A stretch of 63,954 bases of DNA, filler included, from Basidiobolus ranarum (Eukaryota): NCBI GenBank assembly GCA_040143965.1. It is 3 parts of 3 records of this genome, joined end to end, with 100 filler letters (N's around TTAATTAATTAA, not from the genome) between each part and the next. Parts side by side here need not be neighbours in the genome. Positions count along the whole stretch, not along the records: positions 21,802 to 43,463 come from JASJQH010007074.1; 2 more parts are not named here. One strand, 5' to 3'. The notes under the pieces were generated by a model, which was not told the origin of the DNA, ran no database searches, and saw only the letters and a program-made list of their open reading frames with translations. A program made the translations under genes and the position numbers. Shown here in pieces: positions 1 to 63,954 of the stretch; position 1 is the first letter of the stretch, and the number at the start of each line of letters is the position of its first letter.

Positions 1-1137
1 GGTAACAAGAGTCAGCTATTTGCCAAGTGTCAGTGCTATTCAAAATTTCAGATGTTTAGCAATTTTTCCACCATTAGTTTGCTGGTAAAGCATATTGATG
101 TTGTTGAGTTATGTCTGATTAGTCAAGTATGTGCATATGTAGAGACTAAACACAACAAGATTCTTGTATTTTTTGATTCTCATTATGGCTGGAATACAAA
201 GCCAAGAATATCTAAATAAAGGCATGCATATTAATTCAAATTCCTACAGCAGTAAACCCAGCAATTTGCCATTTGAAAATTAGAATTTTGTAAAAATTAT
301 GGGATATTAAATAATGGATGCCTAACATGAGGATCAATATTTTAACATGTATGAATACCATCAAGATGCCATCAGAAAGCCACCATCACACCCTAGAGAT
401 CCCTGGCAGAATGCAAGCCACTGATATTGCAATGGTTCTCTGATAGTTTTGCAATTCAGAAGGCTGGATCCAATCCAGATCAAATTGATTTTATTTTTGT
501 TAGGGTCAAAACATGCCAACTATAATATTTCAAGATAATTGAACATGCATCAAATTAGCAGGAAATTCTATGTTTGATACTAGAAGCAACCATAGAGATA
601 TTAGACATCATTTATCAGATAGACTATAGAGATTAAGTTTATTGACTAAACTTATAGTTCTACAGAAAACATAATTACTGATATTTTAACCAAACCATTG
701 GCTAGGCAGAAATTTGAGAAATTTAGAACTCCCCATGATTAGTTTATGAGAATATTTAGATGAGGGAGCATGTTGAAGTTAACATTGCCTAAAGCACCTA
801 TATTGTAATATATAGCTTAGTATTTGGTTATTGTATATTGCATTAAGATATTACCCATTTTTCTCAATTGGAATTTAGGTAGAATATTTTTTCCAACTTC
901 AAAGTTTTCAGATATATAGACTTTTCAAGCTTGTGCTAGAAGCCCCAAAATATGCACACATGATTTTAGAACTTTTCATGACACATTCCCTACATTAGTT
1001 TGTCTACATCTTGACAAAAGTATAAATGTCAACTTTCAACTCAATAAATCAATAAGTGAAACCCATCAATTTCTCTAAATTCTCCCAACCACTTTCAACA
1101 GGCTCCCAAACACCGTAACACATAATTACCTTCAACA
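1..1137 (+). mobile_element. Degenerate Ty1/copia LTR retrotransposon 3' end (RNase H relic, PPT, 3' LTR)
   Basis: 516-727 translates, with a stop and a frameshift, as PTIIFQDN*TCIKLAGNSMFDTRSNHRDIRHH ... STENIITDILTKPLARQKFEKFR, the copia RNase H C-terminal motifs (DN..AI.LA.N..H.R.KHIDIR.H; ADILTKPL). A purine tract GAGGGAG (762-768) is followed by TGTTGAAG at 771, whose inverted match CTTCAACA is at 1130-1137. No CpG before position 1114. Confidence 0.85.
1009..1121 (-). repeat. Dispersed repeat, probable LTR terminus (TGTTA...), inverted copy of 43352-43463
   Basis: tcttgacaaaagtataaatgtcaactttcaactcaataaatcaataagtgaa...caacaggctcccaaa...taacac aligns with few mismatches to the reverse complement of 43352-43463. 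Similarity stops at TGTTA/TAACA. Confidence 0.85.
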
Positions 1138-1579
1138 TTCTGTAGCATGTTAACTATTAATAGTAAAGTAGGCAGGTACACAATTAAAGGAATGTTATCA
1201 GTATACATAGAATACTGAATATAAAAGCTGTGTATAACTAAACATATGGAGATTTCTTACACATTTACCTCAACAGATATTTGGCTAGTATTGCAATTGA
1301 ATAATGATGTTGCTATATTCATGAGAAAAAGGATGGAGCTTCTCTACGTATCTAGGGATTATAATGAAATATGATTAGGTCTCTGCTGAAGAGATTGGTA
1401 ACCCTTGTATCAAAAATTACAATCGCATAGAGCTTGATCCCGAATTCTAACATTGGTACAGAGGCATTGAAAACGGGAAGCTCATTAGTACAAAAATCTA
1501 GCTGGAGTTAAGGAGGACCCAGACCAATTAGCAGACCAAAGTAACATCCTCCCTCAAATGGTTAAAAGTATAAGGAGAT

Positions 1580-2300
1580 ACCAGTTTTTAATAAGTTCAT
1601 CTGGTTTCTTATCGGCAATAGTAGCTAACAGAATATAGATAATAACTAGAAGTTAACCAATATTCAATGGATCTAATACACGCAATAAATTGAAATTATC
1701 TGCAGCTCTAGTGTCAATCTGAACACTACATTCCAAGTATAATTTTAAATCATCAGGTACAGGCTGTCAATACGTCCGAGCAAAGTTAAGCTACATATGG
1801 AGAGAGTTCTAACTTACTGAAAAGGTGTAAAGCATCTATCAAGCATCTATAAAATCCAACATACGAATGAACACCGTACAAATGGCAATATTATATACAA
1901 ACTACAGCATATTCCCATCTCTACTACTATCAGAGTTGAATGCCATCGCTGGGTTGTGCTCATCAAACCTGATTTAGACGGGCAATAAAGCCATGACCAA
2001 TTAGCACTGACATAAAATTATCCGTAGTTACGCGAATCTATAAAAAGATTGAACAATGAAAAATCATTCTATTAAGGTTTTGGCATCAGGTATCAGGCAT
2101 CAGGGCATCTATTTCTCAGGACATGGTATTATTTGGCCTATATGAAATGAATTCGTGGAGAATTCCACTCACTATTAATGATCATCGTAGTAACAGTGAG
2201 CGGATCTCTCCGAACAATCAACTGATCCTCTGTTCAAAGTGTGGTTAGGGTTAGGTAATTTGTACATTCATTAGACTTACTGAGCGAGTTGTGCTATCAG
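1580..2300 (-). pseudogene. Decayed multi-exon gene or spliced non-coding transcript, product unknown
   Basis: Canonical minus-strand introns at 2230-2280 (GTAAGT...CTAAC...CAG), 2109-2172 (GTGAGT...TAG), 1969-2031 and 1764-1817 (GTAAGT...TTAAC...CAG). Exon pieces read DQLIVRRDPLTVTTMIIN, FDEHNPAMAFNSDSSRDGNML, PVPDDLKLYLECSVQIDTRAADNFNLL and TIADKKPDELIKN, but cannot be joined without stops or frameshifts. Confidence 0.4.
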
Positions 2301-2642
2301 AAGCAAATCATGCAACTTGACATCCAATGTCAAGGTCAAGTGGTGTTATGCAGTATATAATCTAACTGGTCTGATATATATATATACACATCACAACGTA
2401 GCACACCTTTAGTAAATGCATTTCGAGGAGTAAAGTAAAGTTAATAAAATTCCCAAATACTGTTCAAAGTGGCAATATTTGCAATTTGAATTGTGTTACA
2501 GTTCCCATCATTTAGTGCTACGATTCGTGGTTAAAAATTCGGTGTTGTGTTCTAAGATTTTCAAGTTTCATTTTCTTCTTGACTAGTGTATATTATACCC
2601 TTCTATCTCTCCCCCCTCCTCTGTTTTCCTTTAGTCCCAAAT

Positions 2643-3648
2643 ATGATTCCTCGAAAGCTTAGCCCTTTAAAGGTGGTTTTGATTATAACGACGTTGATCG
2701 TCATAGCTTGGTATACCATAGGTATTACTGCCGTTAGAAACGAACAAACTGAAGAAACACCTATGACTCAAATACGAGGTCAGTCTTTTTTATATTTACT
2801 AAATACTCTTTCTAAGTTCCACAAAGTTGACCCTTCTCTTTGACATAGACCTTACAAATCCTGCAAATCCATTTGCATACACTATAGTGACGGCGGCAAG
2901 TTCAAACCATTTCTGTCCTTTGCTCGCTTTCATATATGCTCTTCACGATACCACAAAGGCTATACCTAGCCCACACAAGCCTAGAGTAATTGTGTATGAT
3001 TTGGGTTTGAATAGACTTGAACGGGAAAAACTTGATAGTGTAGTTGGTCGAGGATTTGCACAAGAAGTAGTTACCTTCGACTATGCACAATATCCAAAGT
3101 TTTGGAACATTCATATTAAGCGAGGTGAGTACGCCTGGAAAACTGGGATAGTAAATGAAGTAGCGGAAAGGTATGGTGGTGTTGTATTATGGATGGACTC
3201 TGGGAACCGAGTCACTCCTCAATACCTTTCACAAGTAGTGGAGCATGTTCAGGAGAACGGTTTTTACTCTCCTACCAGTCAAGGACAGATGAAGGACTTC
3301 ACTCATCCTGGTTTGTTCGCTTATTTCTCGGACTCTGTTAAACGTTATGGTACGCTCAAGAACTGTAATGGTGCATTTATTGGCTTTGATTCTCATAACC
3401 ATACGGTGATGAGTAAACTTGTGAAACCTTTCCTCGACTGTGGCTTGAAACAACAGTGTATTGCTCCTAGGGGGTCCAGTAGAGCCAACCACCGTCAGGA
3501 TCAGTCGGTGTTTACATATCTAGTGGTTTCTAATGGGTGGCGCTGTCAAATGGACCCCATTCCTGGTATGAAAATTCACCAGGATCAACTTTGTCAGATA
3601 GAGATTGAACGACGTGAAAACCCTGACATGTTGGAATATGTGGACTGA
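2643..3648 (+). CDS. DUF1647-like type II membrane protein, glycosyltransferase-like (2 exons: 2643-2778, 2849-3648)
   Basis: N-terminal TM helix (VVLIITTLIVIAWY) is spliced in frame to the 2827-3648 ORF. Motifs VTAASSNHF, VIVYDLGL, YAWK, LWMDS, CIAP.GS and NHRQDQS are typical of DUF1647 proteins. Confidence 0.75.
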
Positions 3649-4197
3649 TTGTTGCTTCATACATTCAGTATTGCCGGTCAATCATCCAGTCTAGCATACA
3701 AACATGAGCACCTCTACGAGCACTTGGGGTTTAGGGCCCATTACACTATACAATAGATGTCATGGCGTTTCACAACTAACCCTGGTGTGTATCCACCATT
3801 GTACTATAATTTATTAAAGAACTAATCGACTCATGTTCCCCCCAATCAACGGTGATATACCATGTAATAAACACCATGTTCCCTTCTTGTTCCGAGTCTG
3901 TGTTGCTTGTGTGTTTCTTTCATTCACGGTTTATTATGATTACCAAGAGATACACGTCATTGAAGCCCATTGGGTAATCCAGCTTATGGTACAAGTCAGG
4001 CCAAGAATACACTGATTTAGTCCTATTGACCCCCAAGTAGAATCCGATCTTGGGTGATAGAGATAATGAAATACTCGAAGACCCTGGAAGGAAATTTACC
4101 AGGTGACTTTCGACGACCAGGATGATTCTTTTTATTTCAATGATTCTTATCCTTTGAGGTTTAGTATTTCCCTACTCTTAGTCCCCTTATTGCAATC

Positions 4198-4833
4198 ATG
4201 GAGAAGTTCAAGGAGGTAAATATTTGTTTCATCTGACCATTCTCTTACTCATACTGTCTATTTAACTTTACCTTATTTCCTTCCTTAGAAACTTAACGCT
4301 CTTCGTGCTGAAGTTGACCTCGCTAATGCTCGTGCTGATGAAGCCGAATCTTCTCTTAAGAAGTTGAACGATAGTCAAAACGATCGGGATCAAGAGATCA
4401 TCGGTCTTCAGAACAAGATTCAACTTCTTGAAGAAGAACTCGAGAAGGCTGAAGGGAAACTTCAAGATGCTAAGGTTTTGAAGGAAGAAGATGAGCAAAA
4501 TCGTAATTATGGTGAAAATTTGTTGAAGAAGATCAACTTGCTTGAAGTTCAGTTGGAGACTACCGAGAATAACTTGAGAGAAACCACTGAAAAGTAAGTA
4601 AATTTATTCAGAAGGAAAAACTCCTCTGCCATCTTTTTTACCCAGTTATATTAATGTTCTGTTTTTACAGACTTCGTCAAGTTGATTTAAAGGCTGAACA
4701 GGCTGAACGTCGTGTTCAACAACTCGAGACTGAAAAGGTCGAGATGGAAGGCAAACTTGAATCTTTGGAAGAACAATACCGCAATGTTAAGGCTGAGCTT
4801 GATGAAACTTTGAAATCTCTTGAAGAGTTGTAA
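4198..4833 (+). CDS. TPM1: Tropomyosin (fungal Cdc8/Tpm type), 3 exons
   Basis: MEKFKE|KLNALRAEVDLANARADEAE...LRETTEK|LRQVDLKAEQAERRVQQLE...ELDETLKSLEEL*; continuous heptads, about 160 aa. Confidence 0.93.
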
Positions 4834-5486
4834 AATTCAATAAACCCCCTCACCATTCCCCTTCCCAGTTGTCTTTTTAATCCTTCTCTATTTCAACTCT
4901 TCTCGTAGCTCATTGAAGCTTTTCCCTCAAAAACATCATTGTCTCTTTTCCATATGTCTTGTTACATCGCATTAAAACTAGATTTTTTTAAATCTTACGT
5001 AATTCTGGTTATTGTTGATTAATGATCCAATGTTACCCTAGTACTAATGTCATGGTAAACCCCTGCTATTATCCTTCCTCATCTGGCCTTAGCTAAAGAA
5101 ATTTAACTACGTAAGGTCATCTAAAATAGTGTAGAGTGGAGCCATTTTTGAAATTGATTCTAGTCTACCCTTTTCTGGCGGACCAAGGCGCATTTTGTTT
5201 CAATTAATAGCATCTAGGAAGAGTAGAGGACAAATATATATTAGTGAGAGTAGGAATTGTTGAAATACTCCGTTTAGGACATTCATGTGATTGTCGGTGG
5301 GGATGTTTGACTGTTCTTCGAACCAATTGATTCAGTGTTTGGTATTATTAGTTACAGTCACGAGCTCGAGCACGGGCTGGATAGATGTTTACAATCGAAT
5401 GGAACTCTTTCTGTGGTTTAGGATCCAGTTGTCTTCCATGTCATCGCGGTGTTCTACACAACTGACTTTGCTTGGACCTTCCATGG

Positions 5487-5534
5487 TCTGGCTCTAGGTT
5501 GAATGCTTAATCTGGCTCTAGGTTGAATGCTTAA
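5487..5534. repeat. Perfect 24-bp tandem duplication
   Basis: tctggctctaggttgaatgcttaa x2 (5487-5510, 5511-5534). Confidence 0.95.
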
Positions 5535-5685
5535 TATAGTATTTATTATAATAGTTGATATCGGAGTAGGGCGGCATTTCATTGGGCATCGAGTTCCATT
5601 AGTATTCATTCATATTCCCTATTCCCTTCTATTAGATGGTTTAGGTCTGGAACCAAGTTTAAACCACTTGCATGCATGGTTATAA

Positions 5686-6681
5686 ATGCTCTACACATCA
5701 CCCACTGCTTTCAAGTATTTCCCACCTACACTATTCTTCACGATGTCAAGCCATCATGGTCTATTTGATTCATCTTTCACCAAGAACACATATACATGTC
5801 ACCTACATACCGCCCCCATGCTCTACTATACAATTCGAGCATTTATTCTGTTTTTCATTGGGTTCTGTTTCGCACTTATCAATGACCAACTCGATGTAGA
5901 GCATGACATTACCCAATATCCTGACCCTGTAACACGTTTGATGGTCTCTTCATGGACATCGGTTCTTTCCGGTTTCTTGGCCGTGGTATTAGGGACTGTT
6001 TATTCCTGGTCAGATATCTATTATTCAGATAAGCCACACGTATCTTACGAAGATCGATCGAATATCATTCGGTGAGTTTACTTTACCAGCTCTACCTTCA
6101 CTTCCACCCATCCATTAACCACTTTACCAGATTACTAGGCGGCTTTCTTGGAGTACACTTGGCTTCTTCCGTAAGTAATCTCCGGAATATTTTAGTGCTC
6201 TTCCTCAACCTTAACTGACATACTTTCAACTCTAGAAACTCACCCTTTCTAATAATACGGAATTAATTGGATTCTTCAGTTTAATCGGAATTGGATTTTG
6301 GATTTTCTTTGATTGTACTATTCATGGTTTCATGATAGCCCTTATTTCCACTATATTAGGGATTTTATGTGTACATACACAAATCAGCTACGGTATATAT
6401 CAGTAAGTTTTCAATGATTTTACTTTAGATTTTCTTGGTTCATAAAGATACTAACATTCTATTTCTTTATTAGTTTTACCCAACCCAATTTCTTTGGTAT
6501 TCGTGTGGCTACTCCGGTATGTACTTCATCATTCATCCATTTCTAGCCTTATCCATAACTAATTCTCTCTTTCTAGTGTTTAATTTATACATATTGTATA
6601 TGCTTTGGTACTTTAGGTAGACAGATGGCTATCATTCCAAAGCATTGGTATTTATCTTTCTCCAGTTCTGTTCATTCTTAA
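5686..6681 (+). CDS. INSIG: INSIG family ER membrane protein (sterol regulation), 5 exons; start codon uncertain
   Basis: Spliced product has RAFILFFIG, IR|LLGGFLGVHLASS|KL, GFWIFFD, FTQPNFFGIR and FGTLGRQM, matching INSIG motifs (RC.AVFVGINHASAKL, WW.FD, PDF..IR, GNIGRQL). Confidence 0.85.
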
Positions 6682-7008
6682 TTTCGCTACATACCTACTT
6701 CTTGTACATTATTACTTCCTATTATATATATATATATACATACATCGACATATAAAATACTCATCTAAGTTTATGGAAAAGAGAGGTGTGATAAAAGCTT
6801 ATATCTATTTTACTTGAAATTTAGAATCCATCTTCACCCTGACATGGTTATTTTTTCTTTATACATTCGACTGGCTATAATAAGTATTAGTCAAAGTCAC
6901 TTGAGAATATTCTCTATACATGGAAAGAGAGGGAGACAGACAGAGAGAGGGAGAGAGTGAGTAATGTTAAAGATATCCCACTAAGAACACTAGATTATTT
7001 TCTCCAAT

Positions 7009-8178
7009 TTAGAATTGATGAATCTCTTGACTTTCGCGACCACGAAGGAATTTGGGTTCAGTTCCCTTGATATAAATGTCACTCCAAAGGTCTTCAACAG
7101 GGGGTTCAGGGGATCCCTTGGCTGCGGCAGTCTCTTCATCAACTTCCTTACGTGCAACCTTTTCAATCTCTTTAAGTTCCTCTTCAGTGGCAACTCCGGT
7201 ATCAATAAGCTTGCTCTTTAAACCGGTGATAGGATCTCTGGTACTACGCATACGTTGAATCTCTTCACGAGTACGATAAGTGGTACCAGGATCTGACATA
7301 GAGTGACCACCATAACGATAGGTATGCATTTCAAGAACGAGTGGTCCCTTACCGGAAGTGGTCCAATCACGGGCATACTTACAAGCCTGATAAACGGCAA
7401 ATACATCCATACCGTTTACTTTGATACCGGGGATGTAATCACCACGCTTGAAATAATCTGTACTAGCACTGGATCTTTTAGCAGAGGTACCCATACCATA
7501 CAAGTTATTCTCACAAACGAACACCGCGGGTAAATCCCAAAGTTTCGCCATGTTGAATGCTTCAAATACTTGTCCTTGATTGGCGGCACCATCACCGTAA
7601 AGGGAGAAAGAGCAAGAATCTTCCTCGTTGTATTTGGAGGTGAAAGCAAGTCCAGCTCCTAGAGGAACTTGGGCACCCACAATACCGTTGCCACCATAGA
7701 AACGGTCAGCAAACATGTGCATAGAACCACCCTTACCCAAAGAAATACCGTCCTTACGACCCATTAATTCAGCAATAATACTCTTAATGGAACCGCCACG
7801 GATCCAGGTGAAACCGTGACAACGATATGAGGTAATGATGTGGTCCTTCTTAGAAGCAGCTTTTTCCATACCAACAGAAACTGCCTCTTGACCAATACAC
7901 AAATGGCAAAAACCACGAATCATCTTACTTTTGTAAAGAGCGTCGGCAGCCATTTCCAAACGACGCATAACGTTCATTTGACGGTACATTTCCAAAAGTT
8001 CCTCTTTGGAGAAAGAGACTTCATTTTGGGGGGCTTCACAGTTGAAGGTTACAAAATCCTCTTCTTCAAGTTTGAAACTATGTTGTTGGAAGATAGGGGT
8101 ACCAGTGCTGAAAGAACGAGCAGCAACTGAGGTAAATGCCCTGGAAGCAATAGGGAGACGTGTAATTGAACGAAGCAT
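7009..8178 (-). CDS. PDA1: Pyruvate dehydrogenase E1 alpha subunit, mitochondrial (intronless)
   Basis: IRGFCHL, YGDGAANQGQ TPP-binding motif, YRYGGHSMSDPG phosphorylation loop, Arg/Ser-rich presequence. Confidence 0.98.
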   Translation of the reverse strand: MLRSITRLPIASRAFTSVAARSFSTGTPIFQQHSFKLEEEDFVTFNCEAPQNEVSFSKEELLEMYRQMNVMRRLEMAADALYKSKMIRGFCHLCIGQEAVSVGMEKAASKKDHIITSYRCHGFTWIRGGSIKSIIAELMGRKDGISLGKGGSMHMFADRFYGGNGIVGAQVPLGAGLAFTSKYNEEDSCSFSLYGDGAANQGQVFEAFNMAKLWDLPAVFVCENNLYGMGTSAKRSSASTDYFKRGDYIPGIKVNGMDVFAVYQACKYARDWTTSGKGPLVLEMHTYRYGGHSMSDPGTTYRTREEIQRMRSTRDPITGLKSKLIDTGVATEEELKEIEKVARKEVDEETAAAKGSPEPPVEDLWSDIYIKGTEPKFLRGRESQEIHQF

Positions 8179-9214
8179 TATGTCAAAGAAAGGTAAAGGA
8201 TGACGAACGGAGCTCTGCTATTCAAATTCAACAAATAGCACAGGGTATCACAGGGGTTTGTCCATTCAAATACTTGAAAATTTTACCCTGACAGATAGAT
8301 TCAGCGTCTATGATTTGCATATTCAACTTTTATATATAGAAATCAAAATTAGCTTCCATCATAAAATCGCCTGGGTGAGTTTTGAGCATACCTACGAATC
8401 TTACATAGTGCGTGACAATATGCTGAACTCTACCTTCTGAACGTTCCATTGGGTTCTTTCATTCTGAGCGAGATAATCAAGCGTACGGGAGTTTAGGCTA
8501 GAGTAACAACTGTTTCTAATCATATGTTGAGGTTTGAGTCAGTGGAGTGGTGAATCAAATCCTTTTACTCAGCCTCTCTCGAGGGACCCTTCATTGTGGG
8601 GAATCCCCACTCTTGTGTATCCTTTGTACAATTCGGGGAGTTTCCGCCACCTTTGCCACTTTGGTCATTTCCGACTCTTATCTGCGAGGCTTGGGGCAAT
8701 TTCCTTAGCAAACGAAAATGCCTTATCCGACTTATATTCGGCCTTTTCTCAACGCCGAAATGATTTTTCGACAGCGATCTCACTCATCAAAATATTGACG
8801 AAAATTGGATAATGCGAATCAAGATTGTGATGCGCTGTATCTATTTAGCCGGTTAACTAGTTTGAGATCCGTTTTTAGTGGTAGTGGTAGGTTAGTGCTG
8901 AGAATACTTATTGAAGGTAATTTGAATCGTTCTGCTTATGTGATGTGTGATGTAACCTTAAATTCTACAAAAGAGAAATGATGTCTCAATTTCGCTCCGA
9001 TCGAATTGGTATCCATTCAAAGCAGACATTCTAGTAATTCGTTCGGAGATGCATCATAAATGATGAGTATCTATATAATATCGTAATAGGTGATTTCCTT
9101 TTATCCGTTTTAAACCATCGACTTTCCTATATTATCTGTATATTTGCGCCATAGCGCCTTCCCTGAATCAAATTGTCTTGACATTGTTGTGCTGTTAGCT
9201 TAATCTTCGAGAAT

Positions 9215-11343
9215 ATGGAAGAAGATACCTCTCCACACACACATAGAATTTCTGAATATATACGAAGAGGAGATACATTTCGTAGATCTCGAATTATATT
9301 ACTTGTCGGTTGGCTTACTCCAATATCATTCCTCTTGAGTTTGGCTCCGTTTATTGGGTCCTTTCACTTGGACCGTGAGGATAATTTGGTAACAAAACCT
9401 ACCGGTGCATACCCTTCTATACTGCCTATAAATCTCGAACCAAAAACTTATTAAGCTTATTCAGAGATTACACTTGTCCTTGGAGTAGCTTTTGTATTTC
9501 ACTTAACCGCATATTTCGCCATGTTGTGTCGTTTACTGGAACGCTGGTTACTACATTCTACTAGAGTTGCTTGTTTTTGCATGTTTATTGACGGTATGGC
9601 TCCACCTGATTCCTTATTATCTTGGAATTATCCGAAAGTTTCCTGTTTGAAAGTATCTAACTTGGATTCTCTTATAAATAGGGATATTACACCTGGTCGC
9701 GACTGTTACAATCTCAGTAGTCAGTAAATTTCAAGCCATCAAACATAGCTCCGACTTCGTTGCCACTATCATTGAAGGCTGCCTTGCTTTGGTGGTGGCT
9801 GGACTATTTGCTTTTGACATGAAGCGTACCGAAGATTATGGCAAGTGTGGTGAGCAGATATTCATGAGTCTTAGAAGATACAATTTGATTCGCCCTTTAC
9901 TGAAGAAGAATATCCGTTTATAGGGTCAGGTCTAAGTCATCGTGCACGTATCTTGATTATTGTTATCATGGTAGCTGCCTGTTGGGCTGGTTTGGGGTCA
10001 ATTGTCTACAGTTTGATAGAAGGTTGGCCTTATACGAGCGCGCTCTTCTTTTGCTTGGGTGGGTATATTACTGTTGGTTGGATATTGGGCATTCATCTTA
10101 GTATCAACTAACCGGATTTGGATAGAAACGTTGGCCACCATCGGATTCGGGTCCCATGTACCTCAGAGCTTAGGCGGAAGAATCTTTATCTTCTTTTATG
10201 CCACACTGGGTATCATGGTGATGGGATTTATGTTTGCCGGTATCAAAGTCTCTGTGTCCGAAATGATTCACTACAAATCATTAATGAAATTCGCGAAAAG
10301 TTTGGAAAAAGGAAGAGATGAATTAATACTAACACCAAGTTTGAATATGAACACCGCAGTCACGGTATTATCTTTAAAAAGATATCGAACTTGGGATGAT
10401 CTCGGTAAGAAATTGATCGAAGAAAAAGAAAATGAAATGAAGAAGCAATTGTTTTTCGCTTCTTGTTCAGCTATTTTGTTCTGGTATGTATGTCTGAATT
10501 CTATTCAAATATCAGCATTACTTATTGCTCATGCTTTAGGGTCTTGGGAGCAGCTATTTTCTGTATAACTGAGCATTGGAGCTATATTAAGGCACTTTAT
10601 TTCTGTTTCGTGGCTTTCACTACCATAGGTTTGTTTTATGCTTTGATAGAAGAAATGCATTGGGAATGCAATATTCAGATCGTTTACTAGGTTATGGAGA
10701 TGTCATACCCATGAGTCCGGTGGGTGCGCCTATATTCATTGTGTATGTATTTCTGGGAGTTGGTACCATGACTTATCTAGTCTCGATTGTAATCGAAAAC
10801 TGGTCACAACATATCGGCAGAGTTGAGCTTCGTGCAGCCAAAAAGAGGAAGAAATTTAGGCGTGGAATGCCTATCGTTCGTATTGCAGCAGAGCCGGCGG
10901 ATGAAACCCATGAAGACCCTGAGAGTTCCATGGAGTCAGCTGTGAAGGAGCTCGTTCGTGTTGCAAAACTCTTTGATGAGCATATGAAACTAGGTCTGGA
11001 GCCATTGTTGACCCAAGAAAATACACGTTTGGAACCAATTTTGGAGTTACCAAGAACTAGAACCATTGGGTGGGACTTACCTCCTCAAGATCATTCAGAA
11101 GTCTCTACCCCGCGGTTGAATATTAGTCCCAAGTTGGATATATTTTTAATGGACAGTTATGAACAAACGTTGACTGGATTAATTGAGCTTAGTAACGTTG
11201 TGGATACTCTACCTGCTACCAATGTAGTGCCAGTAACCGGAGATGATTATGACTCTGATAAAACTATGCTATATTCCCAAAAAGAACCGAAAAAATCAGC
11301 ATCCTCGTCAGATAGTAACTCTCTTCATGTGAATTTCGCGTAG
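9215..11343 (+). CDS. TOK1: TOK-type two-pore-domain potassium channel (multi-exon)
   Basis: Several N-terminal TM segments, then pore loop 1 FCL|ETLATIGFG and pore loop 2 ALYFCFVAFTTIG|YGDVIP, each flanked by TM helices; introns restore the frame. Confidence 0.85.
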
Positions 11344-11757
11344 TTTTACTAGCGGGATATTCTTCATTTCTATCGCTCCGAATCCTTACTTCTCAACAAA
11401 ACGCCACATATCTTCATTTTATACATTTGTACAGTCTGATTAGATCATCCTCATCCAACCCCTCTATATGCTAAATGCTACATAACATAGAAATAGCATG
11501 TGTCAGCATATATGTATTACTATTAAATTTCATTTTGTGCGTTCCCTCCATAATGCATGTCAGATAATTATCCAAAATAGATGGTTTTCATAGCAGAATT
11601 GTATATTTCCCACCATGTCACAGAAATCGATCGATTTTTTGAATGTGTGACATCAACCAACATGGGATCCAATTCATGACTGATGATGAAGGCGTTATAC
11701 TACTTTTTTAAAGAGGATAAATTTATAAAATGACGGGTTATTGTGGTGTTCACTATC

Positions 11758-12440
11758 ATGGCTACTAAACTTGCTGCCGATTGTATCTTTTGTAAGATTA
11801 TTAAAGGAGTTATACCTTCCTCGAAAGTTTTAGAGACAAATTTAAGGTAAGAAAAGTCAATTTTTCAAACGAAGTTTAGAAGAACTCTCTTTTTAACTCC
11901 TTACCTTCCTGATAGTTACGCATTTTTAGACGTACAACCTCTATCTAAGGGACATGTGGTAAGTTTAGTACTTTACTCGTTTATTTTTGAAATAAACTTT
12001 ATAACAACTAACTTCCTTGGTGTTTTAGTTAGTCATACCTAAACGTAATATTCCCTTTTTACTTCCACTGTAGAAACATCTTAGTCTGACTCTTTAATTC
12101 TCTTAGATCACGCACAATTCCTTCACCAAGTTCCTGACGAACATTTGTCGGACTTATTACCAGTGGCTAAAAAAATCGCTACTGCTTTAGGAGCGGAGAA
12201 TTATAATATTTTACAGGTGAAATATAGGATAAAGATAGCAGGTTTCTTGCTCTTATTAACTCGTTTTCTCTCTACTAATAGAATAATGGAAGTTTAGCTC
12301 ATCAAGCAGTTAACCACGTACATTTTCATATCATCCCTAAACCTAACCAAGAAGAAGGACTTGGTATTCGTTGGAATACTCAAAAACTTTCCCCAGAGGA
12401 ACTCCAGAATATCTTGGAAAAAGTTCAAAATCAATTATAA
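11758..12440 (+). CDS. HNT1: HIT family nucleotide hydrolase (Hint/Hnt1), 5 exons
   Basis: DCIFCKIIKG, AFLDVQPLSKGH, NYNILQ|NNG and the histidine triad HVHFHIIP. Confidence 0.95.
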
Positions 12441-12545
12441 TCACTTGGAGAAACTCTAAAGAACCTTTTGAAATGCATGCATATATATTAAAATCAACAT
12501 TTATTCAACAGTTGGGTATATAGAAAAGAAATTCAAGTAAATGAA

Positions 12546-13129
12546 TTAATGCTTTAAATTGGCGTTATCTTCCGCTTCTTTCCATTCATTAAAACCACCC
12601 TTTAAACTTTTCACTTGATATCCCATCCTTTTTAAACTTTCCGCAGCTAATATTGATCGATATCCACTGGCGCAATAAACTATCACCTCCTTAGAATCGG
12701 GTACTTTCTTCTCAATATCTTTTTCAAGTACACCTCGTGGTAAACATATCGCCTCGGGAATAATCCCTTTTTCTTGTTCAAATGTCTCTCTCACATCCAC
12801 CAATTGGAATTTCTCCGGATTATAGGTTGCTCTGAGAGTAGGTACACTGATCTCCTCTATCTGAGAGTTATCCCGGACGGAGTGAACCAAATCTGTGAAG
12901 CGGCTCTGGAGAGGGAAGGTACCCTAAGTGATGTGAAGCCTTATAGTTTAGTTGTCTACTCTATCATAGATGCATAGTTGATGAACTCTCTTACCTTGGT
13001 AAATGTACGGATAATTGAACCGTAACTTGACTAAATTGAATGATTCGATTAAATTAATGTTACAACAAAAACCACTTCCAATTCCAATCAATCAATACTA
13101 ACCTTATTAACTACTCGTAAGGAGAACAT
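12546..13129 (-). CDS. Single-domain rhodanese/sulfurtransferase with probable mitochondrial presequence (3 exons)
   Basis: MFSLRVVNK|SSYGSIIRTFTK|GTFPLQSRF joins the 12546-12890 ORF, which has LVDVRE, active-site YCASGYRS and LKGGFNEW. Confidence 0.88.
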
Positions 13130-13824
13130 GGAGATGATTTCGCGAATTATACTTCGCTTTCATGACATTCGGTTTATTTAAATCGATTTTTGAAATGACT
13201 CAACTTTGTCAATACCTCTAAATTCTTCCCCTGGACACGTGCTATGATCAAGTCTAGACTTTGGAAGGTGTATAATATATAAACCGCTTATAAATGTTTC
13301 CACAGATATGGTAATAATGGAAGTTACTTTACGCGTGGTGTAACTAGATTCATTTAACTACTCCGAAACTTGATCGGGGAAATGCTAGAGAACGAAATTT
13401 ATCTTCATCATTCCTCTCTACGAATGTTGATTAAACTCATATGAGGTTGTATTATTGTGAAAGTAACTAATAACAGATAGGCAAAACTGGAAAAAAAGTA
13501 TTCGGTTAGAGAAAGGAATTCGTTGAAAGGAATATAATACAAAAGAGAATGCGCGGATGTGTCAAACATAATATGTGAAAGATAGATAAATTTGAAAGGA
13601 GAGTTGATGTACGAGTACTAAGCATGCTAAATACTGCCGTTCACGCTATGATGAAAGGGCGGTGAAACTGCTCGAACGGAAGGTAAAAACAAGAAATAAT
13701 AATGATAAAATTATAGAGAAGGAAGGTATCCCGCTATCGTGGAGATACCTGCACAGTAAATAAATAATGGAGACGTGAAGGTAGTATGAGGGTGGAGATG
13801 TGTTGCGCGAATATTATCTATTCA

Positions 13825-16800
13825 TTAGCTATTAGAGAGTGAAAGCAGATTCGTCAAGAATTGGTTATAAGTCCTTCAAGATTATAACGTTTAGTTGCTA
13901 GATAACTTCAACAAGATATCTTAGAGTAAAGAGCTTACCATCTTTGAGAGCCGTACCGCTTGCATATGGTCTTGATATCAGTCACTCTATGAGTATATCT
14001 TGGTATTAAGAGTTAAGGAATATAATGGTCAATTCAAGTTATTCAGGATATGTTGCAAAGTGCTTAAAAGGATACGGATGACGGTAAAGAGTGGAAGGAC
14101 AATATACAGCATAACGTGCAGCATTCAATGCGGTCATTCTGACAAGTGGGGCTAAGATTGAGCCAGGCAAAACCATCCCATCAAGAACGGGGCCGAAGAG
14201 CAGAATCTATAAAATAGATATGATCAGTTCCTACATTCACCAAGTCACAGAAATAATATATAAACTAACCTCAGAATCTCGGTACACATCGACAGAATAT
14301 AAACCATTCGTAGAAGGAGTGATGATAATTTGAACATTGCCAAAATCTCCACCGATAGTATTCCTTCGATATTCACGATGATGCTCGTTCCAAACAATAT
14401 GAACGTGATCGTTTCCAATGTGTCGTTTCTAAGAGAATGCCTTAACGTTAGTAAATGGTGCCTGAATAAAATCGAATTGACCTCAGTATTCTCAAACCTT
14501 TTTCAATTGCTTAGGGTCGTTTGCATCAGTAGGAATTCTGGTGGCATCATGGAACATCATCTCTACGCTTGTTGAGGAATAGTATATAGCAGTCTTCCCT
14601 GTGGTTGAATTTCTTTCCAAACCGCCCAAGTAGCCTTTATGCGTTTCTAACTCCACTTCCTGTCCGAGCTCGTGAAGGAATTTTTCATAGGCTAGACTTC
14701 CTTGTGAGTTTGATAAAATACTACTTTCATCCTCTTGTCCAGGGCCAACATATAGAGCGCCTATCTTAATGGTTTCCCGACTGAAAACAGGAAAAAGTTA
14801 AGAACATGATCTTGAAAATTATCAAAAAATTGACTCAAGCATTACCCTGGTTTTTTGTCGAGACCACGTATATCCCGAATCAAAGAACTACTCTGACTCA
14901 GAAGTACAAACGATTCTTCACCTGCTAGACTCTGATTCAGCATCCCTAGTTTACTCAGTAGAAGGGTTTTGCGACGCTGAAGTGTAGAAGCTCTTTCTGG
15001 TCGACTAGTGGCATCGGGAATATCGTCAATTGTGGAGTCAGATATAGCATTGAGAGAGTCTTTGCGGATGGGTAAAGTATACTCGGATTCTTCGCTTTTT
15101 TCACTATAACAATATCAGTAAATAATAGATTCGAAAGAATGCGCTTTCTCAAGATTTACCTTGTCTTTCGTGTTGGCTCTGGTGAGCATACATGATTTTC
15201 TTGTTCCAATGGCTTAGTTTCTTGTATTTCATTTTCCTCGGAAGACGTTGGTAGAGAGCATTCACCATCGTCACCACATAGTTTCGAGACATCTCCAGAC
15301 GCTCTACAATATCCACAAAAGTGAGTGACTGGGTATACAGTTAAGATCACCAAAAAAAACTCACATTGTGCGTTTATCTTGTGGACAAGATTGGGATCTT
15401 TTGATATCTATCTTCTCCGACCATTTCGGTTCGTTTTCGGATATATCGAGCGATGGCGCTTCATAAAAAATCAACGGATCCCATTTATAGTTTCCGGCCA
15501 TATTCCGAGCAAATATTTTCACTCCTAAAAATGTTACATGTTTAGTACGTTTGATAATATTTGAATATTCATTAGCGATTTTACCGTCATCACTAGCTGG
15601 TGAGCCAACTATGCTAAGTAATGTATTATTATTGTAAATAAAATAAGTAGTATTTTCTTCATCTGATCGAGGGATCTCTGAGAGTTCTACACTTTCTGAA
15701 GGTGCGCTAAAGTGATATGAAGGTTAAGTTATCACACCTGCAAAATCTGTAACTATTGCAATTACTCACCTAATTGAAGAGATTCCCGTTTGATTGCTGA
15801 AGTAATTCAAAAGATGCACTAGGACAATTTCGCCCGATTCCTAATGATTATTGAATTAGAGAGTGACTGGATGACCGAAGATTCTGGAGAATGACTTACT
15901 TGAATGATGTTTTGCGGTGGCTTTTCTTCCCCTATGCTGACTTCGCCTCTTTGAAAGAGTGCCCTGGTTAAGGGTGAATGTTTGAAGAATGTTTGATGGA
16001 TGTTGTCGAAATTTCTATAGCCCTTGATTTGATGTGTTTGCATATCGAAGTCTGATTTCTCAGGAAGGCTTATCTGCGTTGCTTTTTCCAACGTGACAAA
16101 TATCATCTGCCTTAATCCGGAGTGGGACATTATTTCTGAGGGGGAGTGCATGATCCACTCCAATAAACAATAGAGAAGTCTGGCGACTACAAAGCCTGAT
16201 TTGGGGAGAGGTAGTTTAGAATAATGAGATTGACTAAAGAAACGCTCATTCAGATATTTACCAGCTTCTGAGACACTTTCATTATCAACTATCTTGATGT
16301 ATTCGTTAATAGCCTCAATCAAATTGCCAATAACATCGTAAACCAATCCCTACACATATCATTAGTATTCTCGTTCTACCTCTTTTCTACCCAAGGATAT
16401 ATAGCTCTACTTACTTGATCAAGTGCACGAAGTTTCTCTGTATACTCGGAGAATGTATACAAACATTCAATGGCACTAATCACTACTGAGTATACATGAC
16501 AATACATATGATCTAAAATGGTTCGGATGCATTTCTGAATCAATGGAATTGAGGGACTAATGTATATAACATGGAAGGTTAGCTAAGATCTTTAGTGGAT
16601 AAAACAAGATGAGTACTACCTAGGACTAGTGATAAGCTCATCGAATGCCATGACACATGCCCCATTAATCAACATGGAGTGAGTTTGTGCAGTTTTAGTC
16701 GAGAGACGATTTAACTTCTTCGTCTCTGAGAGGCATGAGAAGAGAGCACATTCCATTTCGCGTTTTAGCTAAAACAAGATATGAGTTAATGAGGATTCGA

Positions 16801-19800
16801 GAGAATATTCAATCATGAAATTTACCTCATTGGCACTGATGTATTCAGACGGCTCTGAGCTCATGAGAGAGGAATTTTTAAAGGTTACGCTTGGAATCCG
16901 AAGATCAGGAAAGTGATTAGGGAAGCACAATAATGACAGAAGGATGGTGACCGCATTTTGACACATTGGTTCATTTACATAATGTGACATGTATCTCGCA
17001 CTGGAGTGTAGCTTTTTAAACAAGAAAATTAGACACTCCAAATGAAGTAGAGAATACCAAAGATCTACATACGGTCCGTCTGATAGTGGATAAAAATGAT
17101 GGAATCACGGTGGGGCATCCAGGCAATGATAATCCGAATAACTTTCGACAGTTGACGAAAAGCACATGGTGTAATTCGTTATCTTTAATGCTAAGCGCCT
17201 AAAATTCGAATTAAAAGTTAATATCCACTGTTCTCTAGTATCTTCCTACTAAGATTCAACGTACACGCAACAAAACTCGATAAAAGTGTGTATAATAAAT
17301 CTCCTCTACTGCCTCCTCGTGTAGACGGCATAACATTCTACAAACACATCCAAAGGCTAGAAGGTAGCCCTCCCTATACACTCTACAATATTCAGTCGCA
17401 AAATTAGTTAGAGAACGGAGTGAATCCATCAAGTCGCTAAACAATTCCTTACGAAGACATCTCTGAGGCTTGGAAAATCCATGGAGCAAACTCGAAAAGG
17501 TTCGGTTTACAGGGTGCATCGAAGGGTTGCTCAGTCCGAATCTAACAATAATTCAGTAACTTTGCCTTAAACTCTTTAAACAACTACTAATAGACTACCT
17601 GAGCCAGCATATCCCATATTTCCACTAGGCAACGAATAGCATTAGTGTGCGCAATAGGATCCTGTTGAGTGAATGTCGATAAAGATTTAGGTTAGTGCTG
17701 CTGAAATAACATTATGTAAGTCGCTTCAACGTACAGCGATGTGGTTAGGATTTCCCAAAAGATAAACGAAATTCCTCCATGTGGACAATATATTATTCTT
17801 GTCCCAATTCAAGGTAAACAAATGCGTGAATCCAGAATCCTCAATATTAGCAAACTCCATTGTAAGCCTGTTGTAGTGAGAAATGTGAGTAAATTGTATA
17901 TTTAGCAACCGTTCCGATGTTCTTTACCTTCTATTGATTGTACTGGATGAATCAACCTCTTGATCTTTAAGTAAGGGAAACATCAAGGACTAAAATAAAT
18001 GAGAATTTCCGTTTGAGAATATGGTCCAACACATTGAGATAAAATTACTGAAACTAACTTTAAATGGGGCGAAATTACTCTCATTACTATTGTTGTTTGA
18101 ATCGAAGTTGAAAAGCTTGATATGCGAGGAAGTTCGTCTTATCACACCTTCACCGTCATTTTTTCCTCGTTTTGTATCATTACTTACACCAGAAGTGTGA
18201 CTATAAACTGTGAGTGTAGCATCGTCACGATCGTTGTTTTCTAGGACAATGGATTTGGGTCGCGTGGGCTTTCGAGCAACTACTCCCCCACTAGTGGGTC
18301 TTTGTAATCGAGCTCTTCTTGGCTGTCTTGCAGGCTCACAGCTCAATTCGTAATAGGCTTCACCAAGTATCCGGGTAAGTTGATTTGAAATGCTCTATAT
18401 ATCAACGATGCAAGTCAATAAAGCGTATTATGCAAATATGAATATTTGAAGACGCCTTACTCTCCATTGAGTCACAATTTGAATCCACTTTGATGTCTTC
18501 AAAATTTCGGCATTTAATTTACTCCAAAGTCTTTCATTCTGAGTCATAGATCGCGCCCAGACGAAAAATAAAGTCTGTGTAAAATCAGAGAGGGGGTGTT
18601 AACAAGCTACGGATCATTATAAATTCTAAATAACCTTTTACCTCAAAAAAGTACTCCACCAAATCGTCAGGTAGATAAGAGTTGGGAACTTCCCGAGCCT
18701 TGGTAGTATAAACAATGAAAGAGTTGATCAACAACACCAACAAACTTTCCCTAAATGCCATATTTTACTCTTGAGTGAGTTGATTGTTTATAATGAGATC
18801 AATCAACCATTAAATTACCATGTTTCATCTTCGAGTTGGATGGTTCCATTTTGCGAAACTGCTCTAAAAATGGACAACACTTCTCTGACTAGAATCTCCT
18901 GCTTAGAGTTATTGTCATAACATTCGAATCCAGTCTCAAGAACTGATATCAACATGCTGAAGTATTGCCTTAGATATCCATTTGCTTGTGCGAATGAACC
19001 ATCATCTGATGTGATCGAGGCACCTGACAACTGTCCATCCTCTTTACTTCCACGTCTTAGAAATGAAGGACGTTCATTTTCCTGAAAGGATTAATGTCGC
19101 GTTAGTATAAACCAAGCGTGCGAATACATATCTAAGCTATATTCACCCCACTCAGCATCCAAACTGCTAATACGTAGGCAGCCCCGCGAGCACTCTCTAG
19201 ATTCTTCATGTCGTGAATTGGCAATGACAGTGCGTTGGCAATAATATCATGTATAAACTCTCGATTGTCTCGAGACCCCAGTATGATTGTCTTTAATATT
19301 GGACAGGCAGGAGATGTAGTAGTCTTAGGATTTCCCTTGAGCTCATCAACGCAATGTTCCACTAAAAATCCCACCAGCTTATGAAGTGCAGAAGGGGGAC
19401 AAGTTGGAAACCCAAAAGCTAGTGAAAATTCGATACCATTAGACAGTTAGAAAGCGGAATCCATATAATCGAATAAATAATAAAGTTTATAGAAAAGCTA
19501 ACCTTGATCTTTTGGTATCGTAATCAGGCCTACTCGTTTAGCACATCGTGGAAACAATTTCACCAAGTAATGCTTTTTGAATAGCTCAAACATGAATTTG
19601 GCTGAAGCATAAGCAGCGTCTATCCCTACTCCAACTGCTACTCCACTTTTAATGTCGTCAGTCTCAAGAATTCTGATTTTATCGCAAGGTGGTGTTGAGC
19701 CAGCAGCCACATGAGCAAGATATGTAATATTGTCGAGAACAAGTTGAATTAACTCTCCCACTTCAGAGATCTGAAGAAACTGAGTTGTTGGATAGATAGG

Positions 19801-20690
19801 AATACTACTAGGGTCGCCAATCATCTCTTGGTCCAAAACCAAATCTGATCGTCCTAATTCTTGGAGAAATATACCAAATGGAATCGCATTATGGTATAGC
19901 TTTTGTATGTCTGGTGTCTCAATGGTTTGAACATTGGTCCATATTAAAAGTAACCGTAATCCTATTTCACGAAGCTTATGATGGTTGCCACTACTCAACA
20001 CTTGAGTCAATATGTTCACTATTGAACGAAGTGTTAGTACGTAAGCCTGTAAGCGAGGAAAGTTCATTGCATTTTACCTATTCCGTTCTGGTGCCAGCCC
20101 TCCCGAATTTTATCGGGTAGTAACAAAAATAGCTTACGTAAAAGCATCAAAATTTTAACTAAAGTCGCCATATCTTTTGAGTTAAAAGAAGTAGGTCTCT
20201 CCGAGCGTTCTAATGTTTTAGAAGTGAGTCCAGGCAGTTAGTTGAGATGAGTTAGCAACAAGACAGTGCTCAAGATATAGACCAAACATACTTCTAATTT
20301 TATCTGCTTGTGTGATAAAAGAGTTATAAATGGCAGAATATATTTTCTCGGCATGTTCTTGGAAAAATACTGCCTGATCCAAATCGTCAGCAAGATCTTG
20401 TTGGTGAATAATGAAAATTAAATCAGATGAGAGGAATATTCTTCAACTAGGCTATATATATCGTTCAAAAGGAGCATACCAAGAAGATTCCAAAGTGCTA
20501 ATAAACGAAGTCTAGGTTTGGTACGTTCGTCGAAAAACGGCTTGGCCTTTTTCAAAAGTTTCTCCAAACGATTTTCTGGGGTAAGTGGTACCTCTCTGTC
20601 TCGGTTGGAAAGCATTCGAGTAATATTAAAGCGATTAATTGTGTTCAAAGCAACACTTGATATCACTGGTTTGTCGAAATCACTGGGCAT
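13825..20690 (-). CDS. RALGAPA: Ral GTPase-activating protein alpha subunit-like (Rap/Ran-GAP domain), more than 20 exons; alternative upstream ATG at 20840
   Basis: N-terminus resembles RalGAPA (KLFLLLPDKIREGW, NHHKLREIGLRLLLIW). C-terminal RapGAP domain has ETIKIGALYVGPGQED, GYLGGL, KK|KRHIGNDHVHIVWNEH (Asn thumb), IGGDFGNV and FGP. Stop TAA at 13825-13827. Confidence 0.9.
13999..14075 (-). other. U12-type (minor spliceosome) GT-AG intron, 77 nt
   Basis: 5' splice site GTATCCTTT, branch TTCCTTAAC shortly before the AG with no polypyrimidine tract. Removal gives the open frame YRHP-YTHRVTDIKTIC. Confidence 0.92.
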
Positions 20691-21701
20691 TGGTTCAGGT
20701 TCGAGAGAAGTATGATTAGTAGTGGTAGAAGCCCCAGGTCTATTAGTAGTAGAGTTTGATGGATGTGTGGTTTTTCTATTAAAAGGCCTTCGTATAGAAA
20801 GGCGGGAGGAAATAGGATTTAGGAATAAGAGGGAATTCATGGAGAAGGGAGAGACCCCAAGCAAGTGGGCAAGAAAATAGAAGAATGAGTGCTAAACTAT
20901 TCTCAAATATGACGTGGATATATATTTCTAAAGAAAGCAAATGAAGTAACGAGATAGAGCTTTGTAATGTGTAAGAAAGTATCTATCACAACCTTGACAC
21001 GTCCCAACTATTTACAACACCGATATACTGACAAGGTCAATGAATTAAAATTAGTGTTCAGTCACACCTGTGCTCATGGCAATATTAGAAGATCGTACAT
21101 CGAAATATGATGATAAAATCAGTCCGCTCCAAAACATAAGCATTTTTTCCGGCCTATCATATTAGGCTAAGATATCGAAAAGAGAAAATAGAGATATATA
21201 TATGCATATACACAGTTGATGTGAAAATATTCATATGTTTGCTGCAACAATAGATCTTGTAGACAACGCGTTTTATGGGACCTATTATTACGGTGCTCAT
21301 ATTAAGGATTATTTTATTATTGGTAATATGTGTTATAACATGCCCCAAAATAGATTAGTTCTCTCCATATATCAACACTCCCCTAGCCCTGATTGGTGTT
21401 CCTAATCACAACACCCGCTATCCAATCAGGAACAGGTTGGCTGGTTGGCTACGATTAGCATATTGTAGTTCTTGTCGATCCCTACTGACCCTACTCCCCC
21501 CGCGTCTCCAGAAGTCACCAATCCTACGAACGATGCTGTGCCTGCATGTTAACAATACTCATAGAAATTCCCGTCGCATGTGACAGAAAAGCAATACTAA
21601 TCAATATGAACCCAACACTCTCCTTATACTATGCACACCTGATGGCACTTTCGCAATTACCCAGGTCCAGCAATCAAGCGGTTATGTAAAGTAAAAACCA
21701 G

Positions 21702-21801
21702 NNNNNNNNNNNNNNNNNNNNNNNNNNNNNNNNNNNNNNNNNNNNTTAATTAATTAANNNNNNNNNNNNNNNNNNNNNNNNNNNNNNNNNNNNNNNNNNN
21801 N
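21702..21801. other. Artificial contig spacer (44 N + TTAATTAATTAA + 44 N)
   Basis: Six-frame stop linker inside a 100-nt N block, identical to 43464-43563. Confidence 0.97.
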
Positions 21802-22948
21802 AGCTATGCTGGGACCCAACACATCCAGATCGTTTGGCCACTGCGTCAATTGATAAAACTGTTCGAATCTGGGATGCAAGAGGTAAACACCACTAATTAT
21901 GTCCTCAATTACCGACCATTCGTTCGTAAAATTGAACAGTTGAAATGAACCTTCTTTAGCCGGAAAATGCACGTATACCATTCAAACCACCGGTGAAAAC
22001 ATCAATATCTGTTGGAGTCCAGACGGGAAGTATATTGCAGTTGGAAACAAGGTATATTGAATTTATTTTGGCGAACAATAGATCAATTTAGTTACTTACA
22101 CTCACCTATTTGCTACTATAAGGACGATCTCATTAGTTTCATTGATACTAGACAATACAAGATCGAGAAAACTTCAAAGCATGATGTGGAAGTAGGTCTT
22201 ATTTATGGATACCACTCTCTTGACATCATCTTAACAAACGTACTATAGGTGAATGAGATCGCTTGGGATCACAGTGGAGATTATTTCTTTTTAACTACCG
22301 GTCAAGGACACGTGAAGATACTGGAATTCCCTTCCTTAAAACCTTTACATACACTCGATGCGCAAACAGCCAACTGTTACTGTTTAGAGTTTGATCCTAT
22401 GGGAAGGTAATTGATTGGGAATTCTAAATGTACATATCCACTTTGATTCACCTAGTCCATACCAATCATGTAGGTATCTTGCTGCCGGTGGTGCTGATGC
22501 ACTTGTTACTCTGTGGGACTTGGAAGAGTTTGTTTGTGTTCGCTCTTTTGACAGCTTAGAGTTAGTTCATAATCACAATACTTTACTAGGATGAATTACT
22601 AACAGAGTCTATCTAGTTGGCCAGTACGTACAATTAGCTTCAGTTATGATGGAAAATATCTCGCCTCAGCATCCGAAGACTTGGTCATAGATGTGGTAAG
22701 TACAAGTCTCAACTCACATTACTGCATTGATATGTTCACTAATCACTTTATTCCCCTCCTTCCCTCTTTCATCGTATCATCAGTCGGAAGTAGAAACTGG
22801 TGAATCCATTCATAAAATCCCATGTAATGCTGCTACCAATACCATAGCTTGGCATCCATCCAAATACTATCTAGCATTTGCCGGGGATGAGATAGATGCT
22901 AGAGATGGCAAGGCGGCGGGTAACCTTCGAGTATTTGGATTATATTGA
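21802..22948 (+). CDS. THOC3: THO complex subunit 3 / Tex1 WD40 protein, 5'-truncated by the contig edge
   Basis: QLCWDPTHPDRLATASIDKTVRIWD, GENINICWSPDG, NCYCLEFDP.G|RYLAAGGADALVTLWDLEE, IAWHPSKYYLAFAGDE. Confidence 0.92.
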
Positions 22949-23306
22949 AATATTTGCTTTGAAATCATCCATCTTCCCTCGAAATAGATCTTTTTTTACT
23001 CAATAAATATCCCATTTAGTCAACATACCATACATATTCGCTAGTTGGTGTATTTTGGCTAAATTTTACTTTAATTATTCCGTAAAAAACCCACAGGGAG
23101 GGGGAGAGTAGAGGTGAGGGTGAGGGTGAGGTGAAACTATGGATATACATTCTATTATCAAATGTCAATTTTGAAACCAATCTTCTAATTTCATTGATTA
23201 TTTGGTGTAGATGACTTGAAGATTGGGAAAGGCTATCACTAAACAGAAGGATGAAATGGTTATAAAAACAAAAGAGACAAGAAAATTATGAGAATTCACA
23301 GAGTAT

Positions 23307-25759
23307 TTATGTGAAAAGACGAAGTGTGGAGTCAGCTCCACTAGAGAAGATCCATGGCTGAGTAGGATGGAATTCACAGTTGAGAACACCCAAATGATCT
23401 ACAACCTCGTGTCCTTTGAGGATCTTCACTGGGACAACAAGTGGGTTCTGTAAGAGATCGTTGTACACCATTCCGTGGAAGATTTGAATGGAGCCATCAT
23501 CTGATGATGAAGCGAATAATGGGTAACGTTTGTGATAAGCAACTGAGCGAAGTGCCTTAGTATGGTAACGAAGGGTCTTGTAAGGCTTGGAGGAAAGATC
23601 AAGATCGAACCAGCAAAGACGTTTATCGTAACTTCCCATGATAACGTTGTCTCCTTGTGGATGAATGTCTAAGCTGGAAATCCACTTAACACCAGGTTGC
23701 AAAGTCTTTGCCAACTCCTGTTTCATCAAATTATAAATACGGATGTAACGCTGGGTGGCGACAAAGAACAAGGGCTTGGTTGGATGGAATATAATACTTT
23801 GAACCTGTCCCTTAGTCTTGCGGAATGGTGCTTGTGATTGATGCTTGGAAATTTGATGAATTAAAATAGAGGTAGAGTCATCTGGGCAGACAGTAGCCAT
23901 GTAGTCACCCTTCTTATGCCACTTAACTTCCTTGACATCCTTGTTGAAAGTAAGGCTAAGTTGTACCTCATTTTCACCTTTAGACCATTGAACGCTCTTC
24001 TTGGACTGCTCACTCTCTGATCCCTTCTTGGCTTGGAATCCGGATTGCAAGAATTGCTCGGTCAAAAGTTGAGTCTCAGAATCAAATACCTTCTTAGCGG
24101 CAATAAGATGAACTTTGTTGGCAGTAGAAGCAGCAAAGAGGCAGAGATCGCGATTAGGATTCCATGAAACAGAAGTGACAATATCATCGAAAGTCCATGT
24201 TTGGACACAGCGACCAGTTGAAACTTCCCATAATTTGACAGTCTTATCATCGGAACCAGAGACAATCCATAAGCCACTGGGATCAACAGAGAAGCTTCTG
24301 ACACGTGCTTCGTGACCCTTGTATGTGATGGAGAGGGTAGTTGGGAAGGGTTGGAGATCCTTGGGGCTGGGAAGCTTGGGAATCAATGACTCAGGATCAA
24401 TGTTGAGACGGTTCTTACGAACACGAGGGCAGAGATAAAGATCGAGGTTACGTTGGAATCTCTCTTGGATGAATCTATTGTAACCTGGGACTTCGCGTAA
24501 GCTGTTGAATTTCTTGGGAAGGAAATTGCGAGCACGCTCTTCGGGCTCCATATTCTCCCACTCTTCAATCTCCTCTGCAGTAGGCAAATACTCCTCAGGA
24601 GGATTGTAAGACTCGCTGTTGTCGGGCAACTTCATCTTGGGTGCGGGAATATGCATAGGGTGGTCGTCACGAGGTGTATCATCATCGTTCCATAAATTAT
24701 AGAACTTGGGCTTCTCAACAAGAGTTTTCTTGGAAACGATACGACCTTCTCTGATGGCACGTACAATCTTCATAATACGCTTATGCTCCCACTTGGAAGG
24801 AATAAATCTTCTCTTGGGCTCGGGTACATTGTTGACAGGATGAATACTGGTTTTGCTAGTGAAGAAATCAGTCCATGGCTCATAAGGATCATACTCAGCA
24901 TCGGGGATACGGCCCTCTTGAAGGCGTCTAATGATATCAAGCTCATGATCAGTAAGTACCACATCTGTTTGATTAAGTTTATCTTCAACAGAACGCCAAT
25001 TGTCAGGATCATCCATCTTAGCCAAGAAGGAGTCAAGTTCATCCCCTTTAGCGGGTCTCATAATTCTCTTGCCATCAACATCATAACCGATATGAGGGTA
25101 ATCATCATACCACTCCATAGGGATGTTACCAACAGTGTTACCTGTCTAAATAATTAAAACGACAATAAGTAAAAAGGTACAATGTAGGTATTTAGAGAAC
25201 AAGCTGAAGACGTACTTCTTCGGTGGATGAGTCACTATCGTAGTCACCTTCGATATGAGGGAGAAGCTTGCGGCGTCCTTCATGATCAACTGGGCGCCAG
25301 TCTTGAATCTCCTTTGGTTCTTCAGTACCGTCACTGAATCAGACGAATAAGTAAATATGAATACAAATTGGGAAAGAAAAAAGAAAACTACCTGTCTTCA
25401 AAGTCGTATTCTTCTTCATCGTCTTCCTCCTCCTCCAAATCCTCGTCTTCGTCGACACTATCACCAGCGACGTATTCATCCTCAGACTCCTCGTCGTCGT
25501 CCTCCTCCTCTTCTTCTTTTTCCTCCTCGCTTTGTGATTCATACTCGGGGAAAGGTTCAGGTTCGCCTTCGTCCGATTCTATGTCGTCATCTACTTCGTC
25601 ATCAGAAGCCATGTCGATAGCTACGTTTTCGAAGTTATCTTCACTTTCTGATTCCTCTTCAACCTGCTTTCTTTTTACGACAGGTTTTTTAACAGTCTTT
25701 TTGACAGGTTCTTGAGGAAGAACTTTCTTTTTAACAATAACTTTACTTGGTCTCACCAT
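23307..25759 (-). CDS. ERB1: Ribosome biogenesis protein Erb1/BOP1 (3 exons)
   Basis: Acidic N-terminus, BOP1NT region (EWYDDYPHIGYD, PKRRFIPSKWE, ESYNPPEEYL) and a C-terminal WD40 propeller. Confidence 0.97.
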
Positions 25760-26382
25760 GTTTTCGATTTGAAGAAAATAGACAAGAGGTGGAACAACGA
25801 TATGTTAAAGAACAAATAAAAACCGTGGAGGAAATGATTTTTAGTATATACAAAAAAAAATTTAGGAAATTTCCTCTTTTCTTCGTATATACATTTATTC
25901 GATTTTAGTTTAAAAAATCCTACAAATTTTTTTTCTTTTTTTTTCTTTCTTCTAGTGTTATGAATGGAATGGAAACGAGAAATCGGGTTGAAACTTCGGA
26001 TAAAAAATTCCCTCTTGATATCTGCATAACTCTGCTCCTAATTTTCATGGATTTAAGTTATGTTGCATAGATGGTTTTTTTATTGAAATTTTCTACATAT
26101 TAAAGCGTGGGTTGTGCCATCTCCTTGATATCACTAAGATCTCCATTGCCATGTCTAATAAAGAGATGAGAATAAACAACAACGATAAGATTAAAGAATA
26201 AGAGAAGAAATGGAAAGTGAACCATAAAGAAAATAGAAATCATTTAATATACAAAAGCCTCGAGTAGCTTAGCTTTAAAACATGCTGATTCAGTTGCCTA
26301 ATTTCCGAGAAACACAAAAGAAAGCCTGCCAATTGTTTCTTAATATATGAGTCCCAAAGAAATATCCTGGTAGTCGACCTCC

Positions 26383-27350
26383 CTACTGGCTAATGGCACC
26401 TAAATAATCCTCCTTAATGGTTCCAATGGCGAACTTCATAAAACAGCATTGATAAGTATGTAGAACATGGTCATAATGCTAGTAATAGGAATCTGTACGT
26501 ACAATTTCTGTAGCATCAATACGAGTACCAACAATCTTCAGACGTACTAGACCTCCTTTTTCAATAATCTATGTACATAGACGTGGTTTAGAAATATGAC
26601 CAAATAAGTGCTACTTCAAGTATTCTTATACCTGATCTTCAGATTGGTAACAAGGGGGATTTCCATTAGGGTCGAACTTCATATCAGTTGGGATAAGCTA
26701 TTTCGTTACAAAATAAAGATTGATAGTCAGCAAAGGTTGTGGAGTAGTAGCGATAGTGGCAATTTACTTACATGACTAGAAACGAATACTTGTAACGGTC
26801 CAGCATCAGCGAAGAAACCCATCTATTGAAAGGAACTAACATGAGTCACAAATGACCATCCAAGAAAAACCATCCACATACATACCTTATTAACAGTGGA
26901 AACTACCGCGTCTACAACTTCTCCTTTGAAAGGCTTGAATACGATTGCTGTGTATTTCACATTGAATTCCGCCAAACCGAAGCCAGGCAAAAGCTTCCCC
27001 TTACCAATAGTGATAATGTTCACTACAGTAATGATATACCCGAAACGACCGGAACAGGTTCCTTCTACATCTGAATGTAGCTTATCCTTTAAGAAGCCAT
27101 GCATTTCAGGGCCAAAGTATGAAGGATGAAGATGGATCGTGTGCGATAGCTCTTTCTAATAATAAGAGTTGGTTATTTAATGCGAGTTCGTACAGTGTGG
27201 ACCAAGATCAACAAGGTGAGTAAGGTAACGGTTTAATGGTATAGAATAGAAAATCATCAGCTTGGGTATCTACATTTTACGTGACAAATGAAGAATAATA
27301 GCGTGACTAGTCTAGAGCATAAAGAAACTATACACTACCAGGAAAAACAT
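26383..27350 (-). CDS. RPB7: RNA polymerase II subunit Rpb7 (multi-exon)
   Basis: [56 protein letters not shown]. Confidence 0.97.
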
Positions 27351-27755
27351 GGTTGGATGGTTCTACAGCCGGAACGAATGGTAGTATAGATTCTTTTTAT
27401 ATGGAATATGCTTAGTTCGTTCGGAGAGAATGAACCAAGACCGTTCGAGAATAGGGAGCCAAACGCTTAGTAGCCAAAATAATAAACTTCATGAAAGGTC
27501 ATCCCCGGATACGCGTTAACGTGAGATGAAAAAAATGATATTTAGTGAATATTTTTTAATCCATTACAAAACTTTAATCATAAGTTTGATCATTCATTTT
27601 CAACATGTATCTACCATTCCATAATTGCCATTCAACATTGCGGAATAATTAAAAGCTAATTTCAATGCTTATGTTTGATTTTTATATATATTTTATATTT
27701 GGTTTTTGATATTAAAATGGTGATGTACGTTTTCTGAGAGTCTACGATTTCAACA

Positions 27756-28110
27756 TTGGTACCGGCATAAGCCAAGGATAACCCTTGAAGTTCATTCAAG
27801 TATCGGACTCTTTGATCGGTGTCTATTCTTTAGGCGGGAACCGAAAACCGATTCCCTATAAAAGAGCAAACAAAGAACGCCGAATCCCGATGACCTGAAC
27901 TCTGCTTCAAGAATCAGTCACAAGGCGAACCAGCACGAAAACCGTAGGAATTGACTTCCCAGATAAACAACATAAAGTTCGGTCGTATAGCACATCAATG
28001 ACTCAAGCCTCAAAAATCACCAGCCACTAGAAGCTGGTAGGTCTGATAGAGAAAAAATATCATTGCTGAGAGATTTTCAACAGACCTTAATGAGGGATCT
28101 AAGGAATATG
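27756..28110 (-). ncRNA. Candidate structured non-coding RNA with an Sm-type site; family not recognised
   Basis: At least eight adjacent hairpins whose G-U pairs favour the minus strand. AUUUUUG at 28017-28011 directly follows two stems. TATATAA at 28149-28143 lies upstream. CpG-rich island in AT-rich DNA with no ORF in the track. Confidence 0.5.
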
Positions 28111-28223
28111 CATAGTAAGGACAGCATCCAACTCATTTGCTCTTATATACTCATGGCTTTTTTTCATCTTAAGCTAGGGATGAGGTTTATACAAGGGTTA
28201 TGGTGTTAATGTGTCACGAATGC

Positions 28224-28287
28224 TAATATTGCTCTTATTGAGTTACTAATATTAATATTACTCTTATTGAGTTACAAATATTAATAT
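28224..28287. repeat. Imperfect 29-bp tandem duplication
   Basis: taatattgctcttattgagttactaatat / taatattactcttattgagttacaaatat, followed by a partial third unit. Confidence 0.85.
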
Positions 28288-28481
28288 CACTTCACTTATC
28301 AGTTATCAATATTTATTTAGTTCTATTTAAATTAGAATAGCAAATAGTGAGGGGCGAAGAGGGAATAAGGCGGGAGATGGGTGGGTGATGCAGTGGAGAC
28401 AGATTGAAAACTTCCTGCAAGGAAATACGAGTTTACACAGTATTTGGGATTCTCTATTGATTCTAAGGTCTGAAGAGCAAA

Positions 28482-30992
28482 TCATTTTTTGGATTTACCA
28501 AAGGTCATACTACGATTACCATCATGTGGTCGTGTATGTGTTTTGGGCCCCTTCTTCTTGAATTTCTTGTCTCCCTCGATGGTAGCATATGGATCAAAGC
28601 GTGGAACACCTCGTTTCTTACCCTCGTTAAGTACGTGATGGAATTTGTGTGGGTTCACTTCATCCAATTGGTTTTTGGCTTCTACAGTGCTATAGTCGAA
28701 AGATTTGAACTCACCCTGGTCTTCCTGGGTCTCTTGAGGTTGAGCTACTGTCTTGTTCTTTTTAATTGGCTTCTTCTTTTTCTTCTCACCTGGTGCAGCT
28801 GGTCTTTTCAGGATATCCACCGGAACATCGATTTCGTTGTCTTCATTAGGAAGTAGCACCATATCCTCGTCACTCTGTTCAGCTTTAGGCTCATCGTCAT
28901 GAACACGTTTCTTAGGGAGATCGGAGATAACCAAAACTTCATGTTCTTTTTTGGTAGCGCGCTCTTTGGGTGCGACATAAACATGAACTCCAGGGGGCTC
29001 CAGTGTTTTATCATCAATAAGATGTGGAACTTCAACCGTAAGCTGTAGAGTGGAGTGTATTGTTTCAGCCAACTTTTTGTTGTTTCTTTCCACTTCAGAT
29101 TCCAATTCTGGCATCTCGTCAAATAGAGAAGAAGCAGTGGCCAAATATGGAGTAGCATCAACCATTTCCAAAGGAGATACATTGATTCTAGCTCCAGTGT
29201 TGGACTCAGGCACAGTTTGGTCATTGGTTTTCGTAGGATTCTTTAGCCCGTCGGTTTCTCCACCAGCTTCACTATCATCGAAGCGTGTATGCGTTGGCGC
29301 CACTTTAGGCAAAACGTCTTTAGTCATGTTTTTGGCCATCTCGGATTCGGCATTTGACTTGGTTCTAAGGATTAGGGTTCCTAAATCGGAAGCAAATAAT
29401 CTTACGATCGGTGGAATAGGATTACAACATCCTAGAACCCCTGGGGCATCCGTAGGCATACGTTCAGATAACGCAAACAACATATGGTTTGGAAGGACGT
29501 AACGAGTACTTTCATCCTCATCTCTAGCTGTTTGATCTCTCCATGCGTGAAGGGCTCTAAACACGGCAAACTGACGATAGTCCATGGCACGATTCCATTT
29601 GCTATACAAGTTCTTCCATCCGCCTGGACCTTCGCCAGTCTCGGGATTGTGGACCTCCTTTTCATAGGTACGCAATGCTGTTTCTTTGGATCGATCAAGC
29701 GTGGCAAGCATAAGGTTCAACGTAGTAGGGTTGGATTTGTTGATCAGTTCGTTGCGCATACGATCGTAGATATAAAGCAAGTAGTGTGTATCAGTTCTGG
29801 CATATTTCATCATCTCGGTAGGTAATGGGCGAATACGCCAGTCGGCAAGTTGATACTTCTTATCCGCATCAACATCAACATAGTGCTTTAACAAGAATGC
29901 CAGCGAATGGCTGGGGAATTCGAGCATCTTAGAGGCATGGAAAGTATCGAACAAGTGAACCACATAAAGACCTAGATCACGTTGGAGCCATTGGATATCC
30001 ATCTCTGCACCATGCAATACTTTGATGACTGTTGGGTCGGTGAACATCTTGTTGAGAACATGAAGCGAGTTGCGTAACTCAATGGTATCAACGATGAAGT
30101 CCTCATCACGTGTACTAAGTTGCATCAAACAAACAAACCCTTGGAATGAACGGTAACTGTGATGTTCTAAATCCACAGCGATCTCCTTGACTCCCTCCAA
30201 CCTCTGCATCATTTGTTCAAGACCCTCTTCGGTGTCAACCCATGTGGCACTGGTGTTGTCAAATGGCTGATAAAGCTGCTCAGGCTTGGCCTCCATAACG
30301 TGTTGAGGGTATGGTTGATGATTAAGCTCATACTCGTATGGGTGTGGAAGACTCATAGTGACATCACCATAACCCATATTCTTCATATGGTTGGCCAATG
30401 CCTCACTAACTTTGTGTTGGGTGAGACTGCTTGGTAATCCATAATCCAAAGGAACCAGTGCATTAGGCTTCTCTTTGATTATTCTTATCCAGGGTGTACT
30501 GGCAGAGTTATCGACAGTATCTTTAAATTTAAGCTGAGGTCTTAAAATATTCTGTGCATGAATCAAGTGATATTCTGATTTATCGTCGGTAGATAGCTTT
30601 GCTATACTAGCCGCACCTTGAAGGGTGGCAGTAGAAAGACTGGCGTTTAATTTTCCAGTATGTTCATCTAAACAGACATCAGCCTTTTCGAGTAGGTTGT
30701 CTACTACATCCACAACTCCACCGTATCTATCTTGTACATCATCAATATCGTAAAAAGTATCGGTGATATCTCCTCCGGCGTGTTTCAACAGTTCATTTGA
30801 CATTCTAAGGACCTTACTAGCACAGTTATCAATAGCTGTAGCCAAATCCAAGTCCAAAGACTTGTGAAACGAAAGATCAGCCGGTAAAACGCTAGCAGCT
30901 CTCGTAGCGCCTATTAAAGTACCGAAGAAACTTTTGGAGAAATCCTCAAAGTTCTCGGTAATTTTGGAAAAATGAACTCTTTCCTCACTCAT
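28482..30992 (-). CDS. RRP6: Exosome nuclease Rrp6/EXOSC10 (intronless)
   Basis: PMC2NT N-terminus, DEDD exonuclease (AVDLEHH, ADWRIRP, YARTDTHYL), HRDC domain (WRDQTARDEDES..YVLPN), basic tail. ATG at 30992. Confidence 0.97.
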   Translation of the reverse strand: MSEERVHFSKITENFEDFSKSFFGTLIGATRAASVLPADLSFHKSLDLDLATAIDNCASKVLRMSNELLKHAGGDITDTFYDIDDVQDRYGGVVDVVDNLLEKADVCLDEHTGKLNASLSTATLQGAASIAKLSTDDKSEYHLIHAQNILRPQLKFKDTVDNSASTPWIRIIKEKPNALVPLDYGLPSSLTQHKVSEALANHMKNMGYGDVTMSLPHPYEYELNHQPYPQHVMEAKPEQLYQPFDNTSATWVDTEEGLEQMMQRLEGVKEIAVDLEHHSYRSFQGFVCLMQLSTRDEDFIVDTIELRNSLHVLNKMFTDPTVIKVLHGAEMDIQWLQRDLGLYVVHLFDTFHASKMLEFPSHSLAFLLKHYVDVDADKKYQLADWRIRPLPTEMMKYARTDTHYLLYIYDRMRNELINKSNPTTLNLMLATLDRSKETALRTYEKEVHNPETGEGPGGWKNLYSKWNRAMDYRQFAVFRALHAWRDQTARDEDESTRYVLPNHMLFALSERMPTDAPGVLGCCNPIPPIVRLFASDLGTLILRTKSNAESEMAKNMTKDVLPKVAPTHTRFDDSEAGGETDGLKNPTKTNDQTVPESNTGARINVSPLEMVDATPYLATASSLFDEMPELESEVERNNKKLAETIHSTLQLTVEVPHLIDDKTLEPPGVHVYVAPKERATKKEHEVLVISDLPKKRVHDDEPKAEQSDEDMVLLPNEDNEIDVPVDILKRPAAPGEKKKKKPIKKNKTVAQPQETQEDQGEFKSFDYSTVEAKNQLDEVNPHKFHHVLNEGKKRGVPRFDPYATIEGDKKFKKKGPKTHTRPHDGNRSMTFGKSKK

Positions 30993-31478
30993 TTTTATCG
31001 AGGGAATATGAAAAATAGGTAGTGTAAGACGATTTAACAAACTCCGATATTTCAAAGAATAACTACCAAAAAAATTGTTTGTGATTAATCTGTATGTATG
31101 TATAGGCTATTTTACAAAGTAGTAAACACGGGAAGGAAATCGTTGAACTACCTTGAGTGAGAAATTCTAGGTTCAACCACAAGAGTGCTGTGGAAAATGA
31201 AAATTCCCCCTTTGAAAAAAAAAATAAAAAAAATCCCAAATTTCTAATATTCCCAATAATTATCTGAAAGTGTTTCTGGAATACTTCACTATTTGGATTA
31301 ATCGAAATTGTTGTGTACACAATAACTCAGTGATCGTTGATTGATTATCAATTGATTGAACATGTCACGACACGTAGTTTGATTTTCGTGAAGCGAGTAA
31401 ATATTATTGTTAGTCACGTAGAGTTAACCTGCAGAAGAACTAACTCTTTGATACAATACGAGCGTGAATTATGCGTAC

Positions 31479-34400
31479 ATGGACGACTCAAAAGTAACTT
31501 CCAATTGGTCTATTTTAGAGAAGTTATTACTAGCCCAGTCGGTATACAAATATGGGGATGGCAACTGGGTAGCAATCTCCAGGACTCTAAATCTTCATCG
31601 TTCCCCCTCTCGGCCAGACACTTTTTTTACCCGGAATGTAATGAGCTTTCCCTTTCTATAAAATCTCTGGATATATCCCACTGGCTTACAATCTGTTTCT
31701 AACGTCGAATTTTATAGAGTTGTGCTTTTCAATATGCTTCACTTATAAGAGAATTGGAAAGGGAGAGGTAACGCGTAAAATTACGTATTGGTAATGGTCG
31801 TCTCTAACTTCCTTTTATCTACAGTATTAAGCAATGCAACCTTAACGGATTAGGTAGGTGGGCTTTTTATCTATTTTAATAAACCAAACACGATATTGAT
31901 AGGGTAATAGAGATGCCACCTGTGTTAAAGCTTGCTAGAAAGTTATACATGGAACGAATTCAAGAACTTAAAACGTCTTTACAGAAGGATGAAGAAACAT
32001 ACCGGTAATTTTGGACATATGGATGCAATTAAGAATTTATTGAGTATTCAACTGAACATCTGCATTTCACTAGTCATCTTAGACAGGAAATAGTGGACAT
32101 ACAAACTGGAAGATGGGATAAGGAGTTGCTGGAGAGATATCATAGATTTAACAGAGATAGAAATGAAATCACCGATCATTCGAAAAAGTCTTTTACTTCG
32201 TTAGAGATTCATGTACCTCCTCTCGACCGACGGACTAGCTTTACATTGATTCCAACCTCAAAGTTACACACACCAATCTCTGTAACCGAGATACCCCTTG
32301 ATACCAATGATACTCCTGATCTCGAAACCGAAACTAAATTATCATCAGAGAGCTTTGGAGTAAAGCTTGATGCTTCTTCGGTAGTAGCTGATCTAGGAAA
32401 GCAGATTTCTGAAAGAGTCACAGTCATCCCTTCACTATCCATGAACGTATCAGGGTCGGAATTGAACATTTCTACTGTTTCGGATAGAAGTAACACCTTG
32501 GGGGATGAGGATGTTAATGAGGTTGAGGGAGTTCCTTCCACAGAGTTGATTCCGTTATCTAAAAGTACAGATATCACGAGTGCGAGTAATTCCATTCCAC
32601 AATCACATGATCCTAGTGTGGTCGAGGGTAAAGCTCAAGACGAAACATTGGATTCTTCAAGGCATACTCTAATTGATTCTCAACCACCAGAGACCCCACC
32701 GCCCAATGAGTTACTAATGAAGGCAAATCAAACAGTAATTGACGAGGGTGAGGTGGATAACTGCTCACTACTATCTCAACCCATGACCGAGTCGCCCAGC
32801 ACTGTCGAAATGCTACTTTCGAACGACAAAGATTGTCAGAAAACAGTGACTTTGGCCTCTGTTGATGATATTCATACGACCCATGTATCAGATACCCATA
32901 TGTCGCCAGTCAAAATGGGCAGCTCTGGAATTGAAATGACCAATGAATCGACATGCGAGAGCAATGAGGAGCATATGTGTATTATGGAAGAACAACCTCA
33001 AGTAATGCTGGAGGAATCAGTGGCTCGGGTTGATCAGTTGCAGGAAATTGGAGTATCGGATCAAGTAGAGGCTGATATGCTCCTAAAGAATAATATACTC
33101 TTGAAAGAAGATGCTCCAGATGAGATTTCACTCGAGTCTACTCTTCAACATAACTCTCAAGAGAATGAGTCGGTTGAAAGTACATTATCCCCGTCACTTT
33201 CGGAGAAGACACAACAGTTGGATTCGATAGAGTCAGCCGAGCAAAATCTAGAAACAGAGTCAGCCGAGCAAAATCCAGAACAAGTGATGAATCTTGCTAT
33301 TTCATTGAGTGGAGACATTCATATGCCTGCCAAAGAGTCATCCAAGGTAGATTTGGTAATAGAGGATGTTGCGTTAAAGAGTGACCAAACATATGAATCT
33401 AAACGTGCTAGGGATGATTTTTACGATGCTCCTAGCTCGTCTAAGAAGCCCAAATTTAAAACGGATCAAGAAGATTCGACAATGGAGACTGACCCTCAAG
33501 CAGATCCTAGGATTGTCGTTCAGCCACTATCATCAGGCGAAAAATCACCCCTATCGAAAGACAAGGGTGAGAGCATAGAGTCTCCCAGTAACACAAATCA
33601 TTTGCCTCTTTTAGGTGATCAACCAGTTTCCACATCTATTAGTATAATTGTGGGAACTAATGGTCTTGGTCATCAAGTAGGTGTTGGCGAGATCTTCTCC
33701 AATCCAGAATTATCCATGGACACAAGTGACGAAGACATGTCCAAATCCTCATCTATAATGGATGTTCAAAAGCCTCAGGTAGAGGAAGATGTTAGGAAGT
33801 CTTTATCTCACGATGAAGATAAACCGTTCACTTCTCACGAAAGTAAATCTGTCACTTCGCCCGAAGCAAAGGAGCAGAAGGATGCCAACAGCCTAGCGCA
33901 AGTGCCACACTCTAGTCTAGTTGAAGCTATTCAAGATCCAGGCTGCCCCAACCCTGAGTTAGTATGTAGTGCCGACATAGTTCAACCAAGGGAGACCGAT
34001 CTATGCGCTCGAGAATCTCCTATTGGTGGCTGTTTAGTGGAGGATAATACAAGCATTTTAACACCCATCTCAATCTCTGAGTGTTCCACCAAATCATTCA
34101 AAGATGAGCCAAATCATACAAGATATACTGTAGATGAGCCCCAGCCTCGTGATGCAAAGATCGATGAAGTAGCTTTGTCTGATAGGTTACTCCAAGAGGC
34201 TATTCCCAGCGAAAGTGAAGATACTGTTTCTGTAGGTGAGGATTTGGGAACTAGGTTGGATGAGTACGAGAAGCAACATCAGATGCAGACAAACATAATC
34301 GATGGAGTCGCGCCTAACTCTCCTTTAGAAACATCGAATGTTGGAATTAAAGAGTCAGGTAATGAGGTTGCTTTATTGCACTCTGAGGATCTAGCTCTGG

Positions 34401-35386
34401 ACACAAATGTATCTTCAAGCATTGATAGCAGCCAATCATCTGAACCCACTCTAAGTAGCAAGATATCAGACTCGTCGAACGAGAGCGTGCCGAAGGAATT
34501 ATTCAATGACCAATACCTTTCGTTAAATGAAGTTATTGAGACGACGACTACGGCAAAAGATAGCGACGACGATATATTGCTCCAAGATTCTGAGAAAGCG
34601 TGCTTGGAAGATACCCGAAACCAAATAGAAATGAACACAGAGATTCCCCATAGTGATGTAATTCCGGAGCTGATCAACACCCAGAATGAGGTTATCGATG
34701 GGCCTATTTTACTCGATGTAGAAAGCCTTCAAGTTACTCAACTGCCCTCCCCTCCAGGAGTGAATAACTCCAAAGTCACCCGTAAGCAAACTCAAGATGA
34801 AGCTCCGGAGTCGTCACTTGAGGCTGCACTAGATGAACCAAATAATGAAGATCTCGTATCGCCTATGTCTTTACAACACAGCTGCAAGCTTAGCGTAGAT
34901 AAGAGAGAGGACTCGGAGGATGATGAAGTCTCTGATGCCGAAACTTCTGATGGTGGCGCTTACTCAGAAAAGAAGGCTCCCTCCTCTTTTATCGAGGATA
35001 AAAAGCATAAGAGTTGGAAGAAATTAATCTTGATGGTATGGCGAGAGATTGTTAACGATAGGTTTGGAGCAGTTTTCATGCATCCTATCAAAGAACAAGC
35101 AGCTCCAGGATATTATGGTGTTATAAAGCAACCGATGGATTTGAAATCTATCAAGCAACGAATTCGCGAAGGAGTTATTACTTCTACCGACGAGTTTCAT
35201 CGCGATATATTACTAATGTTCCAGAACGCCCTAATGTACAATAAAACCGACTCCGAAATTTACCAAATGGCAGTGGAAATGAGAGACCGGGTAGAGCAAG
35301 AAATACAGGCTTTTAAGAAAACTGAAGTGATAACCGAACCCGAAACACCCACCACTAGAAGAAAAGCCAACTACGAGGAGATATAA
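31479..35386 (+). CDS. BRD8: BRD8/Bdc1-like SANT + bromodomain protein (NuA4-associated)
   Basis: N-terminal WSILEKLLLAQSVYKYGDGNWVAISRTL, then LARKLYMERIQELK and DIQTGRWD, a long acidic linker, and a C-terminal bromodomain (FMHPI...APGYYGVIKQPMDL...LMFQNALMYN). Confidence 0.88.
33229..33281 (+). repeat. In-frame 27-bp tandem duplication inside the BRD8 linker
   Basis: agagtcagccgagcaaaatctagaaac / agagtcagccgagcaaaatccagaac, encoding ESAEQNLET ESAEQNPEQ. Confidence 0.9.
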
Positions 35387-36133
35387 TTCCTCTCAGATCT
35401 GTATTTTTCTTCGTTAGCTACTCCTTCGTATTTACTCCTCTGAACCTTTCAAGGAAAGATTCACTTTCTTTATGGTGAATATTTCAGTATCACTAGTCAT
35501 AGTTTTATTCGTGTAAATAAGTTTGCTTCATTCCATACGTTGGTTCACTGCTAATCTAAAGTGTCAATTCAGAAAGTGACTGCTTTGCTATAATAAAATT
35601 TTAGAGATAGGAATAACCGAACCTCAACCACTTTTCCTTATTTGAAAAAACATTTCGTGATACGTCACGAATTGACAAAGCCAAGAGCCAGACCGAAATG
35701 GTGGCGTCAGGCTTTTCTAGTCTCTGAGAAGTATTGCGAATGCTTTCCAAATTATGCAATGTGTATACCCATTATCAGATTTAAGTAATTTTCGTCTCTT
35801 CCGGTTATATATTGAGAGTGTGCTAGATCATCCGGCCCACTTGCGTCATTAAGGTCGACCTGAGGCGCTATTTGACTTGTACGAATTTGATATTTGGTTT
35901 CAAAACTGTAGGTGATAAGTTTGGTCACGCTCTGCATGCCAATATAAAATTACAATTCGAAGTTATATTAAATATTGGCCCTGGTCATTGGCATGAGCGT
36001 TGATACTGAGCATCCAATCAACGGTAAATCGTGACTCTTTATTACGATATTCGAGTGGAATGTATAAATTGTGAAAAATCTATTTGGAAACCGAACTTAC
36101 ACCCAGAAAACCCCACCTTTTAACATAGTAAAT

Positions 36134-38471
36134 ATGGAGAATAGAAGAACTAGCTTACAAAACAGACGTGCTAGTATCGAAAGAAAAACTAGCATTGATA
36201 ATGGAAAGACCGCTTCTTCAAGACATAAGGAACAATACAAGGCCACCACACTTCCCAGATCTTCAGCTGCTGCAAAAGCCAAAAGAATAGCTCAAGATTC
36301 ACACTCAAGAAAGTTACGCCGTGAACAACTGGTTATGGGAAAACGTTTTCGTCATCGTGAAGATACACCCTTAAGCGACCGTGGCGGTAAGTAACTCTTT
36401 TTGTGTGTACATACTTTGTGTTATTTCGGTGTTCTCATCTCTTTACCTCGTGTTACAGAGGCTGAGTATGATCTAACTACAAAAGAACTTGAAAAACTTC
36501 GCGAGCAACTCAATGTATGAGATGATTTCTATTAAACTTGTGTCATTTTTTCATGCTAAATATCTCTCAACAGAGCTCAGACCAAAAAACACGCATAGAA
36601 GCACTCAAAGAGCTGAGCAGTTTTCTTGTAGAGCCTTCCGAGCCGCTGAGCGATTTCGTTTTGGAAGGCGGTGCTGTTGACTTGCTAGAGGTTAATCAAA
36701 TTTTAGATTAAATTTGAAATCTCCATACTTGTCAACAAATATTTCTAATACACCATCAATTATTAGAAATTTTTATCGAGCACTGACTTCGACGAAAGAC
36801 TTCAAGCTACTTGGTGTGTCACCAGTAACTACGAACACTTAATTTTGATATACTCGATCAAGTCATAATCTGATTGTCATTGCCTTTCAGATATCGCCGC
36901 CGGTGCCCCTAATCTATGCTTGAAAGTTCTTTCGACCGTCCCCTATCTGATCTCATACCTCGAAGAGCCTAATATCGTACGTCACTCTTTGCTTATATTT
37001 TTGGACGATGTATCGGTAGTTCACAATCTCAATCCAATATCCCATTTGAAAAGCAATTGCAAGAACAAGCCGCTTGGGCCCTAGGCAATATGGCCGTTGA
37101 AGGCACCGAATTTCGAGAGAGACTGACAGCCAACGGGGCCATTACTCCTCTTGTCAAACTGTTGCAATCTGATGTTCGTATGATTTTCTACCATATCACT
37201 TATATATATACGCCCATTCTAAATCTCATCATATAAATATTAGAACCCAGGCTTAGTCCAAACCGTCTGCTTTGCCCTTTCAAGTTTGGCACGTAACCAC
37301 ACTCGCTTTGAGGAATTCTTCGCCGCTGGGATTTCGGAGCTTCTTTTGCAGCACCTTAAGCATGATAAGGTATGTAATAGAAGTGGGTTGAAACTTTGAA
37401 ACGATCAAAAATTGATCATCATCGATATTGCCGTTAGGTCCCCGACGAGATTTCTGAGATTACATGGGTTTTGACTTACTTGACATCTGGAGACGAGCTT
37501 TATAGCTCCACTCTACTCAAAGATGGCCTTGCTCCCCTCTTGGTAAGCAGTTTCAGAACCAATACCATTTGGTCTGACCAATATTCATGATATCTTTCAG
37601 GTCAAGCATATGCCCATTATGGCAGACAAAGGATCTTTGGCAATTCCTATTATCCGAACGATTGGCAACATTGCCAGTTGCACTGATTGGCACGCAGATA
37701 CTTTGATGCAACAACCCGAGTTTCTTCCGAACTTGGTCCCATACATTAAATCAGAGCTCAGGTTAGATGGAAACCCACATGTTGTGGTGGTGACATGTAT
37801 TTCTTAGCATTGTAGCTGAACTGATCTTTATTTAGAGCCTTAAAAAAAGAGAGTCTCTGGGTCTTGTCCAACATCACCGCTGGGTTAGATATCTCAACAT
37901 GACATTAACAAATCACCATTCTCTAACATACATGTTATTTATAGTACACTAGAGCACGTAACCGCTGTTTTAGACAATGGGTATTTGCCACACTTGCTGG
38001 AAATCGCAACACACAGCAACTTTGATATTCGAAAGGAGGTTAGTGTGAGCCATATCGTTCTGAAGACTTCGTATATTCTAAATAAGTGATTATCACAGGC
38101 GGCCTACAGCATTATCAACATTGCTTCTCATGGATCAAAGTTTGTGGAGCTACTTCCACATGAAGAACTTTTACCAAGTAATTTATTTTTGTGTTCTTTT
38201 TGGCTAAGCAACTCTTTTAACATGACTGCATGCAGAATTCCTGGACTTTGTTCGAACCCAAGACCCGGAAACAATTCGTCTTGGTTTGCATTATGTGGAT
38301 CTTGTTATGCAAGAGGTTCCAAACGGAAAAGCCCTTATTGAGAAATTAAATGGCATCGATGCCCTGGAGTCAGTTTCCTTGATCGAAGATCCAGAATTGA
38401 AGCATCAAGCCGGTCTATTGATGGACAAGTATTACGATGAGAGTGTGGAGGCGGAAAAAGAATTATCCTAA
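36134..38471 (+). CDS. Divergent importin-alpha (ARM repeats, IBB-like N-terminus), multi-exon
   Basis: RKLRREQLVMGKRFR IBB-like segment; ARM W..N motifs LQATWCVT|NIAAG, QEQAAWALGNMA, KKESLWVLSNITAG, FDIRKE|AAYSIINIA. Confidence 0.88.
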
Positions 38472-38767
38472 AACTACTCGCAAGACTGAATACTTTGTAA
38501 AAATCTAAATACGTGTCACCCATTTTTTTCATTGTTTCTACTTGTCTATATGCTCACTACATATGCACTCACTATTTATTGAATCGAATTCCTTCTAAAT
38601 AAAACTAAATAAAAAAATCCCTTACCACATATTTCGAGTGGAATTGAAAAAATCTGACCAACAAATTGGATCTGGGGCTGATAAAAAAAAAGGGGTTCAT
38701 GCGCTCGATGGAGAGTGAAATAAATTTCAGTACAGCGACCATTCGGTTCTTCCTCTCTTAGTGGTAG

Positions 38768-39309
<542 letters not shown>

Positions 39310-39733
39310 GCACCAATCCCGGTATTGCATTATAACGCTTTCACCAGTATTCAACAACTTAATAAACAAAAGATCATGCTTTATTGATATATTTTTGGGC
39401 CCACTTGCATTTATATTCTGTTCTGCTGACAATTCTGGATGGATGCATTGCCTAGTCTTTGCGATTCTTCATGCTGAAAAGGGCATCAGATGCTATGTTA
39501 GTCATCGTATCAATGAAAAGTCAAAATATTGAAGATGAAAATTGATTGGTTTGATATGCTAAGTGAATGCATGTGCCTAAAGAGAGTAGTGATCATGACA
39601 AGTAAACAAAACGAAAAGCTGTCACAGCTTCCACATCAAATCGATTTTGTTATTCCATGGTTTCATCAATACCGTGTTTATCAATATTGTACAGCCTACT
39701 TTGAACTTAAGATCTTTTCAAACGAATGTCAAC

Positions 39734-42700
39734 ATGGAAGAAAGAATCGACGCCCTAATTGATATTTTAGAAACTTGTGAGCAATTTTAAACCTTTATTT
39801 AAGCTAGTGTCAACTAATTGAAAAAACTTTCTAGCTTCGAAAGCAAATTACTCCAGCGCCCAAATAGAACACAGTATATTCACTCTTCACGAATTCACTT
39901 CAAAATATGGTTTAGAAACAAAGCAACTCAAAAAACTGTTGAATATATTGTCAAGTGGAAATCTTGGTAGCTGTTGTTTCTTGATTGTACATTTTCTTAA
40001 CTGTTTGACTCACAGGTATCTCTAGATAATACCAATAGCAAGCATTTAATCAAAACCTTGTTCCCAAGGAGTGTATTTCCTGAAGACGTAGTGATAGAAG
40101 TATTAGGAATGTTGTCAGCCGACGAAGACCTCACCGTAAAGGTTTCACTATATAGAAGTTTTGTGAGAGGTGGATTATATGTTTAGACGCTAAAAATTCG
40201 TAAAATCATCAATACTTTAGCTCAGTCTGATACATTGGATAATTATGGTGTTCGACCAGATCGAATCCAAACTGAAGATAAAAAAACTCTATGGAGTGTT
40301 CTTTCGTCTTTTGGAGCACGACGCATTACGGTTCTTATTTTACTTTGAAATAACTTTGACACTCGCGTACTAATATTCTGTCTGTTAGGCACTCTGTATG
40401 TCATCTTTTGTTCTTGATCACTGGCCGGGAACACGTCAAGTCTTTCCGAGTACATAAATTGTAATATCTCTCATCTATTGAAGGTAGCTAGCTGGCCGAT
40501 CATCATTGACATTGGTCTATATGTAGGATGGACTTATATAACCGTGTGAACTCAGAGCCCGGACTTTGTAGTCTTTTAAAAGTATACAAGGACTATTGTC
40601 CAAATCTATTTAGTCTTCACTTCGACATTCCCAAGGGTGCTTTTAAAGCGCCAGATATAGCCTGGGTTGAATGCTTATCCAACATACATATAAATAGTAG
40701 TGATAGTACCACAGGATATAGTACAGTCGATTTTGGATTCTCTGTAAGTTTATATCTCTATACTGTTGTAAAATCCAACGAAACCATTGTAATATCATTT
40801 GTTGTTTCACAAGATGAACCCAAGCAATGGCAATGTGGGTGACAGCAAACAGTCAATGCCGAGTATCATGTTTATCTAACGATATTATATTCACTAGGGG
40901 CAGACGGGAAGTGACCAGCTTAATAACATCGATAGTCTAGTGCTTGATCTTAGCGTCAAAGATCTTCCGCAACAGTTTACTTCTGTTTTAGATAGTCACC
41001 TTTTACAACTTTTCGTTACAACTCATCCAGACAGTATAGTGTCAATCTCCATATTATTTTCATAGTATGTATACTAAAGTGACTTTCTATAGAGGCTGCC
41101 TTCAAAAGAATCGAAACCTGGGCCTGCGATTACCTAGTGAACTTGGCAATATGGAGAGACCAAAATATTACTACTAAGAATCTTTTTCAAGGATTGTTAA
41201 AGAAAATATGCGATGCACTGGAGATGAATAAGGTACACTGGGGATTTTACTTAGCAATAATGCAGATAATCATGTCAATAACCATCAGATACTTTAACAA
41301 TATCACAGAGTTTATTTTACGGTTTTGAGGGCTTCTTGACCAGCTATCTGTGCTATTGGGATGGTAGAGCATGCCAAAAAGAGATATTTACCATGGTCTC
41401 TCATATGCCTCTAAAGCCCTTCAACGGTAAGTCATTGTTCATTATTGGATTTGGCTCTTATTAAACAATTTTCTTCACTTTTCATAGAACTCCACAAAGA
41501 TTTCTTAAATCCTTTGCATAAGCTTTACCTGATTTCATCGGAAGCTTGGAAGGCAAGCGGCTTATTTACTGCAAACTTTATCGATATGAAACTAATGTAA
41601 ATATGTTTTGTTTTACACCAGGCGTCCTTGATTGATTGCTACACTTGCTTGCTCAGAAATTGGTCTCTCGCAGAATGGCCACTTGCTTCTAAATCTGATG
41701 ATAGCCACGTCCGGTAAGTCTTGGTCGTTAAGGAAATTTACACAGGCTGGTTTACAATTTGTAGACCACTTTTTCTTTCATCATTCTTATAATTCACTTT
41801 AAACTTATCAGCTTCGAGCGTATCCAGACAATAAGAGGCTTCGCTGCTTATGTAGAGAAGGTGTTGGTTATTGGCCTTGAGGTATGCTCCTATTTCCATT
41901 ACGAAGAAATTTTATTTCATTCATTGATGGTTAAATCTGTGTCTTTAGGCTGAGAAAAATTCTATTCATCTTTTGCATAAAGTTTTGGAGTTTTACGAGG
42001 AAGTAGGTTCCGTTTCATTTCAATCATATGCGACAATTCTGGAAAATAACACGAGCTATTATCAGATGACGGCGTTCTCTTTGGAATGCGGTGTACCATT
42101 GCTGACCATTCCCAATCGGTATATATTGTGCAGCTCCTTATTCAATATCTCTTTGATGCCAATTTCTCGAATTTGTGGAATTCTAGCCAGGTATTTAGTA
42201 CTGTTGAGATATCCCTTCTACTAACTCAAAAATTGAGTTACTTATTTTTATTATAGATGCAAGTCCTCATATGAATGGCAGAGAAATTTGAAAATCACCA
42301 ATGGGTCCTTTTCGTTAGGATATGAACGAGAACACGTTACTCAGCTCAATATTAACATCATGGATGCGTGTAATTGCCTGTGGAGAGGTCAAGCATTGAA
42401 TTACACAGATCCTAATACTAGTGGATTCGGACTAGATAGGTATGCTCTTTGATAACCTTCTTCTCCATATCCCATCCCATTAACTCTTTATCACCAGTGA
42501 GACTATTCGTGAAATAGAGCATATATGTCAGAATGCTGAGCTTTCCTTGTCTTGTCTATTTGGTTTAACTCAATCCCCAGTATTTTTACCTCTTTCACTT
42601 GAATTTCTGAAAGGATTAGAAAATGAAGCAGGTGTTACAGTACATCATCAAGGCCCCATTAGCTCCGCTTCATTAAGAATACTCCGACAACAGGTAACTA

Positions 42701-42918
42701 TGGATAAGTTCTTTTGATATATTCTTTTAATACCTTTTCTAAATTCGAATTTTACCCAACAGGAAAATTCCATTCAAATAAGTCACTCGAATTTTCGAAT
42801 TCAATATCTGGATCATTTAAATTCTAGGAATTTCACTGGTCTTTATGATTTCCTTTATTCTTCCATGACTTCTCTTATGAAACTAAAATTAGAGCCGGGA
42901 ACTTCACTAATTTCTTAA
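39734..42918 (+). CDS. CENPI: Inner kinetochore protein CENP-I/Mis6/Ctf3, intron-rich
   Basis: LIKTLFP, WIIMVFD, LYGVFF.LL...LR|HSVCHLLFLITGREHVKSFRVHKL, LLKVYKDYCP, YLCYWDG, ISRICGILA, CNCLWR, LYDFLYSSM. Confidence 0.88.
41553..41621 (+). other. Non-canonical GC-AG intron in CENP-I
   Basis: AAG|GCAAGC...ACTAAT...CAG|GCG restores SEAWK-ASLIDCY. Retention hits TAA and there is no nearby GT donor. Confidence 0.8.
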
Positions 42919-43084
42919 TATTCCTTAATGAAAGTTCTATATAAATCAATATCTCTACCCTGGGTAGATTTTCTCTACTATCACTCCTAATTGATTTCAG
43001 AATCTATACCATCTAAAGTATGTGATGGTGTTGCAATTTATACAAGACAAAAAATCATAGAATTTCATATATTTATGCTTACAT

Positions 43085-43145
43085 TGTTGAAATCACCATA
43101 GCCTAAACATCAATATAGTTACATCCAGCTTAGTATTTAGTTATT
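43085..43145 (+). mobile_element. Diverged second copy of the copia LTR 5' end
   Basis: tgttgaaatcaccatagcctaaacatcaatatagttacatccagcttagtatttagttatt aligns along its length with 771-832 (tgttgaagttaacattgcctaaagcacctatattgtaatatatagcttagtatttggttatt). Confidence 0.7.
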
Positions 43146-43351
43146 CCGTATTTTACTACAAAAAAGAACTTGGCCATGCTTCATTACAAAAAAGTGCTTT
43201 GGGATACTGATGTAGGAGAAGAAAACAATGCAAAGCTAGCTTAAACCAAAGTTTTACTCCAGGTTAAAAAAGGATAAAGTGCCCTTCAGATGCATTGTCT
43301 TAATGTTAAAGCCAAATTGCTAATACAATGTCCTGGAGCTAAACCAGCTAA

Positions 43352-43463
43352 GTGTTAAAGTATTTGGGAGCCTGTTGGAAGTGGTTTGGAGACTTAGAGG
43401 AATTGGTGGTTTTCACTTATTGATTTATTGAGTAGAAAGTTGACATTTATAGTTTTGTCAAGA
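43352..43463 (+). repeat. Dispersed repeat / probable LTR start, cut by the contig end
   Basis: Starts TGTTAAAG at 43353; reverse-complement match to 1009-1121; CpG-free. Confidence 0.85.
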
Positions 43464-43563
43464 NNNNNNNNNNNNNNNNNNNNNNNNNNNNNNNNNNNNN
43501 NNNNNNNTTAATTAATTAANNNNNNNNNNNNNNNNNNNNNNNNNNNNNNNNNNNNNNNNNNNN
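43464..43563. other. Artificial contig spacer (44 N + TTAATTAATTAA + 44 N)
   Basis: Same linker as 21702-21801. Confidence 0.97.
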
Positions 43564-44263
43564 TGCAATGTATGGTGAAGATACATTTTTGAAGATGGTT
43601 TGCCCAACTGCATGCCCATTATTGCAGCTGGGTGTTGAAGTTTTCCAATGGTTGGGAAGAGTTCTCTTGTACTTGCATATTGTTGATCTTAAATCCAGGA
43701 TTCTTCTTTGGACAGGTTCTTGCTACATGTCCAGGAGCTCCACAATAGAGGCAGAGATTCTCTTGTTGGTATCAATATTTCTCCTCAGGGCTAAGCTTTC
43801 TGAAGCAAGTTCCATCAATTTGCATTGGGTCATCAGCTTGAGCTGTATTATGTGTTTGATGAAAGGTGGGTCTGAAAGTAGATGGTGAAGGAGAGAAGAA
43901 AGGAACCATATTTCTTTGTTGTTGTCTTTCAAACAACCAGTTGTCACATTTAACTGCCTGGTGGATAGCATCAGTCAAGGTCACTGGGTCAGCCATAGTG
44001 AGTAAAAGATCCTTAATATTTTCTCAGAGTCCATATTGGAACTGGTTGATCAGGGCAGAATCTCCCCAATTAGATCATAGGCAAGAAGGCAAAATTCTGC
44101 AGCATAAGTTGATGCAGGTTTTGACCCTTGTTTAAGTGCATGGAACTTGGTGGCTGAAGTTCTTTCTTTAGCTGCATTTCCAAATGTAGCCTCTAGCTCA
44201 GCAAGAAAGGCAAGGAAGTTTGAAAGAAGTGGAGATTGACTTTTCATCAAAGAAGCAAACCAA
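43564..44263 (-). mobile_element. Degenerate Ty3/gypsy gag (capsid + CCHC zinc knuckle)
   Basis: WFASLMKSQSPLLSNFLAFLAELEATFG...LKQGSKPASTYAAEF, DPMQID, then EEKY*YQQENLCLYCGAPGHVARTC (CX2CX4HX4C at 43712-43753). Has frameshifts and stops, and no CpG. Confidence 0.92.
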
Positions 44264-44267
44264 GGTT

Positions 44268-45984
<1,717 letters not shown>

Positions 45985-46084
45985 ATATAGCTCAACATAT
46001 ATGTCTAATTACCAGCATCCTATTTATTCTCTTCATTAATGTATCCCCATCGCCCTCTTTGAGTTCTATTTTTTACTATCATCT

Positions 46085-47400
46085 TAGCTTCGCCCTCGAC
46101 CCCGTCTACTCATCTTATTTAAATATCGTCCAGGGCCGAGTTGAGACGACAATTGTTTACCAGGCATGTTACCACACCTCCGGAGCTACTGGCGGTGTTG
46201 ACTGATGGCTTTTCGTGATGACGCTTGCCTTTCTCTGATGATGCTTTACCTACATAAGTTGTGTCACCCAGCTATAAAGAAGGTTCCAAGAAGCCCATGA
46301 TTGGCTAAGCGACTCTGTCTTTTGCCTTCACTGCACAGACCTTCTTGCCCTTATTTCAGCACGTGTTCGAAGCATCAGTTGGCATTTCCAAGGCATCACC
46401 ATTCCCTACTTTTTTTTGGTATTATCAGATTGAGTTTCGTACGATTCTCATGATTGTTTTATGTATGTATAATATTACGCTTGAGCTTCTCAAAGATTTC
46501 CGAATCTGTATGTTGGTCATATTGTTTTCCCAACTCGCATTGCCATCATCATCCAAAATCACTGAACCATAAAAGCTCCAAATAGAACATCTTCACGGTG
46601 TATCACTTCCATACGTGTCCTTGGCCAACATTCTCATATACTCAGATTAATTGATATCTTGTAATTCCACTATTATACCTGCGTGTTGTCTATTCTCACG
46701 CACACTCCATTCAAGTTGGGTGTCACAGAATACTTGTTCCAAGAGATCGGTCGTAGTGAAAGATCAATTCCTGGGTTTTGGGCCATCCGTGTGAATTGGT
46801 TTGTAGTACGTTTCAAACCACACAAGGATTGCTAATGATTAGGAGAAAAGGGTGTAGAGGATGTACAAGTAATTCAGGTAATTCTTTTCACGAATATTAA
46901 CCAAAAATGGCTCAATGAGGGAGCTCAAGGTGGCTTTTTAGTGTTCCCTAACGTTAAACATACCCAACTGCGTGATATAATTCTCGATGATTTCGCTTGA
47001 AGTCTTCTTAGTTCTCTTCGATACATAATATATCGTTGCTTGTCTCTTGTGACAGAATATATAGTGGTATTAAGTTCTTGCTCTTTCTTGACACGAAGCA
47101 AATTCAATCTGAATCCTATGCCTTGAGCTTGTGAGATTAACTCAATGGTGAACAGAGCGATCAAACTTTGAGCAAGTTCCGAGAACTCTATTTGACAAAA
47201 TAGGTTAGAAAACTTCCACTCCATCACTCCTTGTTGTGCTTTCCTTTAAGCTTATAAGCGTACCTCTTATTGATTGTTATCCACGTAAGTATATAAAATT
47301 CTGAATAGTGTTAGTAGCAGAGTGTTGACAACAGAAAGGACATAGAAGAAACTAATCGGTTCTGTAAGAGTATAATCGAGTTACAAATATATATACGATT
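46085..47400 (-). pseudogene. Possible decayed multi-exon gene, unidentified
   Basis: The 46925-47227 ORF can be spliced (GTATGT donor) to an open exon QSLCGLKRTTNQFTRMAQNPG...DNTQ. Further intron-like segments are present, but flanking exons contain stops in every joining I tried. Confidence 0.3.
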
Positions 47401-48669
47401 TGCAGCTTATTTCTCTTATACATTTAGCACTGGCAGATTTTTTCAACAGTTTCTTTGGTCGGACTGGGACTCTTTATTTCATGAATTGACCCCTACTTGA
47501 TATCATGAGCTGGCTCTCAAGCAGCATCGCTTACATAAAGTACCAAGTGCCGATACTTGATTGATTGGTCGAATCAGGCGAAACAATCCAAATTTGAATT
47601 TCTCTGTCACAGCCAACTCAAATAATGAGCATAGTCACGTGGTATTGGAATCTATTGGATGATACACTAAGCTCATGATTCTGACAAGCCACCGCTTGCA
47701 TTGAAGATGGAGAAGCGGGCGAAAGAACAATGTAAACCAGGTTACACTCATATGAGGATTAAACTCCCCTACATTGGATTCTGTCGGCGAATGCACCAGA
47801 TGAATCTACGCTTTATGGATGCAGACGACCATACTTTGTTAACGGGGTATTGACTCGGGCATTCTTACCCGGTCAATGCAGGTCTCAGCTCAGGATATCA
47901 TAAATTGATGGTTGGGGTGGAATTGATTAATGTCCAGCGGAGTTGCTTGCACACCAACGAAGATTCAATTTAATATTCAATAATTGGGCAACTAATCTTG
48001 GAGTACTGTCACACCATTCACCCTATCTTGACTGGCGAATGATGCGGTCAATGGGGGGAGGGAGGTGCGATCCAGATCAACCTTAAACATCCAGTGTTGG
48101 GTGGGATGAATGAAAACAAATGGATCCGTGGAGCCTGAGAGTGTTGTTTACGTTTGTTCTGTCGAGTTGTTTCTATTTAATTACTGATTTTAACTTCCCA
48201 CTCCTACATACAGAAAGGCCGAATCCTTTGACTCCGGATTTACCGGATCGTGACATTTTTGGTTATTACCCATCTTGATTTTGGTTTAGAACTTACCCTG
48301 CGAGAAGCTTTATAATTTGTGTTTAAGAAGTCAAAATCTCCTTTACTTGTTCTTGGTTTTTGTAAGCCTATTCACGCCACCCCTATACTCTCTGAAAGAG
48401 CTTTGTAGCCAAGAGTATACATACACTCATTATTTCTTTCTTCTCAACCTTTGTATTGAAGTTTCCCTTCTGTTTCTACCTCCCCTTCACTTTATATAGA
48501 CTCTTTACCCCTCTCCTATTCGCTCACTCACTATTGTTTATACCTGTGAGAGGAAGGTACTCTACAACTTTCAACTTCCAAAACATACCAAGGATTGTTG
48601 AAGTATCTACTGTACACTAAGCCCCCTCCATATAATAATATTCCCTCTTACGTCCCTCTGGTGTAAGCA

Positions 48670-51600
48670 ATGTTCTCAACTTCCAAACGGTTTAACGATA
48701 AAGGTAAACACTATACCAACACTTACTTTATCACCAGTGATTTTTAAAGTCTTACGTATGAGTTTCTATTTATTCCAGTTAATAATACTCCTGGCCCCGG
48801 AGAATACAACTTGAACGCTCCTAACGGGGACAAATATAAGAAATATGGATTCTTACACAAGTCCAAACGGTTCAGTGATGGTGAAAGAGGTAAAGGTGAA
48901 TTTAGTTCATACTTTTAACAGAAATAACTTACTCATTTATTCCCCTTCCCTTTCTTCTTCCCACTCTTCCTTCCATATATACAGATGACTACGGTCTAGG
49001 TGAATACTGTGACTCCCCTGGACCTGAAACCCCACGAAAACCTCCCTCTAGGTCTAGTTCCTCTTTATCTCAACACCCAGGAAAGTCTATCGATGAGATG
49101 AAATATAAAAGAGAAGTAGGTCACTACCTTGGAAGAACATCACTTCCTGATATTGATTGTTCCCTATCAAGACTAAATATATGACACTTAGGTCGAACGC
49201 TGGAAGGAAAAGTATGAAAAGCAAAATCTAATACATGAAAAAGAACTTGAACACTTGGAAGAAAAATCTCGTAAACTTGAAATACAATACCAAAATGCAG
49301 TCAAAGAAAAGAATAATATAGTCGGTCAAGTAGCCATAAAAGAAAGTGAAATTCAGGAGTTAATCTTGAAGCAAAACCATTTAAAACTTAATGTAAACCA
49401 TTTTTCTTTACTTTTCCTTTCTCTCTTCTTCTCTTCTCTTCTCTCCTCTCCTCTCCTATACATCCCTCCTCTTTCATTGCCCTCTTTCGGAAATATTAAC
49501 TCTCATTCATTCGATTTCTCTATGTAGCTTGAAAAGACCGAAAGATCCGCTCAATCGTTGATGGATAAAGGCCCTAAAACGATCCAACTTCAAAAGCGTA
49601 TCGATGACTTGGAGAAACAGAATATCAAATTACGTGGTATCGCGGACAAAGCGGAAAAATCCAAAGAAAAGTCCATCTCAGATCAAATCACTCTAAAATC
49701 CATGATCACTACGATCAAGGCAGACCTCGAACAAAAAGGAACCGAACTGTTGGCCATTCAAATGGAAATGACCAAAGTTTCGGATAAAAATAAGAAAGAA
49801 GTGGACTCTTTAATGATACAAAAAGAACAGTTGATTCAAATGCATGCCAAAGAGATTCAAACCATTCAACAGTTACTGGATTCAACTAATGGTGAACTCG
49901 ATTCATTACGAAATCTGCTTCAGCAACGGGATCAGGTTATCGAGATGCTAGAGGGCGAGAAACAGCAAACTAACTTACTGATGGAACAATTGAAATCAAG
50001 CCACGCCCAGGAAATTGATAACCTTCAACAAACCATAGATACGGTGAAGCAAGAGCTACTGGAAGAGAGAGAAACTCTAAGTAGGCTCCAGGCTGAGTAC
50101 GCCCAGGAAACTGCAAAGCTGGCGAATGATCTCGAGACAAGTCGTCAAGAAACTTTGAATAAAGTTGAAGAAGGCAAGAAACTCGGTATGGAGCATACTG
50201 AAGCCACCAAGAAACTTCAACAAAATCTTCTAGATGCCCAAGAGAATTTTGACCAGGAGAAGTTGACATGGGGGAGTGAACGGGATTCTTTGAGCCGTGA
50301 CAAGTCTGAACTCACAGAGAAGTTAAATATACTGGAATCTGCACAGGGGGAATTGCGGATGCTGAGTGATCAACTTACCCAAGATAAAGTGTCACTAGAA
50401 CTGGAATTCCAAGAGAAACGTTCCGCCTACGAAAGCCAGATCACTTCCTTAAATCAGAGTTTACTGGAGTCGAGGGAGCTTTATGAGCAACTAGACGCCA
50501 CTCGAACCAAACAGAATGTCGAATTCGAAGTGCAAGTAAAAGCATTGGAAGACAAGTTACTTGAATTCCAATCCCTTGCGGAAACTAACAAATCCGGCTT
50601 ACTCAAAGAGATTGAAACCCTTAATGTCAAGGTAGAGAGCTTGTCTGTGGAACGTGATGAGCTGAACTCTCAATATACTGAGGATCTGTCCACTAAGGAT
50701 GGTCATATTGTAAGCTTAGAAGAAAAACTGGAATCCTGCGAATCTAAACTGGTTCAAAATTCGGCATCATGGGCTGAAGAAAAAGAAGTCCTCCAAGGTC
50801 GTATCAATGATCTCGAGTCTAGTAAGCAGCAACTTGACCTAGAGATCACCAGTTTACGTCAACAGATGCTGCAAGAACAATCCCGTCAAGCGGAGATTGT
50901 TAGCGATTTAGAAAAGAAACTCCAAGTTGAAATTGACGGACGCCGGGAAGATAGCGAGGCTTGGGTACAAGAAAAACTCGCACTGGTCCAAAAGCAGCAG
51001 GAAGAGACTGGCCATCTTCAGGAGTCCCATGACAAGATTGTTGGACATCTCGAACAGGAGAAGAATCAGCAAGCGATTACTATTGATCAGCTGAAATCTA
51101 AGATTGAGGCAGAGACTGATGCCCATGTTAAACTTGGAGAAAGGAGTGTCTCCGAAAGAGAAGCTCTACTCGTCGAACATACACAAAAACTCGAGTCAAT
51201 TCGAACTACCCACGGACAGGAAATCAATGAACTGCAATCTACTGTGGTAGAGCTTCAAGCAACTGCACAGGAAACCAACCAGAAACTTGCAAAAGCCACA
51301 GAATCGTTTAATGAAAAACGTAAGGATCTAGAGAGATCGATCCATGCGTTGGAATCGGATTTGGTCGCTGCCCAGAGTACTCTTGTCCAAAAAACGGAGG
51401 AATACAACGAGCACCTTGAAGTCAAAAACAACGAAATCCAAGCTCTCAAAATGAATCTACAAGAGAGCGAAGCAAAATATACTGAGGAATCTAAAGACCT
51501 CCAGTCTTCTATCGATGATCTCCACAAGCAACTTGAAGAGAAACAGGCTATGATCGCGTCTCTTGAAGGAGAGGTTACCGCATTACAAAATGCCGTTCAG

Positions 51601-53361
51601 CAAACCACCCGTGACATCGAGGAACTGCGGGAATCGAGCAAGAAACAGATCGCAGATCTAAGCCAGGATATGGAAAATGTCAATCAACAATTTGAGGAAT
51701 ACCGTGGCTCCAAGTCCGCTGAGATTAGCGAGTTGAGCAGCATTGTAGAGCGAGTAAATACTGAACTTGAGCAACAACGTGAGTCTAGCACCGAGAAGAT
51801 CGATGCCCTTCACATAGAGATTGATCGTATCTGTAGAGAGCACGATGAATATCGTGAATCCAAGGTAGTTGAGATCTCTCAGTTGAATAGCACCATCGAG
51901 CTTATCAACCAAGAGCTTTCGCAAGAAAAGGAATCCAACAGTGGCACCGTAACTGATTTGAAGAGCTCTATTCAGGATATCAGCCAAGAGTTTCAACAAT
52001 ATCGAGAGTCGAGCACCCACGATATTGCACAGCTCAAGGAAGAGCTCGAGCAAATCAGTGAAGAACTTGCACAGACCCAGGATTTCCTTGAGAGTGAGGT
52101 CGAGGCTCGTGATCAGCGAATTCAGCACCTTATGTCAGATCTCAAGGATCAGTATTTCCAGCGAAAGGAACTAGTGCAACAACAAACCGTTAAGATCCAA
52201 GAGCTCACTGCACAAGTCGCCAATCGCGACTTAAAGATTCATTCTCTCGAGAGCGAAGCGGACAGTCTAAGAGAGGAATTGGTGACACATGAGCAACAGG
52301 CCAAATCCTTAAATGATATTTTTGAGGGTATAAGCCTATCTTCTGCAAGTAATGGCACTGATGATGTTCAAGAGATGGAAAAGCTACACCATGAGTATCA
52401 GTCTCTTCATGGTGAATTCTCTCTCTTGCGCCAGGATTTCAACTCTGCACAAGAAGACGCCCAAGTCCAGAAGGAGGCTTTCGAGAGCTTGATACACATC
52501 AACAAGCAATTCTCTGCAGTCTCGCAGATTAAAGACCAGTTGGAATCGAGCTTAGCACTTTCCCTGCTGTCCAAGATGACTAATGAGTTTGAGGAAGAGC
52601 GCCGTCTCCTGAAAGAAGAAGTAGAAAAAGAACGGGCAGGAATCATTGCTACCAATGAGGCTCAAGCTCGCCGCATCAAAGACCTTGAAGCTAAAGTCAC
52701 CCAAATAAATGAACAATCCGAAGCTCAACTGAAATCCTCTACTCAACTACTGGACCAGAAGTTGGAACAAACCGAGCGTGAGCTACATCGCAAAGAGAGA
52801 GAAATCGAAAGTCTGGGTCGCCGTATCGAACAAGATATGTCCTCTTGGTTGTCAGAACGTAAACGCCTTGCCCAGATTGCTAACAATGCTGAAGCAGAAG
52901 TTGAAAAACTCATGTTGGAAGTGGACAGATTAAGATGCAAGGCTAATGCCGCCGATAATGCTCGCATGGAGATTGAGGAGCAGATGCAGCTTCAATCTCA
53001 GTTCCTTGCTCAAAAACACTCGATGGCTTTCGATGAATTGGCTAAAATCAGTGGCCAAAATGCCAAATTGCTCGGCCATAATAACTCCAAACAAAAGATC
53101 AAGCATATCACTCAACTTAAAGAAGAGAACATTGTCTTGAAGAAAGAGAATCTAAGCCTACTCAAAGCTCGTGATCAATACAAGATTAAGGTCATGCGTT
53201 TGGAGAGAGATTTGGAAGCCTACCAGAGCGTTACAGCCAATAATGGCAAGGTAATTCGGTCTCGTGCTGAACGAGCTTCTCGTAACGGGGTTATTTCGCC
53301 CCCGTTGGACTCAATCGAAGAAACGATGTCAATCATGGCAAGCGATCATGGTGAGTATTAG
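48670..53361 (+). CDS. HMMR: HMMR/RHAMM-like long coiled-coil protein (introns only near the 5' end)
   Basis: N-terminus MFSTSKRFNDK|VNNTPGPGEY...SKRF resembles HMMR (KRFND...PSPGAY...SQRF). About 1200 aa of coiled coil. C-terminal KLLGHNNSKQKIKHITQLKEEN matches the HMMR/KIF15 basic zipper (LLGHQN.KQKIKHV.KLK.EN). Confidence 0.8.
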
Positions 53362-54079
53362 AATGGAGCCAGCCACACCTCTCGCTATCTCTTGGAATCC
53401 TAGTCTAATTGGTCTTTGCTGAATTTACTTTGATTGTAATGATTTTTGACTCCGTCGACTTGCCCCGTCATTTGCTTCTCAATTACAGTCTTATCTCCGA
53501 CTGTTCTGTGAATAGCCCGTCTTCCCTTCCCTTTTAGTCCATTTCTTTTTAAAATATCGACCGATAGATGCTCCATGAATTCAACTGGGCTCTTGAATCA
53601 TCCCATTTTTATGTATGTTTATATTGACAATTAAAGTCTAAAGAATGGAATTTCCTTCAACAAACAACAGCGAAGTGCGATCCTTAATGCTAGCAGTTTC
53701 ATGAGCCTGCTCCACACAAAGGCCTTGAGCATAGTGCATTTAGTCTGCTCACCATGCAAGTTTCATCTCTCAACAGTAGCATACCTAATGAAACTGTTCT
53801 ATGCCAAGACTCATTCTTTAACTCGCCTCTATGATAGATTGGCCAATTTATTCAATCCTATAGGCCGGATCTAGTTGGATTTGATTGAAAATCTATGATG
53901 ATCATTATTCTCCATCCCACCAAAATTATAGTCACTTACGATCAGGGACAGCATTTTGGAGAAAAAAGGGAGGGTACGTTTGAGTATTATTACGCGATTC
54001 ACAACTTCGACAAAACCATTGTTTCCCATATCCTTTAAGAACACTACTCTCTTCCTTTATCAGTTACAAATACCGAGAA

Positions 54080-56428
54080 ATGGATATCAATAGTTTATTT
54101 AAGGTACTTTGATATATCTTTCTTTACACGATCTATTGTTGTGGCTATTTTAGAACCAACCTGTTCACTGAATTCCTCCAACTTCTTAGGCTCCAGCCAT
54201 TCCTAGTGGTAAAAATAAACGTAAATTACCAGCTGCTCCTTCTCTCGAAATGCTGAAAAAATTTCGTGAAGAAGAGCAAGGCGAAAGCTCAAGCGTTGCA
54301 CAGGAACCTCAAGAAGAAGAGGAACTCGATGGTGATGCTGAAGGCCGCTTCTTTGGCGATGGCTTGACTGATGAGCAACGAAACATCTTTGAATTTGTGG
54401 ATGCAGGTGATGAGCTCGAGGTATTCTATCAACTTACCTTCTCTTCCGATCAAATATACTAAACACTAAAACCTCCTATCAAACTCTTCACTATTCAGAC
54501 CGAGACTTTCGACGTTAATGGAGTAAAGAAAATGGTTCTGAAACTAGAAAAGGCAATCAACAAAAACCAAGAGATGAGAATGAAGTTTCCTGATGATCCC
54601 CAAAAGTATACGTCGACTTCTTCTTAATACCTATGCCATCCCCATTCTAAACCCGTACCAATACTCTCCTTTAGATTTTTGGAGTCTGAAGCTGAACTGG
54701 ACGAGGAAATCAAGCACTTCGCAGTTATCAGTGAAGCACCAGAGATGTACTCGAATTTGGTGGAGTTAAACGCGATTGCTTCTATATTATCGTTACTCAG
54801 TCATGAAAACACGGATATTGCTATATCTGCTATCGAGCTTCTTAATGCACTTACCGAAGACGACGACGACGGAACTAGTGAAGAGGCAGAAGAATCGATG
54901 AAAGTATTAATCGCGTCTCTGGTGAGTTCTTTATAATCATTGCGTAATCAGAGCAGATCACTCACCCTTGTTTTAGTTGGACAACCAAGGTTTAGAAGTA
55001 TTAGTCCAAAATCTTAATCGTCTAGATGAGACTCTGAACGAAGATAGAAATGGGGTGTTTCAAACTTTGGCGGTGGTGGAAAACCTAGTCTCTATTGAGC
55101 CCGAAATATCAGAGATCATTGTAGCAACTACACCCATCCTCACCTGGCTGTTGCAGCGAATCAATGTTAAGCCCATGGACTCTAACAGACAGTATAGCAG
55201 TGAAATCCTGGCTATTTTGCTACAGGATAGTAGAGCGAATCGCCTCAAGGCTAATGAACTCGATGCAATTGATAATATGCTGCGAGTTCTCAACGTAAGT
55301 AGATTCCCTACGTCCGTCAGGATTACGATCAACACTAATTCCCATTCAGGCGTACAAACGCAAGGATCCAAAGGATGCTGACGAGGTCGAATTTATGGAG
55401 AACGTGTTTGATGCTCTTAGCTCTTGTCTTCAGGAACCCGAGAGCAAGGCCATCTTTTTAGAGTGCGAAGGAAACGAATTAATGCTTATCATGCTCAAGT
55501 AAGTTCTTCTGGGCGGATTATTCACGATCACCGTAAGTAACCAAGTTGAACCTATCTAGGGAAAAGGTCATGTCAAGAATGAGAGCCCTGAAAGTACTGA
55601 ATTACGCTACTACCACTGTTGCTGGTGCCGATAATTGCAAACGCTTCGTAGAGATTTTGGGTCTCAAGACTCTCTTTTCCGTTTTTATGAAAAAAGTAAT
55701 TTTTAACATTAGTGATTATGGTTACGCTATCTTACGGCAACTGACCAGATTATACATTAGGGCGTGAAGAAGCTCAAAAAAGCATACAAGAATTTCTCAG
55801 ACAAGGAAGAAGAAGGTAGATATCGTCATTGTTGGCCTGCCTAATCCCAGAAATATGGATACTAACTTTCTTCAGAGCACGTGATGTGCATTATGGTGTC
55901 CTTGTTCAAATATCTTCCTGATGGCGTGGATCGCCTTCGTCTCTTCAACAAGTTTAATGAAAATGACTTTGAAAAAGTAGATAGGCTAGTAGAACTGTTT
56001 GAAGCATATACAGCCAAGGTTGAAATAGCCAATACCAGCATCGAGCACTCCAAGCAGGAGCTATTGGCTGAAGAAGGAGAGGTTACTGAAGACGACGAAA
56101 CTCAGTTCTACCTTAGAAGATTAGATGCCGGTCTTTTTACTCTCCAAATGGCTGCCATTTGTATTGGGTATCTTTGCAAGCATGACGAAACTGTAAGTGT
56201 ATCATTGATCATTGCTATTCTTCGGACATATTAACCTCAACTGATTTTATATAGCTCAAGAAGCGAATTGCTATGCTTTTAGGCCGTAAAAGTCACAGCC
56301 TTCAGTTCATCAAAGATACACTTCAAAATTATCTCAACAACCTTGGTGACAGTAGTTCGGAAAACGCCGAGGATCCTGTTCATTTCGAGAAAAAGCGCGT
56401 TGAAGAATTGATGAAATACATAGAATAG
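54080..56428 (+). CDS. CTNNBL1: Beta-catenin-like protein 1 (Prp19 complex)
   Basis: GRFFGDGL, NQEMRMKFPDDP.K|FLESEAELDEEI, LLSHENTDIAI, NRQYSSEILAILLQ, YLRRLDAGLFTLQ. Confidence 0.95.
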
Positions 56429-56625
56429 AGTGGTATTTACATTCGCTGTATTTGACAGGCTCACCTGAAATAGAACCTTTGTACAGAAATCAATAAACAC
56501 TAATGGTATGACGCATCTTTTGCACCATCATCTTCACACTCGTACTGTCTCGTTAACCATAGAACCAAAATCCCTCTTGTATACATCACTGTATTTTGTC
56601 ACATTTCTAATGAAACAATCGTCTA

Positions 56626-57285
56626 ATGAACATTGGAGATCGAAAGGCAGTTGGGCGTCATATTCGAAGTATTTTAATACTTAAGAACAATTGTCGTAAG
56701 GCTCCTACACAGGAGAAATACTCAGTTCAGTTTTAATCTTTTGGTTGTCACTAAAGGACTTGAAAAGAAAACAGTTACGAAGTTTAGGAGAATAAATAAA
56801 ATATCCACAAAAGAAGATGTACAGCATGCACACAAAGCCTGATCAGCTCTAAGAAGTACTTACCCTAAATAGGAGAAGATCGAGAAACACACTAGTGGTG
56901 ACAAGACGCTTGAGCAGGTAGCTTCTTTTGTCATGTAAATGATCAGTGAATTACCAATTGGGTATATGCAACAAACGCACTGAATAAAATAAAGGTAGGC
57001 AATGGTTGGGATCCGATGTATAAAATGACACTCAACAATGTCTCAGTTACAGGTATTTGATACTCCAGATATTCTCTTCATAATGAGAGCTGTACATATA
57101 AACTAAAAACTAAACGTGTCTTCTTTCTTGTTTGTTATGTGCTTTGTAAACGTTCTTGGATTCGGATATATTAACAAACATTAGCCCAAGGTGATAAATT
57201 ATTGATTGCAAAATTAAATATTTCATTAGTCTACAAGAAGGATATCCAAATCAAGTCAGTTAAACAATTATTAGCATTTAATTAG
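56626..57285 (+). CDS. Small hypothetical protein, 111 aa, 5 exons (56626-56695, 56757-56818, 56873-56917, 56995-57052, 57185-57285)
   Basis: Four GT-AG introns with compatible phases give one open frame from ATG to TAG. Absent from the ORF track because every exon is short. Confidence 0.6.
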
Positions 57286-57446
57286 TAATCACGATATGCT
57301 CATCTGCCGCAGCTGAAGTTTAGTTATTGTGACAGTGAGCTGATTGAATCCTATGCGGAAAAAGCCAAATTTCCAGAAAACAAATAAACAAATAGTGTGA
57401 CCTAGAAGTTACTCATTCTATCTATGTCAAACCCTGACGTTGAATA

Positions 57447-60400
57447 ATGGACGATCAAGACAAAGTTCAACCTGATGCAGACATAAATGATAGAAGGCAG
57501 TATGCAGCGGCAAAGAGCTCCCCAGAAGATCTACTCGAACAATTACTGGGAAACACAATTCTAAATCAAACTCATTCAACTCAAGAATACAATGAAGAAA
57601 TTGCACAATATTATATGTTAATTCGCACCGTTGTGAGTGCTTGCCTATCACCTGATTCAGAAGGTTTGAAAATCAGTTTTTTAAAATAATTAATTATTTG
57701 ATCTGATCTTTTGAAATCTGTAAATGATCTGTATTGTTGGTAGGTTTAGCTGAGGAGGAGAGGTTGTCACAGGCTCATAGTGCTATACGTCTCCTACAAC
57801 ATTCCTTTCAACATGTTCCAGATGTTGTCAATTACAAGGGTAATAGTACATCGAGTTCTGAAGTCACCCTAGTATTGGAGACTGAATCAGAGAAGCCAAA
57901 AGAAGACAGTAAATGTCGCTTTGATTTCTGGATACTCTCGTACCTTTTGAATGCTATTAAAGATACCAGCCTACAACCGATTCATGACATTATTGGTGAC
58001 ACCATATGCAGTCTGATAGATGTTACCAAAGGAAAGCTTGAGGACCCTTTGGGTTTCAAAGTGACGTTTAAATTCTTAGTGGAAATAACTCAAGGTATGA
58101 AATTTGTAATTCGTAGTGCGGTATTTAATAACTGAACATATCTCGCGCGAGCAGAAGTATTGTACATGGTATCGACCAAAGTGCGAGATTCAAATTTTCC
58201 ATGTAATTTGCAGCTAAGAAAAACTAAGGTAGGCGTCTTCAATATTACATCTAGAGCATTTATCAACGTTAACACTGATATTCATTAATAAAGAACCTGG
58301 ATTCTGGGCTAGAAGCCATACAATTCCGAACTGAAACGGAGGCCTCCACATTTTTAGTGAATCTATTTCATACAATTGCAAAGATCTTAAAGAAAAATAG
58401 TCAATTCTTTCGTGATTTGAAAGGGTCGCTGTGGAGAATTACCATAACTCAGTTGAAGCTATATGATAATGCTTTTCTCGTACCTGTAACTCAAGTAAGT
58501 GGAATTCTACGGCACGCACTGGAAGGCATTAACTAACAAAAGGATTTATGTAGGGAATTACAAACTTAATTTCTAGCTTGATCAAAGGGTATAAGAGTAT
58601 TCCATTGATACATATTGAAGATCTGCTTTATCATTTCCTTCTCCGAATATATCATCTCTTGATATCCAAAAACCCTAACACAATCGAGGGAACAGAGTAA
58701 GTGAATTTTCGTAGCATAAACCACTCCAGCTTTCTAATGGTATTCCTGTAGAGATATCATATTTAGCTTTGACCTTCAGGATCAAGTAGCTGCTTGCCTA
58801 AAACTGATCCTGGAATACCTTACAGCCCCTGCGACCTTGTTTTCATCTATATCTCTTTTGAAAGATTTGGTCATATCGAAAGACTTCATTCAGTTTTCAA
58901 CTCCTGATTTAATGGTAAGCAATTTACCAACTCTAAGCAGAATATTTAAAGAATGATTAACTGATACGTCGAAGAATGCGATCTTCAATATATTAGAAGT
59001 ACTCGTATATTTGATGGAGTATTCGCAAATTAAAGAATGCACTGATGCTTTGATCACAATCTTGGGTAGCAATAAACCTAAACAAGCCCTAACGAACTGC
59101 TTGATTAAAATGTGTAAAGTACAGGGCCCCGCTGAGACTAAATCGGTACGTGATATCCCCGCATTCATTATACCTAAGAAAATATTAATAATCCTTTTAG
59201 CTTGTTATAAACGAGTCGAAGAGGAAGTCAGCAGCTCAAGATTCTGAGGAATCTAGTGAATTGTAAGTAATTTCCTAAATTAAGAACAGTTTAGTTGTAA
59301 GCTAAATATGTATCGAAACTAAGGCAAAGCAGCGATAATAAGAGAATCAAGATAACTGTGAACCTTACCGGTGAAGAAGCTACCCTAGTTGAAAAGTATT
59401 TTGTTTTTCAAACAATTAACATGACCAGATTCTCACAATTTGTTTTTAGAAAACCAGCTAACTTTACACACGTCGGTTATACTGGATCCTTTGCAACTGA
59501 GCATTCATTTACTACCTCTAGCTATACGCTAAAGAAATTAATCGATATATATCTGGAGACTGTCAATAGATATCAAACTGCCAATCCTTCTTCTGTACAG
59601 CATAATGCATTTACATATATAGACGGTGTCTACTTGTATACTAACTTTTCTGTTTACCAAGATTATCGTTTTAGACGATATCTTTCTAATACAGGGGTCC
59701 TTGGAAGTTTTATCGATTGCTTTAGATGAATCTTCTGTAAAAGACTTACTTCCACCTGCTATACAGTTTGGCAAGAGATATCTCCGCGATTATACTAGGC
59801 TTTTTTCATCTGGGGTAATATATAATATAAACTCTTTCACTTGAGCTATTCATTAATTTTATAACATTTCAATAATATACTAGACTTCAATTGAGCCGGA
59901 GTGCCTATTGTCATGTTATCTTGTGATGTGCCAGTTTACAGAGGCTATTTTGAGAGCTTTTGGTTAGTAAAAGTTGTAGGAGCTTATATCCTGATATTGA
60001 TTAACAAGTATTCTTGTCTTATTTGAATAGATAATGATCTTAAAGATCAAGACTATACAACAATTAAGGAGGTACTGCTTTGTATATTAATTGTACCCTG
60101 GTTGAAAGATGTCCTTGGCTCAGAGGATATTGCTAATAAGATTCCGGAAGAGCTAGCACAAGAGGAGGCTATCTTTTTTGATTTGCTCAAAAAGCATTTT
60201 GATATTGACAAAGAGAAAATCTATTCCGCAGAATCATTGACAGCAATAGGCTCATCCGAACTTCAGGGAAACATTGTTTCATTGATGCCACTTTTCAAAG
60301 ATGTTCTTCCCTATTTGCGCTCAAAAATATATTCTTTTTGTTTATCAAAATCAGCTGATGTTAGCGTAAGAATAACTGCTTGGAAGCATTTGGCACTATT

Positions 60401-63400
60401 TCTTAATACACTTGATCGTGATGATACGATCAAACGCCTTATCTTTGTCAATGCCAGGTAAATTATAAACCGATACATTACACACTTTTCCCCATCTCTT
60501 AACAGGTCTTCTTTAGAGTGGAGTTGGATGATCCGCCACAATTACTCCAAGCGGTTGCTGACTCAATTGGGCACGTCGCGTGCGTTGAAAGTGAAGATAC
60601 AAAAATGTCTGAGCTTTCGAATCGTAGAACTCGAAGGATACTTAAGAACATCGAAATTCAATGTCATAAATGTGACTCTAGCGACTCGAATAGTAGTATA
60701 CACGAGGAGTCCCCTAAAAATAAGTGCACCATCTCAGAAGAAGACTGGAGGCCGTATATATTCCTTTTATCGAACCGCCAAACTACAGAAACTCGGTTGG
60801 GTTTTATGAAATCAATTTATCGCATTTTGAATCATATACCCACCCATGAACTAAACCTCAATCAGTCTACAATCGGCAAAAGTTGCCTCAAATCCTTGAC
60901 GAGTTCGCAACATCGCTTGCGCTTGCTAGCTAGGTGAGTCAAGAGTACGCTCTTAAGGTCATTCTGCAATAATAACTAATCTTACTTTCGAAGTCGTTCC
61001 TTAATGAAGTTTTTCCCGGACGCTCGATGTGAACAGAAAACAATCCTTCGAGAGAATAGTCAGATATTGAAAGAACATTTCAGCCAACTAATCAATAGTG
61101 ATCACTCTGAATATCAAGAAATATATATTGCGACGTTGAGAAATCTTTCGAAGTTTGTATACAATTACCAAAGTTTAAAACAACACAGCATTACTGACTA
61201 ATCTTAATTTTAGAGTTGCTGACAAAACTTTACTCTCTTACATTCTTCAAGTCCTATTAGAGAGTTTAGGTCATAAAAATTTATTTGTTAGGACTCTGGC
61301 CTACCAAGCGGTACGACAACTATCAACACTATCTAATACGCGAGAGTCACTATTAATCATGTTATATTTCCAGATAAAAACCATTGCGAAGTTTCGAGAT
61401 GTAACGGAGCTGGAGTTATTCAAGCCATTTTGGAGTGATCTTTCAATATTTATCATTGAGAAATTGGAATCCAAAGTTGATTTGGTTAAGCAGGTGGTAA
61501 CAATGTTTCGAATGAGTATCAAGGATTTCCTAGATCAGACGCTTGAGCACACATTACCATACCTTGTCTTCAAGAAAAAGGTTGAGACTTTAGAGGCCCT
61601 AGCTAAAATTCTCGATAGAGATGTCCCTGTAATGTGTATCAACGAAATACACCATATTTTAGGCTTCTTATTTATGCAGGAAGAGTCTGACATTCATGAG
61701 GCAATCATGTTCTTTCTCTCGATAGCTTCTTCTGATTTCAATAACATCACTATGACTAGTTTATTGAAATCGTGTTCATTACTTCTAGTTGTTAAACTTG
61801 CAATTGAACTAGGCGATGAGGAAGAAGGCCGAAGATTAAAGGTAATCATGATTTCATACTCTAGTCACCTTCTTGCTTTAATCTAATGTGGCAATATAGG
61901 CTTTAGCAGCACTTCGTTTGGTTGAATCAAAGCTGCGCAATGAGATTCCACAAGATTCAAATATTTCTGAAGATTCTCTTTCCACATTTCTTCGCCATTA
62001 TTTTCTTGGTGTTTTATCCCATATCAATGAAAGCATAAATGACTTGCATGGAAATCAAAGTTCGGAAAACAAATTGAAGACAGTTCGAAGCCTTGGTTCT
62101 CTTATAAACTTGATAGGCCATAGTGTCTATCCGATGACACCTCAAATTATGGCCACTCTTCAAACGATTCTAGATCATCCTTCATTGCGCACTGAAGCGT
62201 TGAAAGTGTGGAAGATTTTCATTCATATTTTAGATTTGGAGCATTTGGGACCACTTTTAAACCAGATTATAGTTATTCTTATCAACGCCTACACAGACTC
62301 CTCTGGAGTTGAGAGAAATGAAATTGTGATTATTTTGAATTACCTTTTCGTGGAAAAGCGAGAACAACTGCAGCAACACTTTCACACAGTTCGACAACTT
62401 CCTGATATTCCTGAATTCGGACACATAAATAGTATCTTGGGCGAATTGAAGGGAAACGTTACGATTAGGGAGCAACTTGAAGGTGTACTCGAACTTATCG
62501 TACATGAAAATCCGATTGTGGTACATCAGGCTTTAGCAGAGCTCAAAAGACTTCTTGATGAAAACCAGAATCAAGTATACTCATTGATTCTAGCTGAAAC
62601 GGTCGACCCTCTCGTCAACGATATTATTAGAACTTTACTCGAAACATGCACTCGATTCAATGGCTCCAACTTTGATATACAACTCATTTCTGCTGAATGT
62701 TTGGGAATTGTTGGCGCAGTGGACCCTGGTCGTCTTGACATTTCTTTGACTGAAGAAAGTATGATTGTGGTCAACAATTTTGAAGATGCAGACGAGAGTA
62801 TTGACTTTGTCTGTAACTTTATTGAAAAGCAACTTGTTGGTGCCTTTCGCTCTGCTCGTGATACCAAATTACAGAGTCATCTTGCATTTACTATCCAAGA
62901 ATTATTGAAATTCTGCGGGTTTTCTTCCGAGCTTATATCTGAATCTCCCCGGGCTAAGATCAATGGGAGAGTTCGACGACGTTGGAATAGCTTTCCTAGG
63001 ACGGTTCATGAGACAATTACACCTTTGCTAGATGCAAAGTATTCTATCAACTATATCTCTAACAAAGTATATAACTATCCGATCTACCCGGTCAAACAGT
63101 ACTTCAAGGAGTGGCTTCAAAGCTGGACTATGAATTTAATTTCTAAGGTCAATGGAGAGAATGCGCGCAAAATATTCTCGGTATGTCGGAATATAGTGAA
63201 GACTGGAAATACAAATATAGCCTTGTATTTGCTACCACATCTAGTACTTAATGTTCTCATCTCCGGGAATGATATTCAACGTGATGAAATTCTTACCGAG
63301 GTTCTTTCCGTCTTGAAAGATAATTCAAATTGTAAGAATCAGCAACCTTCTGAGAAGCAACAACTTGGCGCACAGGTATGGTCCAAAAAATCATATGAAC

Positions 63401-63954
63401 CATTCATCTTGACTTATATTATTTGATAGACTATTTTTTCGTTGGTAGATCATCTCACGAAGTGGATTCGTTTAAAACGTCAACGAGCTTACATGCAAAA
63501 AGCAGCAGTTGCGAAAAGGGCTGGAAGATTCATGATGGCTGATGATATTATTGAAACCGACTCGGCGCTTGCTTGTGTAGAGCCGTTACTCTCTAAGATC
63601 CCTCAAGATACCATGTCAGAAGCCTCATATCATTGCAATGCCAATGCTCGCGCTTTAATGCATTTTGAGTTGCACATAAGGAATGAGCGTAAAGCAAAAT
63701 CTGAAACTGAGCTTCAGCCATTATATGAACAACTTCAGAAGATTTATGCTCGAATTGATGAACCAGACGGCATGGATGGGATTAGTACTAAATTCCACTC
63801 ATATTCTATTGACCAGCAAATTTTAGAGCACGAGCAGGCCGGCAAATGGTCCGCCGCACAGATTTGCTACGAGCTCTCTTTACAGAAAGATTCCAGTAGG
63901 CTAGATCATCAGATCGGTCTTCTCAACTGCTTAAAAAATATAGGACTTTTAGAG
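57447..63954 (+). CDS. ATR: ATR/Mec1/Rad3 PIKK kinase, 3'-truncated by the window end
   Basis: HEAT region, UME-like segment (PQIMATLQ), CLGIVGAVDPGRL, AFTIQELLKFCG, ARALMHFE, LQKIYARIDEPDGMDGI, and the start of the FAT domain (ILEHEQAGKWSAAQICYE). Confidence 0.93.

Follow-up and report, generated by a model that had tools for sequence, protein, structure and literature searches.

The question raised by this locus is what kind of RNA, if any, is encoded on the minus strand between the RRP6-type exonuclease gene and RPB7 of Basidiobolus ranarum, within a stretch of 63,954 nucleotides that was analysed as a whole and is here called the window. A first-pass annotation had described at 27756–28110 a novel structured RNA of the Sm class with its own TATA box, and the stems, motifs and TATA box that it listed were all found in their places when the minus strand was read. 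The sequence and the modelled fold make it likely that we are dealing with an independently transcribed box H/ACA snoRNA of approximately 390 nt, a fungal RNA that would act as a dual guide of the SNORA53 type, directed at LSU rRNA. The gene is real, previously unannotated and of a known kind; its unusual traits are the expanded 3′ hairpin, the fungal host and the organisation as an independent gene. It is positioned in the middle of the 1.1-kb gap that separates RRP6 from RPB7, and all of its neighbouring genes are on the minus strand, as follows.

31055–28482, minus strand: RRP6-type exonuclease with PMC2NT, 3′-5′ exonuclease and HRDC domains
28143–28149, minus strand: TATA-like box TATATAA, read from the sequence, 32 nt upstream of where the 5′ stem begins
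27721–28112, minus strand: box H/ACA snoRNA in its predicted mature form, about 391 nt long, with both ends predicted and the layout taken from the MFE fold
27350, minus strand: ATG of RPB7, followed by an intron, with the SHS2 domain at 27104–26823
25118–23307, minus strand: BOP1/Erb1 homologue

We infer that TATATAA acts as the promoter of the snoRNA gene and that the gene is expressed from it; the position of this box is consistent with an independent polymerase II gene. Of the elements listed at first, the AUAUUCCUUAGAUCC... start was located at approximately 28109 on the minus strand. A 29-bp tandem repeat (28224–28291; 2.3 copies, 92% matches) is situated upstream of the snoRNA TATA box, in the AT-rich spacer that separates this box from the stop codon of RRP6; it might serve as an upstream or promoter element, or be a simple repeat only. 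Four same-strand genes tied to RNA or ribosome biogenesis, namely RRP6, the H/ACA snoRNA, RPB7 and BOP1/Erb1, are located together at 23307–31055, a grouping that may be a coincidence. RRP6 is an exosome nuclease that trims the 3′ ends of snoRNAs. Proteins resembling the RRP6 encoded here, as judged by language-model similarity, were for the most part from Ascomycota.

Both strands were folded to examine the proposal that the locus is a discrete gene for a structured non-coding RNA made from one strand only. The 398-nt stretch 27715–28112 folded with −132.7 kcal/mol (z = −5.40), and none of 100 shuffled sequences folded equally well. For the whole RNA, the minus strand gave −132.3 kcal/mol and 21 G-U pairs versus −92.0 kcal/mol and 10 G-U pairs for the plus strand. 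The same bias was detected for the 3′ part alone, with a z-score of −6.34 and −92.4 kcal/mol on the minus strand versus −2.69 and −61 kcal/mol on the plus strand. The G+C content is 42% in the RNA versus 31–34% in the flanks. When the segment 27690–28160 was compared with the window by blastn, only the self-match and matches of 12–18 nt with E of at least 1 were obtained, so that no second copy of the RNA is present within the window. A transposable element or dispersed repeat was rejected on this basis. The fold far beyond chance, the strand bias, the G+C contrast and the lack of another copy in the window together indicate that a structured and strand-specific RNA gene is genuinely present as a sequence feature. 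The survival of CpG, which had been offered as a further argument, is a weak one, as the observed/expected ratio is 0.91 in the RNA versus 0.39 in the upstream and 1.32 in the downstream flank.

The family of this RNA was examined with Rfam. No match was obtained in the window at gathering thresholds, rDNA being absent from it as well, and RF00563 (SNORA53) was the only family with E < 0.9 when the whole window was searched on both strands with 4227 families. This match covers 28112–27950 on the minus strand with 32.4 bits, short of the 38-bit gathering score, and its E-value is 9.6 × 10⁻⁴ window-wide and 1.1 × 10⁻⁵ on the 701-nt stretch 27600–28300. The first-pass annotation had regarded a strong match to a known Rfam family as speaking against novelty; a significant match to SNORA53 was indeed found, although it stays under the gathering score. 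The other six rows of the search on 27600–28300 up to E 10 were on the plus strand or weak (E 0.089 to 9.2) and are taken as chance. Elsewhere in the window, a sub-threshold match to mir-7398 (39834–39893, minus strand; 25.7 bits versus a gathering score of 44, E 0.99) is also taken as chance. The RF00563 alignment reproduced the nested stems of the family along with its pair of distal hairpins, and CCUUAGAUCC and GCUUGAGUCAUUG are identical in the window and the RF00563 consensus. The 3′ half of the model aligned poorly to the window RNA.

Relatives were collected by scanning for a pattern of two conserved strings from the window spaced 70–100 nt apart. This pattern gave eight loci in metagenomes and is specific, since it had no match in 596 Gb of prokaryote genomes or in viral contigs. 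Over the stretch compared, two of the loci (L005 and L007) are duplicates of L004; they were dropped without an Rfam scan, and the remaining six all exceeded the SNORA53 gathering score with 63–71 bits. These are canonical SNORA53 genes of 201–263 nt, and the long 3′ hairpin of the window RNA was in none of the metagenome loci retrieved with the pattern. The 5′ domains were then compared in a seven-row alignment, of which L002 and L003 are near-duplicate rows and 23 columns are invariant by construction because the loci were fetched with strings from the window. For this alignment RNAalifold predicted a consensus structure of 29 pairs, 13 with compensatory change, the window itself being among the sequences from which the structure was predicted. 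Of these 29 pairs, 26 are present in the window: 16 as the commonest pair, 1 through a change on one side and 9 through changes on both sides; the other 3 are broken. Approximately 160 nt downstream of the bona fide SNORA53 in locus L003, an exon-like segment (837–1004, plus strand) resembles a coding stretch for a mitochondrial-carrier C-terminus (Pfam Mito_carr, E 3.4 × 10⁻⁴, 20.7 bits, below the 22.3-bit cut-off). Human SNORA53 is inside an intron of SLC25A3 (Jady 2022, PMC8763049); the carrier exon fits this host gene, and the L003 locus is therefore probably of animal origin.

The MFE structure of 28112–27721 consists of a hairpin, a hinge, a hairpin and a tail, which is the layout of an H/ACA RNA. 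Its 5′ half contains the following elements.

27990–28111, minus strand: 5′ hairpin of the SNORA53 type, from the RF00563 alignment and the MFE fold of the isolated domain
28095–28104, minus strand: upstream antisense element CCUUAGA (28104–28098) with the conserved UCC, identical to the Rfam consensus
28039–28087, minus strand: element matching the "long major hairpin" of SNORA53, with mean pair probabilities of 0.89–0.93
28019–28038, minus strand: short internal stem-loop ACCAGCU/GGCUGGU, a branch of the 5′ hairpin, with a pair probability of 0.99
28011–28017, minus strand: AUUUUUG, a joiner from the internal stem-loop to the UGAGG strand
27998–28007, minus strand: CUU (28007–28005), GA and the downstream antisense element GUCAU (28002–27998), identical to the Rfam consensus
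27983–27988, minus strand: H box AUACGA, which fits ANANNA and is single-stranded in the fold

The 5′ hairpin is closed by the stem GCAUAUU/GAUGUGC, which is followed by CUUAG/UUGAG and CCUCA/UGAGG. Folded in isolation, the 5′ domain had a z-score of −3.33 and adopted a branched shape as in SNORA53. It includes the stems GGUCUG/CAGACC (28086–28081 with 28045–28040) and UACCAGCU/GGCUGGUG (28039–28032 with 28025–28018), and its ACCAGCU/GGCUGGU stem-loop matches both the second hairpin in the Rfam consensus and what is called the "short internal stem-loop" in SNORA53. Furthermore, the offset of AUACGA is the same as that of the H box in the Rfam consensus and in the six metagenome SNORA53 genes, and the base preceding AUACGA is 14 nt away from the G of GUCAU. 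The bipartite pocket of this hairpin is hence flanked by CCUUAGA and GUCAU at the canonical distance from the H box. The first nine bases of the RNA resemble the m1 motif of snR30/U17. An assignment to snR30/U17 was rejected, as these bases are engaged in the stem that closes the 5′ hairpin, and in 27600–28300 Rfam gave no snR30/SNORA73 match up to E 10.

By the account of Jady (2022, PMC8763049), the 5′ hairpin of human SNORA53 guides the formation of both 28S Ψ3747 and Ψ3749. In that RNA, 10-CCUUAGA-17 pairs with 28S 3749-UCUUAAGG-3756, leaving U3752 bulged, G136–U140 pairs with A3742–C3746, and the bulged 131-CUU-133 is required for the second register; the guide elements proven by mutagenesis are C10–U13, 131-CUU-133 and G136–U140 (PMC8763049). 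All the functional guide nucleotides of SNORA53 are intact in the window. Built on the observed likeness to SNORA53 in sequence and structure, the positions of the boxes and the strand-specific folding, a model can be drawn in which the 5′ hairpin would form a dual pseudouridylation pocket of the SNORA53 type with its target in the rRNA of the fungus itself. LSU rRNA flanking two uridines one base apart would pair with CCUUAGA from the 5′ side of the hairpin and with GUCAU from its 3′ side, and the CUU bulge would permit two alternative registers. A bound Cbf5/dyskerin complex would isomerise both uridines, whose counterparts would be U3747/U3749 in human 28S and, in yeast 25S, the pair that snR82 serves. 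In this model the H and ACA boxes, together with the long 3′ hairpin, would supply assembly and stability. The target pseudouridines presumably lie just 3′ of helix 69 of the LSU rRNA.

The 3′ half of the RNA is occupied by the elements below.

27728–27969, minus strand: long 3′ hairpin of approximately 240 nt, −92.4 kcal/mol, z = −6.34
27936–27944, minus strand: CGGUUUUCG, copy 2, which pairs with GAAAUCGUA in the MFE fold
27842–27850, minus strand: CGGUUUUCG, copy 1, the loop at the apex of the 3′ hairpin
27724–27726, minus strand: ACA box, one unpaired base past the 3′ hairpin, from sequence and fold

The 3′ hairpin begins 20 nt past the H box and is capped by GGGAAUCG-GUUUU-CGGUUCCC. Mean pair probabilities are 0.79–1.00 for 15 of its 16 helices and 0.63 for the basal UGUUU/AAACG. 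According to the H/ACA rule, the 3′ end of the RNA would be placed at 27721, 3 nt beyond ACA. The extent given at first was hence about 35 nt too short on the 3′ side, as the feature runs to approximately 27721. The local stems that had been described are present in the sequence, but several of those in the 3′ part give way to long-range pairs in the MFE fold; the stems replaced in this fold include CCUUA/UAAGG, the UGAC...GGUCA arm, CUUGAA/UUCAAG and GGC-UUAU-GCC. The hairpin is approximately 2.5 times the usual size and is without sequence likeness to the 3′ hairpins of SNORA53. In its MFE fold no two-sided internal loop was seen 14–16 nt from ACA, a site that falls within a helix, and the hairpin is therefore read as a structural element that probably guides no modification. 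The two copies of CGGUUUUCG were confirmed: this motif (CGGTTTTCG) occurs only twice in the 64-kb window, at 27944–27936 and 27850–27842, both within the 3′ hairpin, whereas 0.27 occurrences are expected. Two copies were reached in 4 of 100 shuffles. Copy 2 could form a small local hairpin instead of its long-range pairing.

Other explanations of the locus were weighed against the SNORA53-type guide. It is very improbable that AUUUUUG is an Sm site and the RNA a novel Sm-class species, whether an snRNA resembling U2/U12, an RNA of the spliced-leader type or a portion of a telomerase RNA. The string does come after two stems, a TATA box is present upstream, and UUAAGG offers possible pairing to a branch site of the minor type, as was originally argued. 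However, ATTTTTG is found 21 times in the window versus 25.7 expected, which is a chance frequency, and AUUUUUG is a joiner inside the SNORA53-type 5′ hairpin, where the aligned columns of the six SNORA53 genes hold AUCGGAG-type strings and no U-run. Furthermore, the strings that appeared U2/U12-like, CUUAGAUC and UUAAGG, belong to or adjoin the conserved upstream antisense element of the SNORA53-type pocket. Within 27600–28300, Rfam listed no snRNA (U1, U2, U4, U5, U11 or U12), SL, SRP, RNase P/MRP or telomerase family up to E 10, which speaks against the Sm-class, spliced-leader and telomerase proposals. A score under the Rfam gathering value is what would also be seen for a decayed, non-functional snoRNA relic or for a chance resemblance from which no RNA is made. 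We regard this as quite improbable in view of the intact functional guide nucleotides, the 26 of 29 family pairs kept, nine of them through double changes, the fold z-scores of −5.4 and −6.3, the G+C contrast of 42% with 31–34% in the flanks, and the lack of any match of the two-string pattern in 596 Gb of prokaryote DNA.

It is improbable, too, that the SNORA53-type hairpin is real while the RNA is otherwise built, the long hairpin being a separate unit, an insertion or a small-RNA precursor, or the guide ending at AUA-CGA; the guide hairpin might then be a single-hairpin or differently bounded RNA. Such a build would accommodate the oversized 3′ hairpin with no canonical pocket, the AUA at 27988–27986 that is readable as a variant of the ACA box, and the plus-strand fold of the 3′ part, which at z = −2.69 is also somewhat beyond chance, as that of a DNA inverted repeat would be. 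The ends of the RNA, moreover, are deduced from sequence and fold. Against it, the hairpin starts 20 nt past the H box and ACA is situated one base beyond the last pair; its strand bias is strong and has the same sense as that of the guide hairpin, and no other copy is present in the window. A missing first hairpin is unlikely because the region upstream of the guide hairpin contains the TATA box and folds weakly. We hence retain the two-hairpin H/ACA snoRNA with a SNORA53-type guide as the preferred reading.

The relation of this guide to those described for fungi was considered next. Canzler (2018, PMC5824354) describes the equivalent of S. cerevisiae 25S-2351 as a site of the second hairpin of HACA_2 (Nc ACA2), and in Saccharomycotina the 25S-2351 site is assigned to snR82 (HACA_31) (PMC5824354). 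Liu (2009, PMC2780460) describes Neurospora Nc ACA2 as an intergenic RNA of 159 nt whose ACA-side hairpin guides 26S-Ψ2313, and lists 16 of 20 Neurospora H/ACA genes as intergenic. Again, snR82 is described to serve two neighbouring uridines, 25S-2351 and its neighbour (Jady 2022, PMC8763049). Conservation of the target in fungi is taken from these published descriptions. Since the fungal catalogues have this rRNA site guided from the second hairpin of a different family, convergence on one target could account in part for the resemblance between the antisense strings of the window RNA and those of SNORA53. A literature search in one searchable collection gave no paper on a fungal SNORA53 among the matches listed, as judged by title and abstract, and a literature search with motif strings gave no snoRNA paper among the titles and abstracts of the matches listed. 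It is conceivable, though unlikely, that the SNORA53 dual guide is ancient to animals and fungi, that the RNA described here is its true first-hairpin orthologue, existing beside HACA_2/snR82 or replacing it, and that its lineage-specific 3′ hairpin has gained a second function. This function may be protein binding, processing or the supply of a small RNA, the hairpin bearing two copies of CGGUUUUCG.

With the preferred assignment to a SNORA53-type H/ACA guide, an orphan "Sm RNA" becomes an annotatable snoRNA gene with a specific predicted target, namely two neighbouring LSU pseudouridines. The case also indicates that fungal H/ACA genes with an expanded non-guide hairpin are overlooked by standard Rfam thresholds. 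If the RNA is orthologous to SNORA53, the range of the dual-guide hairpin would extend from animals to fungi, and a further case would be added in which one rRNA site is served from differing hairpin positions across fungal lineages. The gain on the latter point is modest, since switches of hairpin position have already been described (Canzler 2018, PMC5824354).

Among known systems, the window RNA shares with Sm-class snRNAs (U2, U12) and SL RNAs the organisation as a TATA-driven small RNA gene and an AU5G string after stems. It is distinguished from them by the lack of an Rfam match to these classes, and by an Sm-like string that occurs at chance frequency and is placed inside a hairpin of an H/ACA fold. 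It resembles HACA_2 and snR82 in being fungal and in having the same predicted LSU site, and Nc ACA2 in being intergenic. These RNAs carry their guide in the second, ACA-side hairpin, whereas that of the window RNA is in the first, H-side hairpin, a distinction drawn here from published descriptions; its length of approximately 390 nt also differs from the 159 nt of Nc ACA2. The closest comparison is with SNORA53 (RF00563). The window RNA departs from it in scoring 32.4 bits versus a gathering score of 38 and 63–71 bits for the six metagenome genes, in a 3′ hairpin of approximately 240 nt versus roughly 100 nt, and in a total length of about 390 nt versus 201–263 nt in those genes. Furthermore, its gene is intergenic with its own TATA box, while that of human SNORA53 is intronic, and its host is a fungus, while SNORA53 is known from animals. 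Similar to SNORA53, it has the guide in a branched 5′ hairpin composed of a long distal hairpin as well as an internal stem-loop that is short, together with a 3′ hairpin without obvious guide function, and the two share CCUUAGAUCC, the CUU bulge and GUCAUUG in identical form as well as the 14-nt spacing from GUCAU to the H box.
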